From a virus: 64,000 nucleotides of DNA. Below, in pieces: positions 1 through 64,000 of this stretch. Where the stretch lies: IMG/VR virus record IMGVR_UViG_3300025534_000213, positions 1,576 to 65,575 of that record; one strand, 5' to 3'. The notes under the pieces were generated by a model, which had not been told where the DNA came from, made no database searches, and saw nothing but the letters and a program-made list of their open reading frames with translations. Position 1 is the first letter of the stretch, and every line of letters starts with the position of its first letter. Both the position numbers and the translations under genes were made by a program.

Positions 1-2
1 TC

Positions 3-416
3 ATGGACAGGATCGAGGTGTTCGTCGCCATCGATGCCTCCGGCTCAATGACCGAGGAAATGCTGCGCGATCTGCTGTCGGAAGTGAAGGGCATCTGCAC
101 CACCTTCCGCGACTTCGTCGTGGATGTGGTGACCTTCGACACGGAGGTGTACGACCATCAGCGGTTCACCCCGGAAAATATCGACGACATCGACAAGTAT
201 CCCTGCAACGGAGGCGGCGGAACCGCTTTCGAAGCGGTGTGGGAATACCTCAAGAGGAACGGGATTGAGCCGCATCGCCTCGTGGTGTTCACCGACGGCT
301 TGCCGGGCGGGACGTGGGGTGACCCGGATTACTGCGACACCCTGTTCATCATCCACACCACGAAGAACATGCCTCCCTTCGGCATCGGTGTGGAATACGA
401 GCCGCGCGCCGAGTGA
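3..416 (+). CDS. vWA-like domain protein (DUF2201-type C-terminal domain), probably 5'-partial
   Basis: MIDAS motif DASGS, GGGGTAF and VVFTDG, typical of vWA partners of MoxR AAA ATPases in large phages; starts at the window edge. Confidence 0.75.
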   Translation: MDRIEVFVAIDASGSMTEEMLRDLLSEVKGICTTFRDFVVDVVTFDTEVYDHQRFTPENIDDIDKYPCNGGGGTAFEAVWEYLKRNGIEPHRLVVFTDGLPGGTWGDPDYCDTLFIIHTTKNMPPFGIGVEYEPRAE

Positions 417-420
417 ACAT

Positions 421-452
421 GAGGGAGGCTGCACCGAGCAGCCTCCCTCTTT
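421..452 (+). terminator. Rho-independent terminator-like hairpin
   Basis: GAGGGAGGCTGC-accga-GCAGCCTCCCTC, a perfect 12-bp stem followed by TTT, directly after the stop at 416. Confidence 0.65.
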
Positions 453-637
453 GCATCGTAAAGAGACCATCGTGGCGCCATGACGACCACCGATTCCCCC
501 AAAGTAGCCGCGCAACAGGCTCTCATGCACGCCGCCGAAGCCATCCGTGCGCCGGGCGCCGACCAGTTTGCGCCGATGAGTTGCGTGCGCCTGTCCTGAG
601 AAGGCACAAGTGATCCTGCATACCAGAAAGCCATTTC

Positions 638-1030
638 ATGTCTCCGCATCCCGACATCATCCGTCTTGAAGCCGCCTTCAAGGAAGCGAACAAGCGTGCC
701 GATGCCGCCCGCAAGCGGTTCAGTGAGCGTCTCGCAATCGACGAGCCGCTGCGCATCGAGCGAAACAGGCGCCTGCGCGCTTTCGAGGCCGATCCCTCCC
801 CCGCCAATGCCGAAACCTATCGCACGGTGCTTCACAAGCTGCTGCTGAGCGAGACCGAGACCGCCAAGGCGGATGAGGAGCGCAAGGTCGCCACGGCCGA
901 GGCCCTTGCCGCCTACGAAGCGTACGATGCCGTGCGGCGCCTGCTGGCGGCCTCCGAGGAGGTTCGGGCCATGGGTCTCGACCCGGTGGCGCTGATCGGC
1001 GCTGCAACCAAACAGACCGAATTAGGTTGA
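638..1030 (+). CDS. hypothetical helical/coiled-coil protein
   Basis: 130-aa ORF, Ala/Glu/Arg-rich, GC3-biased codons. Confidence 0.6.
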   Translation: MSPHPDIIRLEAAFKEANKRADAARKRFSERLAIDEPLRIERNRRLRAFEADPSPANAETYRTVLHKLLLSETETAKADEERKVATAEALAAYEAYDAVRRLLAASEEVRAMGLDPVALIGAATKQTELG

Positions 1031-1079
1031 CGCGAACCGGGTTAAGCGGCACCGTTTCTGGAACAGATCGGAGATAGTC

Positions 1080-1811
1080 ATGCGCCTCGGTTCCGCCCTG
1101 TTTCTTGGTCTTGCCATCCTGACCGCCAATGCCTTTCCGGCTGCCGCCCAAGGGTCATATACGGTGTTCTCCGGCACTGCCGATTTCACGGGCGGGTACC
1201 TGAAAGTCGAGTGCCTGATGGGCGACGTGGACAACGAACTTCGCGCCACCATCACCATCCGCGATGGCGGGAGCGCCAGCCTCTCCGACCGAGAGACCTT
1301 TGCGGTCACGGCGGGACGAACCGCCAGCGTCTTTACCGCCCAGCGGTTCTCGACCGACATCCTGCAATTCCGAACGATGGTTCGCGAACGGGATTTCGCC
1401 ACGTTCGAGGAGATCGGAAAGAGCCTTGCCCTGTTGGAGTCACCGCGCCCGTTCAAGGTTGAACTGCGCATTCCCAGCATCCATGCGCAGCGGACCTTCA
1501 CGAAATCGTCCGCCGTGAGCGAGGCCATTGCCATGTGTAAGCCGTCCACGGCCGCCGCCTATCGGGAGGCGCGCCGGATGCGCAATGCACGCGCCATCAT
1601 CACCTTGGCCGACTACTACGATTCAAAGTGCCGAGGCGGGGCGGGTGACGATCAGAGGACGCAGGAGGCGTGCGACGCGCGAACCGGTTATATGGAGCGC
1701 CTCAACGAACTGGGTTACTGCTACGGGCGCGAGAGTGAGTTCGGCTATCAGTACCAGTGGCATGTCTGTGGGTGGGATTCCTTCCGGAGCCCGTTCTCGC
1801 GACGCGGCTGA
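1080..1811 (+). CDS. secreted protein with Cys-rich C-terminal domain
   Basis: Signal peptide (MRLGSALFLGLAILTANAFPAAAQ); GGAG RBS; C-terminal CRGGAGD...C..R...GYCYG...WHVC. Confidence 0.65.
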   Translation: MRLGSALFLGLAILTANAFPAAAQGSYTVFSGTADFTGGYLKVECLMGDVDNELRATITIRDGGSASLSDRETFAVTAGRTASVFTAQRFSTDILQFRTMVRERDFATFEEIGKSLALLESPRPFKVELRIPSIHAQRTFTKSSAVSEAIAMCKPSTAAAYREARRMRNARAIITLADYYDSKCRGGAGDDQRTQEACDARTGYMERLNELGYCYGRESEFGYQYQWHVCGWDSFRSPFSRRG

Positions 1812-1837
1812 TCCTGCCTGCCAAACGACAAAAGCGG

Positions 1838-1865
1838 TTGTGGGAACCGCATTATATGGTAATCT
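1838..1865 (+). promoter_or_regulatory. sigma70-like early promoter
   Basis: A-tract + TTGTGG-16 nt-TAATCT upstream of 1886; may also drive cas3. Confidence 0.45.
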
Positions 1866-1885
1866 GTCCCCGGATGGAGGTTCTG

Positions 1886-2080
1886 ATGACCCAGCAAGTC
1901 CTTGCCGCCCTCGAAGCTGCTGCCCGCGATGCCATGCAGGACGATTTCCCGACCGTGCGGCATGAGGGGCAGCGGCGGCTGGATGGCCTGCTGGCGGAGA
2001 TCGGCAAGACGATGACGCCCGCCGAGGTACTGGCCTATGCCGAGAAGGCTCGTTGCGAGGAGGGCGGGCGGACGGTCTGA
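1886..2080 (+). CDS. small hypothetical protein
   Basis: ATG at 1886 with GGAGG RBS, in frame with ORF 1757..2080. Confidence 0.55.
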   Translation: MTQQVLAALEAAARDAMQDDFPTVRHEGQRRLDGLLAEIGKTMTPAEVLAYAEKARCEEGGRTV

Positions 2081-2237
2081 CCCCTCCCTGCCGCTCGGGA
2101 GTAAAGGGCGGCTCTGCATTTCAGAATGGATTGGATTTGGTGAACTCGAATTTTGAAATCACTCCGGCGCCGGATGGCGTCGTGCAGACCGTGTGGGCAA
2201 AGGAGGCGGCGGCTGGTCTGGCCGCTCTGATGCCCTG

Positions 2238-2552
2238 ATGCTCCCCGTGATCATGAATGCCCTGTTCTGGTGGACCGGCGCCGCCGTGTGGATGGCCGTC
2301 GCTCTGGTTCCCTTGATCCTAATGGTGCGGCTGATGCTCCATGCCGTCGAGGCTGCCGTGTTCGCGGAACGGCTGCGGCGTCATGATCGCAAGCCTACGT
2401 GGCGCCTTCGGTACTGGTGGTTCGCGTTCACGAATCCAGCGGACCTCGCCTATGTGGATGACGCCGAGGTGGAGTGGCCGCACTGGGGTGGTCGCGAGGA
2501 GGATTACTTCGGGCGGACGCACTACTTCACCTCCAAGCCGGACGCCACCTGA
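2238..2552 (+). CDS. small membrane protein
   Basis: N-terminal hydrophobic helix (ALFWWTGAAVWMAVALVPLILMV); ATG overlaps an upstream TGA. Confidence 0.5.
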   Translation: MLPVIMNALFWWTGAAVWMAVALVPLILMVRLMLHAVEAAVFAERLRRHDRKPTWRLRYWWFAFTNPADLAYVDDAEVEWPHWGGREEDYFGRTHYFTSKPDAT

Positions 2553-2633
2553 CCCGCAATACCGGCTCGCCGTAACAGGACTGCCCCCGGCGAGCCTGAT
2601 TTGAACTGCCTGCCATTTGAGAAAGCCATTGAG

Positions 2634-5429
2634 ATGCAGAGCGAGGTTACTGACCGCGAGCGCCGTCTCGCGAACGATCTCCGTGTGACGACACCCGAGG
2701 CGCTGCCCGCCTACCTGCATTTTTGGGGCAAGGCCACTCCGCCATCAGGTGCCGCCATGGGATGGCATCCGGCTGTTTATCACATGCTTGATGTGGCGGC
2801 CTGCTTCGATGTCCTGTTCGAGCATTGCCGACCGTCTTGGCTCGATCCTGCATACAAGGCGCATCTGTTGCTGCTGGTTGCCTTGCATGATATTGGCAAG
2901 ATAACGCGGTCTTTCCAACAACAGGCTCCGGACTACTGGCCTGCGGCGCTACTCGGGCCATTCAAGAAGGTTGCCCGGTCCAACCGCCACGATACGCTCG
3001 GCCACGATATCATCGGCTCCTTGCTGAGATACGAACTTGAGGCGCTTCTACCGGAATCCAAATATCAATTACACTGGTTGCCACTCGTGCGTGCCACCAC
3101 GGGTCACCATGGAAAGCCGCCGAAAGGCGTTGGTAGTCCTAATCTACCGCCAGAGGATTGCTGCGACACCTGCCAGACGCATGTGAGGAACATCTTCAAG
3201 GATTTCTGCGATCTGTTCCTCGGTAAAAACCGGGGCAACGCCATACTCGACAAGGCGGCGCCATCCGAGCAGGTTAAGCGGATGCACTGGTGGTTCGCCG
3301 GGATCGTGAATCTGGCGGATTGGATCGGGTCCTCGTCCGCGTGGTTCCCATACACGGCACCGAGTATGCCGCTCGACCGATATTACGAACTCGCGCGTCA
3401 ACGCGCCGAGGTGGCGTGCTCGCAGGCTGGTGTCCTCCCTGCCAAGAGCAATCGCCTGCTCAGCTTCGCCGAGTTGTTCGGCATTCCTACGCCGTCGCCT
3501 GTGCAGAACTGGTGCGCCACGGTCCCACTTCCCGAGGGCGGAAAACTAGTATTCATCGAGGACGAGACCGGGAATGGCAAGACTGAGGCAGCCTTGATGC
3601 TGGCTCACCGCATGATGGTGGCTGGCGATGCAACAGGGCTGTTCTGCGCCATGCCGACCATGGCGACCGCCAATGCGATGTATGATCGGTGCGGGAAGTA
3701 TTTCCGGCGGTTCTTCGCCGCTGGCACGAAGCCGTCGCTGGCTCTGGCGCATGGCAAGAAGCACCTCAACGAGGCATTCCAACTGTCCCTCTCGCGGCAT
3801 CTCCACCAGAGCGTCCGCGATATAGAAGATGGCGACCTTGATGAGGGCGACACGACAGGTGTGGAATGTGCCACGTGGATCGGTAGCGATAACCGTCGGG
3901 CCTTCTTGGCCGACGTGGGCGTTGGTACGATAGATCAGGCCCTCCTAGGCGTGATGCGCAGCAAGTTCGGAATGCTGCGGCTTTTCGGGTTGTCGCGCCG
4001 TGTGCTCATCATTGACGAGGCGCACGCCTACGACTCCTACATGATCGAGATCATCAAGCGGTTGCTGGAATTCCATGCTCGGCTTGGCGGGTCGGCGATC
4101 ATCCTCTCCGCCACCTTGCCGCTCTCCATGCGCAACCAGCTTGCGGCTGCCTTCGCCACGGGCCTCGGAAATACGACGCTACCACCCTTGACCGCGACCG
4201 GATACCCATTGGCGACCATGGTGTCGGCCAGTGGCGTGGTCGAGGAGCATGATGCGCTGGTGGCCGGGACCCCTCGAAAGCGTGGCCGTGGCCCCGCGCG
4301 GGTCGAGGTTATCAGCGATTTCGAAAGCGTGCTTCGTGAGATCGAAAACGCGGCCCAGTCCCACGCGACCGTAGCGTGGATCAGGAACACCGTGCGGGAT
4401 GCGACCACGGCAGCCCGCATCCTTCGTGAGCGGGGACTGGACGTGACCTTGTTCCATGCCCGCTTCACCGCCGGAGACCGTGCGGACATCGAGACCGAGG
4501 TTCTTGCTGCATTCGGGAAGGAGAGTAGCCGTCCCGGCCGGGATGGGCGGGTGGTCGTAGCGACGCAGGTCATCGAGCAAAGCCTTGACCTCGATTTCGA
4601 CCTGATCGTCTCGGACCCGGCGCCCGTTGACCTCCTGATTCAGCGGGCCGGGCGTCTCTGGCGCCATATCCGCGATGACCGCCCTCTGAGCGAGCCTCGT
4701 TTCATTATCGCGGCTCCAATGCCCGTTGATGACCCGCCTTCCGGATGGCTCGAAGGGATGACGGAGGACGATCTCACCGTCGCCGCTGCGCGGATTATCT
4801 ATCGGGATGCGGCGTTGCTTTGGCGGAGCGTCCGAATCACCAAGGGAGAGGGCTCCATCGGCAGCTTGGATGGCATCCGCCGAATGGTGGAGGCCGCCTA
4901 CGACAAGAGGAGCTTCGGAGCATATGGAAAGCAGTTTATCCCGTCCGGCTTGGAATCCTCCGCTGAATGGGCAGCTACAGGAGACAAAAAATCTACGTGG
5001 ATGGGCCAGAATGCCCCCCTGACCTACATCGGCGGCTACTCCGGGGGACAATGGGAAGATGACACGCTGATTCAGACCCGTCTTGGCAAGCCAGCCGTGG
5101 TGGCCCGCTTGGCCCGTGAGGAAAACGGCAAGCTAGTCCCGTTCTACCCGTCCGAGCGGCCGGGTGCGGCGGCTTGGGCCATGTCCGAGGTAACCTCGTC
5201 CTACGTGGACCTCACTCACATCGAGTACGAGGCGAGGGTCGATGCTCTGGTACGCTCTGCCAAGCGTAACTGGGGAAGTAACGACAAGCGCATACCGCTC
5301 ATCCCGTTGCAGGCCCAGCCAGACGGTAGCTGGAAGGCGGTTGTGTCGTTCGGAACCAGCGATGGCGAAACGGGCGACCTGCTCATCAGCTACCACCAGC
5401 GCGAAGGATTTTTTGCCAAGCGCACCTAA
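2634..5429 (+). CDS. cas3: CRISPR-associated HD nuclease-helicase Cas3 (type I-E)
   Basis: HD-domain motifs HMLDVA, LHDIGK, GHHG, LADWIGS; SF2 helicase motifs TGNGKT, DEAH, LSAT, ATQVIEQSLD, QRAGRLWRH; ATG at 2634 preferred over TTG at 2601. Confidence 0.96.
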   Translation: MQSEVTDRERRLANDLRVTTPEALPAYLHFWGKATPPSGAAMGWHPAVYHMLDVAACFDVLFEHCRPSWLDPAYKAHLLLLVALHDIGKITRSFQQQAPDYWPAALLGPFKKVARSNRHDTLGHDIIGSLLRYELEALLPESKYQLHWLPLVRATTGHHGKPPKGVGSPNLPPEDCCDTCQTHVRNIFKDFCDLFLGKNRGNAILDKAAPSEQVKRMHWWFAGIVNLADWIGSSSAWFPYTAPSMPLDRYYELARQRAEVACSQAGVLPAKSNRLLSFAELFGIPTPSPVQNWCATVPLPEGGKLVFIEDETGNGKTEAALMLAHRMMVAGDATGLFCAMPTMATANAMYDRCGKYFRRFFAAGTKPSLALAHGKKHLNEAFQLSLSRHLHQSVRDIEDGDLDEGDTTGVECATWIGSDNRRAFLADVGVGTIDQALLGVMRSKFGMLRLFGLSRRVLIIDEAHAYDSYMIEIIKRLLEFHARLGGSAIILSATLPLSMRNQLAAAFATGLGNTTLPPLTATGYPLATMVSASGVVEEHDALVAGTPRKRGRGPARVEVISDFESVLREIENAAQSHATVAWIRNTVRDATTAARILRERGLDVTLFHARFTAGDRADIETEVLAAFGKESSRPGRDGRVVVATQVIEQSLDLDFDLIVSDPAPVDLLIQRAGRLWRHIRDDRPLSEPRFIIAAPMPVDDPPSGWLEGMTEDDLTVAAARIIYRDAALLWRSVRITKGEGSIGSLDGIRRMVEAAYDKRSFGAYGKQFIPSGLESSAEWAATGDKKSTWMGQNAPLTYIGGYSGGQWEDDTLIQTRLGKPAVVARLAREENGKLVPFYPSERPGAAAWAMSEVTSSYVDLTHIEYEARVDALVRSAKRNWGSNDKRIPLIPLQAQPDGSWKAVVSFGTSDGETGDLLISYHQREGFFAKRT

Positions 5430-5437
5430 AAAGTTCG

Positions 5438-5502
5438 TTGACCAAACGATGATACGCTGGTAGCGAGAGCCGCACAGACATCACCGCACCGATTTCAGAA
5501 GG
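5438..5502 (+). promoter_or_regulatory. putative promoter and leader motif of the Cascade operon
   Basis: A-tract + GTTGACC -35 box like other promoters in the window (weak -10), followed by GATTTCAGAAGG at 5491-5502. Confidence 0.4.
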
Positions 5503-5514
5503 CGTTTTGGCAGA

Positions 5515-7134
5515 ATGAACCTGCTCACCGACCCGTGGATTCCCGTATTTTTGAAGGACGGCACCAAGGCCACAATCAGCCCGGCGGGTATCGCCGATCA
5601 ACAGAACCCGCCCATGCGCGTGGCGTGGCCGCGCCCTGATTTCCGCCTCGGTGCGATGGAACTCCTGATCGGCATAATGGCGGTGGCATTGGCCCCTTCG
5701 ACCGAGGAAAGGCTGCTGGAATTGCAGAGCGAGAAGCCGTCGGAGGCCGATCTCCGGACTTTCTTTGCCCCCATAGCCCACGCCTTCAATTTCGACGGGG
5801 ATGGCCCGCGCTTCATGCAGGACTTTGATCCGCATTTCGAAGTGCGCAAAAAGGAAAATGAGAACTGCGACCCAATCCTGCTGTTGATTGATGGACCCGG
5901 TGGTCGGACCGCCGAAAACAATACTGACTGGTTCGTCAAGCGCGCACCCGACAAGGTAGTCATGTCTCGCGCCACGGCCGCGATGGCGCTGTACGTGTTG
6001 CAGACCTATGCCCCTAAGGGCGGCAGAGGGCACATGACTGGTTTTCGCGGAGGTGGACCACTGACAACCTTGGTGATTCCGTTCCGCGATGCGACCCTGT
6101 ATGACATCGTGCTTGCCAACCTCCCTGTTTTGAAAACGCAAGGTCCGATCCAGCCGAGCGACCATGCGCACATCTTCTCGTGGCTGGCTCCAATGCCAAC
6201 CACACTGACCCCCCAAAATGTGCATGAGTTGCAGGCGTTCTTTGGGATGCCACGCCGCATTCGGCTGCATTTCCAAGATGTGGACGGTGCGACGTGCCAT
6301 ATCACGGGTGATGCTGACACGAAGGTGGTCACCGGTTTCCGCCGAGCCCCCTATGGGATTAGGTACAGCGACATCGTGATGCGGCACCCGCTGAGCCCGT
6401 ATGCTCCCAAGAAGGGTAAGTACGAAGCGGTGGCCGCAAAGAGCACGGGTATCGGTTGGAACGACTATCTCGGCCTCGCTGTTGGCAACTCCGCAACCAA
6501 GCAGGATTCAGCCGCGTCCGTGACGACGTTTCGTGACCTCGTCAACAACGTTGACGCGCGTATCTATGCGGCCGGGTTCGCAATGGCCGATGCTAAGGCC
6601 GAGGCATTCGTTGAGGCCGAAATGCCCATGCCTCTGTTCACCGACAAGACTGCGCAGGCCAAGTTCGATAGGCGCCTTACGGATTTGATTGAGGCCAGTG
6701 CCCTCGTTTCGAAGCACCTCCAAGCCGCAGTCTTTTATGCGACCGGCTCGGAGGCGCGCACGTTCGACGTAAACAAGACACTTATGCATATGGTCGAGCG
6801 CCGGTTCTGGGAAGAAACCCAGAACCCGTTCAACAAGACCCTGAGTAATTGGACGCGCGCGATCCGCGCCGAAACGCCTCTACCGGACAACTGGGGCGAC
6901 GAATGGCGTGAGGAGCTAAAACGCGTCGCGCTGAATATCTACGACGACTTTGTTGACCTCGATCCGAAGCATCCCCGCTTCGCCAAAGCAGGAAAGGCGG
7001 CAAGCGGTAAAGAGAAATCGCCGTATGTCCGGGCGGTGGAACAGAGAAAGCGTCTTTGGTTTCTGCTACACGGATACAGCGAGGCCGGGTGCGATCTGTA
7101 TCGCAAGCTCGGGCTGCTGCCTACTTCGTCCTGA
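5515..7134 (+). CDS. cas8e: Cascade large subunit Cas8e (CasA/Cse1)
   Basis: MNLLTDPWIPV start, FNFDGDGPRFMQD, GGRGHMTGFRGGGPLTTLV, FFGMPRRIRL, HPLSPY; lies after cas3. Confidence 0.95.
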   Translation: MNLLTDPWIPVFLKDGTKATISPAGIADQQNPPMRVAWPRPDFRLGAMELLIGIMAVALAPSTEERLLELQSEKPSEADLRTFFAPIAHAFNFDGDGPRFMQDFDPHFEVRKKENENCDPILLLIDGPGGRTAENNTDWFVKRAPDKVVMSRATAAMALYVLQTYAPKGGRGHMTGFRGGGPLTTLVIPFRDATLYDIVLANLPVLKTQGPIQPSDHAHIFSWLAPMPTTLTPQNVHELQAFFGMPRRIRLHFQDVDGATCHITGDADTKVVTGFRRAPYGIRYSDIVMRHPLSPYAPKKGKYEAVAAKSTGIGWNDYLGLAVGNSATKQDSAASVTTFRDLVNNVDARIYAAGFAMADAKAEAFVEAEMPMPLFTDKTAQAKFDRRLTDLIEASALVSKHLQAAVFYATGSEARTFDVNKTLMHMVERRFWEETQNPFNKTLSNWTRAIRAETPLPDNWGDEWREELKRVALNIYDDFVDLDPKHPRFAKAGKAASGKEKSPYVRAVEQRKRLWFLLHGYSEAGCDLYRKLGLLPTSS

Positions 7135-7172
7135 GCCCCCTTCATCGCATAACGCTTTTTTTAGAGATTGAA

Positions 7173-7682
7173 ATGTCAGACATTGAAAAGGCGACGATCA
7201 AAGTTGGCGCGGAAGCCTATGAATGGTGGCGGGGGTTGCAACCGGCGCCGGTTGGAAGCGGTCGAGGTGACAAGGCCGCGCTCAGCAAGTTATCGCGTGC
7301 TCCTGATCCCCTGTCTGCCTTAATGGTTTCTGCCACCATCGATCTGTGGAAAAGGCTCGGAAGCAAAGACTACGATGCGGATCGGGTTGCCGTTATGGCT
7401 GCCGTGCTTGCACGGGTCAAAAAGAACGATTCGGAGCGAGTTGCGCGCAGGCTTGGCGAGGGGCGGCGAGTTAAGGAGGTGCGATTCAGCCGTCTTATCA
7501 GCACGGACGATCCGACCGACTTGATGAGGCAGTTGGGTCGGGTAATTCGCATGATCGACGATTGTGCCAACGTTAGGGATTTGGCAGAGTCAATTTATGA
7601 CTTGACTGATCCTTTGCGCGCTGGTAGTCGTCGCCGTCGTTGGTTGTACGACTACCATGGCGCGTCTATGGACGACGCCTGA
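7173..7682 (+). CDS. cas11: Cascade small subunit Cas11 (CasB/Cse2)
   Basis: WWRGL...GDKAALSKLSRA, AAVLARVK, RFSRLI, RRRWLYDY; lies between cas8e and cas7. Confidence 0.9.
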   Translation: MSDIEKATIKVGAEAYEWWRGLQPAPVGSGRGDKAALSKLSRAPDPLSALMVSATIDLWKRLGSKDYDADRVAVMAAVLARVKKNDSERVARRLGEGRRVKEVRFSRLISTDDPTDLMRQLGRVIRMIDDCANVRDLAESIYDLTDPLRAGSRRRRWLYDYHGASMDDA

Positions 7683-7714
7683 TTTTCTTCCGCCTTTTTT
7701 AGAAAGCCACACCC

Positions 7715-8914
7715 ATGACCACATTCATTCAGCTTCACTTCCTGACGAAGTATCCGGTCAGCAACCCGAACCGCGATGATCTGGGGCAGCCCAAGACGGT
7801 GAATTTCTGGGGCACCCCTCGCGGTCGCATCTCCTCGCAGTCGCTCAAGAGAGCCGTGCGGACCTCGGAAATCTTCCGGGAAGCGTTCACGAACAATCCG
7901 TTGGGTGTGCGCACGAAGCTCGTCGGCCAGAAGATCATCGAGCACCTGACCGGTCAGGGTGTTGCGGACGATAAGGCAACCGAGGTTGCCGTCGCCCTCG
8001 TCGCCCTTCTCAACGACAAGAAGGCCGAGGATGAAAAGAAGAACAAGAAGGGTGCCAAGAATGGTGGCAAGAAGGGCAGCAAGAAGGGCAGCAAGAAGGG
8101 TGCCGACGCCAACGAGGTCGTAGAGGATGCGTTCGGTGAGGATGTGGAGGATATCGACGACAACGAGGAGTCGGAAAAGTCCGATTCCGCCAAGAAGATC
8201 GTCTTGGAGACGGGCCAGCTTGTGCATCTGTCGCCCTTCGAGATCGACCAGATCATGAAGGTTGCGACCGAAGTGGCGAACGGCGCTCCGGTACCAACCA
8301 GCATTGATGTGCTGCTGAGCAATAAGAACATCAGCCCGGATATCGCCATGCATGGGCGCATGATGGCGAGCCATCCCCACTATACCTGCGAGGCGGCCGT
8401 GCAGGTATCGCATTCCATTACCACACACGCCGTGAAGGTTGAGGATGACTTTTTCTCGGCGGTGGATGACTGGAACAATGCGAACAAAGGCTCGGGCCAC
8501 ATCGGTGACCGAAGCTTTCTCGGCGGCGGCGTGTTCCACACCTATGTCTGCATCAACTATGACCTGTTGGTCAGCAATCTGGGTGGAAACACGGAACTGG
8601 CAAAAGAGACCATGGTGACCTTTCTGCGCGCCATGATGGAGGATGGTCCGCGTGGGATGCAGGCATCCTACGGGTCGCGTGTCCGCACCGGTTATGTGCT
8701 GATAGAGCGTGGGACCCAAATGCCGTTCACCAGCCAGACGCATTTCGACGTTCCGGTAACCGGTAACGACCTCATGTTGGAGTCCATTAAGCGTTTGCGG
8801 GACGAGCGAGATGCAACGCACGCACTCTACGACGAGGAGATTGACAAAATCGAATTCGGTTCGGGCCTGCCCACCAAACCTAAGGACCTGTACGATTTCC
8901 TGAGGGACACGTGA
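7715..8914 (+). CDS. cas7: Cascade backbone Cas7 (CasC/Cse4)
   Basis: FIQLHFLTKYPVSNPNRDDLGQPKT, RISSQSLKR, DIAMHGRM, AAVQVSHSITTH, EDDFFSAVDD. Confidence 0.96.
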   Translation: MTTFIQLHFLTKYPVSNPNRDDLGQPKTVNFWGTPRGRISSQSLKRAVRTSEIFREAFTNNPLGVRTKLVGQKIIEHLTGQGVADDKATEVAVALVALLNDKKAEDEKKNKKGAKNGGKKGSKKGSKKGADANEVVEDAFGEDVEDIDDNEESEKSDSAKKIVLETGQLVHLSPFEIDQIMKVATEVANGAPVPTSIDVLLSNKNISPDIAMHGRMMASHPHYTCEAAVQVSHSITTHAVKVEDDFFSAVDDWNNANKGSGHIGDRSFLGGGVFHTYVCINYDLLVSNLGGNTELAKETMVTFLRAMMEDGPRGMQASYGSRVRTGYVLIERGTQMPFTSQTHFDVPVTGNDLMLESIKRLRDERDATHALYDEEIDKIEFGSGLPTKPKDLYDFLRDT

Positions 8915-9645
8915 GCCAAATGCGGACCTACCTCACCTACGGCATCTACGCACCCATCGGTTCGATGGGTGCGGTAGCGGTGGCCTCGAAGCGTGTGGGC
9001 TGGGATAGGCCCGCACGCTCGGCGATGCTCGGAATGATTGGTGCCGCGCTTGGGATCGAGCGTGACGATGAGAATGCGATCCAGACCCTTGAGCAGGAAA
9101 CGGGGTTGGCGATGCTGATCGTCCGTCCCGGTACTCCCTTCGAGGATTTTCACACGACGCAGGTCCCGAGTGGGAAGGGAAACTGGCGCACTCGGGCCGA
9201 GGAACTCGCTGCCGTGAAAGGCAAAGACAACCCGATTGTCTCATGGCGGGAATATCGCAGCGATGTGGCGCTGCTCGCCACCGTCTGGCATAGGACCGAT
9301 ACACCTCGGTTTCCGCTGGTTCGTATTGCGGAGGCTCTCGAACACCCCCATTTCGTGCTCTACCTTGGCCGTAAGGCGTGCCCGCTCGGACTGCCCTTGG
9401 CGCCCCGCATTGTTGAGGCCGAGACGCCCATCGCCGCCCTCATGAACCGGCGTGACACCGGACCTGAGCGCAAGTTCTTCAAGAAAGAGAGACCCAGTCG
9501 TGCGCCGCAGCCCTATATTGTGCTCGATGTAAGCGATGCACCGGAAGGGGAGGCCGCTCGCATCGAATTTCGATCTGATCGGTTGGCTAGCCGGAAGCGG
9601 TGGCAGTTCCTCCCGCGCGGTGAGGCCATCATTCCGCTTGTCTGA
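8911..9645 (+). CDS. cas5: Cascade subunit Cas5 (CasD)
   Basis: APIGSMG...R...PARSAMLGMIGAALGIER, DFHT, REY..D, LYLGRKACP. Confidence 0.95.
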   Translation: MSQMRTYLTYGIYAPIGSMGAVAVASKRVGWDRPARSAMLGMIGAALGIERDDENAIQTLEQETGLAMLIVRPGTPFEDFHTTQVPSGKGNWRTRAEELAAVKGKDNPIVSWREYRSDVALLATVWHRTDTPRFPLVRIAEALEHPHFVLYLGRKACPLGLPLAPRIVEAETPIAALMNRRDTGPERKFFKKERPSRAPQPYIVLDVSDAPEGEAARIEFRSDRLASRKRWQFLPRGEAIIPLV

Positions 9646-9705
9646 CCGAGAAAATTCGGTTTAACTGGACGCAATTACAAAAGCCATTTGGACCTCGGAA
9701 ACGAT

Positions 9706-10410
9706 ATGTATATCAGCCGCATCACGCTGTTCCCCAAACCGTCCTTTGTTGCCCTTCGGACGCTGCTTCTTCCTGACGAGACTGGTGCTCGGGTTGCGGC
9801 GGCCCACAAGCTGATGTGGAGCTTGTTTGGCGATCATGAGGGCCGCGAAGCTGACTTCCTTTGGAAGGATGCGGGCAAGGATACCTTCTTGGTCCTGTCG
9901 AGACGGAAGCCCATGGCCGGACAGGATGCCACGGAGGTGTGCTCACTGTTCAGGATCGAGACCAAGCAGTTCGATCCTGCAATCAAGGCGGGTGACGAGT
10001 TGGAGTTTTCCCTGCGCGTCAACGCTACCGTTGCGACCAAGCGTGATGGCGAGAGAGACGGCCACCGCGAGGACATCCTTACTCGTGCTATCCGCGAATT
10101 GCGTGCTCGGGAACCGGGTTTCACGCGTGCGTGCCGGGACGAGGCCATTAACGAGGCGGCTTATAAGTGGCTAGTGCAACGGTCTGCCGCCAATGGCTTT
10201 GCGGTCGGTTCGAATACGTTCTCCGTGGAGAATCGGGATTTCGTCTCCGTGCCGCGCGAAAATGGACCGCCTATGCGGTTCGGAATGATGGACCTCGCCG
10301 GTCGAATCAGGGTGTCGGACCCGGATGCATTCAAGGCGCGCCTGATCGCGGGTTTCGGGCGGGCGAAGCGGTTTGGCTGCGGCCTGATGCTGGTTCGCCC
10401 GGCACGGTAG
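9706..10410 (+). CDS. cas6e: crRNA-processing endoribonuclease Cas6e (CasE/Cse3)
   Basis: MYISRI, HKLMWSLF, FLW, FSLRVNAT, and the C-terminal Gly-rich loop GFGRAKRFGCGLML. Confidence 0.95.
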   Translation: MYISRITLFPKPSFVALRTLLLPDETGARVAAAHKLMWSLFGDHEGREADFLWKDAGKDTFLVLSRRKPMAGQDATEVCSLFRIETKQFDPAIKAGDELEFSLRVNATVATKRDGERDGHREDILTRAIRELRAREPGFTRACRDEAINEAAYKWLVQRSAANGFAVGSNTFSVENRDFVSVPRENGPPMRFGMMDLAGRIRVSDPDAFKARLIAGFGRAKRFGCGLMLVRPAR

Positions 10411-10474
10411 TTCACGTTTTGGTGAAAACTGTGTCGAGACATTACTCTTTGAATATCAATGGCCTACAGCAAGG
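10411..10474 (+). promoter_or_regulatory. CRISPR leader
   Basis: 64-bp AT-rich segment between the cas6e stop and the first repeat; IHF-like TATCAAtggcCTA at 10454-10466; TTTTGGTGAAAA about 50 nt upstream of the repeat. Confidence 0.75.
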
Positions 10475-11052
10475 GTGTTCCCCGCGCGTGCGGGGATGAA
10501 CCGAGAGGATGGGATCACCGCATATTTAGGGTGACGTGTTCCCCGCGCGTGCGGGGATGAACCGGTTGATGTGCTGGGTTCGCCTGCCCGCGCCGAGTGT
10601 TCCCCGCGCGTGCGGGGATGAACCGGCCGCTGACGGCTTCGCCCGCGATGCAGGGCCGTGTTCCCCGCGCGTGCGGGGATGAACCGAAGGTCTCGCCCGG
10701 TGGGGCTGCGGTGTCCTCGTGTTCCCCGCGCGTGCGGGGATGAACCGTCATGCGGGTCATAATATGCACGCCAGATCGCGTGTTCCCCGCGCGTGCGGGG
10801 ATGAACCGGTGCTGGGCCTCATGGCGGACGAGGTCGCAGAGTGTTCCCCGCGCGTGCGGGGATGAACCGCGCATTGCTCAACGGGCTGGCATCGCCACCG
10901 GGTGTTCCCCGCGTGTGCGGGGATGAACCGTCCAGCGCATTGCACCGGAGCGGCGCGCCGTGGTGTTCCCCGCGCGTGCGGGGATGAACCGTCGCCGCCA
11001 TCCTTCAGCAGGAGGCGATGTTCGTGTTCCCCGCGCGTGCGGGGACAACAAA
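10475..11052 (+). CRISPR. type I-E CRISPR array: 10 repeats, 9 spacers of 32 nt
   Basis: Repeat GTGTTCCCCGCGCGTGCGGGGATGAACCG (29 nt) starts at 10475, 10536, 10597, 10658, 10719, 10780, 10841, 10902 (C>T at 10914), 10963 and 11024 (3' end degenerate); constant 61-nt period. Confidence 0.99.
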
Positions 11053-11058
11053 AGGCGG

Positions 11059-11087
11059 TTGTCGAAACTACATTTCCATTGTATTTT
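11059..11087 (+). promoter_or_regulatory. sigma70-like early promoter abutting the terminal repeat
   Basis: A-tract + TTGTCG-17 nt-TATTTT upstream of 11121. Confidence 0.5.
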
Positions 11088-11120
11088 GCCCCCAAACCCC
11101 ATTTCGAGAAACACATTGCC

Positions 11121-11462
11121 ATGAAGATCGAGATCACAGACCGCGAGCATTGGCTCGCTCGCGTGGACGCCGCGATCAACGCCATCATGGCCAGACGCGC
11201 GGAAGAAGATTCAAAATATGAGCGTGAATGGCGCGAGAGGCAGAACCGCAGGGCGGCCACGTGGTGGGGACGCCTGCTCGGCTTCAAGCCCGTCACCGAC
11301 AATGACCGGCCGGACCCCGTCGATGACAGCCTGTTCTTGAAGTACCCATCCATTTATGCGTGGGGCGATCTCGACCATCTGAAGAAGATCAGGCAAGCAC
11401 TGACCGAGGAAGGAACCGGCGTGATCTATCTCGACGCCGAGGACCTGAGGGCGGTTTCATAG
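11121..11462 (+). CDS. hypothetical protein
   Basis: ATG at 11121 in frame with ORF 10902..11462 (the upstream part of that ORF is array sequence). Confidence 0.65.
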   Translation: MKIEITDREHWLARVDAAINAIMARRAEEDSKYEREWRERQNRRAATWWGRLLGFKPVTDNDRPDPVDDSLFLKYPSIYAWGDLDHLKKIRQALTEEGTGVIYLDAEDLRAVS

Positions 11463-11767
11463 TGATCCCCACCAGAGTCCACTTCACCGGGCTCGAACTC
11501 GACCCGATGGTGATCCTGAACCCGCGCATCCATGTCGGGGTAATCCCTCCCGAATGGACGCGCCTTCGCTTCGAGACGGAGGAACGCCCCACCGTGGATA
11601 AGATGAACCGGTGGATCGCGGCCAACATCGAGGGGCGCTGGGCGTGCCAAGTGGTGAATCTCAGGCGGGCGCGGGTGGTGCTGCTTGCCTTCGAAAATGA
11701 CGTGGACGCCGTTATGTTCAAGATCAAAAACGGCGAGACGGCATGGGCCGAGACCCCGCAGGAATGA
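11462..11767 (+). CDS. small phage paralog-family protein (W...G.W...F...DA..F motif)
   Basis: GTG overlaps the upstream stop; NRWIAANIEGRW...LAFENDVDAVMFKI. Confidence 0.65.
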   Translation: MIPTRVHFTGLELDPMVILNPRIHVGVIPPEWTRLRFETEERPTVDKMNRWIAANIEGRWACQVVNLRRARVVLLAFENDVDAVMFKIKNGETAWAETPQE

Positions 11768-11792
11768 TGGACCTCTAGGACGTGTTCGAAGG

Positions 11793-12071
11793 ATGACCGC
11801 TTTCGTGGTCGCGGAACAGTACTCGGCCCGCGTCGCAAGGCCATGGCAGGTGGTCCTCGAAGTGCCGTCGGATATCTTCGACTGGCTTGACACGCGAGGC
11901 ATCCCCTACCGTTGCACGTGGCAGTGTGTTGACTGTGCATATGATGAGGAGTTGGCGATTTCTCACCATATCCGTGCGCTGGTGGACATCCCGGACGCCT
12001 CCGATGTTGTCCTGTTCCGGCTGCAATTCCCGCATCTCACGGTGCATGAAGATGTGAATGCCGCCGAATGA
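11793..12071 (+). CDS. small phage paralog-family protein
   Basis: FDWLDTRGIPY...DIPDASDVVLFRLQF. Confidence 0.55.
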   Translation: MTAFVVAEQYSARVARPWQVVLEVPSDIFDWLDTRGIPYRCTWQCVDCAYDEELAISHHIRALVDIPDASDVVLFRLQFPHLTVHEDVNAAE

Positions 12072-12152
12072 ACTGGACGGAGTCCCCGTTGGCACCGTAG
12101 AATACGGTTCGCGCTACCACTTTTCAGAAAGCCCCTTTGGGAGATTTTAAGA

Positions 12153-12737
12153 ATGCCTTTGGTTCCGATGGTCCTTGAGCAGGACGGCCGCAGCGAGCGC
12201 AGCTTCGACATTTTTTCCCGCATGTTGCGGGACAGGATCGTGTTCTGCGCCGGTCCGGTCGAGGACAACATGGCGAACCTCATTGTCGCCCAGCTTCTCT
12301 ACCTTGAGAGCGTGGACCCCGAGAAGGATATCAGCCTGTATGTGAACAGCCCCGGTGGGGTCGTGACGGCTGGTCTCGGCATCATCGACACCATGCGGTT
12401 CATCAAGCCCGATGTGAGCACGATCTGCATCGGTCAGGCCGCCAGCATGGGTGCCATGATCCTGAGCAGCGGTGCGAAGGGAAAGCGGTTCATCCTGCCG
12501 AATGCCCGCGTGATGGTCCATCAGCCCTCCGGCGGTGCGCAGGGCATGGCCTCCGACATCGAGATTCAGGCACGCGAGATCATCAAGCTCAAGGCGAAGC
12601 TGAATGCCATGCTGGCGGAGAACACCGGGAAGCCGCTGGATGAGATCGAGAAGGCGATGGATCGCGACACGTGGCTGTCGGCCGCCGAGGCGCTTGAGTT
12701 CGGCGTCGTCGATCAGATCGTCAGCAGGCGGGACTAA
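12153..12737 (+). CDS. clpP: ATP-dependent Clp protease proteolytic subunit
   Basis: LVPMV...[22 protein letters not shown]; catalytic Ser (QAASMG), His (MVHQP) and Asp (DRDTW). Confidence 0.96.
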
Positions 12738-13492
12738 TGCCGGATGACCTTGCCCCGTCGGGGCTGCACAAGCCCCGACGGGTCCAGTCCGGCGTTGCCA
12801 CGAGCGATGTGGAGGTTTCGGCGCATATCGGGGACAACGCCGATCTGTTTCCGCGCATTCTCAAGCTGCACGTGCCGGACGGCGCCAAGATCGCCGATGT
12901 GACCTATGGAAAGGGGGTTTTCTGGCGGAATGTGCCGGAGGGCCTCTACGACCTGCACGCGAGCGATCTCAAGACCGGTGTGGACTTCCGCGCCCTCCCC
13001 TACGCCGATGCGTCCATGGATGCCGTCGTGATTGATCCTCCCTACATGGAGGGGCTGCTGCGGGAGAAGAAAGACACTCGCGCAGGCAGTGGCACGCACG
13101 ACCAGTTCCGGGACTACTATTCGAGCGGAGCGGAGACCGGCGGCGGCAAGTGGCATCAGGCGGTCCTCGACCTCTACATCGCGGGCGGACGCGAGGCGCA
13201 TCGGGTCCTCAAGGACCACGGCATGTTCATCGTCAAGTGTCAGGACGAGGTGTGCGCCAACCGACAGGAACTCACCCATGTCCAGTTGGTGAATGCCTAC
13301 GGCGCGATGGGCTTCTATGCGCGCGACCTGTTCGTGCTGGTCCGTACCGGCCGACCCGGCGTGTCGCGGCTGCTCAAGCAGGTCCACGCCCGCAAGAACC
13401 ACAGCTACTTCCTCGTTTTCGAGAAAGTCCCGCAAGGGCGCGCGGTCGAGACCTACAAGTCGAAGCCGGTCAAGCCCCTGATTGAAAGGTGA
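12737..13492 (+). CDS. amino (N6-A/N4-C) DNA methyltransferase-like protein
   Basis: SAM-binding DVTYGKG followed by catalytic DPPY; EAHRVLK. Confidence 0.75.
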   Translation: MPDDLAPSGLHKPRRVQSGVATSDVEVSAHIGDNADLFPRILKLHVPDGAKIADVTYGKGVFWRNVPEGLYDLHASDLKTGVDFRALPYADASMDAVVIDPPYMEGLLREKKDTRAGSGTHDQFRDYYSSGAETGGGKWHQAVLDLYIAGGREAHRVLKDHGMFIVKCQDEVCANRQELTHVQLVNAYGAMGFYARDLFVLVRTGRPGVSRLLKQVHARKNHSYFLVFEKVPQGRAVETYKSKPVKPLIER

Positions 13493-13501
13493 TTTGAGTC
13501 C

Positions 13502-13930
13502 ATGAGTTGGAATTACCGCGCCATCCTGCATGACGACCCGGTGGAGCCTTGGATCGGGCTCCACGAGGTCTATTACAACGAGGACGGCTCCGTAAGCGCA
13601 TGGACGGCGAAGCCGATCCGAGTCTGGTGTTATCAGGACGAGGGCATCGACGGCATCCTCGCCGCCTTCGAGCGGGCCAAGGGGACCCTCTCCACGGAAC
13701 CGCTGCTGAACGCCAAGGACCTTCCGGGGTATCAGGCCGATCCTCACCCGAAGCGGGATGCCGACAGGCCGGGTGTCAAGGAGGCGGTGGCGATCATCCG
13801 CCGCCGTGAAGCCGCCCTGCGGGAGACGGCTTCCTCGTCCCATGCCAATGCCCATCTGGCTGGCATCGTCGCCGACGAACTCCGGGACATGGCGATCCAG
13901 ATCGAGACCCTGCTGGGACGGGGCGCCTGA
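13502..13930 (+). CDS. hypothetical phage protein
   Basis: MSWNYR...GLHEVYYNEDG N-terminus; coupled to the next gene. Confidence 0.65.
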   Translation: MSWNYRAILHDDPVEPWIGLHEVYYNEDGSVSAWTAKPIRVWCYQDEGIDGILAAFERAKGTLSTEPLLNAKDLPGYQADPHPKRDADRPGVKEAVAIIRRREAALRETASSSHANAHLAGIVADELRDMAIQIETLLGRGA

Positions 13931-14469
13931 TGTTCGAGGTCAGGATCGAGGACATCGGCAGCGCCCAGACGCTCATGGCGGCCGGATGGCCGACCCGTGC
14001 CGTCTCGCTGGTCTATCCCGGCATCATGTCGAGCCAAGGTCCCCACCACCTCGTCGTCGAGATGGATGACATCGAAATCCCGACCACGGACTGCATTCTG
14101 CCCGAGCGGGAGCATATGGAGCGGGTGCTGGCCTTCACGCGGGACCTCACCGACGCGGACCGGCTGCTGGTCCACTGCCACATGGGGATGCGCCGGAGCC
14201 CGGCCGTCGCCATCGGAATCATGATCCAGCACGGCATGGGTATCGAGCAGGCTTTCGAGCGTTGCTCCCGGCTTCGGCCCATCATGATGCCGAACCAGCA
14301 GGTCCTTCGCCTGATGGATGAGGCTCTCGGTCTGGGCGGCAAGCTGACCGACTACGGCCTCCGCTGGCTGGCCGAGGAGTTCGAGAAGGACCAGCCACCC
14401 AAACCCGTTTTCACCGCTCCCGAGAGCGAGGTGGACGAGATGAGGCGTATCCTCGCGCGGCTGCTCTGA
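13930..14469 (+). CDS. Cys-based (protein tyrosine/dual specificity) phosphatase
   Basis: CX5R loop LVHCHMGMRRS; upstream MDD acid loop; RP..MPN. Confidence 0.85.
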   Translation: MFEVRIEDIGSAQTLMAAGWPTRAVSLVYPGIMSSQGPHHLVVEMDDIEIPTTDCILPEREHMERVLAFTRDLTDADRLLVHCHMGMRRSPAVAIGIMIQHGMGIEQAFERCSRLRPIMMPNQQVLRLMDEALGLGGKLTDYGLRWLAEEFEKDQPPKPVFTAPESEVDEMRRILARLL

Positions 14470-14525
14470 GACGGGCGCCCCGGCCTGATCTCCGGGCCAC
14501 GATTGAGCTTCCGGGCCGATCCAGC

Positions 14526-14532
14526 CTAAATA
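14526..14532 (+). promoter_or_regulatory. T4-like late promoter core
   Basis: CTAAATA in an intergenic gap before 14585; the same core recurs before structural genes. Confidence 0.55.
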
Positions 14533-14584
14533 TTTGATAGGGCGCACGTTGTGTGCCCGATCAAGCTGTGGCTAGGCTGCTGGG

Positions 14585-14887
14585 ATGGTCGGACGAAGCG
14601 TCTTTGTGGCTGGGTACGAGGGCGTGAACCTGCCGCTCAGGTTCCGCTTCCACTATGGTCTGGCCGGTATTCGCCCACAAAACTCGACCGTCGTAGCCCG
14701 CTTCACCGAGTTCTGGTGCCAAGACAATTGCCGGGGGCGATGGCGCGTCGAGGAACGGGACGACTGGACCATCGAAGTCGGTTTCGACGCGGACCGCGAT
14801 GCCGTCCTGTTCTATCTGAGCGAGGAATACGCGACATTCGCTGCCAAGCCCGAGGGGGTCCTTGAACGCCCCTCGGCCGGAATGTGA
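14585..14887 (+). CDS. small phage paralog-family protein
   Basis: WCQDNCRGRWRV...GFDADRDAVLFYL. Confidence 0.65.
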   Translation: MVGRSVFVAGYEGVNLPLRFRFHYGLAGIRPQNSTVVARFTEFWCQDNCRGRWRVEERDDWTIEVGFDADRDAVLFYLSEEYATFAAKPEGVLERPSAGM

Positions 14888-14911
14888 GGGACCGGCTGGC
14901 CGCCCCACGGG

Positions 14912-15556
14912 TCACGCTGCCTCCTCCCCGTTCTTCTCGGTCTGCCCGGCCCAGCGCATAATGAAGTGCGTCCGGTCGGTATCATCGCGGAAACGCACGA
15001 AGAAGATCGGGTCGCCGAGCCAGCACGAATAGGCGCGGAAATTGGACGCTCGGACATTTGCCATGAGCCACTCCCGCATCTCGGCCTCGTGGCCCTTATA
15101 GCTGAGCCTGATCTCGACCGGGGCGTCAGCACTCTTGTCGGACCACCACCGGAAGAAGGCATCGTGATCGGACGACTCGACGAAGGTCAGGGTCCAGCCG
15201 TCCGTCATCCGTTGGGCGACCACATCGCGCACGCAGTTCCGCTCAATCCATTCCTCGATCTCGACCTTGTCCCAGACCTTGCGCTGCAACATGGCGTCGC
15301 TGAGGCATATCTGGCGGGAGGAGCGGGTAACGCGTTCAATTTGTTCCCGACCGACGGAGGATAGCCACGCCATCATGGTGTCGAGCGGGTCGATAGGAGG
15401 CGCCTTATAGGGCGCCGGTTCAACAACCCGCACATAGGCGGGGCAATCAGAGGAGGACGACCACTCTGCTCCGGACTGCACGACCGGTGCGTACCTCTCA
15501 ACAGGGGCCGGGATTGGTGCCGCCGAGGGTGGAGGGCAGAGAATGAGCTTTCCCAT
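14912..15556 (-). CDS. two-domain member of the small paralog family
   Basis: IEEWIERNC...LTFVESSDHDAFFRWW and MREWLMANV...VRFRDDTDRTHFIMRW; TTTCAGAA upstream of ATG 15556. Confidence 0.6.
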   Translation of the reverse strand: MGKLILCPPPSAAPIPAPVERYAPVVQSGAEWSSSSDCPAYVRVVEPAPYKAPPIDPLDTMMAWLSSVGREQIERVTRSSRQICLSDAMLQRKVWDKVEIEEWIERNCVRDVVAQRMTDGWTLTFVESSDHDAFFRWWSDKSADAPVEIRLSYKGHEAEMREWLMANVRASNFRAYSCWLGDPIFFVRFRDDTDRTHFIMRWAGQTEKNGEEAA

Positions 15557-15706
15557 ATGATGCCATTCTGAAAAATGCGAGCCGAGCCTATCCGGTCGTC
15601 CGAACCAATGCAATAGCGTTTTCGAACCAAATTAGGCTTGTGCAAGGCGCCGGACGGTGTAAGGTGCCGTCCGATTTTGAACGCCATTTTCAGAAGGTCA
15701 TACTCG

Positions 15707-16939
15707 ATGCGGTACGCATTTCCGCAGGCGACGCATATCGACGCCTATCTCAAGGCCATTGAGGGCTATGAGGAGTTCATGGTGAAGCGTGACCCGAAGT
15801 CGGGCATCCTCGTGCTGAACTACCTCTATGCGGCCGAGCGGACCTTCACCGATCCGAACTCCTATGCGGACCCGCAGGAGGCGCTCAATGCCGCGCTGCG
15901 CCGGGAGTGCCGTGGCATCGAGTTCGACCTTGAGACCGGCGACCTCGTGACGCGAAAGCTGCACAAGTTCCACAATGTCGGCGAAAAGCCGGAATATGCC
16001 AGCCATCGGCTGCCGTGGGGCGAGCAGCACTGGGTGCTCGACAAGCTCGACGGGTCGATGATCACGCCCTTCCGGCGCCGCGATGGCGTGCTGGAATGGC
16101 ACACCAAGATGGGCGCGACGCAGGTCGCCGAACCGGTGGTGCGGCATGTCGAGGCGGCGTCCGAGGCCATCCCCTACGCGCGTTTCGCCGACGAGATGCG
16201 CGAGCAGGGCAAGACGCCGATCTTCGAATGGTGCTCGCGGCAGCAGCGGATCGTCATCGACTATCCGACGGACATGCTGGTGCTGACGGCGGTGCGCGAC
16301 AACAGGACCGGCGTCTACATGCCCTATGACGAGATGGCGGTGCTGGCGAAGCTGCGCGGCATCCCGGTCGTGCGGGCGCTGGATGGCATGGTCGGTGATC
16401 CGCAGGCGTTCCTGCGGGAGACGGCCGACATCGAAGATGCTGAGGGATATGTCGTCCGCTGGGCTGACGGACACATGGCGAAGGCCAAGGGGAGTTGGTA
16501 CTGCCGCATCCACCGCACCAAGGACCTGCTGCACCTCGAAAAGGACGTGTGGGCGCTGGTGCTGGATGATCTCGTGGACGATGCCAAGCCGTTCATGCAG
16601 GACGCCGACCGGGCGGCCGTGGAGGGCTTCATGGATGCCCTCTACCGGGGTGTCGGGGAGACGGCGCAGCGCCTTGAGGCGACCGTGGCGGCGGCCCGCG
16701 TTGCCTGCGGCGGCGAGAAGAAGCGGTTCGCCATGGAGGTGGTCAACCAGCCGAGCGTGCCCGTCATCGAGAAGGGCCTGCTGTTCGCGGTCTGGGACGG
16801 CCGCCCCGCCGTCGAGACCGTGCTGGGCCTACTCAAGAGGAACACTGGCACGCAGACCCGGATCGACGAGGTCCGGTACCTCGCAGGTGGTGTCTCGTGG
16901 CAGCAGTTCTATACCAGCGCGGGTCCGTTGGACGATTGA
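15707..16939 (+). CDS. RNA ligase 1 (T4 Rnl1/gp63-like)
   Basis: RECRGI, KLHKFHN, motif I KLDGS, TPIFEW, motif IV EGYVV, motif V KAKGSWY. Confidence 0.9.
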   Translation: MRYAFPQATHIDAYLKAIEGYEEFMVKRDPKSGILVLNYLYAAERTFTDPNSYADPQEALNAALRRECRGIEFDLETGDLVTRKLHKFHNVGEKPEYASHRLPWGEQHWVLDKLDGSMITPFRRRDGVLEWHTKMGATQVAEPVVRHVEAASEAIPYARFADEMREQGKTPIFEWCSRQQRIVIDYPTDMLVLTAVRDNRTGVYMPYDEMAVLAKLRGIPVVRALDGMVGDPQAFLRETADIEDAEGYVVRWADGHMAKAKGSWYCRIHRTKDLLHLEKDVWALVLDDLVDDAKPFMQDADRAAVEGFMDALYRGVGETAQRLEATVAAARVACGGEKKRFAMEVVNQPSVPVIEKGLLFAVWDGRPAVETVLGLLKRNTGTQTRIDEVRYLAGGVSWQQFYTSAGPLDD

Positions 16940-17040
16940 GACGTAGCTGACTCCAATCTGGTCGCCCGGCACAAGGCGCTTGCCAAAATGCCGGGCAGTG
17001 ATACCATATTACGCGGTTCAAAGAGAATTCAGCCACGGCC

Positions 17041-17385
17041 ATGTATAAGGACCCGCGCCAGAAACCATGGGAGAAGAAGGACGGTGGCCGCTTTCCGGCG
17101 CCGAAGCTCATCGAGGTCATCAGCGTGACTGAGCAATCTCCGGGTCCCATCCCCGTTTCTGTCGCCGAGGATAGTTTCATTGGCCATCCCGTGGGCGAGA
17201 CGACGGTGCTGGTCGATACCGGCCACCTCGGCATGTGGACGGTGCTGAGCGAGGCCCGTGCCCTCGCCAAGGGACATCGGCTGGCCCTGATCAATTTCGG
17301 CACGGCCAAGGATGGCCGTCTTGCTCTCACCTTCCGCACCAAGGAGCAGGCGGCGATCTTCCGTATGTTCTGGGACCATGCGTGA
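17041..17385 (+). CDS. hypothetical protein (paralog-family-like C-terminus)
   Basis: Ends LTFRTKEQAAIFRMFW. Confidence 0.6.
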   Translation: MYKDPRQKPWEKKDGGRFPAPKLIEVISVTEQSPGPIPVSVAEDSFIGHPVGETTVLVDTGHLGMWTVLSEARALAKGHRLALINFGTAKDGRLALTFRTKEQAAIFRMFWDHA

Positions 17386-17488
17386 GCGGCTGGATGTGGT
17401 CCTCATGACCGATGAGCATGGTGCGGCGCTCTGGTGCGTGCTTGGTGATCCGGTCCTTGGTCAAATGCATAACTGAAACTGAGGCACA

Positions 17489-17869
17489 ATGAATGTAGTG
17501 CAGAATATGAGGCATTCAGGCTGCGACTTGGATGATGTGATGGTGCTTTTTAAATACCCGGATTACGCGTCGATCCTTGAGTGGAATTGCCCGGATACCG
17601 AACCCGGACAGGTCACGGTGCCGACACCTTCTCGACGGGACATCATCAATGCCCTTTGCAGCTTGAAGTCTGAGGTGGGTCGGCGTGCTTCCACGGCGGA
17701 ATATAAGACAGCTTATGAGCACGGATTTATCGCTGGCGCAACGCGGATGCAGGACGCCTTGGAACGGCGGTTCTACAGGTGGGGCATGTCCGGGGCGGGT
17801 TCGGCCTTGGATATGGTTTCTCCCTATCTGCTGCTCGATAACCCGGAAAGCGAGGGAACCCCAGAGTGA
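17489..17869 (+). CDS. hypothetical protein
   Basis: GAGG RBS before ATG; 126 aa. Confidence 0.5.
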   Translation: MNVVQNMRHSGCDLDDVMVLFKYPDYASILEWNCPDTEPGQVTVPTPSRRDIINALCSLKSEVGRRASTAEYKTAYEHGFIAGATRMQDALERRFYRWGMSGAGSALDMVSPYLLLDNPESEGTPE

Positions 17870-17901
17870 CGGTGGTCTCATCCCCTACGGAGGGTCCGGC
17901 C

Positions 17902-17991
17902 ATGCATGACCTGCTGCTGTTCGACTGGTTCGAACACATGGACCGGTCGCCCGGCGCGAAATTGCTAGCCAACCTGCCTTTCCATGGCTGA
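17902..17991 (+). pseudogene. truncated duplicate of the 18282 gene
   Basis: MHDLLLFDWFEHMDRSPGAKLLANLPFHG* versus MHDLRLFDWYEHTDRMPGG... Confidence 0.6.
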
Positions 17992-18289
17992 CCTCGATCT
18001 CACGCTCGGCTGGTGCTGGCACTACGTGGATACGTCCATATCAGTCTCAAACTGGGACGACATCCTACCGGGCTATCGTTATCGGGGCGTCCACACCGCC
18101 CTCGAATACCTGTCGGAGCAAGGATACCCGTTCGATCTCGCCTTTGAGGACACCGGGCGGCGCGCAACCGGCTATGGGGGCAAGACCGAAATGCTCTCGC
18201 GTCTGCGCGTGATTATGAGCCCCGAGGTCTATGCCATCTATCGGCTCGTGGGCGGTCCCATCCCCTACGGAGAGCCCGCCCATGCATGA
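17984..18289 (+). CDS. tandem paralog 1 (MxDL...YRxxGG family)
   Basis: LEYLSEQGYPF...VYAIYRLVGG. Confidence 0.7.
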   Translation: MADLDLTLGWCWHYVDTSISVSNWDDILPGYRYRGVHTALEYLSEQGYPFDLAFEDTGRRATGYGGKTEMLSRLRVIMSPEVYAIYRLVGGPIPYGEPAHA

Positions 18290-18563
18290 TCTGCGGCTGT
18301 TCGACTGGTACGAACACACGGACCGGATGCCCGGCGGCCATCTTTCCCCGCGCGACGCGGCGCGCTTCATCCCGAAGATCGACGAGATACTGACGACTTT
18401 CGAGGCAATGGGTGTCCCGTTCTCGCTTCGCATCGACACCGACGATGCGACGCGCCCGCAGTTCCCACTCCAGTGTGGGCTGGTGCTGAGCCTCGATGAT
18501 ACGGCCCTCACCCTGTTCCGGGTGCTCGGCGGGCAATGCTTGTCGGAGTCGTCCCATGCCTGA
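18282..18563 (+). CDS. tandem paralog 2
   Basis: FEAMGVPF...LDDTALTLFRVLGG. Confidence 0.7.
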   Translation: MHDLRLFDWYEHTDRMPGGHLSPRDAARFIPKIDEILTTFEAMGVPFSLRIDTDDATRPQFPLQCGLVLSLDDTALTLFRVLGGQCLSESSHA

Positions 18564-18825
18564 CCTGCTGATCGCCCGCGCGAATCTCTTGAACACCGTG
18601 AGCACCGTGAGTGCGGCCTCCATCGCGATCAGGCTGGCGAACATGGACCCTGCCCTGCTGCATGGCCTGCGGGCGTTGCGGGAGAACGGGATCAGCTATC
18701 GGCTCATCAGGGGCGAGCACAATATCGCGGCAACCGACGAGAAATGGATCGACCTCTTTCTGCGCGTCGATGAGCATGGCGCCGTGCTATACCGGATTTC
18801 CGGCGGGACGGTGCTCAATGGCTGA
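18556..18825 (+). CDS. tandem paralog 3
   Basis: LRENGISY...VDEHGAVLYRISGG. Confidence 0.7.
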   Translation: MPDLLIARANLLNTVSTVSAASIAIRLANMDPALLHGLRALRENGISYRLIRGEHNIAATDEKWIDLFLRVDEHGAVLYRISGGTVLNG

Positions 18826-19108
18826 TCTCGTCATCTTCCGAACCCTGATGCCTCGGTACCTCTATGAGAGGTTAAGCCACAGCCCTCGGTTCATGCTGGG
18901 TTTCGCGGATCGGCGGGTCCTTGACGCACTTGACGAGATGGAACGTCAGGGGGTTCATCATGAAACCTATATCCGCAAGGTGAAGGAGATGGAGGAGGAT
19001 TCCTTGCCGGTCGGGGAAGCAGCTACCGTGGCCGAGGTCCTGTTGCGGACGGATGCCGTTGGGGAAGTGATGTATCGGATACTCGGCGGGCTGCTGTTAG
19101 ACGCCTGA
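18818..19108 (+). CDS. tandem paralog 4
   Basis: MERQGVHH...TDAVGEVMYRILGG. Confidence 0.7.
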   Translation: MADLVIFRTLMPRYLYERLSHSPRFMLGFADRRVLDALDEMERQGVHHETYIRKVKEMEEDSLPVGEAATVAEVLLRTDAVGEVMYRILGGLLLDA

Positions 19109-19183
19109 GCGACGGTGTTCGGCCCTTTCCTTTTCATAACGATTGGTTATCGTGCTGGCATTGCAACAGACAGGGGCAATGCC

Positions 19184-19810
19184 ATGCGAAAGCTGCGAAG
19201 TGCGTTCACTCTCCTCTGTCTCGGCGTACTGGTGTCGGGGTGCATCTCGCCCCGATCCTATGTCGATCAGAGTTTCCAAGGCGCCTCATACGAGGAGATC
19301 AACCGGCGCCGTGAACCCATGCGCGCGACTGTTGTGGTCGAGTTTCAACGCAATGGGGAGACATATTCGGGGGCGCAGCCTCTCCTCCGCGACATTTCCG
19401 AGCGGGTACTGCGTGGGACCGGCGTGATCCTCCCCACACCCGGCGGGCCGGACGGGGTGGTGCGAATCGTGGTAAACAATTTCGGCGACTTGGCTGCCGC
19501 CGCAGCGCGGGGCTTCGGAACGGGCCTGACATTCGGTGCGGTCGGTACCACCGTGACGGACAACTACGAGATGACGATCACGATCACGGCCGGGGGCGTG
19601 ACGCGCAGCAAGTCTGGAATTCGCCACGCATTGCATACCGCCATCGGCAATACGAGCCTGCCCTCCGGCGTGGAACCGGTGACTCCAGACATGGCATTTC
19701 AGCGCGTCGTGGAGGCGATGCTCCTCCGGGCTGTGCGCGACATGCAGCGAGACGGCGATCTGGATGCCCTCGCTACACAGCGGATGCCGGAGGTCCGACC
19801 GACTAGCTGA
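19184..19810 (+). CDS. lipoprotein
   Basis: MRKLRSAFTLLCLGVLVSG-C lipobox; GFGTGLTFGAVG motif. Confidence 0.75.
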   Translation: MRKLRSAFTLLCLGVLVSGCISPRSYVDQSFQGASYEEINRRREPMRATVVVEFQRNGETYSGAQPLLRDISERVLRGTGVILPTPGGPDGVVRIVVNNFGDLAAAAARGFGTGLTFGAVGTTVTDNYEMTITITAGGVTRSKSGIRHALHTAIGNTSLPSGVEPVTPDMAFQRVVEAMLLRAVRDMQRDGDLDALATQRMPEVRPTS

Positions 19811-19887
19811 AATTCACCGGCATGGGCGGTTCTGGCCGTGAGGCCATGTTGCCGCCCAGCCCCACGTCACCACGACCAAAGGGCATT

Positions 19888-19914
19888 TCGCGCCGCTGCT
19901 AAATAGCGGCGTGA
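19888..19914 (+). promoter_or_regulatory. late promoter within a hairpin that sequesters the GTG start codon
   Basis: Stem TCGCGCCGCT / AGCGGCGTGA (10 bp with one G-U), loop GCTAAAT; CTAAATA at 19899-19905. Confidence 0.65.
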
Positions 19915-20234
19915 CTGAAAGCTACATTTACGTCATTGCTGCATCAGAGGCAGGCCCGGTGAAGTTGGGCGTCACTGCCGACCCCGCCCGCCGTCTGAAA
20001 CAGCTACAGACCGGTCATCCCGACCGCCTGACCATCTATCACCACGAGCCTGTTGAGGCCGACCTGTGCAAGGCATATGAGCGCCTGCTCCATCGCGACA
20101 TCAATTACCTGCGGCGACGAGGAGAATGGTTCGACATGACGGTTGCCGAGGCCATTTCGCATGTCCAGTTCACGATCATCCAGTACGGCAACGTCACGGA
20201 CTTGGTGGAAAAGGTACGAACGCACAGGGTGTGA
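19911..20234 (+). CDS. T5orf172/MUG113-type GIY-YIG nuclease-family protein
   Basis: YIYVI...VKLG.T.DP.RRLKQLQTG.P...E..LH...GEWF. Confidence 0.85.
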   Translation: MTESYIYVIAASEAGPVKLGVTADPARRLKQLQTGHPDRLTIYHHEPVEADLCKAYERLLHRDINYLRRRGEWFDMTVAEAISHVQFTIIQYGNVTDLVEKVRTHRV

Positions 20235-20279
20235 AACCCTAAAGCCCTCCGCCTCTGCCCAAAAACCACCAAAAGTAGG

Positions 20280-20308
20280 TTGACCGAACCAGAATAGGGC
20301 GGTAAGCA
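20280..20308 (+). promoter_or_regulatory. sigma70-like promoter
   Basis: A-tract + TTGACC-17 nt-TAAGCA. Confidence 0.5.
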
Positions 20309-20339
20309 TCTGTCCATCAGATAGCCCTCAGAGGTCATC

Positions 20340-20630
20340 ATGGACCAGCAACCGGAACTATTTGAGGCGGACGGCACTCCCATCGGACTTGCCAAGGTCG
20401 AGATCAAGCCGGGCGCGCAGGTACGTCTATATGAAGCCGATGACAGTTACCATGACGGCGAAATTATGAGCGTCGAGAACGGGATTGCCGTGGTCGATTT
20501 CTACGACTGGGTACAGGCGTGGCCAGTGACCGATCTCCGTATATACGAATATGCCATGCTGGCTTTCACCATCATTCCGGCCTCCCCCGGCCAGATCATC
20601 GCTGACTATCGCACACAGCAGGCCGCGTAA
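20340..20630 (+). CDS. hypothetical protein
   Basis: GAGG RBS; 96 aa, acidic and beta-rich. Confidence 0.6.
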   Translation: MDQQPELFEADGTPIGLAKVEIKPGAQVRLYEADDSYHDGEIMSVENGIAVVDFYDWVQAWPVTDLRIYEYAMLAFTIIPASPGQIIADYRTQQAA

Positions 20631-20637
20631 AATCGGG

Positions 20638-20665
20638 TTGACGCACCATATTATTTCAGTATGGT
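20638..20665 (+). promoter_or_regulatory. sigma70-like promoter for rIIA/rIIB
   Basis: TTGACG-16 nt-TATGGT. Confidence 0.6.
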
Positions 20666-20708
20666 GCGCCTCGACTGTTTTCAAGAACGATTTCAGAAGG
20701 GATACACG

Positions 20709-22847
20709 ATGAAGTTGGCCGAGGCCGCGCGCGAGATCGAGCGTTTCTCGCTGCCTGCCGAACAGACTTTCCGAATCAAGACGACCGGGCGGGCCTTTCG
20801 CATCCTGTCCAGCGGTCTGTACCGCAACAAGATTCGAGCCATCATCCGCGAGCTAAGCTGCAACGCCTTCGATGCGCATGTGATGGCAGGCTGCCGGGAT
20901 AAGCCCTTCCGCGTCCATTTGCCGAACGCGCTGGAACCGTTCTTTTCGGTTCGCGACGATGGCGTGGGCCTGTCGCGCGATGACGTGGTGAACGTTTTCA
21001 CGGTGTATTTCGAGAGCCCCAAGACGGGCACGAACGATCTCATCGGCGGCCTTGGCCTCGGCTCCAAGGCGCCCTTCTCCTACGTGGACAGCTATACGGT
21101 CACCAGCCGCTTCAACGGCATCAAGACCACCTATGCCGCCTTCATCAACGAGAGCGGCCAGCCCGCCATCGCGCCCATGAGCGAGGAACCGACCGACGAA
21201 GGCAATGGCGTCGAGGTGATGGTGCCAGTGGCCCATTCGAAGGATTTCGCGGAGTTCCGCAGCGAGGCGCGGGACGTGCTGTCCCGCTTCGAGGTCCGTC
21301 CGGAGGTGGTCGGCTGCGCCGAATTCACTTTCATCGACCACGAGCCCTTCCTGAGGGGTACTGGCTGGTCCCTGCCCAAGCGTCTGATTGGAGACGGCTA
21401 CTACTCATCGATGCATCACGCTACCGCGCTGATGGGGAATGTCGCTTACCCGATCACCCCGAACGGGCTCGGGGCGTTGGACGAGCGCGCGCTGACCATC
21501 CTCTCCACGCCTCTGGACATCGAATTCCCCATCGGGGCGCTCGACGTGACGGCCGGGCGCGAGGAACTCTCCTACGACAAGCCGACACTGGCCGCGCTTG
21601 AAGCCCGCGCGCTTGAGATCGCGGCCGAAGCGCCTGCCGTCATCCAGAAGTTGTTCGACGAGTGCCGGACCGAGGTTGAGGCGCGCCGTCTCTACGGCAA
21701 GCTGTTCGGCTACCGTGGCATCGGCGGGAGGCTGGTCGATGTCGGCAAGAACCCGCCGACCTTCCGGGGCAAGCCGGTCACCAGCAAGGACTTCACGGTG
21801 GAGATGGAGAAGTTCGAGGGGCTGCGCTTATTGTACTACTACGACAGGCGCTCCAAGTACTCGCGCTATACCTACATGGCGAAGTCGAGCAGTGACACCC
21901 TCTACCTGCCTTGCGACGAGAACATCACCATCGTGCTGGACGATCTTCCGAGGGGGATGATCTCGCGGATCAACCGCCTGCGCATGACGGAGCCGACCAA
22001 TTCCGTGCTGCTGGTGCAGCGCGTTGCCGAGGATGCCGAGTTCGATGAACTCATCGCCCTGCTCGACGGCTTCAAGATCGTAAAGGGCTCGGAGCTTCCG
22101 AAGCCGCCCCCGGCGCCGCGCGGCAAGACCGTGAAGGTGAAGGTGCTCAATGTCGATGCCTGCAATCACAGCGCGCTTCATCAAGATTCGTGGGATGATG
22201 TGGAGATCGAGGACATCGATGCGGCCGAAGGCGGCATCTACACCATGCGGCGCGGCCATATGGCGGTGGGCAAGAATGGCTCGATTGACCACGAGTTCCT
22301 GACCATCGTGCAATTAGCCACCGGGCTCGGCCTGCTGGGCAAGAACGAGAAGATTTACGGTCTGCACAAGGATGCGCTCAAGACGCTCAGCGCGCAGGGT
22401 GAGTGGCGCGACTTCCGCGAGGTCGTTACGGAGGCCGTGACCCGGCGCGTCACCGATCCAGCGATCATCCGGGCGCTTGCCAACCGGGCGCAGATCACGA
22501 GCCTGAATTCGAGCGTCTACTATCTGGATCGCAACCGGGGTCTGCTGCGGCAAATGGCTCGGCTGCTGCCCGAGGACCATGACCTTCGCGTGTTTGTCAT
22601 GGACTGGGGAACGGCTTTGGTATCGAAGAACGACCTCGATAGTCTGATACTTCTCTGCACCATGCTTGGCGTGCATCAGGAGGTGCCGAACCTGCCGCCG
22701 CTCGTGGACCGCTGGTTCGCGATCATGGAGCGGTATCCGTTGCTCCACGTGTTGGAGACCTACAGGAACAAATCCTTCGAGCCGGACCATCTCGTCGATT
22801 ATGTCCGGTGGATCGACACAAAGGAGGTAGCAAAGGCGGCAGCCTGA
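20709..22847 (+). CDS. rIIA: rIIA-like protein (N-terminal GHKL ATPase)
   Basis: AFRILSSGLYRNKIRAIIRELSCNA.DAH, RDDGVGLS, GGLGLGSKAPFSY, MGNVAYP, GREELSY; followed by rIIB. Confidence 0.9.
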   Translation: MKLAEAAREIERFSLPAEQTFRIKTTGRAFRILSSGLYRNKIRAIIRELSCNAFDAHVMAGCRDKPFRVHLPNALEPFFSVRDDGVGLSRDDVVNVFTVYFESPKTGTNDLIGGLGLGSKAPFSYVDSYTVTSRFNGIKTTYAAFINESGQPAIAPMSEEPTDEGNGVEVMVPVAHSKDFAEFRSEARDVLSRFEVRPEVVGCAEFTFIDHEPFLRGTGWSLPKRLIGDGYYSSMHHATALMGNVAYPITPNGLGALDERALTILSTPLDIEFPIGALDVTAGREELSYDKPTLAALEARALEIAAEAPAVIQKLFDECRTEVEARRLYGKLFGYRGIGGRLVDVGKNPPTFRGKPVTSKDFTVEMEKFEGLRLLYYYDRRSKYSRYTYMAKSSSDTLYLPCDENITIVLDDLPRGMISRINRLRMTEPTNSVLLVQRVAEDAEFDELIALLDGFKIVKGSELPKPPPAPRGKTVKVKVLNVDACNHSALHQDSWDDVEIEDIDAAEGGIYTMRRGHMAVGKNGSIDHEFLTIVQLATGLGLLGKNEKIYGLHKDALKTLSAQGEWRDFREVVTEAVTRRVTDPAIIRALANRAQITSLNSSVYYLDRNRGLLRQMARLLPEDHDLRVFVMDWGTALVSKNDLDSLILLCTMLGVHQEVPNLPPLVDRWFAIMERYPLLHVLETYRNKSFEPDHLVDYVRWIDTKEVAKAAA

Positions 22848-22909
22848 CGCTATAATGGTGACGTACTGAAATCCGCATTTCCAGAATCCCGTTCAGAAAG
22901 AGGTTATTC

Positions 22910-24256
22910 ATGGCTGTTCCCTTCGCTGCGGTGGTGACACCGGACAGCATCGTTTTCACGTCTCCCGACGGCAAGACGCACACCATCTCGTCGCAGCACG
23001 AGAATTTCCAGTCTGCCCGCGACACCATCAAGGCGGTGCAGGCGGCCCGCAATGCAGGCGACGATGCCGGGGCCACGGCCCAGATCGAGCGGCTGGTCGC
23101 GCTGGTGAATCCGGCGCAGGTGATCGTCGAGAAGGGCGAGGGCAAGGTCGAGGTGCGCGATGGCGTCGTCTACTACGAGGGCGAGCCGGTCTACAGCGCG
23201 CTGACCGAGCGCATCCTGTGGGGGTTGTCCGAGGGCTATGACATGAAGCCCTACATCAACTTCCTCGCCAATGTGCAGCAGAACCCGTCGAAGCGCGCCG
23301 TGGACGAACTGTTCACCTTCGTGGAGCGCAACAAGATGGGCATCACCGAGGACGGCTACATCCTCGGCTACAAGCGCGTGCGCGGCGATTTCAAGGACAT
23401 CTACACCGGGACCATTGACAACAGCCCCGGTCAGATCGTGACCATGCCGCGAAACAAGGTGAACGACAATCCGAACGCGACCTGCTCGCACGGCCTGCAC
23501 TTCTGCTCGCAATCCTACCTGCCGCATTACGGTGCGGGCGAAGGCAACCGGATCGTCATCGTGAAGGTCAACCCGGCCGATGTGGTGTCGGTGCCGGTGG
23601 ACTACAACGCGGCGAAAGTCCGCTGCTGCCGCTATGAGGTGCTGAGCGAGTATACCGGCACCGACAAGGACGATCTGCTGGGCACCAAGGCGGTGTTCCA
23701 GACCGCCGAGTTCACCGGCCACTACGGCTCCGGAACCGAGGTCTGCAAGGGCGAGATGGTCGAATTCATCGGCGATGAGGGAAGCTATGACCATCTGGGC
23801 GCCGACCAAGACCTGATTTACGGGAACCTCTACGAGGTCGAGGACGTACACGCGGGCGAGGTCAAGATCGCGGGCGTCTGGGTCTCGATGGACGATGTGG
23901 CCCCGGCAGCGGCGAGCGAGGACCTCGATTCCGATGGCTTCTTCGACGATTATTCCGACGAGTACTCCGAGGATTACTCCGAGGATTACTCCGAGGAGGT
24001 CTATTCCGAGGACTACTCCGAGGAGGGCACTGCGGACGGTCCGTCTGCCCCGGCCGGGGACATGACCGAGGCCGGGGACGATGTGGCGGCGCAGACGGCT
24101 CCGCAGGCGCCCGTGGCCGAGCCGGAGCCCCAGAGCACCCCGGAGGCTCTCCGAGCCCCTGAGGTGGCCCCTGCGGCGCAGCAGCAGGCAACCCCGGCCG
24201 CTCCGGTGACCTTCCGGGTGGACCCGAGGACCGGGACGATCTTCCCGGTCCGGTGA
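22910..24256 (+). CDS. rIIB: rIIB-like protein with acidic/low-complexity C-terminal extension
   Basis: NPSKRAVDELFTF, ITEDG..LGYK.V, MPRNKVNDNP..TCSHGLH, VKVNPADVVSVP.DYN..K.RCCRYEV. Confidence 0.9.
   Translation: MAVPFAAVVTPDSIVFTSPDGKTHTISSQHENFQSARDTIKAVQAARNAGDDAGATAQIERLVALVNPAQVIVEKGEGKVEVRDGVVYYEGEPVYSALTERILWGLSEGYDMKPYINFLANVQQNPSKRAVDELFTFVERNKMGITEDGYILGYKRVRGDFKDIYTGTIDNSPGQIVTMPRNKVNDNPNATCSHGLHFCSQSYLPHYGAGEGNRIVIVKVNPADVVSVPVDYNAAKVRCCRYEVLSEYTGTDKDDLLGTKAVFQTAEFTGHYGSGTEVCKGEMVEFIGDEGSYDHLGADQDLIYGNLYEVEDVHAGEVKIAGVWVSMDDVAPAAASEDLDSDGFFDDYSDEYSEDYSEDYSEEVYSEDYSEEGTADGPSAPAGDMTEAGDDVAAQTAPQAPVAEPEPQSTPEALRAPEVAPAAQQQATPAAPVTFRVDPRTGTIFPVR
23945..24025 (+). repeat. 12-nt tandem coding repeat (D/E-Y-S-E) in rIIB
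   Basis: GATTACTCCGAG-like units encoding DDYSDEYSEDYSEDYSEEVYSEDYSEE. Confidence 0.85.
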
Positions 24257-24277
24257 TCCCCGCTTCCGGCTGACTGC

Positions 24278-24314
24278 AAAGGGCTCCCCCGGCAACGGGC
24301 GGAGCCCTTTCTTT
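24278..24314 (+). terminator. Rho-independent terminator
   Basis: AAAGGGCTCC...GGAGCCCTTT followed by CTTT after the rIIB stop. Confidence 0.7.
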
Positions 24315-24420
24315 CAGGCGACCCCGGACGGAACCGAAAAAACGTGGTTGACCGGAAATATTTCTGGACAACGCGGAACGGACGCGGTACACGCGCTGCC
24401 TTGACCCAAGCCGACGGGGG

Positions 24421-24789
24421 ATGACGGCGATGCAGACCAAAGTGCTTGACGATCCGAGTGAGGCCAAGGAAGTCCGTGCGCGCCGTGAGAGCGTCCTCCG
24501 GGCGCTGAACCCCGGCGATACCGTGGCGATCCGCGAGACCCATGGCAGCCTGCTGCGCTTCACCATCACGGAGGTCGTGTCGAATAGCCGGGGCCGGATC
24601 GAGACCAAGGCGGCGAACGCCTATGGCTACAACCGATGGTACTGCAAGAGCGGCAAGAACACGATGCAGCCCGTCGGGCAGTCCTCGCTTGTCGAAGCGA
24701 CGCCCGAGGTGAGGGCGTGGGCCGAGCGGTTCGGCAAGATCGGCTACGGCTGGTACCGCACCCGCCACTCACCGAACTGGTGGGACTGA
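24421..24789 (+). CDS. hypothetical protein
   Basis: 122-aa ORF with phage-like codon bias. Confidence 0.6.
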   Translation: MTAMQTKVLDDPSEAKEVRARRESVLRALNPGDTVAIRETHGSLLRFTITEVVSNSRGRIETKAANAYGYNRWYCKSGKNTMQPVGQSSLVEATPEVRAWAERFGKIGYGWYRTRHSPNWWD

Positions 24790-24832
24790 CCGGGAACCGG
24801 AAAAATGCGGAAGCGATGACCGAATAAGTCGG

Positions 24833-24860
24833 TTGACGACTCACCGTCCGCTGCTATTTT
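24833..24860 (+). promoter_or_regulatory. sigma70-like promoter
   Basis: TTGACG-16 nt-TATTTT. Confidence 0.55.
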
Positions 24861-24885
24861 CAGGATCGGACTTGGAGAAGGCGAC

Positions 24886-25287
24886 ATGCGCGACGAAGCT
24901 AGCGTGAAGATCGAGGACGAGGGCGAGGTCTCCGCCGAATCCGGATATCGTCGCAAGACCGACCGCGAGATCAAGCAGCTTGCCCTTGATCTGGTCGAGG
25001 GCCGGGCCTTCGTAAGCTGGCAGTTGACCGAGTGGGAAAAGCACCTGCTCCCCATGGTGTTCATGGGGCTGACCTTCCTGAACGATGTCCAGCTAAAGGA
25101 GTTGGAGCGCGACAAGATCGAGCATTTCTACGGCCACTACGTGGACGCCCTGCCCCGCTCGATCAACGGCCTGCCGATGTTCGGCAAATTCGGCATGTTG
25201 ACCATGGAGGACGCGGTGCGGGTCAACGACGCCGCCAAGAAGCTGATCGAGGCCCGCAAGCGGTTCGTCGAGAGCGAGGAGGGGTGA
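24886..25287 (+). CDS. hypothetical phage protein
   Basis: GGAG RBS; ALPRSINGLPMF motif. Confidence 0.65.
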   Translation: MRDEASVKIEDEGEVSAESGYRRKTDREIKQLALDLVEGRAFVSWQLTEWEKHLLPMVFMGLTFLNDVQLKELERDKIEHFYGHYVDALPRSINGLPMFGKFGMLTMEDAVRVNDAAKKLIEARKRFVESEEG

Positions 25288-25296
25288 TCCGCGACG

Positions 25297-25605
25297 GTGG
25301 CCCGCTTCAAGCTCTGCACCGAGATTCTGGATACCCATCTCGAACCGTGGGTGCATCTCGCCTACCTGTGCGGCGCCTATGGGACGCCGGACAATGAGGA
25401 ACAGGACGAGCGGATGGCGGCCCTAATCCGGTGGCTCGACGAGCGCGGCACCCCCTATCACTTCGAATGGAGCGAGGACCGCGAGCCAGCGGATGATCTC
25501 GGCCCCAAGCCCGCCGAGGTGACCTATTTCATCGTGGTTCCGGAGGAGGACGCATCGCTGGCCCTTCTCTTTCACAACGAATCGCTGCGAGGGCGAATTG
25601 TATGA
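25297..25605 (+). CDS. small phage paralog-family protein
   Basis: IRWLDERGTPY...VPEEDASLALLF, resembling the 11793 gene. Confidence 0.6.
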   Translation: MARFKLCTEILDTHLEPWVHLAYLCGAYGTPDNEEQDERMAALIRWLDERGTPYHFEWSEDREPADDLGPKPAEVTYFIVVPEEDASLALLFHNESLRGRIV

Positions 25606-25865
25606 GGCTGACGAACGAGCAATGGGCGGAGGTCAAGCCGCCCTTCTGGTACATCCGGGTCGAGGGCGAAGGTTGGACCACGATCCACCGGGAAATGATC
25701 TGCAAATGGATCGAAGCCCATTGTGGGGGCTGGTTCTACTACGACGGCGCCAAGACCTACGTGTTCGAGCGCAGCGGCGATTACATGATGTTCCGGATTT
25801 GGATCAAGGGTGATCCCTTTGCGGCAAGCGAGGGCGAGATCGGCGTACCGGAGCAGGTGGAGTAG
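25602..25865 (+). CDS. small phage paralog-family protein
   Basis: ICKWIEAHCGGWFY...VFERSGDYMMFRIW; ATGA overlap. Confidence 0.65.
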   Translation: MRLTNEQWAEVKPPFWYIRVEGEGWTTIHREMICKWIEAHCGGWFYYDGAKTYVFERSGDYMMFRIWIKGDPFAASEGEIGVPEQVE

Positions 25866-25870
25866 GCGCA

Positions 25871-26128
25871 TTGCGGGCCAGCAAGTCCGCAATGCGGTTG
25901 GCGAGGAATTGGCGGCTTGGCTGGCGTGACGCGAGCCGCCTGCCGCACATGGCCTGCGTGTCGCACGAGAAAGTCAGTCGTGGTGAAAATCTCGGCGAGG
26001 ATTTGGAAGCGGAGATCGACCGCTGGTGCGAGGAGAACACCAAGGGGTACTGGGGGTCCTTCGCCGCGAACTGCTGGGCCTTTGAACTCAAGGAGGATGC
26101 GGCCCTGTTCATGACCTTCTGGTGCTGA
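25871..26128 (+). CDS. small phage paralog-family protein
   Basis: IDRWCEENTKGYW...AFELKEDAALFMTFW. Confidence 0.65.
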   Translation: MRASKSAMRLARNWRLGWRDASRLPHMACVSHEKVSRGENLGEDLEAEIDRWCEENTKGYWGSFAANCWAFELKEDAALFMTFWC

Positions 26129-26155
26129 CCCGGCAACCGGCCGCAGGCCCGGCTC

Positions 26156-27406
26156 TCAGGACCGGCCGGTGAGCAGCCGGGTCAGGATGTCACTGATGTC
26201 GCGGCCGGTGCGCTGATATTCGACCGGGTTGCCATCCGCATCGAAGGTCGCGTGGTCGATCCAGTCATACAGATGCGTGGTGCCATCGGCGCCGGGCGTC
26301 TGAACCTGAATGCGGCGGATCGGGGACTGCGGCGTGAGGCCGCGCAGGCTCAGCAGGAAGGTGTCGCGCTGGTCGTGGGGAAGGAGGTCCCGGATGTCCT
26401 TCCCTGTCAGGGAGGCGCGCTCGGCGCCGTAGTAGCGGCAGAACGCCTCGTTGGCGAAGGCGATGCGGAAATCCGGACCGAAGCAGCAGATCATGTCCAC
26501 GCCATTGTCGCGGTGGGCGGCGGTCTCAAGGCGGCGCATTGCCGAAACATCCTTGACCGTCATCAGGCAGGCGGGGGCATCGTTCCACATGATGGTGGCG
26601 CTCGACAGCAGCAATTGCACGGTGGTGCCGTCATTGCGCACCGCATTTGCCTCGACCGGCCCATCCGAGGCGGTGTCGTCCATCGCCGCGACGCGCGTCC
26701 GGTCGCGCTCGACCATCAGCGTCTCGACGGGCAGCGTCAGCAGGCTTTCGGCGGAGCGGCCGAAGGTGGCGCCAGCGGCACGGTTCGCCGCGACCACGCG
26801 CCCTTCCTGCACGATCAGGATGCCGTCGAAGGACACGTCGAACAGGCTGTGGTAGCGGGCCTCGTGCAGTTCGGCGGCCCGGCGCGCCGCGATGCAGGTG
26901 CTCATGTCCCGTACCAGCATCAGCACCACGGTGGTGCCGTCGGTGCGGTCGAGGCGGGTGGTGCTGGCCTCGATGGGAAACACCTCGCCATTGGCGCGGA
27001 GGCCCTTGAGCGGCGCGTTGTCGCTTGCGCCATCCTCATTCGCGTGCATCGCCGTCCAGAGGTCGTCACAGGACGCCGGGACCTTGCCGTGGTAGCGGAA
27101 CAGGTCGATGACCCGCGTGTTGATCAGGCTGCGGGAGGCGAAGATGTGCTCGGCGGCTGGATTGACGGCTTTCACCTTGCCGTCCGCGTCGCAGACGAGC
27201 AGCGCGTCGGTCAGCAGGCGGACGGTGGACTCGAACTGGCGGATCGAATCCTCAAGGTGCTGCCGGAGCCGTGTCGTCACCAGATGCGCGGCATCGGCGG
27301 TGGTGGTTGCGGCTTCAAGGAGGGCAAGCTGGCTCTGCGCGACCTTGCGGCGACGTTCCTCGTCCTTGACCTGCGCAGCGCGCTTGCGCGAGGAGAAGGG
27401 CCACAT
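26156..27406 (-). CDS. multi-PAS sensor protein (three PAS/PAC domains, no output domain)
   Basis: DADG.VKAVNPAAE.IF, GLRANGEVFPIEAS...VRD; DGILIVQEGRVVAANRAA...RNDGT...VKD; FANEAFCRYYG...DADG.PVEYQRTGRDIS. Confidence 0.85.
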   Translation of the reverse strand: MWPFSSRKRAAQVKDEERRRKVAQSQLALLEAATTTADAAHLVTTRLRQHLEDSIRQFESTVRLLTDALLVCDADGKVKAVNPAAEHIFASRSLINTRVIDLFRYHGKVPASCDDLWTAMHANEDGASDNAPLKGLRANGEVFPIEASTTRLDRTDGTTVVLMLVRDMSTCIAARRAAELHEARYHSLFDVSFDGILIVQEGRVVAANRAAGATFGRSAESLLTLPVETLMVERDRTRVAAMDDTASDGPVEANAVRNDGTTVQLLLSSATIMWNDAPACLMTVKDVSAMRRLETAAHRDNGVDMICCFGPDFRIAFANEAFCRYYGAERASLTGKDIRDLLPHDQRDTFLLSLRGLTPQSPIRRIQVQTPGADGTTHLYDWIDHATFDADGNPVEYQRTGRDISDILTRLLTGRS

Positions 27407-27407
27407 G

Positions 27408-27656
27408 TCACAGCTTGCCCTTGAGGTCGTACAGCACGTTCTTGAGGGAATTCAGGGCCTCGGAGAGGGTGAGGTTCCCCTTGTAGTAGTCGTCCACGAT
27501 CTTATCGATCTTGTCGTCCTTCCGCGTGATCTCGGCAAGGAGACGGCGGCGGTCGATGCAGAGGCCGACGATGATGAGCACCAACACGGCAATGATGGCT
27601 GTCGGGCCACCATTCGCGAGCAGGGTGATGATGCTGGTAATGCTTTCCAAATCCAC
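27408..27656 (-). CDS. small single-TM membrane protein (holin-like)
   Basis: One TM segment (TAIIAVLVLIIVGLCI), then RRR and a charged/coiled-coil tail; late promoter upstream. Confidence 0.6.
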   Translation of the reverse strand: MDLESITSIITLLANGGPTAIIAVLVLIIVGLCIDRRRLLAEITRKDDKIDKIVDDYYKGNLTLSEALNSLKNVLYDLKGKL

Positions 27657-27687
27657 GGCCGACCACCGATTTTTCTGGGTTCGGCCG

Positions 27688-27694
27688 TATTTAG
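27688..27694 (-). promoter_or_regulatory. T4-like late promoter core
   Basis: CTAAATA on the minus strand, 31 nt upstream of the GTG at 27656. Confidence 0.6.
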
Positions 27695-27767
27695 TTTGTA
27701 GGCGGTCAGTTGGGACTGCGGGGTTTACTCCATGGATCGCCGTCCCAACCAGCCGGTGGCGATCAGG

Positions 27768-28178
27768 TCAGGTCATGGTGGCGAACGCCAGACGGAAATG
27801 GACCGTGTCTGTCGTTTCCGAGAACCGGAAGATCAGGCCATCGAAGAACCGCTCGACATTAAGCCCATTGTCGATCATCGAGAAACGGGCGAACAACGTG
27901 TAGGTCCCGGTGCAGAATTCCGCGATCCAGTTACGCAACTCCCGTACATCGGCGACGGCGGACTTGGGCACGAACACGTCCTCGTCCTGCGGCTCGACGC
28001 GATTGCGCATGAGCATGGCGTACTGCGGCACCTCGGCCGCGACCGCTTTGCGCCACGTAACCGGGATCATCACCCACGACAGATTCGGCGGATCGAGATT
28101 CGTCTCAGGCTTGCTCGCAAGCAACATGCAAATTATTTCCCCTGTGCGGACCTGTGGCGGTCCGGTGTCCCAAATCAC
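27768..28178 (-). CDS. paralog-family-like hypothetical protein
   Basis: LRNWIAEFCTG.Y...FRFSETTDTVHFRLAF; start uncertain. Confidence 0.5.
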   Translation of the reverse strand: MIWDTGPPQVRTGEIICMLLASKPETNLDPPNLSWVMIPVTWRKAVAAEVPQYAMLMRNRVEPQDEDVFVPKSAVADVRELRNWIAEFCTGTYTLFARFSMIDNGLNVERFFDGLIFRFSETTDTVHFRLAFATMT

Positions 28179-28337
28179 GGCGACGCCCTCGCAGTCGTCG
28201 GAACCCTCATCAAATCGCGTTGAACCGGAGGTTTAATTAGGCAAACGGGATTTGGAACGCAAGCAAAAAAGTCGCGAAACGTGACGGTGCCGACGGGTGA
28301 CTGGCAAAAATGCCACAACGAACCGGAATGGTTTCGT

Positions 28338-29060
28338 TCACTCCGCCAAGACCAACGACATGTCGGAATGCTGGCGCTGGACGACGATATGCTTGCCGAT
28401 CCGGCTCGCCGTCCAGCCCTCGCCGAGGGTCAAACCAAGACGGTTGCAAAGCGCCGCATCGCGCAAATCGAGGGAGACGGGCTTCCCTACAAGGCCGTGC
28501 TCCGCGAGGAGCGCCTCCGTCGGGCCGAATCCGGCCACATGGAAGGTGAACCGGCCGCCGAGGCCGTCAAGGATCAGGCGATCCTCGTCCAGCCGTGCCC
28601 CGGTCAGGTCGGACGGCACCAGAAATTCGAGGACTTCGGCGGATTTACTGTGGTCCTCGGCGCGGGCGTGCTTGAGGCGGGCGATAAGCTCCTCCTCGGA
28701 GAAGGGGACCAGACCGTCGGACTTGCGCACGCGCATCTGCCATTCGCTGATCTCGACCAGCGGCTCCATCTCGGTGAGGATGGTGCGCACATTGCGGGCA
28801 AGCCGGTCGTTGTCGAGGAATTCGACGAAAACGAGGTAGTACCCGTGTTGGTCCGGGGCGGGCGAGACCTCGGTGTCGAGGATCGCGGCCGGGGACTTCT
28901 GTAGGAACCGGTTCAGGTCGTTCGCGGCATCGCGGTCGTGGACGTAGAAGCCAAACACGACGGCGGAGGCATCCACCTTCGACTCGTACTCGTCCACTGA
29001 GATCAGCGGCAGGACGAGGTCCTTGAGATCGCCCGCGCGCATTCCCTCAAACAGGCGCAT
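28338..29060 (-). CDS. hypothetical phage protein
   Basis: LFEGMRAGDL.DLV...ISVDEYESK; overlaps the upstream gene. Confidence 0.65.
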   Translation of the reverse strand: MRLFEGMRAGDLKDLVLPLISVDEYESKVDASAVVFGFYVHDRDAANDLNRFLQKSPAAILDTEVSPAPDQHGYYLVFVEFLDNDRLARNVRTILTEMEPLVEISEWQMRVRKSDGLVPFSEEELIARLKHARAEDHSKSAEVLEFLVPSDLTGARLDEDRLILDGLGGRFTFHVAGFGPTEALLAEHGLVGKPVSLDLRDAALCNRLGLTLGEGWTASRIGKHIVVQRQHSDMSLVLAE

Positions 29061-29556
29061 TCATGCCTCCATTGCCGTCCATCATCGGCGCCTTCTCATC
29101 CGTATGATACGCGCTCTCGTCGTCGATGCCGGAGTCCTTCGCGTCCTCGACATCATCGGTATCGACTGCGTCGTCATAGGTCTCAAGGTCGGCCTCGGCC
29201 ATCTGGTCAAGCAGGCGGCGCGGGACGGACACCTTGATCATCCAGAAGGTCTCGCCGTCCGGGTTCTCGCCCGTGACCGGGTTGTAGGCGTCGCCTGCCT
29301 GCTGGACCTTGCTGTACTCGACACGGAGGTCGTGCTTGAGCAGACGGGGGATGGCACGCGGATCGGGCATCTTGCGGTAAGGCGCCAGCAGGGTGACGGA
29401 CACCCAATGGCGCCGGATTTCGGGGCCTTCAACCACCTCGGTGTCGAACCAACCGGGGAAGCAGTACATGTCGATGCTATCGAACACATCCTCGACTTGG
29501 ATCAGCACATCGAGCAGATGTTCGGAATCGGCGAGTTTTTCGAGGTCGATTGGCAT
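29047..29556 (-). CDS. hypothetical phage protein (late)
   Basis: LLDVLIQVEDVFD..DMY.F..W...EVVEGP...RHWV; late promoter upstream. Confidence 0.65.
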   Translation of the reverse strand: MPIDLEKLADSEHLLDVLIQVEDVFDSIDMYCFPGWFDTEVVEGPEIRRHWVSVTLLAPYRKMPDPRAIPRLLKHDLRVEYSKVQQAGDAYNPVTGENPDGETFWMIKVSVPRRLLDQMAEADLETYDDAVDTDDVEDAKDSGIDDESAYHTDEKAPMMDGNGGMNAPV

Positions 29557-29580
29557 GGCACGCGAGGGCTGTTGACCACG

Positions 29581-29587
29581 TATTTAG
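29581..29587 (-). promoter_or_regulatory. T4-like late promoter core
   Basis: CTAAATA 24 nt upstream of ATG 29556. Confidence 0.6.
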
Positions 29588-29620
29588 TATCGGTGGGCGG
29601 CTGGTCGCCCTCGCGCGCCG

Positions 29621-30127
29621 CTAGAAGCGATGGATCGCCCCGGCAGCACGGATTTCGCGGATCACGGGCGTTCCCGACCACCACCGGACGCGCACGCCGC
29701 ATTCCTCGAAAATGCGTTTCGAGATATCGAGGCCGGAGCGCCAGACATCGCCATTCACCGCGCCCGGCGCGGTACCGGGATATTCGGCGTGCAGCACCAC
29801 CTCGACGATCCCGCTCTGGACGATCATGCGGGCGCAGGCCGTGCAGGGATGGGTGGTCGAGTACAACGTGCATCCCTTGGCCGAGACGCCGACGCGGGCG
29901 CAGGAGGTGATGGCGTTCTCCTCGGCATGGCAGAACAGCGCGTATTTGAGCGGGCGCTCGTAGATAGCCGGATCACCGTCGTTGAAGCCACGCGGCGGCC
30001 CGTTGTACCCCTTCGAGCGGATTTCCCGGTCGGGGCCGACGATGACGGCGCCGACCTGCGTGGAGGGGTCCTTGCTCTTGCGCGCGGCGAGGTATGCTTC
30101 GCTGATGAAATATTCGTCCCAGTCCAT
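29621..30127 (-). CDS. dCMP deaminase
   Basis: WDEYF, SKDPSTQVGAVIV, GYNG.PRG, HAEENAI, PCTAC. Confidence 0.92.
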   Translation of the reverse strand: MDWDEYFISEAYLAARKSKDPSTQVGAVIVGPDREIRSKGYNGPPRGFNDGDPAIYERPLKYALFCHAEENAITSCARVGVSAKGCTLYSTTHPCTACARMIVQSGIVEVVLHAEYPGTAPGAVNGDVWRSGLDISKRIFEECGVRVRWWSGTPVIREIRAAGAIHRF

Positions 30128-30191
30128 GGCGTTCTGAAAACCGGCATTCTGAAATGGACTGGTATGATGCCCGAACTGCCTCCCCAAATGC

Positions 30192-30221
30192 AAGAAGGGC
30201 GGGGTTTCCCCCGCCCTTCTT
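30192..30221 (-). terminator. Rho-independent terminator
   Basis: Minus strand AAGAAGGGCGGGG-GAAA-CCCCGCCCTTCTT (13-bp stem, GNRA loop) after the stop at 30237. Confidence 0.75.
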
Positions 30222-30236
30222 CTGGATCGCGCGGCC

Positions 30237-31490
30237 TCAGCGCCGTCCGCGCACCGAGCGCGGCCCGACCTTGTTGATGGCCCCCGGCGCGCGCCAGCGG
30301 CGGCGCGACAGGAGCATCCTCTGACGTGCGATCTCCCTCTGAGCCTCGTCATCGTCAGGGGTGGGCTGGTCGCTCTCATCCACCACGTCGTCCGCCGTCC
30401 GCACCACCTCGCCTTCCCACTCGCGGTACTCGACGTAATCTGGATCAGGCACGACCACCAGCCCGTCATCGCTCAGGGCCTTGTCCGCCGCCACAGCGCC
30501 TTCGGCCACGAGTTCGAGTTCCGGCTCCGGCTCCGGTTGCCGCATCGGCTGGGCGACGACCCTTGGAGCGGCTTCGACCGGGCGCTCCGGCACATGCCTC
30601 GGCTCCGGGGGCAGATCGGCTGCCGAGACGGGCGGCTCAGCAGGCGGCTCGGCGGATGGCTCGGCAGGCGGCGAAGCGGGTTCCGGCTCCTGTCCCGGCG
30701 ACGGGGCCAAAGCCGTCTCGCCTGACTCCCCGGTACCGCTCGGACAGATCGCCGGGTGCGGTGTCAGGATCGGCTCAAGGAAGGCGCTCAGCAGGTCGCG
30801 CGCCTCGACCACGCGATTGATCTCGCCCGTCGGTACCCCGAAATTCGGTATGACCTCCCGCGCCAGCGATTCGAAGGCTTCGGTGATCTCACGGGCCTCG
30901 CGCACCGCCTCGGGCGGCCGTCCGGCCTTGCGCTCGGAGTCATAGGCGGCGATGAGCGCATAGGCATTGCGGATGCGGGTCGAGAAGTCGCCGAGAGCCT
31001 TGACGATTTCCTCACTGAGGACCGGCTCGCGGACGATCTCGGTCCGGTCGATGGGCGGCCAGAACCGCACATGCGGCACCGGCTTCGGCGGGGCAGTGTC
31101 CTTCTTGAAGTGCTTGGCGATGATCCAGTCCTTCTCACCCCATTCGAGGGTGAAAAAGGGCATCTGCCGGGAGCCGCCCGCCCGCTCGAAAGCCGCCTTG
31201 AGATCGGCCGCCAGCGAACCCTCGATGACCGCCTCGTACCCTCCGCGCTCACGCTCGACCACGGGGAAGGCATCGGGAGCGCGGATGGAGTTCGTGCCTT
31301 TGAAGGCTAGTACGCCATCGTCATAGCGCACCCGGATACCGGCGAGGTCGTTGCCCTTCATCATGTTCATCTGGAAGGGCTTGTTGAAGGTGATCGTGAA
31401 GGTGACCAATTCGTCGGCCTTCTGATCGGCCTGCTTTGCGGCCTTGGGTTCCGTTTGCCTTGCGGCCCTGTGTTCTGGTCGTTTTGCCAT
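30237..31490 (-). CDS. hypothetical protein with Pro/Glu-rich linker
   Basis: GGAG RBS; 417 aa; EPPAEPP repeats. Confidence 0.65.
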   Translation of the reverse strand: MAKRPEHRAARQTEPKAAKQADQKADELVTFTITFNKPFQMNMMKGNDLAGIRVRYDDGVLAFKGTNSIRAPDAFPVVERERGGYEAVIEGSLAADLKAAFERAGGSRQMPFFTLEWGEKDWIIAKHFKKDTAPPKPVPHVRFWPPIDRTEIVREPVLSEEIVKALGDFSTRIRNAYALIAAYDSERKAGRPPEAVREAREITEAFESLAREVIPNFGVPTGEINRVVEARDLLSAFLEPILTPHPAICPSGTGESGETALAPSPGQEPEPASPPAEPSAEPPAEPPVSAADLPPEPRHVPERPVEAAPRVVAQPMRQPEPEPELELVAEGAVAADKALSDDGLVVVPDPDYVEYREWEGEVVRTADDVVDESDQPTPDDDEAQREIARQRMLLSRRRWRAPGAINKVGPRSVRGRR

Positions 31491-31898
31491 CAGGCGCTCC
31501 TGTACATCTAAACCGAGTTGACCACGTAACTTTCAGAAGTCAACCACATTTTTTGCCAGCATGGCTGTCCCGAACGTGACGTGGTCCGCCCGCACATCCC
31601 GAACGAAGCCGCTGCCGGTCTGCAATTTTTCATCCGGTCCGTGTGCCCGGAAATCGCATGTTCGGCGCCCCTTGCCCCCTCTTATACACACGAAAGGCGG
31701 TTCCAATCCAGATTTTTTTGCGGTTATCCGCAAAAATAAGGGCCGAACCTGCTTAGGTGGGAGTACCGATGCTCCGCTGCCTCGGGAGGCAATTGTGTGG
31801 GCACACCGAAAAAAATCGGTTGCATAACGACAAAATTAGGTTAGGGTCGGACAGCTATCGAACGGACCCTGTGTGTCCGTCAACTCAGAGGTGAAATC

Positions 31899-32687
31899 AT
31901 GGCCCGACGCCAAACCAAGGCGGGCGCTGCCGCGCCTGCCCGTGCCGCCTCGCGAGCGAAAGCCGCCCCGCCGAAGCGCGAGAAGGTCTCGCCGCCCCCT
32001 GCCCCGGCCGAGGAGGAGATCGAGGTCGTCGAAGCTCCGGGGCTCAACGAGTATCTGGGCCTCGTGCGGCTGCTCAAGACCATCGAGACCCTCGCGGAGA
32101 CGCGGTACGGCGACCTCAAGCCGATGCTGGCCGAGTTCTTCATGGAGGAGACGGCGAAGCTCGACGCGCGGGCCAAGGAACTGCGCCTGAACACGCCGGT
32201 CACGGTCGATGACCTGCCCAAGAGCTTCACCGTGGTGGAGGGCCGGAGCGCCGTCGCCAAGGTGTCGCTCCGGCGCAAGCCGATCCGGGAAAGCGGCCTG
32301 CCTGCGGCCACGGTGGCGAAGTTCCGGGAAGCAAACATTCCGCTGCGGCACGAGAAGGCGGGCTTCGCGGTGAATCCGGCCTATGACGGAAACCGGGAAG
32401 TCTACATGTCCCTCGTCAAGCTGATCGCCGCCAACCCGGACAGCGGAGTGCCGCTCGATTTCGTGGCCCAAACGCCCGCCCGCTCGATGCCGGAGGAGGA
32501 TACCCTGCTGCGCATCCTGCGGCTCGGCAACAGGGGCTACGACCTGCTCACCACGCTCTATAATGTGGTGATCTCGGATGGCGAGATCGACGACGCGAGC
32601 GTGCAGCGGGCGGTCAGGAGCGTCGAGAAGTCACTCGGCGGCGCCGCCGAGAGCGCGACCAAGGCCAAGGGCCGGAAGGCCGCCTGA
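31899..32687 (+). CDS. hypothetical protein with basic Ala/Lys termini
   Basis: GAGGTG RBS; 262 aa; strong GC3 bias. Confidence 0.65.
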   Translation: MARRQTKAGAAAPARAASRAKAAPPKREKVSPPPAPAEEEIEVVEAPGLNEYLGLVRLLKTIETLAETRYGDLKPMLAEFFMEETAKLDARAKELRLNTPVTVDDLPKSFTVVEGRSAVAKVSLRRKPIRESGLPAATVAKFREANIPLRHEKAGFAVNPAYDGNREVYMSLVKLIAANPDSGVPLDFVAQTPARSMPEEDTLLRILRLGNRGYDLLTTLYNVVISDGEIDDASVQRAVRSVEKSLGGAAESATKAKGRKAA

Positions 32688-32738
32688 AACGGGTCCGGGG
32701 GCCGTGCGGCCCCCTCCCCTTCCCTGCCGTGGTCCGGC

Positions 32739-32766
32739 GCCACGGCGATAAATAGTCGGCCATGGC
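32739..32766 (+). promoter_or_regulatory. late promoter in an imperfect hairpin covering the ATG
   Basis: ATAAATA at 32748-32754, 7 nt before ATG 32762; GCCAcGGC-GAT pairs with GTCgGCCaTGGC. Confidence 0.55.
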
Positions 32767-33490
32767 CGACACACCTCCCCTCCCCTCCTCCGGCAGCATC
32801 CGGGCGAAGATCAGGTTCCACGACACCCTCAACCCGAAGGTCTGGTCGGGCGACGAGATGCGCCCCGAGGTCCGGCTGCGCCTGCTGCGCGGCGCCTTGG
32901 CCTTCTATCGTTTCCTCGGGGTGGACGGCCTCCGGGTGCAGGATATCGTCCTCACCGGGTCGAACGCTGCCTATAACTACACCGATCTCTCCGACCTCGA
33001 TGTCCATCTGATCGTGGACCTCGCGGCCACCCCCTGCCCCGACCTCGCCGAGAACCTGTTCCGCGCCAAAAAGGCCCTTTGGTCCGACACCTACCATGCG
33101 ATGGTGCGCGGCTGCTCGGTGGAGTTCTATGTGGAGGACGCCGCCGAGCCCGCGCGCTCCAACGGGGTCTATTCGATCCTGCATGGCCGCTGGGTCAGGA
33201 AGCCGGAGCGGACGCCGCCGCACCCGGATGATGCGGCCGTGGTCCACAAGACGCGGGCCTATGCGGCCGAGATCGAGCACCTGCTGGCCGCCGACCCGTC
33301 GGTGCGCGAGATCGACGCCATCTTCTCCCGCCTCCACGATCTCCGCCGGGTGGGGCTGCAAAAGGGCGGCGAGTTCTCGACCGAGAACCTCACCTACAAG
33401 GCCCTTCGCAATCTCGGCCTGCTGGACAAGCTCTGGGATGCCCGCGTGCGGGCCATCGACGCGGACCTATCGTTGGCCGAAGCCCGCTGA
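32762..33490 (+). CDS. Pol-beta-superfamily nucleotidyltransferase-like protein
   Basis: LTGSNA.YNY...SDLDVH (GS + DxD), VEFYVED, GVYSI, GEFS.ENL.YK.LRN. Confidence 0.75.
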   Translation: MADTPPLPSSGSIRAKIRFHDTLNPKVWSGDEMRPEVRLRLLRGALAFYRFLGVDGLRVQDIVLTGSNAAYNYTDLSDLDVHLIVDLAATPCPDLAENLFRAKKALWSDTYHAMVRGCSVEFYVEDAAEPARSNGVYSILHGRWVRKPERTPPHPDDAAVVHKTRAYAAEIEHLLAADPSVREIDAIFSRLHDLRRVGLQKGGEFSTENLTYKALRNLGLLDKLWDARVRAIDADLSLAEAR

Positions 33491-33506
33491 GCGGGCCATC
33501 GCGGCG

Positions 33507-33762
33507 CGAACCGGAACCGCCCCTTGCGGTTCAAATCGCCAATTTCGGCCATGCTTTTCAGCAGCTTCCGCAAACGCCTTTGACCCCCGTGGCGGCGCCG
33601 GAGGCCGCATCCTGCCGCTGCACCCCCTGCGGCCAACCGGCGGCGTTCCGGCGGGCGCGACCTGCTCCGGATGCCCGCAATCCGGTCCGTCCGGTGCCCC
33701 TCGCAGGACGAACCCGAACGACGAGATGCGGTTCAAATCGGCAAATCGCGCCCATCTTTTCA
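33507..33762. repeat. duplicated ~55-bp element downstream of the parA operon
   Basis: CGAACC.GAAC...TGCGGTTCAAATCG.CAA...CCAT.CTTTTCA at 33507-33560 and 33709-33762 (202-nt offset). Confidence 0.7.
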
Positions 33763-33817
33763 ATGACTTGCTGGATCACCCCCGGACCCGGTCCGGGCGG
33801 GCAAAACCCGCCCTCTC

Positions 33818-34570
33818 CTAGGCATCCTCCGGCCTTTTCTCACCAAGTTCGGCCTCGATCTCGGCGATCTCTTGGTCGATCTGCGCGAGCCGCTGCACCA
33901 ACAGCCGCCGTTGCCTCATCAGGCGGTTCTTGGCCTGACGCAGCACGCGCGGGCTGCGCTGGCCCGGCGGCGAGAGGGTGATGAGTGCCTCTCGCTTCCA
34001 CTCGATGATCTCCGAGCGGCTTACATCGGGCCGGATCAGCCGGGCCTCCTCGGCCTTCCGGAACAGGGTGTCCGTCATCACCGTGAACTCGTAGAGCAGC
34101 GTGTAGTGCTTCGGCAGGCGCTCCACCGGCAGTCGGCGGCTGTCGATGGCATCGGCCACGCTGATGAGCTTGGTGACGGTCGGCGCCGACAGGTGGGCGC
34201 CGTAGATGCGCGATGCATTGGCGAGGAGCTTCTTCCACTCCTCCTCCGCCAAGGCGGCCCGGAGGGCGCCGATGCTACGGCCGATGCCGATCTGGCCCTC
34301 AAAGACCTGTAGCGACAGGTCCTTGACCTCGTTCTGGGAACGGAGGATCGCGTGGACCTTCTCCGTATTGAACATGATCTCCTCACCGAAGATGTTGGAG
34401 ATCAGCGTGGTTCGCGCCGGGTCGGCCTGCGTGGGATCGGCCGCGATGATCGCAGCGGCGGGGCGCTGTGTGATCTGGTTCGCGGGTGGCGCTGCCGCAT
34501 CGGATTGCTGTTCGCTCTCGACCCGACGCCGGAGCGCCTCGATCTGCCTGCGGTTCAGCCCCGTCGTCAC
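33818..34570 (-). CDS. putative partition partner (ParB-role) protein
   Basis: GTG start overlaps the parA TGA (GTGA); disordered N-terminus, helical core, C-terminal coiled coil; no clear ParB CTPase motif. Confidence 0.55.
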   Translation of the reverse strand: MTTGLNRRQIEALRRRVESEQQSDAAAPPANQITQRPAAAIIAADPTQADPARTTLISNIFGEEIMFNTEKVHAILRSQNEVKDLSLQVFEGQIGIGRSIGALRAALAEEEWKKLLANASRIYGAHLSAPTVTKLISVADAIDSRRLPVERLPKHYTLLYEFTVMTDTLFRKAEEARLIRPDVSRSEIIEWKREALITLSPPGQRSPRVLRQAKNRLMRQRRLLVQRLAQIDQEIAEIEAELGEKRPEDA

Positions 34571-35292
34571 AGCGCAGTCTCCCGCCGTACCGTATCCCAG
34601 ACCGTCTCGAAGGCGCCGCGCGCTCGCTCGAAGGTCTTGCGCTCCTTCGCCCGGATGGTGGACGGATCGTAATCGAGCACGGTCAGGCCGATGCCGGAAT
34701 CCTTCGGGATCATCGTCAGGCGCGGGATCGGGACCGGCAGGACATTGCAGACCGGGATCATCTTCTTGAGCGCCAGCTTGTAGGCATCCGTCTTGTCGTC
34801 CACGGCCGAGAGGCAGAAGGAGACGCGCTTCGCCATGGGCGCCAGCGCCCTGCCCCATTCCAGCGTCTCGGACAGGTCATCATCCGTCGTGCCGCTGGGA
34901 ATGATGACGTAATCGGCGATCTGGCTGGCGATGGCCTGCAAGGGCGGCACCGCTCCCTTGACGCCCGGCGGCGTGTCCAGCACCGCGAGGTCGTACGCGG
35001 CCACCTGCTTGAGGACATTGCGCCAGTCATTGAGGTCCCCGGTGATGACATCCACCTCGGTAACCTCCGAGGCGATTTCACGGGTTTTCCGGCGGCTCTC
35101 ACCCCAGCGGGAAAGGCTTTGCTTGTCGAGGTCGATCCCGATCACCCGGAGCCCGGCCATGGCGCCGCTGACCAGCAAGGCCCGGCTGAGGGTCGTCTTG
35201 CCGACCCCACCCTTCGGTGCGGTGATGAGGATGACCCGACAGGCACGCCGCTGCGTGCTGATAGGTACAACGGTTGAGGTTGCAGCCGACAT
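34567..35292 (-). CDS. parA: ParA-family partition ATPase (short, plasmid-type)
   Basis: Deviant Walker A PKGGVGKTT, IDLDKQ.SL..W, YDLAVLDTPPG, ADYVIIP; AGGGGGG RBS. Confidence 0.88.
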   Translation of the reverse strand: MSAATSTVVPISTQRRACRVILITAPKGGVGKTTLSRALLVSGAMAGLRVIGIDLDKQSLSRWGESRRKTREIASEVTEVDVITGDLNDWRNVLKQVAAYDLAVLDTPPGVKGAVPPLQAIASQIADYVIIPSGTTDDDLSETLEWGRALAPMAKRVSFCLSAVDDKTDAYKLALKKMIPVCNVLPVPIPRLTMIPKDSGIGLTVLDYDPSTIRAKERKTFERARGAFETVWDTVRRETAL

Positions 35293-35373
35293 GATCCCCC
35301 CTTTGAATCTGTCGCCGGGGCAATATGCCGGTACCGAACGCGTTCTGGGTAGGGGGTGCTGGCACGCGGCCCT

Positions 35374-35545
35374 TCGCGCAACGCATTGAAATCATTTGAT
35401 TTCCCCGGAGAAATCCGATTCGCCGGGCGGCTAAGATGCGGTTTTCGGGCGCCGACGTGGCATCACTGCCACATACCTGCCGGGACGGCCAAAGAGAGGC
35501 CAATCGCGCAAGCTATTGAAATCTTTGGATTTCCCCGGAGAAATC
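35374..35545. repeat. 42-bp direct repeat with internal palindrome upstream of parA
   Basis: 35374-35415 and 35504-35545, 37/42 identical; each ends in the near-palindrome GATTTCCCCGGAGAAATC. Confidence 0.85.
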
Positions 35546-35648
35546 ACGAAATCCCGTATGCGGGCGGCGCTCATTGGGGACGATTTGGTGTGCTGGTGCG
35601 CCGCGTGTTGGGGGTCGTGCTGCGCCGTGCCGACCCCCTGCCATTCCA

Positions 35649-36269
35649 TCAGGTCAGGATGATGCGGATCGTGTAGATGACCTCAATCGAGCGATTGAGG
35701 GATTTCTGCACGGGGTGGAAAATCACGTGGCTGAGCAGCTTGCCGTCGCCAGCGCCCGTCGGATCGAATGCCTTGAGACCGAGTTCGTCGAACACATAGG
35801 AGCCGTCGTTGTTGGGCGCATCGTCGAAAGCGTCCTGCCCGGAGGGCTCGTTCAGGTCGAGCGTGCAGGTGACGATCACATCCGAATACACCGTGCCGAG
35901 CGTGTGCTGGACCCTGAGCTTGTTCAGGTCCGGGCTCGGGTTCATGGCCGACATGTCGTCCACGACCTTGGCATAGGTCTGATTGTAAAGCTGTGCGTCC
36001 TGCCCGACGACATTCGGCGGGAAGTAGTTGATGGTGCCGACAGCGGATACGGTCGAGGCGCCGTTTCCGAATACCATCTGGTGAATGTGGCCGTTCGGAC
36101 GATTGGCGAGGCCAAGGGCTAGGCACTCGCTCATATTCTCGAAATGCACGGCGTTGAATTTATCGACTAGCACCTCCTTGGTGACCGCGTCGCGGATGAG
36201 GACGTGGCCCTTGAAGCGCAGACCGATCTTGTCGTGGAGTTCACCCCTTCGGTCGTGGAGATTGCTCAT
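35649..36269 (-). CDS. putative baseplate/tail structural protein
   Basis: GHVLIRD...K.NAVH.EN, M.FGNG, FDELGL, HVIFHPVQKSLNR.IEV.YTIRI; at the end of the baseplate module. Confidence 0.65.
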   Translation of the reverse strand: MSNLHDRRGELHDKIGLRFKGHVLIRDAVTKEVLVDKFNAVHFENMSECLALGLANRPNGHIHQMVFGNGASTVSAVGTINYFPPNVVGQDAQLYNQTYAKVVDDMSAMNPSPDLNKLRVQHTLGTVYSDVIVTCTLDLNEPSGQDAFDDAPNNDGSYVFDELGLKAFDPTGAGDGKLLSHVIFHPVQKSLNRSIEVIYTIRIILT

Positions 36270-36420
36270 CGTCTGACTGAAATGCCTTTCTCGAAATCAG
36301 TAGATCGCGCTGGTTCACGAGGACCTCGCCCGTGTTCCGGTCGCGGATGAGGAGATGGCAGATCAACGCCACCTTCCCCTCATCGTCGTAATCGCGTGCT
36401 GAAATCTGCGTCGTGCTCAT
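36241..36420 (-). CDS. 59-aa protein missed by the ORF track
   Basis: MSTTQISARDYDDEGKVALICHLLIRDRNTGEVLVNQR...; late promoter core ATAAATA 9 nt upstream; resembles the N-terminus of the next gene. Confidence 0.6.
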   Translation of the reverse strand: MSTTQISARDYDDEGKVALICHLLIRDRNTGEVLVNQRDLLISRKAFQSDDEQSPRPKG

Positions 36421-36429
36421 AATTGCGCC

Positions 36430-36436
36430 TATTTAT
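36430..36436 (-). promoter_or_regulatory. T4-like late promoter core overlapping the stop of the giant gene
   Basis: ATAAATA on the minus strand. Confidence 0.55.
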
Positions 36437-39400
36437 CCAGCGATGATGGTCCGCATCGGCTCATCGTCGCGGATACCGGCGGCCGGACCCACCGGGACAT
36501 TTGGCGTGAACTGCTTGGTCCCGTTGATCACCGCAGTCCCGGCCGGATGCGCCTTGGCGATGGTGATGCCGACGATGATCTCCGCCCCTGCCGCAGGTGG
36601 CGCGGTGAAGGAGATCGTCGCCTGACCGTCTCCGGCGCTCATGACGTAATCGCGGAAGGGCACGTGAACCACACCGTTCACCAGCACGTCGGCCACACCC
36701 ACGGCCGGTATCGTGAACACGGTGGTGCTGCCGTCGCCCGTATGGCGGTAGACCTTGCGATACTCGGGCGGGGCCGATGTGCCCTGCGTCCCCCGGCGAA
36801 GCTCGCCAAGGATGATCCGGTCGTCGGTCTCGGTGATCGAGAAGTACTCGATCCGCTCGCCATTGATCCACACCACGCCCGGCTTGCGCTCCTCAAGGTC
36901 GGGGAGAGCTAGCGGATGCGCAGGCCGCAGCTTGTCGCTGACCTCGATCTCCGGCGCGACGACCTCGATGGTTGCGTCGCCATGGTTGAAGTCCTTGGCG
37001 AGGCGTCCGGCGAATAGAGGCGAGTGGACGATGTTCTCCCAGCGCCCCTCCATCTCAAAGAGCGGCAGGGGATCGCCATCCTCCTCGCGGACAGCCATGC
37101 GCTGCGCCCCGCCCAAGTCGAAGGGGGTGAGCGAGAAGCACTGGGTATCGAAGCCGCCGCTGTCGATGGCGGGCATCATGCGGTTCGCGGCCGGTGTGGT
37201 GGTGGCGGTGAGCCACGCCATGGACTCGCGGGCCGGGCGTCCGGAGAATAGCGTCGCCACGACCACGCCACGCACATCCGGGTCCATCGGGATGGTCATG
37301 ACCGTCTGCGTGTAGGTCTGGTCGAACATCACGTCGCCGAAACTCTGTTCGTCGTAGTTGCGAACCACGTCGGCGAAGCTGAAATCGACCTCCGGCGCGA
37401 TGGCGCGGCCATTGACCGCCACCAAGCCGTAATGCGGGCCATGCGGGCGCCTGACGGAATATTCGAAGTCGCCGTCTAGCGAATAGGTGTAGGTGCGAAT
37501 CCCCAGCATATCGGCGTTGGCGAAGGTCGTCGCCACGATCCGGGATTCGACGGTCAGCGGACGATAGATGCTCAGGACGCCGCCATGGACATCGTAGTCG
37601 TAGTCCTCGCGGACCACCATAATCACCTCATCGGCCATGAACTCGTTGTTCAGGGCGATCAGGTAGCGGTCATAGATGACGAAGCGGGCCGAGCCGTCAT
37701 TGGGCGGCATGGCATCCGGCGGCACGATGACGTTCATCGGATAGCCGGTGGAGCGGCCATCCATCCGGACCTCGGTGATGATCGGGATGGGATTCGTATA
37801 GGGTACGCCGTTGACGAATACCTCGATCTCCGTGCTGCGCGTCATGTCGATGGTGATCGTGTTGCTATCGACCGTGACGAAGGTGTTGTCCGCCGTGAGG
37901 CTCCGGCCCGGACGGCCGATGCCTTGGAAATCCCGGTCCGTGGTGATCCAGCGGTTTGCCGCGTCCAGCCGCCCATAGAAGGTGCGGGGCGGCGTCAGGC
38001 GCACGCCATCCACCTCGACGATGGTCCCGGCGTGCTCGGGAATCGTGAACCGGTCGGGATTCCGAAGCCGCCACTCCTGCCCGGCATTGTAGGACAGAAC
38101 CTCCTGCTGCACGGCGCAGAGATCGTCCGTTGACCCCTCGAACACGGTGACGGCCAGATCGGCGCCGATTCCCGGCTGATAGGGCAGGGTCAGGGTGCTC
38201 GTCCCGTTGGTGTGGGCATCCACCACGACCACGCCATCCAAGGTCGTATAGACTTGGTTGTCCTGCGCAGGCGCCGTCAGGGGAATGGTGGTCGCACCGG
38301 TCGAGGCAAGGAGATGCTGCTCGCGAATGAGCGAGCGGCCGGAGATGCCGAAGCTGTGGATCAGGACCTTGGCAACGCGTCCCCACGCCGCATCGAGCTT
38401 CACCGTCGCGGTGCGCCCGAAGAAGTCGATGGTGTAATCGGTGCCGAGGACCGCGCGAATGCCGTCGCGGTAGACGAAAATAGCGTCGTTGGACTGGGCG
38501 ATGTCGCCGAAGAAGAATGTGTCCTCCGCCGCCGTGGTGTGCGCCGTGTCGAATACCCGCGCGGCCTGCACCGGGCCGCCCGGCAGCGCGCTTGCCTTGA
38601 CGGAGAGGAGCATGGCGTCATCAACGACGAGGCGGGTCTGTTCCTCCGGTCGTCCGGCGGCGACATAGGGATCGTTGAGCGCCAGCCCGGCGACCTTGTG
38701 CTCCACATTCGGGTTCAGCAGGGTTTCGACCTGCTCCTCGGTCTCATCCTCCACGGTGCCCCGATAGACTTCGCCCACATAGTCCGCATCGAGAACGGTA
38801 TCGAAGCCCACCGTATCGAAGCCGGTGATCACCGTGTCGAAATCGGAAACCGGGTATTCGAAATTGTACAGGGCCGCGCCCGTAATGATATCCGCCTTGT
38901 AGTCGGTCTTGAGCATCGACACGAGATCGATGGAACTGCCAGTGGGCGGGTTGAAGTATTCGATGATGCGGTCGGCGGCCGACAGCGGATTGACGACCTC
39001 CCAGAACTCCGGCTCGAACACGCCCGCGCTGGTGTGCTCCACGATGCAGCGGTAGACGTAGCCCAAGTGCTCGACCAGCGCGCCGACCGCATACTGCACG
39101 CGCTCCTGCCATGCGTTGAGCGTGGTGGTCGGATCGGCCATGAGCCGGTCGAACAGCATCTTGACCTTGATCTTGCGGACGCCGTTGTCGGGCTTGGTGT
39201 ACTCATCGAACCAGTCCAGCCACGGCGCGGTCTCGGCGAGGATATCCCGGTCCACCGGATCATTCGGATCGAGGCGGCGGTATTCCTGCGTACGCGGATC
39301 ATACCAGACCGGTTTGTCGAAATCCGTGGCATGGACGCGTGCATTTTCCATGCCCGCCGAGTACTGGTGCGAGAAGTCGCGGAGCTTCACGCGGTACGGC

Positions 39401-42400
39401 TTCACCTCGCCGACATAGGAGATCAGGCTTTCCGACGGATCGGCGGTCTGGACCGGGGTCTGCCGCAACTCCTCATGGTAACCCGCGATGGTCATGAACG
39501 AGGTCTTGAACGCCCAGTCCACCTCCTCCTGCTGGCTGTGGATGAAGTAGACCAGCGAGAAGAACACGACGTTCAGTTCAAGATCGGTCAGCAGGCCGCC
39601 AAAGCGCAGCGTGGTGACAAGGGCGCGCATTTCCCACGATCCGTCGCGGTTGGCGACGGTCGCGGTCGAAGGGGAGGGGCCAAGGCCGTGGACGACGCGT
39701 GAGGCGTCGTAGAACTTGCTGCTGAGCGTGACGGTGCCCTTCTCGCGGGCGACCACCTGCCAGCCCTTGGTGGCCGGGTTGAAGATCGTCCATGCCCAGT
39801 GGCCGGTGCCGTCGTTCTCGATCTTGACGAACTGGTTGGTGGGCTTGCTGCCTTCCGCCCGGTTCCGCTCGGCGATGCTGCTATAGACATACATCGGCGG
39901 CTTGTCGGGGGAGTAGCCCGGCGCATACCAGTCCACGAACTCCCAGAAATCCGTGGTGCGGTAGGTCTGCACCCGATGCAGGATGAAGCCGTCCCCATCG
40001 GCAGCCACGTCCTGCGGATCGTAGCGGCGGATCGTCCAGAAACCATCGGCGGCAGGATCGGCCGAGACATAGACGCGGTCGCCCTTGGTAAAGAGCTTCG
40101 TCCAGTTTTCGGTGCTAAACACCGTGCCGCTGTTATGCGGGACGTTGCACCGGTAAACGGCATCGCCTTGCACAACGAGCGCGCGCACCGCGTAATTGGT
40201 GTCCTGCGCCCACGGGGTGATCACGAGTTTCATCCTGCCGGAGGCGGGATCGAAGGACAGATCGTCGGAGGCGTCGTACTCATAGGCTTTCGCCAGTGAC
40301 AGCACCTCATCGGCCGCGACCACGAGGGCCTCGCCCTCGGTCAGGTGCTCGGGCCGGTTCTGGATGGCATTCGCCGCCTTCGCCGGGTCGAACTCCCAGA
40401 TGCTCCACTGCGGGTTCGCGGTGGCCGTGTTGTCCATCAGGATACGCAGGCGCGTCCCGCTATCCGCCGCCGCGATGAAATCGGGGGACGCCAGCAGACG
40501 GTTGCGCTCCTCGACATTGGACGCCACGAAGCGCACTACCATCGCAGGGTCGAGCGTCTCGCCGATATGCCGGGACAGGCTCTCAAGGGAGCCGTCCGGC
40601 GCGCGGACGAAGGTGTATTCGATCTCGGGCGGAGGCTCGATGCTGTAGGACTGATCCGGGCGGACCCAGATCAGGTATTCGTTGATGGGAGTGGAGCGTT
40701 CGAGGCTGCCCATCACGGTGGAGCGGTCCCAGACCACCGGGGCCTTGGAAAGCAGGGTGTTGACCACCGTGACGAACGCCTCGCGCGCCGCCATCAGGCC
40801 ATCGCGGACCACGCGCCAGTTCGCCGCCTCGAAATTGGCCTTGCTCCGGTGCGACTTCACGCAACGATATGGCGTCCCGTCGCGCATGACGATGGTGCCC
40901 GCATTGTAGTCCGTCGCGGGCTGCCATTCCGGGGTCGCCGGATCGGGTTGCGCGACCGCGAAGATGTTCTGGCCTTCAAGGATACCGGTTGCGCGGGTGC
41001 GATGCAGGCCGGGGTAGGGCAGGGGGCGCAGGTGGTCGTCGAAGGCGGCCAGACCGTCGCGGATGCGGCGCCAGAGCCAATCCGGGGGCAGGCTCCGTTC
41101 GTCCTTCGGACGCAGGAGCAGCCATTGGCTGTGCGCGTCGCCCTCCACGGTGGCGTCCACTTCCACCTTGAGGACGGTGGACACGTCGTTGAGGACCGGC
41201 GCGACGCCGCTGATCAGCATGGCATCAGGCGCAATCGGCGCCAGCCACGGCAGATCGAGGGCCGACGGGTTCTCAAGCGCAATGGCGACGGACCGCGCCG
41301 CCATCCGGCGGAACGGGACGTTGGGGACCGAGGTGCGGCCCTTCACCCAGAAATAGTAAATCGTTCTGTCGCGGCCGAGGCGGGGATCGTAGATGACCTC
41401 CTCGGACCATGAGGGCGCTTCCGGCTTGTAGACGGTGCCCTCATAGGTCCCGGTGGTGTCGGTTGCCGCGCGCTTCATCCACTCGGCGGGCGAAACGTCG
41501 CTGCGGACCCATTCGTACACATCCACCGAGGAACCCGGTGCCACGGCATTCCAATAAAGGGCACGATGGTCGATCTCGGCGATGACGCGCTCGGGCGTCA
41601 GGCCGAGGCGCGCATCGTCCTCGGCATTCTCGCCCACCGCGTCGGTGTAGGGGTCAATGAAACGGACGGTCGAGAGGTCCCACCAGAGGCGGCCGACTTC
41701 CTCGCCGGTCCAGATATCGTCGGTGACCCCCGCTCCGTGGTTGTAGCCCGCCGGATCGTAATCCTCGCAGTAGTCCAGTTCGCGCGCGGCGACGCCGGGC
41801 AGGATGCCGCCCGTGGCGTCGATGACCGAGATGTGGTCGATCAGCGGCTCATTGATCATCAGGCGGCCGTCCACGACCCGTGAGCCGACCGTGTAGATCA
41901 TCGACTTGGCGATGCAGTGCGGGTCCATCCGCTGCGGCTGGACACGGGCCGTGCGCCATTCGCCGTCCGTGTAGCGGAGAACGGCCCAAGGCATCGCTTC
42001 CCAGTTCTGCGGCTCGAAATCCGTGCCGCTCGTATGGGTGGTGACGCAGCGGTAGGTCGTGTCGCCGTACGACGCCATGTCGCCGTCCATGTATTTCGTC
42101 TCCGGCGCCCAGATGCCGACCGGCTGCGTGGTATCGCCGTTGACCCATGCGAGATCGCCCTCGGCGGGCTGGAACCTCGTATCCGCCATGACCTCCGCGC
42201 GCCCCCTGTAGCGGACGCTGCGCAGGATGCGCACCTCGGGGGCGTTCTCGGGCTCGTCGGTGAAATCGTGGCCCTTGGAGGAGCCATAGCCAACCTCGAT
42301 CCAGTTCCCGGCCACGTCCACCGCGTAGATGACCTGCACGCCCGCGAGGTCGGGCTCGGAGAGGGTCAGGCCATCCACCACGATCCGTGCCCCGATATCG

Positions 42401-45400
42401 GCCTCGGTCAGGCCATGGGGCTCGCGGAACACGATGCGGCTGCGCACAACCGTCGGATCGTCGGCGGCCGAGATCACCGCCAACACCTGTCCGAGGGGGC
42501 AGACCCGCAGCACCGTCCACGGATAATCGGGCTGGTCATAGACCCAGACCCGCTCGCCTTCCGCCAGCGTGCCCGGTTCCGTGTAGAGGTCCGGCAGGTC
42601 GTCGAGCCGGAACGCGGTGTACTGAACCTCGCTGAGCCGCACTGGCCCGGCGGTCGGCACACCGGGGCGGGTGCTCCCCGTCCGGGTCCGGAAGAAGGGC
42701 TGGGAAGGGGAGGGGGCGTCAAGCCAGCGGGTGTCGCCCTGCGGAAGCTCGATCCAGTTCGATTGCTGGCCCGCCGTGACCGAGAAGCGGATGACCTGCG
42801 GATCACGGCGCATCTCGATCTGGCGAAGCTGGAGTGTCACACGCGGATCGCGCGGCGCGCCGAACCGGTTGATGCGGAACGCCCACTCCTCCAAGAATGC
42901 GAGATCGCTGTCGTCGCTGACGCGCTGGCTGCGGAGGAGCGTCTGGAACACGCCCGGCGAGCCCTTCGACGCGATCATGCCCTGATAGAATTCGAACTGT
43001 TCGGTCTCGCTGAGCAGCAGGCGCTCAAGGTAGTCACGCGCCTGATAGCCGATGACGTGCCGTGCATGGTCGCGCAGCACCGGCCGGTCGGCCTTCTCGA
43101 TATCGAACATGAGGCGCACGTCCTCGGCGGCCTTCTCGAAGTTCGGCAACAGGTTCTCGCCGTCGAGCATGAAACCCGGCGCGTCGAGGCGCCCGGCCCA
43201 GTCACGGGTGCGCTGCCCGGTCAGCCGGAGGCGCGCCTGCCGCATATTGTAAAGCGGCAGGTAGATGGCGTCGTTGAAGATGGTGACATTCGAGAAGATG
43301 AGCGCGTGCTCGATCTCCGCGACGCGCACGCGCGCCCCGAAGATGTCGGCATCCTGCGCCGTCATCGTCACCTCGCCGTCAAGGCGAGCGATGCGCGACT
43401 TGCGCCGCTGGATCGGCAGGCCGGAGCGGTCGGTCAGGCCGAAGAAGCCGGTGCGGCTGTCCTCCACGTCAAGAACTGTGCCGGTTTCCGTGCGGAACTT
43501 GAGTTCCTCGGCGCCCGGCGAGAGGGCGATGAAGTTACCGGCATCCCACTGAACCTGCGACCAGCCAAGGAATTCACGCACCGCATGGGACCAATTGCGC
43601 GTCGTCTGCGTGTCAGGATCGAGGATATCGAAAACCCAGCCACGGCTCACGAGATACCGCTCGTAGCCGAGCAGGAAATCGGCGACCTCCTGAATGGTGC
43701 CGAATTCGGAGCCGTACGGCACCGTCACCGGCTCGCTTTCGCCGCGCAGATAGGTGATGACGCGCGGAGCCTGCGGGGGCAGGGCGCCTTGCGCCGTCCA
43801 GTATCCGACCTCGAAGGTGGTGCCGCTCGTGTGCGACCGGTTCGCCTTGTAGACCGAGCCCTGATGCTCCACCATCGCGTTGACGCTGTAGAAGGTGTTC
43901 GGGCGCCACGGCAGGACTGCGGGTTCCGGCGTGTCGGAGAGCGAGATGACGCCCTTGGGACTGTTGATGTCGGGCGGCAGGACCCGGAAGAACGGATCAC
44001 GGGCGTCGTAGCCGACGACGCGGTAGGAGCGACCGGTCCATTCGACCACCACGCCGCTGTACACCTCGGTACGGACGCTCGGCGAGTTGTAGAGGGCAAT
44101 CTGCATGTCCTCGGAGGGCAGCAGACCGAAATTGTCCGCCACCGCCTTGACGCCGCCTGCCGACACGAAACCGGCCATCTTGTGGATGAGACGGACATCG
44201 AGCCCGCGCACTGCATCGCCCAGCATGGTCGGCTTCTGGCCGTAGGAGACCAGCGCATCGACGACCCATTGCTGGATGCCGGTGACCACATGGACGGTGC
44301 CGTCGGCCTTGGTCTCGCCATGCACAAGCGCCGCCGCATTGGACGGCCGCACCATGCTGTCGAGCGCGACCCACTGGTCACCCGCGACCCTGACGCCATC
44401 GCCCTCATAAGCCGGTACGAAGCCTACACCCACCGTGTCCCATGTCTGCTCCACGAACCGGGCGGGCTTCATCAGGAAGGCGATCTGCGCCAAGGCGAAG
44501 CGGTAGGAGGGGCTGTTGATCCAGAGGTTCTCGGCCGGACCGTGATCGCCCGGTTCCCACGGTGCGGAAGCCTGCTGTTGCGTCGGCGGCTGCGGCACGA
44601 TCTGCGCCGCGACCGGGTCGAGGAGCACGCCATCCCGATCCACCGGGATGAAGTGGCTCAGATGAGGACGGGCATAGCGGGGATCGGTACCGGCGCGGGG
44701 GCCGCGCCGGATGATCCCGGCTTCGAGATCGGCCCAGAGCGCGGCATTGTCGCGCCCGTAGGACGTGCCGTACTCCTCCTCCCACCAGTCCGGCTTGTCC
44801 GCGAAGCCGAGCATCGCCCACGGCTCAAGATCGGGCCGGTCGGTATCGAAATACCAGCGGTAGATCGCGCGCCAGTGGCCGGGGAGCGGATCGCCGAACA
44901 GGTCCGGCGTGCCCCGGTAGTTCCATGTGAAGGGATCGTCGCTGTTGTAGATGCCGTTGGTGCGGAAATCGAAGCGGCCGGTCTGTGCCCACCGCTCGAA
45001 GATCGGCGCGAGCATGGACTGGACCTCGGCCCGGTCATATCCGCCAGTCGGATGCTGGAACCGGTTGCCCATATAGGCGGCCAGATCGAACACGGGGCGC
45101 GCCTCGGTCTTGAGGCTCGCCGGGATGTTGTCGTAGATGCGCTGCTCAAGCTCCATGAAGGCGTCATCCCGCCAGTCTCCGAAGGCCGGAGTGAGGCTGC
45201 CGTCATGGCCGCGCAGCATCGTCACCGGGGTATCGCCGTAGGAGGTATCGACGAGCTTGCCGGGCTTGTAGCAGGGCAGGACCCCGAGCGCGGCGGGTGT
45301 CGGCGGAATGAAGTACTGGCCGCCCGCCATCGTGCTGTTGGCGAAGGGGAAGCTTGGATTGCGGTCAACCCGGAGCGCCATCAGGGTCGTGGTCACGGCG

Positions 45401-47265
45401 CCGGGGATGTCGGACTGGTCGATGGCCCCGGCATTCAGGAGTTCCACGAGGCGCCGGGCGAAGCGATTGCGGAAGCGGTTGTACTCCTGCTCAGCATGGA
45501 GGATCGCAGCCGGGAAGTCGAAATTGCGGTCGGAGGCCAGCAGCATGAGCTTGAGCATCGGCGCTTGGTGTTGAAGCACCTGCGTGCCGTGCCGGAGATC
45601 GCGGGGAGTGTCGCGGAAGTTGTTCGAGGCCAAGGGCGAACCGGCGAACCCGTCCTGCTGGCCGATCAGGTCCCGGAAGTGATCGACCCAGTCGCTCCGC
45701 GAAATCTCCCCGATGTCGAGGGAGTTCGGATTGGCCTGCAAGTTGAGGGGGATGTCGTAGAGCCCATCCTCGGTCGAAAAAGTCTGCGTCGTCGGTTCGG
45801 CCTTCCGGTACCAGTTCGGGACCACGCGAACCTTGTCGCTCTCGTCCACGCCGACCGCATACATCCCAGTGATCTCACCCGAGGCATAGCTGTAGCGGAC
45901 GGTGGCGATATCGTTGCTGAACAGGATGTAGCCGTTCTGATCCCATTTGAGCGGGCGGTGGAGGACGGCATCGGCCGCCCCGCTGCCTTCCGCGTAGCCG
46001 AATACGCGGCTGCCCGCGAAATTACTGCCCGGATAGGCATCGCGCGAATCAAGGCGGTTGCCGCGAAGGTCGTAGAGCACGAACAGGGGGTCCGCACCGC
46101 TCTGCCATTCTTGGCCGTCCATGAGCACGAGGTCGCGGATGAATTCGATGATCGGCCGACGTGCCTGCCGCGCGCGGAAGTCACCCGAGGCCCATGCGAT
46201 GGCTTCCCGGTGGACCCAGAAGTTGCGCAGGGACCAGCCGTTGCGGTCCCTCGATGACCGGTCGATGGTGATGTACTGCGGCGGCGTCCCGTTCGGGCCG
46301 CCGTCGTAGCGCATGATCCGGTTCGGGGTCAGGCGGATCGACTGCCCGACACCGTCCACGAAATAGATGTCGTCCTCGACCGAGGAGACGCCATCCATGG
46401 CCTCCACGTCCCACGATGCCGGATCGCCTTCCTCCGACGCGGTGTCCCACGGCCGGTTACCCCAGCCATTGAGGTGGCGCTGGCCGTCGATCAGGCGGAT
46501 GCGCATACCGGAGGAGAGGGCACCGACCTCCTCAGTGACCAGACCGGTCAGGTCGAGACGAGCAAGCGGCTCCTCGCCCAGTACCGGCCGTCCTTCGATG
46601 GCGGCCCTGAGATCGCCGAACAGGAACACGGTGACCTTGGACCCCGGCGCAGGCGGCTCGTCGAGATGGACAGCGCGATCCACCACGGTGCAGGCGACGG
46701 AGACACCATCGACGACGGCGCAGGGTGTCTCCCGGTCGGCCGGAATACCGGCAACGGATGCAGGGAGTGCGAAGGTCGTGGACACCCCGTCGCCCGTGTA
46801 ATTCGCCACGGGCGAGTACACGTCCAGAATCGGCAGGGCGGCATCGCCACCCTCGTCTCCAAACCAGTAGTACTGGTGATAGTTCACCAGCATGTCGATG
46901 TTGATGGGCGGCGCCCACGAATAGTAGTCGGTCTCGAACAGGCGCGCGTGATCGTCGGTCCGGGCGCCGTTCTCGCGGAGATAGGAGATCAGGTCCGGAT
47001 AGGTGAGGGCGTGCGTCAGCGTCTTGTTGGCGTCGTAACTGACCATGCCGGGCTCAAGCTGGTAACGAGCACGCTCCGCGCTCGGCTCGGTGATGTAGAA
47101 ATCCTTCTCCGGATCGTAGTAGCTGGGCTTCCGGCCGACGAAGCCGCTGACCGGCTCGGCCGTGCCCGGCTGGAACAGCGCATCAACCGTGGCCCCGAAG
47201 AATTTCACGAGGGTCGGCGTCTGGTGATACGCAGGGAGAAGGGAGGAAAGACGACGCTTGGTCAT
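36433..47265 (-). CDS. giant baseplate wedge-like virion protein (3610 aa) with five CBM5/12-like repeats
   Basis: Single long ORF in the baseplate module; repeats W...t.Y..G..V...G..YrC...HtS...Fe...W; EVKPYRVKLRDF motif; late promoter upstream. Confidence 0.75.
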   Translation of the reverse strand: MTKRRLSSLLPAYHQTPTLVKFFGATVDALFQPGTAEPVSGFVGRKPSYYDPEKDFYITEPSAERARYQLEPGMVSYDANKTLTHALTYPDLISYLRENGARTDDHARLFETDYYSWAPPINIDMLVNYHQYYWFGDEGGDAALPILDVYSPVANYTGDGVSTTFALPASVAGIPADRETPCAVVDGVSVACTVVDRAVHLDEPPAPGSKVTVFLFGDLRAAIEGRPVLGEEPLARLDLTGLVTEEVGALSSGMRIRLIDGQRHLNGWGNRPWDTASEEGDPASWDVEAMDGVSSVEDDIYFVDGVGQSIRLTPNRIMRYDGGPNGTPPQYITIDRSSRDRNGWSLRNFWVHREAIAWASGDFRARQARRPIIEFIRDLVLMDGQEWQSGADPLFVLYDLRGNRLDSRDAYPGSNFAGSRVFGYAEGSGAADAVLHRPLKWDQNGYILFSNDIATVRYSYASGEITGMYAVGVDESDKVRVVPNWYRKAEPTTQTFSTEDGLYDIPLNLQANPNSLDIGEISRSDWVDHFRDLIGQQDGFAGSPLASNNFRDTPRDLRHGTQVLQHQAPMLKLMLLASDRNFDFPAAILHAEQEYNRFRNRFARRLVELLNAGAIDQSDIPGAVTTTLMALRVDRNPSFPFANSTMAGGQYFIPPTPAALGVLPCYKPGKLVDTSYGDTPVTMLRGHDGSLTPAFGDWRDDAFMELEQRIYDNIPASLKTEARPVFDLAAYMGNRFQHPTGGYDRAEVQSMLAPIFERWAQTGRFDFRTNGIYNSDDPFTWNYRGTPDLFGDPLPGHWRAIYRWYFDTDRPDLEPWAMLGFADKPDWWEEEYGTSYGRDNAALWADLEAGIIRRGPRAGTDPRYARPHLSHFIPVDRDGVLLDPVAAQIVPQPPTQQQASAPWEPGDHGPAENLWINSPSYRFALAQIAFLMKPARFVEQTWDTVGVGFVPAYEGDGVRVAGDQWVALDSMVRPSNAAALVHGETKADGTVHVVTGIQQWVVDALVSYGQKPTMLGDAVRGLDVRLIHKMAGFVSAGGVKAVADNFGLLPSEDMQIALYNSPSVRTEVYSGVVVEWTGRSYRVVGYDARDPFFRVLPPDINSPKGVISLSDTPEPAVLPWRPNTFYSVNAMVEHQGSVYKANRSHTSGTTFEVGYWTAQGALPPQAPRVITYLRGESEPVTVPYGSEFGTIQEVADFLLGYERYLVSRGWVFDILDPDTQTTRNWSHAVREFLGWSQVQWDAGNFIALSPGAEELKFRTETGTVLDVEDSRTGFFGLTDRSGLPIQRRKSRIARLDGEVTMTAQDADIFGARVRVAEIEHALIFSNVTIFNDAIYLPLYNMRQARLRLTGQRTRDWAGRLDAPGFMLDGENLLPNFEKAAEDVRLMFDIEKADRPVLRDHARHVIGYQARDYLERLLLSETEQFEFYQGMIASKGSPGVFQTLLRSQRVSDDSDLAFLEEWAFRINRFGAPRDPRVTLQLRQIEMRRDPQVIRFSVTAGQQSNWIELPQGDTRWLDAPSPSQPFFRTRTGSTRPGVPTAGPVRLSEVQYTAFRLDDLPDLYTEPGTLAEGERVWVYDQPDYPWTVLRVCPLGQVLAVISAADDPTVVRSRIVFREPHGLTEADIGARIVVDGLTLSEPDLAGVQVIYAVDVAGNWIEVGYGSSKGHDFTDEPENAPEVRILRSVRYRGRAEVMADTRFQPAEGDLAWVNGDTTQPVGIWAPETKYMDGDMASYGDTTYRCVTTHTSGTDFEPQNWEAMPWAVLRYTDGEWRTARVQPQRMDPHCIAKSMIYTVGSRVVDGRLMINEPLIDHISVIDATGGILPGVAARELDYCEDYDPAGYNHGAGVTDDIWTGEEVGRLWWDLSTVRFIDPYTDAVGENAEDDARLGLTPERVIAEIDHRALYWNAVAPGSSVDVYEWVRSDVSPAEWMKRAATDTTGTYEGTVYKPEAPSWSEEVIYDPRLGRDRTIYYFWVKGRTSVPNVPFRRMAARSVAIALENPSALDLPWLAPIAPDAMLISGVAPVLNDVSTVLKVEVDATVEGDAHSQWLLLRPKDERSLPPDWLWRRIRDGLAAFDDHLRPLPYPGLHRTRATGILEGQNIFAVAQPDPATPEWQPATDYNAGTIVMRDGTPYRCVKSHRSKANFEAANWRVVRDGLMAAREAFVTVVNTLLSKAPVVWDRSTVMGSLERSTPINEYLIWVRPDQSYSIEPPPEIEYTFVRAPDGSLESLSRHIGETLDPAMVVRFVASNVEERNRLLASPDFIAAADSGTRLRILMDNTATANPQWSIWEFDPAKAANAIQNRPEHLTEGEALVVAADEVLSLAKAYEYDASDDLSFDPASGRMKLVITPWAQDTNYAVRALVVQGDAVYRCNVPHNSGTVFSTENWTKLFTKGDRVYVSADPAADGFWTIRRYDPQDVAADGDGFILHRVQTYRTTDFWEFVDWYAPGYSPDKPPMYVYSSIAERNRAEGSKPTNQFVKIENDGTGHWAWTIFNPATKGWQVVAREKGTVTLSSKFYDASRVVHGLGPSPSTATVANRDGSWEMRALVTTLRFGGLLTDLELNVVFFSLVYFIHSQQEEVDWAFKTSFMTIAGYHEELRQTPVQTADPSESLISYVGEVKPYRVKLRDFSHQYSAGMENARVHATDFDKPVWYDPRTQEYRRLDPNDPVDRDILAETAPWLDWFDEYTKPDNGVRKIKVKMLFDRLMADPTTTLNAWQERVQYAVGALVEHLGYVYRCIVEHTSAGVFEPEFWEVVNPLSAADRIIEYFNPPTGSSIDLVSMLKTDYKADIITGAALYNFEYPVSDFDTVITGFDTVGFDTVLDADYVGEVYRGTVEDETEEQVETLLNPNVEHKVAGLALNDPYVAAGRPEEQTRLVVDDAMLLSVKASALPGGPVQAARVFDTAHTTAAEDTFFFGDIAQSNDAIFVYRDGIRAVLGTDYTIDFFGRTATVKLDAAWGRVAKVLIHSFGISGRSLIREQHLLASTGATTIPLTAPAQDNQVYTTLDGVVVVDAHTNGTSTLTLPYQPGIGADLAVTVFEGSTDDLCAVQQEVLSYNAGQEWRLRNPDRFTIPEHAGTIVEVDGVRLTPPRTFYGRLDAANRWITTDRDFQGIGRPGRSLTADNTFVTVDSNTITIDMTRSTEIEVFVNGVPYTNPIPIITEVRMDGRSTGYPMNVIVPPDAMPPNDGSARFVIYDRYLIALNNEFMADEVIMVVREDYDYDVHGGVLSIYRPLTVESRIVATTFANADMLGIRTYTYSLDGDFEYSVRRPHGPHYGLVAVNGRAIAPEVDFSFADVVRNYDEQSFGDVMFDQTYTQTVMTIPMDPDVRGVVVATLFSGRPARESMAWLTATTTPAANRMMPAIDSGGFDTQCFSLTPFDLGGAQRMAVREEDGDPLPLFEMEGRWENIVHSPLFAGRLAKDFNHGDATIEVVAPEIEVSDKLRPAHPLALPDLEERKPGVVWINGERIEYFSITETDDRIILGELRRGTQGTSAPPEYRKVYRHTGDGSTTVFTIPAVGVADVLVNGVVHVPFRDYVMSAGDGQATISFTAPPAAGAEIIVGITIAKAHPAGTAVINGTKQFTPNVPVGPAAGIRDDEPMRTIIAG

Positions 47266-47292
47266 GGTGCTCTGAGGGAATGTGTCCGCGCT

Positions 47293-47299
47293 TATTTAG
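47293..47299 (-). promoter_or_regulatory. T4-like late promoter core
   Basis: CTAAATA 27 nt upstream of ATG 47265. Confidence 0.6.
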
Positions 47300-47439
47300 G
47301 CCGCGATAAACATCCCCCATTACTCGGGAGCAGGGTGGCAAAGCGGCTTGCTTGTGCATTGAACGGCGGGCCGCCGGAGGCCCGGTGCGCCGGAAATCGG
47401 CGGACGCCAATGTCGGAACATTTTTGCCCGTGTCCGTAC

Positions 47440-47446
47440 TTAAATA
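47440..47446 (+). promoter_or_regulatory. T4-like late promoter core
   Basis: TTAAATA upstream of 47477, with AGGA RBS in between. Confidence 0.55.
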
Positions 47447-47476
47447 CTATTCCAACGTTCAGGAATGGTTTGACCA

Positions 47477-48007
47477 ATGCATCCGATTTCGAAGCTCAAC
47501 TTCGGCCCCGAAGTGGGCAAGATCGCAATCCGCTACCATAACGGCACGGAAGTGGTGTCCGGCTATATCGTCAAGCAGCTTGGCTCGGTGACCTACCGCG
47601 TGACCACCGACGGCGTCACCACCTATGATGTTCGCCTTGCGCAGACCTCCGCCGAGGCGGCGGCTCTTGTCGCGGGAATGGCGACCATCGATGGCACCTT
47701 CAACTCGGCGGCGGTCGTGGTGGCGAAGCTCACCACGTTCCAATGCCGTCTCGCCAGCAGCACCGCTTTGGTGCCGTGGACCCTTGTTCCGGGTGATGCG
47801 TCCCGCGTGCTGATCACGACGATTACCGAGAACTCCGGCGATGACGGGTCCGGCGATGATGGCACTGGCGATGACGGTACTGGTGATGACGGTACTGGCG
47901 ATGACGAGACCGGTGGCGAGACCGGTGGCGATGGGACCGGTGATGAGGGTACCGGTGGCGAAACCGGTGGTGAGGAACCCGGCGGAGAGGAAACTCCGGA
48001 GGGCTAA
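47477..48007 (+). CDS. putative virion protein with Gly/Asp/Thr/Glu repeat tail
   Basis: GYIVKQLGS..YRV N-domain; GDDGT-like x5 and GGET repeats (15-nt tandem units from 47837). Confidence 0.65.
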   Translation: MHPISKLNFGPEVGKIAIRYHNGTEVVSGYIVKQLGSVTYRVTTDGVTTYDVRLAQTSAEAAALVAGMATIDGTFNSAAVVVAKLTTFQCRLASSTALVPWTLVPGDASRVLITTITENSGDDGSGDDGTGDDGTGDDGTGDDETGGETGGDGTGDEGTGGETGGEEPGGEETPEG

Positions 48008-48015
48008 GGGAAAGG

Positions 48016-48047
48016 AAAACGGTCCGTGGGCATCCACGGTCCGTTTT
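48016..48047. terminator. bidirectional terminator
   Basis: AAAACGGtCCGTGG-gcat-CCACGGtCCGTTTT between convergent genes. Confidence 0.7.
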
Positions 48048-48058
48048 GCATTCCGGGG

Positions 48059-51000
48059 TTAGCGGATGCGCAGATTCGCGGGCGTGTTCGAGTTGATCAG
48101 CACCACGTCCGAGACCTGCGCGGTGGAGAGGAAAATCTCGTCCGAGCGGCAGGCCACCTCGAACCCATCGCCGAAGCTCGCCGAGGCGTTGAGCGGCACG
48201 ATCACACAGCTACCGATCAGCGTGGCAAGCTGCTGGTGGATGTAGGCGGCAAGCTCGGTGTAGTAGAAGGTCTCGCCAAAATCCCAGTTGTCCACCGAGA
48301 AGAATTCGTTGATCGCCCGGATAACGCGGGTCTTGATCTCGCCGTCGCTGACCGAGGCATTCGGCAGGCGGACCACCTTGAAGGTCGCCCGCAACTCGTC
48401 CGCAGCGCCATTTCCGAACAGCAGCTTGTAGCGCACCGGGCGCCAGACAATCTGATCGGAGAACATGCGGTACTGGTCGAGTGAATTGAAGGCGACACGG
48501 AGGTCGAACTCCGATGGCGGCTTCGGCATGGTGGCCGGATTAGCCCCATCCGTCACCCACTGCCGCATGGCGGCATCATAGGTGTAGGTCAGGACAAACA
48601 TGTCGTGGATGTTCGTCGAGGCCGGGTCGATCCGGTGGTTGGACGGCGCGTAGTGCTTCCAGTGGAAAGCGATGGTGTTGCCATAGGGCTGCACGACGGT
48701 CAGGCCAGTCTCCTCCTCGGATGCCTGCGGCGGCGCGATCCACTTGGCGCCCACATTCGGGCCACGTCCGATGGCATAGCGGTAGGTGCCGGAGAAATCC
48801 TGATCCCAGCCGGTCTCGGTCTTGATCCAGAAAGTGTTCCGACGGAGCGTCGAAGGGCTGCTGATCTGGAAGGCGACGGTGCCGGTCGGGGGCTGCGGAT
48901 CATATTCCTGACGCAGGTTCTCGGCCGTAAAGACCCACACGCCGCCGCCGGGGAGATCGGCCGAGGGGATCAGTGGCGTCTCATAGGGCGTCGAGACCCG
49001 CTTCCAGAACAGATAGGAATTCGCCTCGGCCGAGGACACCACCCGGAAGAACGTATCCGGGTCATCAGGGAAGCCATCGCCATCGCTGTCGGTGAATGTC
49101 ACCTTCGTGCGGCGCGGCTCCGGTGCGCCATTCGAGTAGAACCAGAGCTTGTCGATACCGAGGTCGAAGTCGCGCCGCAGCGCCCGCCCCGACGGCTCCC
49201 CGGCGATCAGGTCGTTCAGGTTCTCATTGATGCGCATGATGCGCACGAGGTCCTTGCTCGCCACGCCGGTCTGAGTATCGGTAGCGCGGGAGCCGTCATC
49301 GTACCATTCGACCGCCCTGAGGCTTTCGAACACGTAGCGCATCCCGCGCCCGGCGACGCGCCAGAGTCCGGGCACGAAGTCCACCGTCATCAGGAGGACT
49401 TCGGTCCCGCCGATCCCGGTGAAGGCATCCTCGCCGAGCGAGGTCTGCTGCGGGCCTACGGACCATTTTCCGCCCGCATTGCCGTAGTCGTAGGACAGCG
49501 AGAAGGACAGACGCTTCTCGATCTTGTCCTTGATGGCGTTGATGATCTCGATGGGCAGTTCCGCGACGAAGCGGGGGATGATGGCAAGCACTTGGGCGCC
49601 ATCGGCGACACTGTCCGTGAGGGTCACGGGGCCGGGGAGGGATGCGGCAGGCCGGTGCGTGATGCTGCCGCTCACGCCGACAATGCCGACCCATCGCGGT
49701 TCGGCGGTGCCCTCCTGCACCTGAATCATGGCTCCCGGCAGGATGAGGTCATGCAGTGACGAGAAGTAGCCCGTGCTGCTGAAATTGCTGGCCTGCACCT
49801 TGCGCCAGATCAGTCCGGTGGGGCGCAGATTGGCCCGCTCGATGGCCTGCGTATCTCGGGTGCGGGCGACATACAGGTCGCGCACGGCGTTCAGCATCTC
49901 GACGCTGCGGAGCATCGGCTGGATGGTGTTGCCGATGATCTCGTCCGGCGTGCGGTTCAGGACCACGGGCACCTCGGTATAGAGGTCCACCCGTTCCTTG
50001 AAGAAGATGCCATCGTCGGCGTAGATGCTGAGATCGCGGTAGGTGCCGGTCGGGTCATTCAGGTCGATGTAGCGCGAGTGACCCGAATAGACGCGGTTGA
50101 CCGCCTTGAGCTTGACCGCAAGATTCGTCGAGAGCGGGAAGGTGTTGTAGTCCTCGCCCGATACCATGCGGTTCTGCGTCGCGTAGACCAGCGGGGCGCG
50201 CTGCCTGATCTGGTCCGTGGTCTCCGCCGCCGCCGCGTTCGCCACGGTTTCGAACAGCGAGAAGGTCAGATACAGGGTGCGCGGCGCGCCCGAGCGGTTG
50301 ATATAGGAGATCGGAATCCGGATGCGGTCGATCTCCTGCGGCTTGATCGTGTAGGTCAGGCCATTGGAGACGCGGTAGGTGACGCGGATATTGCCGGTCG
50401 GCGCGTTGCCGAAGCGCCCATCGGAGAAGCGGATGCTGATCGCATCCTGATCTCGCGTGATGACCGAGAAGATGTTGCGCTGATCGACGGGAAGGTTATT
50501 GTAGGTGATATTCGAGCTAAGCACCGCCGGGACCTTGATCCAGTCGGTCATCACCGTCCCGTCGTCATCGACGGTCTGCACCCATACGTCGTTCTGGTTC
50601 ACCCCCGTGGTCGGGATGTCGATCAGCAGGTTCTCGACCGGGGAGGGGATGTTGTAGACATTCGAGTTGGTGACGCCCTGCTTGAACAGCAGGAAGAACC
50701 CGTTCCGGTCGCTGGCGTAGCCATTGCTGTCGTTGAGATAGTACATGTGGAACGCCGCCGCCGGGTTCGGGGTGCGTTCCTTGAGCGTGCCGCCATCGTC
50801 GAAGTCGCCATTGCAGACCTCGAAGGTCATGGCGGACCCCATGACGTTCGCCGTGAAGCCGAGATTGCTCGCGGAGGCCCGGCCGTTCACCCGGTAAAGC
50901 TGCACCGGGATGGACGCCACAGTGCCCGTCTTGAGCGGCACGCCAAAGGGGTTCGTCGTGACGAAGGCGTTGTTGAGGATGGCGGTGAAACGTTCGAACC

Positions 51001-51451
51001 AGTTCGGATCGTCCGGGTTGTTCCAGATCACCGGGGTGTTGGCGAGATTGGTGCCGAAACTGTCGGTGACGTAATCGTCGGTCGAGACCTCGACGATCTT
51101 GACCACGCCGGTCGCGGGCAGGCAACGCGAGGGGTTGTAACTGAGGAAGCGGGCGAGGCGGAGGACGGACTCGCGGGCCTCGGCGGTCTCAAGGAAGTTC
51201 TCGCGCGCGGCAAGGTCGGTCTTGAGGGCAAGGTTGCCCGCGAGCCACGACAGCAGGTCGATGATCGCGACGAATTCGGAGTTCTCGATCCAGTCGTTGA
51301 AATCTTCCGGGTAATTGGTGCGGATATAGTCGCGCAGCGCCCGGTTGATGGACGGCGGGTCACTGGCGTTGAAGTTCACCTCGACGAAGGCACGATAGAG
51401 TACCTGCCAGTCCTGCCCGGCGAACAACTCACTCTGCCGCGTGCTTTGCAT
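48059..51451 (-). CDS. baseplate wedge protein (T4 gp6-like)
   Basis: YPEDFNDWIENSEF.AIIDL, ARENFLETAE.RESVLRLA..LSYNP, IRFSDG.FG..P, ET.DQIR.RAP..Y.TQNRMVSGEDY. Confidence 0.85.
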   Translation of the reverse strand: MQSTRQSELFAGQDWQVLYRAFVEVNFNASDPPSINRALRDYIRTNYPEDFNDWIENSEFVAIIDLLSWLAGNLALKTDLAARENFLETAEARESVLRLARFLSYNPSRCLPATGVVKIVEVSTDDYVTDSFGTNLANTPVIWNNPDDPNWFERFTAILNNAFVTTNPFGVPLKTGTVASIPVQLYRVNGRASASNLGFTANVMGSAMTFEVCNGDFDDGGTLKERTPNPAAAFHMYYLNDSNGYASDRNGFFLLFKQGVTNSNVYNIPSPVENLLIDIPTTGVNQNDVWVQTVDDDGTVMTDWIKVPAVLSSNITYNNLPVDQRNIFSVITRDQDAISIRFSDGRFGNAPTGNIRVTYRVSNGLTYTIKPQEIDRIRIPISYINRSGAPRTLYLTFSLFETVANAAAAETTDQIRQRAPLVYATQNRMVSGEDYNTFPLSTNLAVKLKAVNRVYSGHSRYIDLNDPTGTYRDLSIYADDGIFFKERVDLYTEVPVVLNRTPDEIIGNTIQPMLRSVEMLNAVRDLYVARTRDTQAIERANLRPTGLIWRKVQASNFSSTGYFSSLHDLILPGAMIQVQEGTAEPRWVGIVGVSGSITHRPAASLPGPVTLTDSVADGAQVLAIIPRFVAELPIEIINAIKDKIEKRLSFSLSYDYGNAGGKWSVGPQQTSLGEDAFTGIGGTEVLLMTVDFVPGLWRVAGRGMRYVFESLRAVEWYDDGSRATDTQTGVASKDLVRIMRINENLNDLIAGEPSGRALRRDFDLGIDKLWFYSNGAPEPRRTKVTFTDSDGDGFPDDPDTFFRVVSSAEANSYLFWKRVSTPYETPLIPSADLPGGGVWVFTAENLRQEYDPQPPTGTVAFQISSPSTLRRNTFWIKTETGWDQDFSGTYRYAIGRGPNVGAKWIAPPQASEEETGLTVVQPYGNTIAFHWKHYAPSNHRIDPASTNIHDMFVLTYTYDAAMRQWVTDGANPATMPKPPSEFDLRVAFNSLDQYRMFSDQIVWRPVRYKLLFGNGAADELRATFKVVRLPNASVSDGEIKTRVIRAINEFFSVDNWDFGETFYYTELAAYIHQQLATLIGSCVIVPLNASASFGDGFEVACRSDEIFLSTAQVSDVVLINSNTPANLRIR

Positions 51452-51849
51452 CAAACATTACCTTCTGAAATCTGGCGGTCCTCGAAACTCGCCGAGAAAG
51501 TGTCGATTACGTCGAATGGCCGGAAGCGCAGCGTGATGTCCACCCGCACGCCTTGGTCCAACTGGTAGACCTGCACGTCGAGCACCTCGACGCGGCTGTC
51601 GGTCTCGCAGATGCGGACGGCCTCCTGCGTGATCATGTCCCGCAGGCCGGGGGTGAGCGGTTCCATGAACCACTCCCAGATGCGGCAGCCGTAATCCGGC
51701 CGCATGACGCGCTCGCCAATGCGCGTCATGAAGGCGTTCATGAGGTCCTGCTTGATCAGGGCGATGTCGCTCAGGCGGGTATTGCCCGTGCGCTCGGCGC
51801 CGACCGTGGAGAACCCAACAAAGGTCTGGGGTGTGCTGCTGTAGGACAT
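51451..51849 (-). CDS. baseplate wedge subunit (T4 gp25-like)
   Basis: LIKQDLMN.F.TR.GERVM.PDYGC.IW...EPL...DSRV. Confidence 0.9.
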   Translation of the reverse strand: MSYSSTPQTFVGFSTVGAERTGNTRLSDIALIKQDLMNAFMTRIGERVMRPDYGCRIWEWFMEPLTPGLRDMITQEAVRICETDSRVEVLDVQVYQLDQGVRVDITLRFRPFDVIDTFSASFEDRQISEGNV

Positions 51850-51869
51850 TCGGAAATCCAATCTCACCG

Positions 51870-51876
51870 TATTTAT
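51870..51876 (-). promoter_or_regulatory. T4-like late promoter core
   Basis: ATAAATA 20 nt upstream of ATG 51849. Confidence 0.6.
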
Positions 51877-51927
51877 CCGGTCGTTATGCACGATGTTTAT
51901 CGGTGAGGCGGATCGAGCCCGTGCCCC

Positions 51928-53991
51928 TTACCCGGCGGTCGGCGGCTGGCGCGGCGGCGCGCTTGCCTCCACGGTCTCGCCGGACGATCCCCGGTCGCAG
52001 GGCGGCGGGAGCCCGTACTGGCTCGCATAGGCAGCCGCCCGGCCATTCATGTTGCTCTCGATGCTTTTGTAGACCTCGCCCACGGTCTTGGGCGTGCCGT
52101 CCCTGTTGTAGAAGATCGAGCGATTGGCCCGCGCGGCAGCCGGAAGCAGGTCGGCGGCGGAGGCATTCGGGTTCTGCTGGTTCGCCCGGATCAGGGTGGT
52201 GGCGCCGCCCCCGCCGAGGAAGTGGCACATGTAAAGCTGGCCGGGGCTCGGGTCGGTCACCCCCGCGCGGCGCAGGACCGCCATGTTCTCCTGCGTGTAT
52301 CGTGCTCCCATCAAGGCATTGGCACGGGCGGAAAAGACATCGCCTCTCCCGACATTGTCCTGCCCGCCGTAGCGGGCGACCATCGCATCCCATGTCCCGT
52401 CAATGAATTGATAGAGGCCCTTGGCGCTGCTGGTCCGGGCGGCGGCCTGTGGATTGAAGCCGCTTTCCCGGTCGGCCATCGCCAGCATGTAGCTCATCGG
52501 CACGCCGGTCCTGTCGCAGGCTTCCTTAATGGCGTTGAACGTCTCGTTGGATACGGCGCGCGTGCCAACTCCCAGCGGACAGCGGGTACCGTCCATAGGT
52601 TCGTTGACGATCCGTTCCCCTTCGCCGGTCTGCACGGATCGCTGCGGCGTCGCGGTCGTCACGTCACCGTCGCTGACGTGCCCGGTGCGGCTCATCGCGC
52701 GGCGGTAGTCCTCCTCCGTCATCCCCTCGCCTTGGGCGGGCGGCAGGTCGGCGCGGGGATGCCCCACCCATGGCTCATGCGTCGGCATCCGGCTGGTGAT
52801 GGTGTTGGTGAGGCTGCCGCCCTTGTCGGCCGTCGCCTTGCCCTGCGGCACCTGCGCGGCCGGAGCATCGGCCGCCGGGGCGGGGCTGCCGTTGTCGGAG
52901 ATGCGCGCTGCCGAGCGGACATGGTTGCCGCCCGCGAGCATGGAGGTGTCGCCGCCCGACTGGACGCGGAGCGCCCCGCCCGCATAGACGATCCGGTCGC
53001 CTTCCACCCGGAGGCTGGCGGCATCGGCGGACTGGATCAGGTTCTTGCCGACGCCCATGACCGTGTTCCGGCCGGAGGACGTGTTGATGTCGAGCCCGGA
53101 CCGCATGAAGATGTTCTGGCCCGCATCGAAGATGATGTTCTGGTCGGCACGGAAGTTGATGTCCTTCTCGGCCCGCACGCTCACGGAATTCGCCGAATAG
53201 ATGTCAACGCCGGAATCGGAAATCTCGACCCAAGCATTGCCGTCCTTCGAGTTGATGTAGACATAGCCGGTGGTCTCATGGATGAGCACCTGCGCGCCGC
53301 TGCGCGTGCGCAGCCGGATGAACTCGTTCGCCTCGTTGTCGTCGATGCTGATGCTGTTCCCGCGCGGCGTCAGCAGGCCATACGCCTTCGAGGGAGCCTC
53401 GCGGCGGGCCGAGGTCGAGGCCGGGCCGCGTTCGTAGTCGCGCGCAAGGCCCTGCTTCACCAGACCGTCGGCGAGGGCGCGAAAGGTCGGCCGGGCGGGA
53501 GCGGTGGTGTTGTTCGCATTCGATTTGTTGTATTCGGCCACGGGCGGCAGGACCGTGTCGTCGCCCGTGCGGTCCGTGGAGACATTCGCCGCGATGCCCG
53601 GAACCATGTGGTTCATGTTCTGCTGCCACAGGCACGCGAACCAGAAGCCGCGCGAGGTATCGCCATTCACGAAGCAGACCAGAACCTCGTTGTTGATGTC
53701 CGGCGGCACCGCCCAGAAGCCATAGGATTTCTGGGTGCCGTCCTCGGTCTGGTCATCCTTGATGTCGCGGAAGTTGGTCGCGCCCGCGAAAGGCGAGGCA
53801 TAGCTGACCACGAACCATGTGGACGGGTTCGAGGCATCGCCGCCAAGCTCCGGAATATAGACTGCAAGCCGTCCCATGCGCTGTGCGTCATCGTTCTTCT
53901 TGACGATGCCGATATAAATGCCGTTGTTGCGGATAACACCGGCCGCCGAATCGGTGGAGAGGCCGCTGGGAATATGGTTGAACGAAGTCAT
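51928..53991 (-). CDS. baseplate hub/spike protein (gp5/VgrG-like OB fold + beta repeats) with C-terminal lytic transglycosylase
   Basis: GIVK.NDD..RMGRL.VYIP, YGFWAVPPD...EVLV.F..GD, IRLRT.SG.Q; C-terminal RESGFNP.A...SSAKGLYQFIDGTW. Confidence 0.85.
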   Translation of the reverse strand: MTSFNHIPSGLSTDSAAGVIRNNGIYIGIVKKNDDAQRMGRLAVYIPELGGDASNPSTWFVVSYASPFAGATNFRDIKDDQTEDGTQKSYGFWAVPPDINNEVLVCFVNGDTSRGFWFACLWQQNMNHMVPGIAANVSTDRTGDDTVLPPVAEYNKSNANNTTAPARPTFRALADGLVKQGLARDYERGPASTSARREAPSKAYGLLTPRGNSISIDDNEANEFIRLRTRSGAQVLIHETTGYVYINSKDGNAWVEISDSGVDIYSANSVSVRAEKDINFRADQNIIFDAGQNIFMRSGLDINTSSGRNTVMGVGKNLIQSADAASLRVEGDRIVYAGGALRVQSGGDTSMLAGGNHVRSAARISDNGSPAPAADAPAAQVPQGKATADKGGSLTNTITSRMPTHEPWVGHPRADLPPAQGEGMTEEDYRRAMSRTGHVSDGDVTTATPQRSVQTGEGERIVNEPMDGTRCPLGVGTRAVSNETFNAIKEACDRTGVPMSYMLAMADRESGFNPQAAARTSSAKGLYQFIDGTWDAMVARYGGQDNVGRGDVFSARANALMGARYTQENMAVLRRAGVTDPSPGQLYMCHFLGGGGATTLIRANQQNPNASAADLLPAAARANRSIFYNRDGTPKTVGEVYKSIESNMNGRAAAYASQYGLPPPCDRGSSGETVEASAPPRQPPTAG

Positions 53992-54017
53992 CTTCTGAAA
54001 TCAGCCTTACGGTACGG

Positions 54018-57000
54018 TCAGACGCTACCGCCGGAGTTCGAGGGCAGGCGGATGTTGCGTGCGATTTCGAGCACCTTCTGCCCGTATGCCGGGTCGGTCG
54101 CGTAACCCGACCGGCCAAGCGCGGCGGCCTGCGCCTCAAGCGAACCGCCACTTGCTGCAATCTGCCGAAGCTCGCTGTAACGTGGATTGCTGTTGATGAA
54201 GCTGGCATATCCACGGAAGCTCTCGGCCGGGCTCTGATAGGTCCGGAAGCTGTCACGGACCGGAACCGGGATACCATTGACGAACTCGGTGGTCGCCTGT
54301 ACTGCCCCGGCACCCTTGATGCCAAAATAGTTGTTGTTCGGCGCTCTCCTGCCCCATCCGGTTTCCAAGGCGGACTGCGCCAGAATGATGCGTGGATCGA
54401 TACCGGTCGCCGCAGAAGCCTCCTGCGCGTACCCGGAGAACTCGCGGATGAACGCCGCCTTGTCGCCGTTGGTCTGGACCGTGACGGCCGGACCCGCATT
54501 GGCTGCTGCACTCGTAGGCTGCGCTTGATCCTCCCCGACCGGACGAAGTCCGGTCTCGTTGTCCGGCGCGGTAGCACCGGAGGCAGCCGAAAAGGCGCGG
54601 GCCACGTCGATCAGCGGCAGGATGTCGGCGTCGAGTGTCATCCTGAACTGGCCGCCCGAGAAGATGGAATCCACCTTTTTCACCCGGTAGATGCCGTTGA
54701 ACACCTCGTTCGGCCGGAATTGCGGGGCGAAATCGTCCCCGACGCCGAAGGGGTAGCGGAAGGTCAGCAAGAATGTCTGGTCGCCCTGAAACCAGTCAGG
54801 CAGGGACGGCGTCTCCCGGCTCAGCGCCGCCTGCGCCTGCGCGTTGGTCGCCTGTCCCCGAAGGAGCGGCAGGCGCGCAAGATTGGACAGGCCGAGCCAG
54901 TAGGGGTCGCCGCGCACATTCAGCTTGATGTTGATAAGCTGCGTCTGCACCGGACCGTTAAGCTGTTCAAGCACGCAGCCGAACAGCGAGCGGTCGCGGT
55001 GCGCGGCGCCGCCGAGGCCGATGCCCGCATTGTTTTCTGGTTCGCGGTTGGTCTGGATCACCGAGATGGGCCGCACCTCGGGCGGGATGCGCAGGGTCGG
55101 CGGACGCTCGTTCCGCTCGAACAGGACCTCGGAATACTCCTTGTACTGACCCATAATCGAGTTTTGCCGGTTCCAGAGGTCAAGACGGTCGTTTTCCGCT
55201 TCGCGTCGCTGCGCCAGCCGCACGGCAAGCTGGTTTCTTTCGGTGACGAGGCTCTCCCGCTGCGCCCGCTTCGGGTCGAGGATCGCGCTCAACTGCTGGC
55301 GCTGCTCGGAGGTGGGGTTTCCGCCGAATCTCTGCGACTCCTGCGTGATCTCGGTGTCGATCTCGGCGATCTGCTTTTCCAGTTCACGCAGGCGCGTGTC
55401 GATATCGGTCTCGACGCGATTGCCGGTCTGGCTGACCGCACCGGGGTGCAGGCGAGCCGTCGAACTGGGCTGCTGCGCATCGACCTCGATATTGGCGCCT
55501 TCCATCTGCGGGATGATGGCGTTCCATTTGAAGTTGTAGGCGACATCGAAGTCGATGACCTCGGTGTTCTGCCCCGTGAACAGGTAGTCGTACCGCTTGC
55601 GCAGGAAGTTCTTGTTGAACAGGGCCATGACCATCTGCCGCTGCACCTCGTCATCGCGGGCGTCATCGCGCTGTTTGACCGAGGTCACGGCCGCCTGCGT
55701 GACGTGCGGGCGGATGTGCAGCGTGATCTCGCGCACATACTGATCGCTGTAGTAGTCGAAGCCGGTGATCTTGATGTCGGATTCGATGCGGAACACGACG
55801 GATTCACGGAAACGGCGGGCATTGGCGTGGCCCGCCTCGCCGTCGGTGGCCGTCGCGCGGTTGTCGCGGTCGAGCGCGAGGTGCTGACCCTCCTCCGAGT
55901 TCGCAATCATGAAATCGAACAACTGGGTGAGGGAGGTTCCGCGATTCACCTGCGCGAGCATCTGCCCGTCCTTCGTGTCCATCGACAGGTTGCGGGCCGG
56001 ATTGCGGTCCTGCTCGCGCGGCTTGACGGTGAACCGCGCCGGATCGGCTCCCTGATACGCGGGCGCGTTGCTCGGGATCGGGTAGAAGATCGGGTCGTTG
56101 AACTTGACAATGTTGGCGCCATAGCGGGCGCGCCAGTTGTCGGTTAGCTGCTTGGCAAGGTTGCGCGCCATTTCGCCGAGCGTGTTCCCGGCGATGGTCA
56201 TGTTCTCCTTGATGCGCAGAAGCTCGGTGTCGAAGGCGCTGTCATTGAACAGCATCGCGGTGATGGTGTAATGGCCGCCGCTGCTGTCGAATTGCACTTC
56301 GACATTGGTGAACTGCAACTGCCAAATCCAGCGACCGCCGGTTCCGCCGTAGTCCGCCAGCGGGTTACCGACATAGTTGCCGTTCTCGTCGTAGGCCCGG
56401 AAGGTGAGTTCGAGGTAGTAGGGGCACTTCGTGCGGTTGCGGATGCCGAGCTTGAGCGTCGCGGCCTTGATGCTGTCGAGGAAGCCGACGCCGTAGGGTT
56501 CGGTGATCTTGATCGTCACCTTGGACATATTGACATTGTGCGTCTGGGCGTTCGGCCCGACGGTGGATTCCATGGTGACTTCGGTGATCGAGTATGCCGT
56601 CACCCCGCTTTCGGCGATGATGACGGTCGGGATCGAGTCCAACGCCTGAAACAGCGCGGTCGCATTCGTCGGATTTCCCGCCTGCGTGTAGATGTCCTCG
56701 TCCTTGGCGAGGAACAGGCGGAAGTGGTAGGCGACCTGATGGTAGCCGTTCAGCGGGTTCGGCTGATACCGGTCCTGCGCGAGGAAATCCAAAAGGGAGT
56801 TCATCTGCGCCTGCGTCACCGGCTGCGGCGCCACGGGGGTGGCGCCGCTGGACTGGGACTGGGATTCGACCTCGCGGGGTGCCGGGGTGGCCGGAGAGGC
56901 GGGCGAGCCACCGGTCTCGGTGGAATTGCCGCCGATGCGGGCGAGAGCGGCGGTCCCGGCCACGGCGGCGGCCGTCGGGACGAGGGCGCCTCGCGCCGGG

Positions 57001-57026
57001 GGAGTGCTGCTGCCGATGCGCGCCAT
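54018..57026 (-). CDS. baseplate hub/tail protein with C-terminal GH73 (FlgJ-like) glucosaminidase
   Basis: IAESGVT, I.EPYG..FLD, VRGDPYWL, GIYRV.KV.S.F..GQF; C-terminal AQSALETGWG, NNYFGIKG, GYATDPAY. Confidence 0.8.
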   Translation of the reverse strand: MARIGSSTPPARGALVPTAAAVAGTAALARIGGNSTETGGSPASPATPAPREVESQSQSSGATPVAPQPVTQAQMNSLLDFLAQDRYQPNPLNGYHQVAYHFRLFLAKDEDIYTQAGNPTNATALFQALDSIPTVIIAESGVTAYSITEVTMESTVGPNAQTHNVNMSKVTIKITEPYGVGFLDSIKAATLKLGIRNRTKCPYYLELTFRAYDENGNYVGNPLADYGGTGGRWIWQLQFTNVEVQFDSSGGHYTITAMLFNDSAFDTELLRIKENMTIAGNTLGEMARNLAKQLTDNWRARYGANIVKFNDPIFYPIPSNAPAYQGADPARFTVKPREQDRNPARNLSMDTKDGQMLAQVNRGTSLTQLFDFMIANSEEGQHLALDRDNRATATDGEAGHANARRFRESVVFRIESDIKITGFDYYSDQYVREITLHIRPHVTQAAVTSVKQRDDARDDEVQRQMVMALFNKNFLRKRYDYLFTGQNTEVIDFDVAYNFKWNAIIPQMEGANIEVDAQQPSSTARLHPGAVSQTGNRVETDIDTRLRELEKQIAEIDTEITQESQRFGGNPTSEQRQQLSAILDPKRAQRESLVTERNQLAVRLAQRREAENDRLDLWNRQNSIMGQYKEYSEVLFERNERPPTLRIPPEVRPISVIQTNREPENNAGIGLGGAAHRDRSLFGCVLEQLNGPVQTQLINIKLNVRGDPYWLGLSNLARLPLLRGQATNAQAQAALSRETPSLPDWFQGDQTFLLTFRYPFGVGDDFAPQFRPNEVFNGIYRVKKVDSIFSGGQFRMTLDADILPLIDVARAFSAASGATAPDNETGLRPVGEDQAQPTSAAANAGPAVTVQTNGDKAAFIREFSGYAQEASAATGIDPRIILAQSALETGWGRRAPNNNYFGIKGAGAVQATTEFVNGIPVPVRDSFRTYQSPAESFRGYASFINSNPRYSELRQIAASGGSLEAQAAALGRSGYATDPAYGQKVLEIARNIRLPSNSGGSV

Positions 57027-57028
57027 GC

Positions 57029-57334
57029 TCAGCCCCCGAGCACGCGGCGCAGGTAGTCGGCGGACGGCACCATGATGGTCAGGCCCGCCTTGAATTCCCA
57101 GATCGGGTCCCGGCGCAGGAAGGGATTGCGGATGGCGAACACCCAGTAATAGGCCGGAGTACCGTAAAGCTCATAGGAGAGTAGGTCCGGACGGTACTGG
57201 TGCTTGGCCTGCAAGGTGAAGGGGCGGTCGCCGGAATCGGGCGGGATCGCCCGGTGCTGATAGCGGCCGATGCGCCAACTGGTCTGGTCGGTAGTCGCGT
57301 AGGGGGAGGTGTTGGGATAGTTGACGTAAGGCAT
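57029..57334 (-). CDS. baseplate wedge subunit (T4 gp53-like, LysM-related)
   Basis: YRPDLLSYELYGTP.YYWVF..RN...DPI.EF..G..I.VP. Confidence 0.8.
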   Translation of the reverse strand: MPYVNYPNTSPYATTDQTSWRIGRYQHRAIPPDSGDRPFTLQAKHQYRPDLLSYELYGTPAYYWVFAIRNPFLRRDPIWEFKAGLTIMVPSADYLRRVLGG

Positions 57335-57337
57335 TTC

Positions 57338-58216
57338 TCAAATCCAGCCCTTGCCGGTTTTCATCAGGGCTCCGGTACGGAACTGATCGAGGTTGAAATC
57401 CTCACGGACGGCGCGCGGCGTCTGCTGCACCGTGGCGGTGATCGAAAGATCGAACAGCGCGGGCAGTCGTGCCCGGCCGCCCGCGACCTCCACGAGGACC
57501 GTGTCCATCTGCTCGGGGAACTGGTAGCTGTGGCTTTTGAGCACGACCCGTAGGTTGTTGAACATGTAGTCGCCATAGCCGTTCAGCAGCAGAACGGGCG
57601 GCGGCAGACCGGCATCCGGGTCCTGCCTGCCGAAACGCATCTTCGACACCGTGCGCAGGAAATGCAGGCAGGCGAGCGCGTAGATGCCTTCGCGCTGGTT
57701 CTGCACGGTGAACTTGCCGGTGATGTTCAGGGTCACCGAGGGCGTACGCTGGTAGGCCGAGATGTCGTAGTTGGTATGCGTCAGGGCGAGTTCCTGATAC
57801 GAGACATCCTGCGAGAACGCGATCTGCGGGGTGTAGGGAAATACCATCCCGTTGGTCTCGTGCAGGATCGACAGCAGGTTGTCGCCGCCGCGCGGTCCGT
57901 AGACCGTCTCCTCCTGCCCCACCATCGCCGACAGGCGCACGCGCATCTCGTTGGGCGCCGGGGCCTCGCCGCTGCCCGTCTGACCGCCGATCAAGCCTCT
58001 CAGGTCGCCGCCGAGCAAGCCGCTGAGTTGGCCGGGGGTGCGCGCGGAGACGGACCGCATCAGGTCCGACGCGGCATTCACGGACTGGCCGATATTGCTG
58101 ATCGACGACACTCGGCTGGCGAGCCCACCGGGGCCGAAAATGTTGCTCAACGGGTCACTGGACAAAGCGGGCACATCCTCCGCGACGGGAAGTTGTCCGG
58201 CCGCCGGAACATCCAC
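57338..58216 (-). CDS. baseplate/tail-tube initiator-like protein (gp48/gp54-like)
   Basis: G.VFPYTPQI, THTNY, A.LHFLRTVSKM.FG, G.PPPVL.L.GYG.YMF. Confidence 0.7.
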   Translation of the reverse strand: MDVPAAGQLPVAEDVPALSSDPLSNIFGPGGLASRVSSISNIGQSVNAASDLMRSVSARTPGQLSGLLGGDLRGLIGGQTGSGEAPAPNEMRVRLSAMVGQEETVYGPRGGDNLLSILHETNGMVFPYTPQIAFSQDVSYQELALTHTNYDISAYQRTPSVTLNITGKFTVQNQREGIYALACLHFLRTVSKMRFGRQDPDAGLPPPVLLLNGYGDYMFNNLRVVLKSHSYQFPEQMDTVLVEVAGGRARLPALFDLSITATVQQTPRAVREDFNLDQFRTGALMKTGKGWI

Positions 58217-58243
58217 CCATCACGACAAAAATCGGTTTGCACC

Positions 58244-58250
58244 TATTTAT
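58244..58250 (-). promoter_or_regulatory. T4-like late promoter core heading the baseplate operon
   Basis: ATAAATA 27 nt upstream of GTG 58216. Confidence 0.6.
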
Positions 58251-58388
58251 GGCGGGATTATCGCGGGTGTTTTTGCTCCAAAGCGGCGCCAACCCGCCGT
58301 CGCGGGGCGCAGCGTGACGATTGAAATTGCGAATTACCACCAGAAGTTGGTATACTGAACGACATTAAGGAAGGCCATTTTATCGAGT

Positions 58389-59249
58389 ATGGAACGCACG
58401 AAGTACATTAAGAACAAGGATTTGCTGGCGGAGATTCACCGAAGCAAGCTGACCTACTGCCACTACATCGACCCCGACTGCACGCAATTCGACGAAATTG
58501 TCGATTCCATCGGCCTTCTCACGCCGGAGTTCATCGAGGCGGCCCGACGGAGGCGAGCGGCCCGGCTCTCGTCAAAGACCACCCCGGTCGATCCGGAAAG
58601 CATCGATCCCGAGACGCTGGTGTTCCGGGTGATGACGACGGAGCACATCCCGAGCGATCCGGCCCGCAAGCGGCGGACGCGGGAAGCGGACGAGGAAATG
58701 CAGGCCAAGGTCCCGTTTCCGGCCTTCAAGCACTACAAGGTCATCGGCGGCAAGCCGGTGGAGGTGCTCCGGTCGCACTGGAAGGGCGATTTCGAGACCG
58801 GTCATTTCTGCATCGATCATGGCAAGATGACCAACCGGCTCGCCATCATGTTCATGATGCTGGTGGACCGGTACTCGCGGCGCGGCAACTGGCGGGGCTA
58901 CACCTATGTCGATGAGATGCGCAGCCACGCGCTGCTACAACTGAGCCAGATCGGCTTGCAGTTCGACGAAAGCAAAAGCGACAACCCTTTTGCGTTCTAC
59001 ACGCAGGTGATCAAGAACTGCTTCACCCGCGTGTTGCACCTTGAGCGGCGCAACCAGAACATCCGCGATGACCTGCTGATCATGGCCGGGGTGAACCCGA
59101 GCTTCACTCGGCAGATCGAGCACGAGATGGCGGAACGTGCCGAGGAGCAGCAGCCGCAGACCGCAGCACAGGCCGCCGATGTCACTTCCACCGACGCGAA
59201 GCAGGCGCCGAAGAAGCGTGGCCGCAAGCCTAAGGCAGAGGTCACGTGA
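58389..59249 (+). CDS. late transcription sigma factor (T4 gp55-like)
   Basis: YIKNKDLLAEI, NWRGYTY.DEM, FDESKSDNPFAFYTQ.I.N.F.R.L..E..NQ; upstream of gp47/gp46 as in T4-like phages. Confidence 0.85.
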   Translation: MERTKYIKNKDLLAEIHRSKLTYCHYIDPDCTQFDEIVDSIGLLTPEFIEAARRRRAARLSSKTTPVDPESIDPETLVFRVMTTEHIPSDPARKRRTREADEEMQAKVPFPAFKHYKVIGGKPVEVLRSHWKGDFETGHFCIDHGKMTNRLAIMFMMLVDRYSRRGNWRGYTYVDEMRSHALLQLSQIGLQFDESKSDNPFAFYTQVIKNCFTRVLHLERRNQNIRDDLLIMAGVNPSFTRQIEHEMAERAEEQQPQTAAQAADVTSTDAKQAPKKRGRKPKAEVT

Positions 59250-59779
59250 TCCCCAAATCGAGCGAAATCGGCCTGATCTTCGACGCGGAAACGGACGGCT
59301 TGAAGCCGACCGTCATCCACTGTCTCGGGATCAAGGTGGTGGCGACCGGCGAGCGGTTCCTGTTCGCCGACCAGCCCGGTTACCTGCCCCTGCGCGATGG
59401 CTTGGCGCTCTTGGAATCCGCCGATTGGGTGATCGCCCACAACGGTCTGGACTACGACGTGCCCGTGATCGAGCGCCTTTACCCGGACATCCGGATCGAC
59501 CGTGCGAAGGTGCTCGACACCCTCCCGCTGGCGAAATCCTACTTCAAGGACCTGCGGGCGATGGATGCCCTCGCCGAGGGGATGCCGGAGGACCTGCGTG
59601 GCTAGCACTCACTCAAGGCGTGGGGCTATCGGCTCGGCATCTTGAAGGGCACCTTCGGGGAGACCGCCGACTGGAAGCGGTTCACCCCGGAGATGGGCGA
59701 GTACTGCCTGCAAGACGTGGAGGTCACGGCCGTCCTCTACGAGCTTCTGGTCCAGATGGCGCTACAGGATGCCGCGTGA
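59246..59779 (+). pseudogene. stand-alone DnaQ-like (PolA/T7-type) 3'-5' exonuclease interrupted by in-frame TAG at 59603-59605
   Basis: ExoI FDAETDG, ExoII HNGLDYD, LDTL; after the TAG the same frame continues HSLKAWGYRLG...ExoIII YCLQDV to TGA 59779. Confidence 0.8.
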
Positions 59780-59917
59780 GCCGGGCGCGCCGGAACCACG
59801 AAAAACAGTTTACACACCGAGTTACTTGGTGCAAGATACCGGTGATGGTGGCGGGCTGCCTCCCTGAGGGCGTCTGAAACCATCGCTATTTCAATCCACA
59901 AACCATTTCAGGATCAC

Positions 59918-60517
59918 ATGAAATCAAGCATTTGGCGTTCAATCGCCGTTGGCGTGGCCCTGCTCGTGGCTTCCATCGGGACGGCTGCCGCTCAGTCCGC
60001 AATCCTGCACACTTCGGGCGCGTGGCAAGCCTATGTGGCCCGGTCGGTTGACGGAACACCGCTTTGTGGCATCGGGGCGGACAGCAGGCACGTGACCGTG
60101 CAGATGTTCAAGAAGTCTTGGAACATTCTCGACGGCACGAAGATGCGGGTTCTCGTGGGGATGGATGGCAAACCCCGTTGGACTGCGAATGCCATCGGCG
60201 TCCGCAACGTCGTGGAATTGGCGATCACCGCCGATTTTTTCGCCGAGTTCATGAATGCCTTCCGGTCCGGGAACGTGATGGAACTGTATTTCCCCGATGG
60301 GACCGAAGCCCCGTGGTTGGTGAGCCTGCGTGGCTCCAATGAAATCACCCGGACCTTCCTCGGCTGCGTGAACCGGCTCATCGAAGCGACAACGCCGACG
60401 CAGCCACACGTTCCTTCCGCTCCATCCGCTCCATCCCAGCCCGGTGGTCAAACCCCGGCTCCCGCGCGCCCGGCCGAACCGGCCCAGCCCTTCGGTTCCG
60501 GCGGACGCGACATCTGA
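59918..60517 (+). CDS. secreted protein with Pro-rich tail
   Basis: Signal peptide (MKSSIWRSIAVGVALLVASIGTAAAQ); SGAWQAY, AFRSG..M...F..G.E..W..SL.GS. Confidence 0.7.
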   Translation: MKSSIWRSIAVGVALLVASIGTAAAQSAILHTSGAWQAYVARSVDGTPLCGIGADSRHVTVQMFKKSWNILDGTKMRVLVGMDGKPRWTANAIGVRNVVELAITADFFAEFMNAFRSGNVMELYFPDGTEAPWLVSLRGSNEITRTFLGCVNRLIEATTPTQPHVPSAPSAPSQPGGQTPAPARPAEPAQPFGSGGRDI

Positions 60518-60704
60518 CGAGGCGTTGCCCTCCCTTCCGAGGGCAACGGCTCTCGCCGACCTTCCGGCACCATACAGGCCGCGAACATATCCCGTCATTC
60601 GGGATTGCAGCCGACCACTCAACACTGTACACTGAACTGCATTTCGACAATGGCCGTCGGCTTTGCCGACGGCGACATTTCATTTGAGCAAGGCATTTTG
60701 CAGT

Positions 60705-61742
60705 ATGGACCCTCTGTTCAAGAAAGCGATGGTGCTCACCGACCTGCATTTTGGGCGATCCGGAAACAGCATCGTTGCCTTGCAGGACAATATGGACTGC
60801 CTCGCTTGGGCGATGGACAAGGCCCTGACATGGGGTGCAGAGACCTGCATCTTTATGGGCGACTGGTTTGACAACAGGCACTCGCTGAATCCGGTCGTGG
60901 TCAGCGCATCTCTCGATGCGATGGACGCGCTGAACGCGGCCTTCCCGAGATCATACTGGTTCCCCGGCAACCACGACCTCCCCTTCCGGGAGAAGCGCGA
61001 TGCAGCCTCCATCGAATTCGCGCGCAACCTGCCGAATATCAAAATCATCCGCGACCCGCTGACCGTCGATGGCGTGACCTTCCTGCCATGGCTGGTGGGT
61101 GACGAGCACAAGACGATCAAAAACCTCAAGAGCCGCTACGTTTTCGGCCACCTTGAAATGGCCGGATTCCTGCTGAACTCGCGCGTCGAGATGCCGGACG
61201 GCGAGCACGTCATCAAGCCCGACCAGTTCGTCGGGCAGGAATATGTGTTCACGGGGCACTTCCATCTCCGGCAGTCGAAGCGCGTGGGGAATACGACCGT
61301 CTCCTATATCGGGAACCCGATGCCCCACAATTTCACGGATGCATGGGACTCCGACCGGGGCATCATGCTGCTGGAATGGGGCAAGGACCCGATCTTCGTG
61401 AATTGGGACGAGGCGCCCCTCTACCGGACCGTGAAGCTGTCGGAGTTGGTGGCCGACCCCGACAAGTACCTCAAGCCGAAGATGACCGTCCGGGCGACCA
61501 TGGACATCGTGCTCGGATACGAGGAAATGCAGGAACTCCGCGATACCCTGCTGTCGGCCTACGGCCTCCGCAAGCTCGAACTGGTGCATCCCGCGAAGGT
61601 CGAGACCGAGCAGGAATTCGAGCAGCAGGTCGTGTACCAGAGCGTCGATCAGATCGTGGAGGAGGGCCTGAAAGCCCTTGACAGCGCCGGTCTGTCCAAG
61701 GAACGCCTGATCGAAATCTACCGCAGCCTCGCGGCGGACTGA
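60705..61742 (+). CDS. recombination endonuclease subunit (T4 gp47 / Mre11-SbcD-like)
   Basis: Metallophosphoesterase motifs TDLHFG, GDWFDNR, GNHD, FGHLE, TGHFH, YIGNP. Confidence 0.92.
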   Translation: MDPLFKKAMVLTDLHFGRSGNSIVALQDNMDCLAWAMDKALTWGAETCIFMGDWFDNRHSLNPVVVSASLDAMDALNAAFPRSYWFPGNHDLPFREKRDAASIEFARNLPNIKIIRDPLTVDGVTFLPWLVGDEHKTIKNLKSRYVFGHLEMAGFLLNSRVEMPDGEHVIKPDQFVGQEYVFTGHFHLRQSKRVGNTTVSYIGNPMPHNFTDAWDSDRGIMLLEWGKDPIFVNWDEAPLYRTVKLSELVADPDKYLKPKMTVRATMDIVLGYEEMQELRDTLLSAYGLRKLELVHPAKVETEQEFEQQVVYQSVDQIVEEGLKALDSAGLSKERLIEIYRSLAAD

Positions 61743-61745
61743 GCG

Positions 61746-62224
61746 ATGTCGATCCCGGTTCTCGGGCGACTGATCGAGCGGTGGCAGGCGTTCCGGCGTC
61801 CCCCGCAGCATCACGCCCCACGCCGTCGCAAGGAATGGCGCGTCAACGGACGTTTGCACCGGACGGAGGGTCCTGCCCGCATTTTCGAGGACGGTTTCAA
61901 GGAGAGGACGGCTTCAAGGAATGGTCCTTTCGCGGTTTCCTGCACCGCGTGGACGGTCCTGCCACGATCAGTCCGGACGGCCGCGAGGAGTGGTGTTACT
62001 TTGGGGCGCGGCATCGCGCCAACGGCCCGGCGATCCGCAACGCAGACGGTTCATACGAGAGGTGGTTCAATTACCGGGAAATCACCGCTTACGTTGACGC
62101 ATGGATAGCGGAAGGCCGGTTGGCGCCGTGGGGGCAGTGGACCGAGGGCGATGAGATCATGTTCCAAATGCTCGTTTCCGGTCTCGGCCTGAGCGAGCCT
62201 TCCGGGTTTCCTGACGAATTCTAG
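61746..62224 (+). pseudogene. LHRxDGPA-repeat protein frameshifted by a 17-bp tandem duplication
   Basis: LHRTEGPA in one frame; LHRVDGPA and RHRANGPA in another; GAGGACGG(T/C)TTCAAGGA duplicated at 61887-61903 and 61904-61920. Confidence 0.75.
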
Positions 62225-62257
62225 AATGACTTTGGAGAACGTTTTTTGTCTGCCGCT

Positions 62258-63067
62258 ATGCAGCCGGGCGATGACCTGATCCGCTTCGAGGTAAAACCCA
62301 AGGAAGCGCCCGGCACCAAGTACGAGAAGATCATCCGTGCCGCCTTCTTCCGGCATTGGTCGAGGGGATGTACCGAGTTCACCTTCTCCCGCGACGAAAT
62401 CGACGGGTCCTCGCTCGGCCTGACGCCGAAGAACCTCGGCGATATCATCTACACCTACCGTTACCGCCGCCCGCTCCCGCAGGATATCCTCGACTGTGCG
62501 CCGGAGGGCACCACATGGATCATCGAGGGGGCAGGGGACGGGCTCTACAGGTTTCGCGCCGTCGCCGAATCATGGTTCGAGCCGGACCCGAACGCGCCGC
62601 TGATCGTGCTCCGCGACCGCACCCCCGAGGAGGTGCTTGAGCACGGCAGCGTCAAGGATGAGCAGGCCATCCTCGCCTCCATCGCCTACAACCGGCTGCT
62701 GGACCTGTTCCTCTGGTGCCGCCTTGAGCGCAAGCAGAGCCATTGGCGCACCAAGGTGTCCGGTATAGGACAGGTCGAGATCGACGACGTGTATATCGGC
62801 ACCGATGGGCGCGATGGCACGGAGGTCGTCGTGACCGTGCAGGCCAAGCGCGACAAGGACCGCATCAACTCGGTGCAGATCATGCAGGACATCCGCGCCT
62901 GCAACGAACGCGGCGACGGTCGCGTCTGCCGTCCGGTCGCGGTCCACTATGACAGCACCACGCGCCGCCTTGCGCTGATGGAGTTCGCCGAGGGCGACAC
63001 GCCCGGTTCGGTGAAGCTCGTCAACGAGAAGCACTATCTATTGCAACGCAGGATCAGTCTCCTGTAG
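62258..63067 (+). CDS. type II restriction endonuclease-like PD-(D/E)xK nuclease
   Basis: PKNLGDIIY.YRYR, DEQAILA...YNRLLD.F, GQVEIDDVYIG...VQAK (D...QxK catalytic pattern). Confidence 0.65.
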   Translation: MQPGDDLIRFEVKPKEAPGTKYEKIIRAAFFRHWSRGCTEFTFSRDEIDGSSLGLTPKNLGDIIYTYRYRRPLPQDILDCAPEGTTWIIEGAGDGLYRFRAVAESWFEPDPNAPLIVLRDRTPEEVLEHGSVKDEQAILASIAYNRLLDLFLWCRLERKQSHWRTKVSGIGQVEIDDVYIGTDGRDGTEVVVTVQAKRDKDRINSVQIMQDIRACNERGDGRVCRPVAVHYDSTTRRLALMEFAEGDTPGSVKLVNEKHYLLQRRISLL

Positions 63068-63097
63068 GGTGTCCCGGTTTCCGAGAGCCATTTCAGC

Positions 63098-64000
63098 ATG
63101 ATTCAGTTTCAGTCGATCTCGTTGAGGAATTTCCTGTCTGTCGGGAATGTCACGCAGACCGTCCGGCTCGACGGTACCGGCCTCACGCTGGTTCTCGGGG
63201 CGAACCACGACGTGGGCGGCGCGAACAGCCGCAATGGCGTCGGCAAGACCACGATCTTGCAGGCCATCTGCTATGCGCTGTTCGGCGAGCCGCTGACGCG
63301 GATCAAGCTCGACAACCTTGTGAACAACATCAACCAGAAGAACATGATCGTGGAGCTTCGCTTCCGGAAGGACGGGACGGACTACCGGATCGTCCGAGGG
63401 CGCAAGCCGAACGTGCTGCGTTTCTTCGTCAACGACAAGGAGACGGGCGAGACCGACGAGGCCAAGGGCGAGAACCGGCAGACGCAGGCCGACATCGACA
63501 AGGTGATCCGCGTCACCCTGCCCATGTTCCAGCAGATCGTCGGTCTCAACACCTACGCGATTCCGTTCCTGCGCCTCAAGGCGGCGGAGCAGCGCGAGGT
63601 GATGGAGGAATTGCTGGGCGCCACCACCCTGTCGCAACGGGCCGAAGCTCTCAAGAAGCTGATTCAGGCGACCAAGGAAGCGATCAAGACGGAGGAAGCC
63701 ACCATCAAGGCGACCATCGAGGCGAATACCCGGATCGAGACGGCGATCCGGCGCGCCGAGGCGGAAAGCCTTGCTTGGGCCACCGCGCGCGACGCCAATC
63801 TGATGCGGCTCGCCGCCCAGATCGAGCAGATCGGGGAGGTGGATTTCGAGGCCGAGATCGCCGCCTTCGACGCGCTGGACGCTTGGATCGAGCAGGAGCG
63901 GGCGCTGCGGGCTGCCGCCGAGGCGGAAGGCAGGGAGGCCGATCTCCTGCGCCGCGAGAAGGGCCGGGTCGAGGCCGAGGCCCTGCGCTACGAGCGCGAG
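63098..64000 (+). CDS. recombination ATPase subunit (T4 gp46 / Rad50-SbcC-like), 3'-partial
   Basis: Absent from the ORF track (no stop in window); MIQFQSISLRNFLSVGN...Walker A NGVGKTT, YALFG, then coiled coil. Confidence 0.9.
   Translation, partial: MIQFQSISLRNFLSVGNVTQTVRLDGTGLTLVLGANHDVGGANSRNGVGKTTILQAICYALFGEPLTRIKLDNLVNNINQKNMIVELRFRKDGTDYRIVRGRKPNVLRFFVNDKETGETDEAKGENRQTQADIDKVIRVTLPMFQQIVGLNTYAIPFLRLKAAEQREVMEELLGATTLSQRAEALKKLIQATKEAIKTEEATIKATIEANTRIETAIRRAEAESLAWATARDANLMRLAAQIEQIGEVDFEAEIAAFDALDAWIEQERALRAAAEAEGREADLLRREKGRVEAEALRYERE

Follow-up and report, generated by a model that had tools for sequence, protein, structure and literature searches.

A type I-E Cascade–Cas3 cassette without adjacent cas1–cas2 in a jumbo phage related to Phosso and Atu_ph07

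In the portion of the huge-phage survey of Al-Shayeb et al. 2020 considered here (PMC7162821), almost all CRISPR systems lack Cas1/2, and the arrays have a median of six repeats. Five type I rows of its Table S1 carry Cas3 without Cas1/2. F21_PHAGE_55_22, the only I-E row with Cascade among the rows listed, encodes I-E Cascade and Cas3 together with Cas1 and Cas2, and none of the listed rows of Table S1/5A combines I-E and Cas3 with an absence of Cas1/2. As of 2024, according to the part of PMC11656645 drawn on here, ICP1 was the sole phage with an experimentally studied CRISPR anti-defence activity; the same source describes a plasmid type IV-A system that uses host I-E adaptation in trans. 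Our literature search, with subscription papers and bioRxiv supplements outside it, turned up no description of a phage I-E system with Cas3 and without cas1/2, or of its rewiring. A later survey by Al-Shayeb (2022, Cell) reportedly spans CRISPR-bearing phages by the thousands, and such an arrangement may already be among them.

The window analysed here is a stretch of 64,000 nucleotides (positions 1,576 to 65,575 of IMG/VR record IMGVR_UViG_3300025534_000213). On its plus strand lie cas3 (2634..5429, 931 aa, a fused HD nuclease and SF2 helicase; TIGR01587 at E = 4e-63, TIGR01596 and PF18019), cas8e (cse1; 5515..7134, 539 aa; TIGR02547 at E = 2e-53), cas11 (cse2; 7173..7682, 169 aa; TIGR02548), cas7e (7715..8914, 399 aa; TIGR01869), cas5e (8920..9645, 241 aa, with an alternative GTG start at 8911; TIGR01868) and cas6e (9706..10410, 234 aa; TIGR01907), followed by a leader (10411..10474) and a type I-E array of 10 repeats and 9 spacers (10475..11052). 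In a profile search, all six genes exceeded the curated I-E family cut-offs, each as a single unbroken ORF, and the 7.8-kb cas-gene stretch contains neither stops nor frameshifts; all five Cascade genes stand in canonical order and pass their NCBIfam I-E models. The anatomy given by the sequence-only reading, with the leader directly after the cas6e stop, was borne out, and 64 nt separate that stop from repeat 1.

As in known type I-E systems (E. coli K-12, 4u7u/4qyz; Thermobifida fusca, 5u07/4qqw; Cas3, 4q2c), the gene order is the same, Cas3 is an HD-helicase fusion, the 29-nt repeat forms a hairpin, the spacers have 32 nt and the leader is of the IHF type. Unlike them, the locus is phage-borne, has no adjacent cas1–cas2 and a leader of only 64 nt, and shows phage initiation motifs, opened gaps, an apparently phage-derived Cas3 N-terminus and a charged Cas7 insert of ~50 aa. 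Since the cas1e–cas2e adaptation module is absent from the locus and the surrounding 191 kb, we filed it as an interference-only module, and its 10 repeats without Cas1/Cas2 at the locus follow the huge-phage pattern of that kind. It shares with the phages of PMC7162821 a compact array, the lack of adaptation genes and a retained Cas3, and differs in its expression rewiring, which the portion of that paper considered here does not report. ICP1 (PMC11656645, in the part drawn on) is likewise a lytic phage with Cascade and Cas3 in a variable locus absent from relatives; its system, however, is of type I-F, encodes an adaptation module, has PLE as its known target and has been proven by experiment, none of which applies to the present locus. 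The locus is real and well preserved, and surprise is limited because this kind of system is already catalogued: the sequence-only reading overstated the rarity of Cas3-bearing I-E modules in phages, given the listed rows of PMC7162821 Table S1 and a complete 419.7-kb IMG/VR phage that encodes I-E with Cas3 and Cas1. What appears to be new are the phage initiation motifs with opened gene overlaps, a cas3 start copied from a phage gene, a short two-motif leader, and a divergent four-member Cas3 clade with one member reduced to cas3 and array.

We consider it moderately likely that this is an intact I-E Cascade–Cas3 cassette of an Atu_ph07/Phosso-like jumbo phage, acquired in the distant past from a donor of Acetobacterales type already devoid of cas1–cas2. 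It is predicted to cut rival phage or plasmid DNA inside the infected cell and would depend on host Cas1–Cas2 and IHF for new spacers. Recombination where the gene at 11121–11462 begins would have brought about the capture, and expression during infection would be driven by phage-style signals. Cas6e would cleave the repeat hairpins to yield ~61-nt crRNAs, Cascade would bind PAM-flanked DNA, and Cas3 would unwind and then degrade the bound DNA; spacers might occasionally be gained in hosts with a compatible I-E Cas1–Cas2. By analogy with published phage arrays, the targets may be rival mobile elements. A Cas3-less Cascade locus (CAST-type, repression-only) was ruled out by the intact Cas3 and by the absence of a transposase in a profile scan of the flanking proteins. 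At 8.4 kb, the locus is a compact, self-contained test case for DNA cutting and in-trans spacer gain by a huge-phage type I system.

The Cas3 motifs, earlier described as looking intact, were confirmed by motif check and alignment: on the HD side H50, H85-D86, K89, H119, H158-H159 and D229 are present, as are the helicase motifs GNGKT (313–317), DEAH (461–464), SAT (492–494) and motif VI (670–678). We take these residues to have the catalytic roles usual for HD and SF2 domains, and the alignment to 4q2c/4qqw agrees. Cas8e aligns with E. coli CasA (4qyz), glycine-rich loops included, and the C-terminal glycine loop of Cas6e aligns with Cse3 structures. Cas7 is predicted to fold as an I-E Cas7, the best Foldseek matches of its model being I-E Cascade Cas7 chains (E = 9e-20), with a ~50-aa insert, Lys-rich then acidic, at about residues 108–161, where pLDDT is below 50. 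Of the columns with 90% or greater conservation among relatives, Cas7 keeps 80/107, Cas8e 81/104 and Cas6 38/50, and 18–25% are lost in Cascade subunits; the 75% kept by Cas7 stands against a bacterial minimum of 93%, a comparison tilted toward the bacterial rows because those rows define the columns. Nine of the 27 Cas7 departures are common to P0002. Such losses, together with the disordered insert and the remnants in sister loci, would suit a decaying or repurposed cargo whose Cascade drifts, or binds without cutting, toward a state of cas3 and array alone as in L083. We regard this as distinctly unlikely, for the cas genes are unbroken over 7.8 kb, the catalytic motifs are kept, the initiation signals look tailored, and the column comparison carries the bias just mentioned.

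The array consists of ten 29-nt repeats with a period of 61 nt and nine distinct 32-nt spacers. Eight of the first nine repeats are identical and one has a single change, while the tenth is degenerate; the repeat hairpin has 7 bp (z -2.7), and an identical repeat occurs in the Rhodospirillaceae locus L149. The E. coli I-E system uses a single IHF site together with an upstream motif at ~50 bp, as stated in the part of 10.1101/2023.05.26.542337 used here. The phage leader, despite its length, keeps the two I-E integration motifs spaced as in bacteria. Its IHF-type site (10454–10466), called with the IHF consensus, ends 8 nt before repeat 1, a distance found in 40 of the 63 related leaders, and the upstream word (10419–10423, offset 51) is exact in 13 of the 63. 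The leader profile score of 25 is close to the median of 58 bacterial leaders, against a mean of -30 and a maximum of 14.5 for shuffles (n = 2000). The IHF-type site is also kept in the sister leader of L083, whose array has no spacer in common with this one, and this, with the homogeneous repeats, is consistent with spacer turnover. A functional but frozen system, inheriting a static set of guides, with no compatible host Cas1–Cas2 and with leader motifs as relics, is improbable. The array is short and no targets were found; moreover, only 2–9 of 361 sampled Hyphomicrobiales-order genomes have a close repeat match, so compatible host Cas1–Cas2 may be rare, and a Belnapia locus has a long array without Cas1. 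Both leader motifs, however, are kept at exact spacing within 64 nt, the IHF-type site persists in L083, and the repeats are uniform although the proteins have diverged by about 50%.

No self-target was found in the phage record (G000), where the best off-array match has at least 9 mismatches, and no spacer matched Phosso, Atu_ph07, G124 or G125. Against 50,697 phage records, the whole array gave only repeat matches or E values of at least 0.6 (40 of 43 records listed). The plasmid matches listed were all repeat matches or weak ones (E at least 0.2, for spacer 9), each of these searches having 39–157 further records. IMG/VR, scanned with the exact repeat and, for the spacers, with the leading 22 nt of spacer 1 alone, gave 0 matches. 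Spacer-length matches were absent among those listed for 121 Belnapia-family genomes (54 further rows) and from 361 genomes of a Hyphomicrobiaceae-centred order sample, with 2–5 candidates scored per genome, and none of 559 spacers from fetched loci matched the phage record over more than 21 nt. Because no protospacer was found within this scope, we infer both target and activity. The machinery might instead be aimed at the host chromosome, defence islands or satellites, in counter-defence or host take-over. ICP1 against PLE provides a precedent (PMC11656645, in part), some phage spacers are directed at host transcription and translation genes (PMC7162821, in part), processive degradation of host DNA would be expected of an intact Cas3, and the spacers are GC-rich, like the phage and its likely host. 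This is nonetheless unlikely, given the lack of a host match in the 121 and 361 genomes at that scoring depth and the predominance of phages and prophages among the matches of published phage spacers (PMC7145637, in the part considered).

The jumbo, T4-superfamily context was supported, and the myovirus core reported earlier was found again (gp55-type sigma factor, SbcD/gp47, rIIA/B and baseplate genes). The capsid protein is 80.6% identical to that of Sinorhizobium phage Phosso and 67.7% to that of Agrobacterium phage Atu_ph07; the nearest isolate phages have genomes of 469 and 490 kb. Neither Phosso nor Atu_ph07 has a Cas7e or Cas3 match, and Phosso shows the same flanking gene order around an empty, cassette-free site, making it a cultivated relative for natural comparison. 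Close Cas relatives were absent from IMG/VR, where four distant I-E loci were found. The absence of cas1/cas2, at first claimed for the locus, extends to the whole 191,473-bp record (CheckV completeness 38%). That incompleteness, and the complete I-E systems of other jumbo phages, would allow an autonomous system with cas1–cas2 on the remaining ~290 kb of the genome. It is very unlikely, as 68 of 71 related loci include cas1 themselves and here the leader directly follows cas6e, as cas1 is missing from the sister loci L083 and L135 too, and as almost all huge-phage systems are without Cas1/2 (PMC7162821, in part).

The bacterial origin suspected earlier was supported by the lower GC3 of the cas genes and by Cas3, which nests among Acetobacterales/Rhodospirillales-type I-E systems, in a divergent four-member clade beside a Belnapia locus without cas1. 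That locus, L135 of Belnapia arida T18, is the sister in the Cas3 tree (support 95/97) and lies near the phage locus in the Cas7 tree (SH 91), with identities of 43% for Cas3 and 32% for Cas7. Like the phage locus, it has its array after cas6e and no cas1–cas2; unlike it, it lies on a bacterial contig and has ~49 repeats, with no Cas1 match in the genome, suggesting that such arrays can outlast adaptation. The acquisition appears old rather than recent, since identity to the closest relative is 53% for Cas3 and 45% for Cas7, and the intactness of the genes at this distance implies long selection. Within the clade, L083 keeps only cas3 and the array, has lost most of Cascade and has no cas1; it probably sits on a related jumbo phage. 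L113 was rejected as a cas8e-less variant, for cas1/cas2 are present there and the gap resembles a break in the assembly. Tentatively, a phage-resident I-E lineage could exist in Atu_ph07-like alphaproteobacterial jumbo phages, with one cas1-less capture, gene-by-gene rewiring (phage translation signals, a phage-derived Cas3 start), a leader trimmed to two host-integrase motifs, and sister phages reduced to Cas3 and array that borrow host Cascade. If so, its members would parasitize the host's CRISPR machinery to graded degrees.

A phage-wide initiation motif, a U-rich tract with an SD-like AGAAAG, precedes three of the six cas genes on the plus strand: cas3 (2616..2625, PWM 19.7, 8 nt before the ATG), cas8e (5493..5502, 19.5) and cas7 (7697..7706, 15.0). 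The PWM, trained with the cas sites excluded, exceeds 8 at 17% of 219 phage starts vs 0.7% of 1500 random ATGs; among related cas starts it does so at 5 of 279 (cas8e 2/57, cas7 0/35), and at none of four starts in Belnapia L135. These signals point to a weapon likely long kept against rival elements. Gene overlaps have also been opened: two intergenic gaps measure 38 and 60 nt, against at most 15 nt in relatives (35/35 and 72/75). Further, 2613..2671 (plus strand) is a diverged copy of 11099–11158, comprising the initiation motif and ~13 codons, with a local score of 61 against a maximum of 41 in 2810 control windows. From the ATG, 29 of 38 nt match the start of the phage gene at 11121..11462 (plus strand, 113 aa), the next best of 6448 ATG sites reaching 22; the shared initiation motif by itself was rejected as the cause because these coding 38 nt alone stand out. 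The first 13 or so Cas3 codons copy the start of that neighbouring gene, and the three nearest Cas3 proteins lack the resulting N-terminal extension. The duplication is probably an insertion scar, and the gene probably served as the site of insertion and supplied the beginning of cas3. Its product has no Pfam, NCBIfam or PHROG match, and its homologues on 4 IMG/VR contigs have no cas matches nearby. With its scar, phage initiation signals and minimal leader, the locus may record the domestication of a bacterial operon.

Codon usage agreed with the earlier impression of lower GC3 bias, the GC3s of the cas genes being 0.58–0.75, while the 109 other genes with 150 aa or more have a median of 0.83, a gap somewhat overstated because the gene caller prefers high-GC3 ORFs. 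The difference would suit a bacterial cas operon joined to a phage contig in assembly, a possibility raised by the sequence-only reading. It is scarcely credible here, given the phage motifs inside the operon, the cas3 start common to a phage gene, the leader motifs and the divergent Cas3 clade. Identical Cas and flanking proteins each occur on 2–3 contigs from several sources (the longest 484,642 bp), no close bacterial source is apparent (at most 45% identity for named Cas3 relatives), and the flanks are syntenic with Phosso.

A consensus scan for promoters stayed at chance level, and no late TAAATA box occurs on the plus strand at 2000–11200. The negative promoter scans, the negative protospacer searches, the lost Cascade columns, the loss of most of Cascade from L083, the rarity of close repeat matches in the sampled order and the Belnapia array without Cas1 count against the cassette being an intact, long-captured weapon, as does the ~60% of the phage genome outside the record. 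ClpP relatives yielded no host assignment. Three genomes end in a 16S tail able to pair with the GAAAGG stretch of the initiation motif, and five others have no 16S.

The six ORFs at positions 2634–10410 were identified as Cas3, Cas8e, Cas11, Cas7, Cas5, and Cas6e by type I-E models, all scoring above the curated cut-offs. They are followed by a 64-nt leader and an array of ten 29-nt repeats (eight identical, one with a single change, and the last degenerate) and nine different 32-nt spacers, the repeat folding into a 7-bp hairpin. The six-gene module and nine-spacer array described in the sequence-only reading were thus confirmed. The Cas3 motifs that it considered intact (the HD-domain residues, Walker A, DEAH, SAT, and motif VI, to which we presume the usual catalytic roles) were all present in an alignment with the nearest relatives and solved Cas3 structures. 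The core of the Cas7 model (7715–8914) was ordered and best matched by Cas7 chains of I-E Cascade (E 9e-20); an insert of ~50 aa at residues ~101–160, with a Lys-rich half and then an acidic half, was of low confidence in the model and predicted to be disordered. In P0002, a Cas7 relative, the insert at this place is Ala-rich. No promoter was identified for the cassette. Between cas3 and the small gene that precedes it, an inverted repeat of 9 bp (2562–2596) forms a possible terminator or RNA processing hairpin, and the cas3-cas8e gap (5436–5465) contains a GTTGAC word, like one enriched upstream of phage genes, that could be an internal promoter. The 191,473-bp phage record containing the window (G000) yielded neither Cas1 nor Cas2. 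The reported absence of cas1 and cas2 therefore stands across this record, which is linear and 38% complete, and it is very unlikely that the pair is encoded elsewhere on the phage genome.

The segment 2613–2671 is a diverged copy of 11099–11158, the start of the gene 3′ of the array (score 61, against a maximum of 41 in 2810 windows), and the coding part of the copy alone is identical at 29 of 38 nt, the next best among 6448 ATG sites reaching 22. Because of this copy, and because the N-terminal extension of the window Cas3 is missing from the nearest Cas3 proteins, the Cas3 start is taken to be a borrowed phage gene start, likely left as a scar of capture. Other gene starts in the window are duplicated too, and intergenic repeats occur in pairs (17871–17956 and 18251–18336, 33496–33762, and 35368–35545), which suggests that start-region duplication is common in the variable region of this phage. 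A U-rich motif with AGAA(A/G)G is enriched upstream of start codons in G000, ~8 nt before the ATG; it is probably a ribosome-binding signal, as the 16S tails of three alphaproteobacterial genomes are complementary to its GAAAGG portion. With the cas sites excluded from training, this motif scored 19.7 at cas3, 19.5 at cas8e, and 15.0 at cas7, and was weak at cas11, cas5, and cas6e (1.7, 1.9, and −3.2); a score above 8 was reached by 17% of the 219 phage starts, compared with 0.7% of 1500 random ATGs, and among 279 cas starts of related loci five did so. A second enriched upstream motif in G000 is a late-promoter-like TAAATA word. Where genes overlap in relatives, the junctions of the cassette have opened up: the gap before cas11 is 38 nt (≤15 nt in 35 of 35 relatives) and that before cas6e is 60 nt (≤15 nt in 72 of 75). 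The copied cas3 start, the initiation motifs, and the opened gaps signal long residence in the phage and argue strongly against a chimeric assembly, which we regard as extremely improbable. The cas genes were indeed less GC3-biased, as had been judged by eye, with GC3s of 0.58–0.75 versus a phage median of 0.83 from a gene caller biased toward high GC3.

Of the myovirus core assigned to the rest of the window, the genes for the gp55-type sigma factor, SbcD, rIIA/B, and the baseplate were verified. In its capsid protein the phage shares 80.6% identity with Sinorhizobium phage Phosso (469 kb) and 67.7% identity with Agrobacterium phage Atu_ph07 (490 kb), the latter placed among T4-like jumbo phages in the available part of PMC7824862. 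Eight proteins were looked up, and all but P0002 (four Cas and three flanking window proteins) each occurred on two to three contigs, the longest of 484,642 bp. Cas7e was found in neither Phosso nor Atu_ph07, and neither phage was among the eight Cas3 matches in 50,697 phage records. In the accessible text of PMC11242549, Cas4 is the only Cas mentioned for a Sinorhizobium jumbo phage. In Phosso, a vWA gene, homologues (within ~2 kb) of the genes 3′ of the window array, and then an RNA ligase adjoin without a cassette; this interval is the empty state of the one occupied here. In the Phosso stretches read, an ATG lies downstream of 2 of 18 initiation motif sites. Kinship with these phages, together with the donor lineage, suggests an alphaproteobacterial host. 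Genes for a phage ClpP (of a large, mostly unnamed family at 70–80% identity), a DNA methyltransferase, and a dual-specificity phosphatase lie 3′ of the array at 12153–14469.

Identity to the three nearest Cas3 proteins is 53%, 51%, and 49% (others ≤45%), and to the nearest Cas7 it is 45% (next ≤42%); among 1.84 billion representatives searched with a profile, no third close Cas7 member emerged. P0127 and P0002, each on 25,416 bp, appear to share one contig. The window Cas3 forms a clade with its three nearest proteins (100/100), joined by Belnapia arida and one further protein (95/97; 21-row tree), the grouping being the same with 127 rows; the Cas7 tree was similar, with weaker grouping and long branches. 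The Belnapia locus (L135, 2003–13160) is a divergent I-E with a long Cas7 (405 aa), an array of ~49 repeats directly 3′ of cas6e, and a solitary repeat before cas3. While cas1 is present in 68 of 71 related loci, this sister locus lacks it and the Belnapia genome gave no Cas1 match, so the adaptation genes were probably lost before capture, with long-branch attraction or independent loss as alternatives. Two other loci, L150 and L170, also have no cas1, and no Cas1 match was found in their genomes. In loci L083 and L084, which hold another member of the window Cas3 clade, cas3 is intact and precedes an array of seven spacers with a repeat one base off that of the window, and Cascade is reduced to cas8e N-terminal and cas6e C-terminal fragments on the opposite strand; it may have been lost or be borrowed from the host. 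One degenerate repeat lies upstream of cas3 in L083 (821–849; locus span 1–4230), and one of its spacers, of an unusual 37 nt, is missing from L084. The 12-kb L083 contig is probably from a related jumbo phage, since two G000 genes and one Atu_ph07 gene (E 4e-25) have homologues on it; a second protein gave no match.

L083 shows that such cassettes can decay. In the window, the Cascade subunits keep 75–82%, and Cas3 88%, of the columns conserved in ≥90% of 45 relatives, and part of the change in Cas7 is lineage-wide, as 9 of its 27 departures are common to P0002; that the cassette is itself decaying seems quite unlikely. Its leader contains an IHF-type site whose end lies 8 nt from repeat 1, a spacing also seen in 40 of 63 related leaders, and an upstream word at offset 51 that is exact in 13 of 63. 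The profile score (25) is about the leave-one-out median of 58 bacterial leaders (shuffle maximum 14.5). As spacer integration by the E. coli I-E system makes use of a single IHF and a motif ~50 bp upstream (available text of 10.1101/2023.05.26.542337), the leader keeps the cis elements for host Cas1-Cas2. Against ongoing acquisition, a close repeat occurred in only 2–9 of 361 genomes sampled in a Hyphomicrobiales-centred order, and Belnapia holds ~49 repeats without detectable Cas1; a functional but frozen cassette we consider unlikely.

No self-target was found in G000, and partial searches revealed no protospacers in phages, plasmids, and IMG/VR (part of spacer 1 only), nor in two sets of bacterial genomes (121 and 361) or four records of related phages. 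By analogy with published phage arrays, which mostly match other phages in the sections available (PMC7145637; PMC7162821), the targets may be rival phages or plasmids, and a cassette aimed at host DNA we consider unlikely. We somewhat favour a rival-directed DNA-cutting system with host-assisted spacer gain: the cassette would be expressed during infection from phage-style signals, Cas6e would mature the crRNAs, Cascade would locate PAM-flanked DNA of these rivals for degradation by Cas3, and new spacers would be added when the host supplies I-E Cas1-Cas2 and IHF.

The cassette is real and of a kind already described for huge phages, and it is unusually well documented as a domesticated one. 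Almost all huge-phage CRISPR-Cas systems lack Cas1/2, according to the accessible part of PMC7162821; among the rows listed of its Table S1, at least five type I systems have Cas3 and lack Cas1/2, and one I-E phage has Cas3 together with Cas1/2. I-E is not mentioned in the portions available of PMC12607003 or PMC11748809. A complete IMG/VR jumbo phage of 419,707 bp with direct terminal repeats (G124, locus L008) also carries I-E with Cas3 and Cas1; its Cas proteins are unrelated to the window clade, and its genes, in the order cas3-cas8e-(cas11)-cas7-cas5-cas6e-cas1, adjoin a 1405-aa DNA polymerase III alpha.

Follow-up and report, generated by a model that had tools for sequence, protein, structure and literature searches.

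A type I-E CRISPR array in an uncultivated large phage whose leader-proximal spacer holds the phage's predicted late-promoter hexamer

The CRISPR-Cas locus and its phage

We analyzed a 64,000-nt window of viral DNA, which corresponds to bases 1576 through 65575 of a 191,473-nt virus record with a G+C content of 63%; positions given below are those of the window unless the record is named. The record is classed as linear and as 38% complete by CheckV. Proteins identical to its Cas7, its gp55-like sigma factor, and its ClpP are each encoded on one 484,642-nt contig, and therefore about 60% of the genome lies outside the 191-kb record. Because the record includes portal, major head, baseplate, and tail-fibre genes in addition to the gene for the gp55-like sigma factor, the phage is marked as a large myovirus. 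Among 398 named phage records, the sigma factor gave its best matches to PA5oct (46.6% identity) and Sinorhizobium phage Phosso (44.1%), with further matches to Atu_ph07 (40.7%) and 121Q (40.1%). A clamp loader is also encoded, and the gp33 and gp45 coactivator families are absent from the PHROGs matches of the 167 proteins scanned among the 227 called in this partial record. The relatives of ClpP point, loosely only, to Proteobacteria. ARAGORN made 20 tRNA calls, one of which has an amber-reading CTA anticodon (record positions 71482–71556, minus strand), and record positions 93997–97160 comprise 3.2 kb without a called gene, with five tRNA genes at the end.

A complete type I-E interference set, in the order cas3-cas8e-cas11-cas7-cas5-cas6e, occupies positions 2601 through 10410 (Table 1). 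All six proteins exceed the NCBIfam cut-offs for type I or type I-E families, and Cas3 is also over the cut-offs for TIGR01587 and TIGR01596. Cas7 is divergent, with the nearest other protein being 45% identical and most being about 40% identical; its gene contains a lysine-glycine-rich 12-nt tandem repeat at 8044–8102. The hallmarks of a type I-E array follow, namely a leader, a 29-nt hairpin repeat, 32-nt spacers, and a degenerate last repeat. Within the leader, positions 10454–10466, which lie 21 nt ahead of the first repeat, resemble the consensus for an IHF site. The repeat is identical to that of 17 bacterial loci in GTDB genomes. The exact repeat has no match in viral contigs, and when viral and genome contigs were searched with Cas7, no related locus was recovered. 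No match to Cas1 was found in the 191-kb record (38% complete), and only 64 nt separate cas6e from the array. A search for RNA families at the CRISPR locus yielded 0 matches.

A sigma70-like site precedes cas8e and is predicted to serve as an early promoter, a role assigned by us to a site that is absent from the list produced by the consensus scan. A second site of the same layout (TTGAC, 13 nt, CGCTGGTAG) is present at 7602–7627, inside cas11 and ahead of cas7, so that early transcription of the Cascade operon may start from a matched pair of promoters. Because the plus strand holds no TAAATA from the start of the record to the array and these two sigma70-like sites are present, the cas genes are likely to be expressed early.

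The locus belongs both to the type I-E interference modules and to the phage-borne systems without adaptation genes, and its kind has already been described. Systems without acquisition genes are reported to be the rule for huge phages, in which some of them target other phages (PMC7162821). The features shared with that group, as it is portrayed there, are a compact array, interference genes, the lack of acquisition genes at the locus, a repeat identical to that of bacterial arrays, and spacers that are thought to hit rival phages (PMC7162821). Our locus differs by its complete type I-E Cascade-Cas3, its divergent Cas7, and the lack of a target in the searches that were run. Comparison can also be made with virus-borne arrays of one or two spacers that rely on host effectors, whose spacers, like those studied here, may act on kin in co-infected cells. 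However, the present array has nine spacers and its own cas genes, and the targeting of kin is a candidate only.

Table 1. Positions of the features discussed, given in window coordinates.
Feature	Position	Strand	Details
cas3	2601–5429	+	HD nuclease fused to helicase; Pfam Cas3_HD E 2e-35, Cas3-like_C_2; start codon uncertain
Sigma70-like site before cas8e (predicted early promoter)	5438–5463	+	TTGAC, 13 nt, CGCTGGTAG
cas8e (cse1)	5515–7134	+	TIGR02547, 181.9 bits (cut-off 70)
cas11 (cse2)	7056–7682	+	TIGR02548, 77.4 bits (cut-off 28.5)
cas7	7715–8914	+	TIGR01869, over cut-off
cas5	8911–9645	+	TIGR01868, over cut-off
cas6e	9688–10410	+	TIGR01907, over cut-off
Leader	10411–10474	+	64 nt, AT-richer; resembles leaders of bacterial arrays with identical repeat
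Type I-E array	10475–11052	+	10 repeats (29 nt each) and 9 spacers (32 nt each); last repeat, at 11024, degenerate
Spacer 1 (leader-proximal)	10504–10535	+	32 nt, 50% G+C; flanking repeats at 10475 and 10536
Weak hairpin in spacer 1	10514–10535	-	hexamer in loop; -6.6 kcal/mol, z -2.85; GTG at 10518–10516
TAAATA in spacer 1	10523–10528	-	spacer positions 20–25; preceded by C
Natural predicted promoter inside strong hairpin	19888–19914	+	hexamer at 19900; covers GTG (19911)
gp55-like late sigma factor gene	58389–59249	+	phrog_12791 E 6e-79; phrog_234 E 6e-23

TAAATA as a predicted late-promoter core

Besides the copy in spacer 1, the window contains 11 copies of the hexamer TAAATA, nine of which are followed, on their own strand, by a called gene no more than 80 nt away. 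The 191-kb record contains 47 copies besides that of the spacer, as compared with 7.8 expected under an order-3 Markov model. By our own gene calls, 44 of these 47 copies are wholly non-coding, as is 17% of the record, and for 38 of the 47 a gene or tRNA on the same strand starts within 100 nt. Genes preceded by the hexamer include those for the portal, the tape-measure, the baseplate, the tail fibre, and a 3610-amino acid virion protein, and also PhoH, tRNAs, and genes of unknown function. The earlier note had described the hexamer as occurring almost only just upstream of late genes, a description that is accurate with respect to the upstream position but only in part with respect to "late", given the presence of PhoH, tRNAs, and unknowns downstream.

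The late promoter of T4 is reported as TATAAATA at positions -13 to -6, and that of Aeh1 as CTAAATA beginning at -12 (PMC1524935); in jumbo phage CBB, ATAAATA is described ahead of structural genes (PMC5259590). In the present genome, a TAAATA core and a gp55-like sigma factor likewise occur together, as is characteristic of T4-type late promoters. The spacing of T4 and Aeh1 puts the predicted start site at an offset of 11 nt, counted from the first T of the hexamer. In four called genes, a start codon lies in frame at exactly this offset (hexamers or starts at record positions 21475, 82138, 133031, and 167130), suggesting that these four may produce leaderless late mRNAs. A further likeness to the T4-type promoters is the C at -12, which precedes the hexamer at 25 of the 47 natural sites as well as in spacer 1. 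On the basis of position, TAAATA can be firmly predicted to be the late-promoter core of this uncultivated phage. We considered whether a purging of TAAATA from coding DNA signals that every copy fires and rejected this argument, because anagrams of the hexamer are about equally rare there (1–7 copies each).

The hairpin and the antisense orientation of the hexamer in spacer 1

The reverse complement of spacer 1 proposed in the earlier note was confirmed letter for letter. In CRISPR arrays, the leader-proximal spacer is usually the newest, and spacer 1 was correctly regarded as such, given that it adjoins the leader and that the degenerate repeat lies at the far end. In sequencing run X1, which may be where this DNA came from, a single contig links spacer 1 to the leader. 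Among the contigs of runs X1 through X3, as retained by a contig filter that drops some, none other than the array itself aligns with spacer 1, a negative result that carries no weight given the filter. In run X2, coverage at a depth of about 4 extends to the leader side and to spacer 9 but not to spacers 1 through 8, and this gap permits no inference on spacer 1 in the X2 strain.

The sequences TCACC and GGTGA that flank the hexamer had been proposed to pair, and indeed they do so, with 3 of 200 shuffled sequences folding as well. However, this pairing does not go beyond chance. When 18 spacer strands were compared, spacer 9 equalled this fold (z -2.86), and the spacer 1 hairpin is at chance level among these strands. 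Of 250 random 32-mers, 5.6% attain a z of -2.5. Two natural sites had been cited as having the same layout, of which 19888–19914 does form such a hairpin (z -3.19, 1 of 200 shuffles as good) but 32739–32766 does not (z -0.44, 58 of 200). Hairpins as a trait of the late promoters of this phage were rejected, since a perfect stem of at least 5 bp flanks 3 of the 47 natural TAAATA sites, with 2.8 expected from swapped flanks, and the mean folding energy is no lower for natural sites (-8.8) than with swapped flanks (-9.0).

The suggestion that the spacer hairpin buries a start codon was not borne out. The GTG is at offset 10 and spans -1 to +2 of the predicted transcript, and its frame runs for 20 codons through the repeat; it has no ribosome-binding site, and the sequence downstream is pyrimidine-rich. 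One natural site also has an in-frame GTG at offset 10, where the called start is further downstream. The site at 19888–19914 is of a different nature. Its GTG at 19911 is at offset 11, which is the predicted +1, and opens a T5orf172/MUG113 (GIY-YIG-like) gene within the layout at 19888–20234. In T4, hairpins that block translation are described over the late promoters of genes e, soc, 49, and I-TevI (PMC3014915). The block of the I-TevI type, as outlined in that source, is fitted in silico by 19888–19914, where the start codon of a GIY-YIG-like gene would be covered by a hairpin with the predicted promoter inside. The spacer does not fit the T4 layout, as its GTG comes one base early, it has no ribosome-binding site, and its stem is weak.

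If the spacer hexamer fires, then its start site is predicted at 10517 from the T4 spacing (PMC1524935). Read on its own strand, the hexamer faces the repeat, the leader, and cas6e in antisense and has no gene downstream, whereas T4-type late promoters lie upstream of a gene on their own strand. The earlier note had proposed that the spacer acts as a gp55-dependent antisense promoter that fires into the leader and cas6e and switches the system off late in infection. Spelled out, RNA polymerase carrying gp55 would start on the minus strand at about 10517 and transcribe repeat 1, then the leader and cas6e, and the spacer would be retained for the resulting shut-down. Because a gp55-like gene is present and T4 late promoters are reported to consist of a -10-like element alone (PMC7892883), antisense firing near 10517 is plausible. 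In addition, the minus strand has no terminator-like site from 10517 down to 8212. Precedent comes from the one case studied, that of Sulfolobales, in which captured spacers are described as bringing cryptic promoter elements that fire in both directions, antisense included (PMC10883916). However, those elements are archaeal TATA-boxes that Cbp1-Cren7 suppresses as noise (PMC10883916), whereas the element described here would answer to the late sigma factor of the phage itself and hence would be timed.

Several observations argue against a retained switch. The element resides in the unit of the array that was added last and is hence the least fixed. A control meant to endure would rather be placed in the leader or the repeat, and the minus strand of the leader lacks any site that differs from the hexamer by one mismatch or less. 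The spacer flanks are in the lowest third of natural-site scores: their profile score is -0.54 bits, a value that 26% of natural sites do not exceed and that 26% of 70 anagram contexts equal or exceed, and the profile fails to separate spacer 1 from anagram contexts. Moreover, the base rates given below account for the occurrence of the hexamer. We saw no sign of selection, and a regulatory function of antisense firing is unlikely; that the spacer has been kept as a late shut-down switch is quite improbable, and that it is the captured late promoter of a rival which now acts as a timed antisense promoter, turning CRISPR-Cas down at late transcription, is more doubtful still.

The source of spacer 1 and the chance of its hexamer

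No credible protospacer of spacer 1 was recovered by any search, with the qualification that the searched collections may omit records very near this genome. A comparison with the genome itself and with viral databases had been recommended. Within the 191-kb record, the best match to spacer 1 is 22 of 32 positions, and the other eight spacers do no better than 23 of 32. Among 50,697 phage records, spacer 1 gave three matches, the best with an E value of 0.9. The whole array matched 42 of these records, the top ones being other arrays and repeat-like sites, and no full spacer match is present among the best 40 of the 42. Searches of 72,556 plasmids gave five matches with E values of 3 or worse. 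In viral contigs, the first 18 nt of spacer 1 gave one match that does not extend, a 16-nt core gave six matches covering 16–20 of 32 positions, and degenerate patterns for two of three candidate reading frames gave one match and 0 matches, respectively, with the lone match being to the antisense strand of a terminase-like gene. In metagenome contigs, a 23-nt core gave 0 matches and a gapped pattern gave 54, the best of them at 24 of 32. At three or fewer mismatches, there were no hits in five virus records that bear gp55. Seventy gp55 loci matched at most 21 of 32 positions, and because all of these loci have a G+C content of 45% or less, they are not close kin.

These results exclude a source of spacer 1 in this genome as far as the 191-kb record extends. 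A self-target would have to be one of the phage's own late promoters beyond the record, with the spacer either repressing that promoter or being a recent and harmful acquisition. The incompleteness of the record leaves room for such a site, and a replicating phage would be expected to supply much of the DNA in a cell. On the other hand, none of the spacers has a close match in the record, and at the natural promoters at most 12 of the 26 flanking bases agree with those of spacer 1. A perfect self-target with a PAM is lethal when Cas3 is active, and lethality would be expected here because Cas3 retains its HD and helicase domains. We consider this origin very unlikely. An AT-richer intergenic stretch of the host chromosome, to be cut or blocked in infection, is the least probable source that we weighed. 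Some spacers of huge phages are reported to target bacterial intergenic regions (PMC7162821), and spacer 1 looks non-coding under the codon model of the phage; nevertheless, there were no matches at three or fewer mismatches in 401 bacterial genomes of one class or in five genomes with the identical repeat, which is a weak test.

The composition of spacer 1 bears on whether it came from the late promoter of another gp55-type jumbo phage. Its 26 flanking bases include 16 G+C, as compared with a mean of 15.7 at natural sites; its codon score is at the 0th percentile, below all but the lowest coding 32-mers of the phage; and the C before the hexamer matches the commonest natural arrangement. All three features fit a promoter source. 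Against such a source, the flank profile does not set spacer 1 apart from anagram contexts, and codons for Pro-Lys-Tyr readily produce the same letters. Spacer 1 itself has an open frame (HPKYAVIPSS), and of the six viral-contig sequences that match its 16-nt core by chance, five (three of four distinct sequences) sit in open frames that read PKYAV. Under four priors of our own choosing, rough posteriors for a GC-rich, gp55-type phage as the source are 0.28, 0.55, 0.43, and 0.74. Spacers 2 through 9 (10565–11023) average 68% G+C compared with 63% for the genome (p 0.04), a hint that their targets have a higher G+C content than close kin, and the spacers show no peptide likeness above shuffles to the proteins called in the 191-kb record. 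Because these two observations favour the lower priors, we give a kin late promoter about two chances in five. The related-phage source that the earlier note proposed is therefore possible, albeit with no protospacer found, and DNA in which the hexamer is no promoter, for example, codons for Pro-Lys-Tyr, is the somewhat likelier origin.

The stronger proposal was that a late promoter of a related phage is favoured as a target since a promoter cannot mutate away. In its favour, the hexamer marks predicted promoters in this phage and in relatives such as CBB (PMC5259590), the range of the posteriors above allows for a kin source, and virus-borne arrays are said often to target related viruses in an account of virus-virus competition by such arrays (PMC11656645). 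Also, run X3 includes a contig (depth 2) with another type I-E array, set apart by three repeat differences, in which a spacer holds TAAATA inside an inverted repeat; this is one spacer among few, without a control, and by eye it matches no natural site of the 191-kb record. However, the hexamer occupies spacer positions 20–25, and the seed, positions 1–8, maps to +14 to +7 of a transcript from such a promoter, with the PAM expected at about +15 to +17, such that the seed would fall in the unconstrained 5' leader of the target transcript. Changes to the PAM and the seed are described as blocking type I-E interference (PMC12871591). With the hexamer outside the seed, the constraint on the promoter would therefore leave an escape route open, and the notion of a spacer aimed at a constrained site is not supported. 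Neither is the hexamer enriched among spacers. It occurs in 4 of 386 distinct bacterial spacers with the identical repeat, as compared with 3–7 for 14 anagrams, in 2 of the 322 same-repeat bacterial spacers with a G+C content of at least 45%, and in 0 of 39 array spacers from virus records, although no array in these two comparison sets is known from a gp55 phage. We rejected a general enrichment on these counts. The composition of the other eight spacers and their lack of likeness to phage proteins likewise speak against warfare aimed at the promoters of kin, and we regard it as improbable.

The frequency of the hexamer indicates how often it would be captured by accident. Among the 381,598 32-mers of the 191-kb record, 2538 (0.67%) contain it on either strand, and the share is 0.5–0.6% for 32-mers beside likely PAMs. 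The former value translates to a 5.8% chance for nine spacers, and source mixtures under the four author-chosen priors put the chance that one or more of the nine carry it at 2.9–4.5%. Its occurrence in a nine-spacer array is thus barely more than chance, at 3–6% or about one array of this size in twenty. In unrelated loci with a G+C content above 58%, only 58 of 84,050 32-mers carry the hexamer (0.07%, from about two sites), as compared with 582 of 55,794 (1.0%) at 45–58% G+C and 175 of 6,471 below 45%. The hexamer is accordingly about 10-fold commoner in this gp55 phage than in other GC-rich DNA and rarer than in DNA of 45–58% G+C. A chance of 3–6% is not negligible, and the event fell on the newest spacer (1 in 9 if position is random), which counts against ordinary capture.

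Given a chance of about 1 in 20 and the lack of a target in the searches, spacer 1 is likely to be ordinary DNA of a rival, randomly captured and guiding DNA cleavage, rather than a regulatory switch (probability about 0.78). Cascade-Cas3 cuts DNA whatever its coding content. Under this reading, Cas1-Cas2 of the host would act in trans to capture a spacer next to a PAM, sigma70-type early promoters would express the cas genes, and Cascade-Cas3 would cleave a co-infecting element regardless of what the hexamer does. Late firing by gp55 from the hexamer would then generate antisense RNA as a by-product, which would last only while spacer 1 stays in the array.

A phage type V system is described as aimed at integrative elements (10.64898/2026.04.20.719267). 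In the literature searched, which covered few subscription papers, we found no published report of a phage spacer that carries the late promoter of the phage itself and no published case in which spacer capture rewired the timing of a CRISPR locus. Most likely, spacer 1 is simply another spacer of a type I-E system carried by a phage and is of little consequence. Should its source turn out to be a late promoter of kin, it would be a direct case of a jumbo phage armed against a second phage of the gp55 type. A real antisense start that alters Cas output would show that a captured spacer can change when a CRISPR locus is active, and this would amount to regulation by acquisition.
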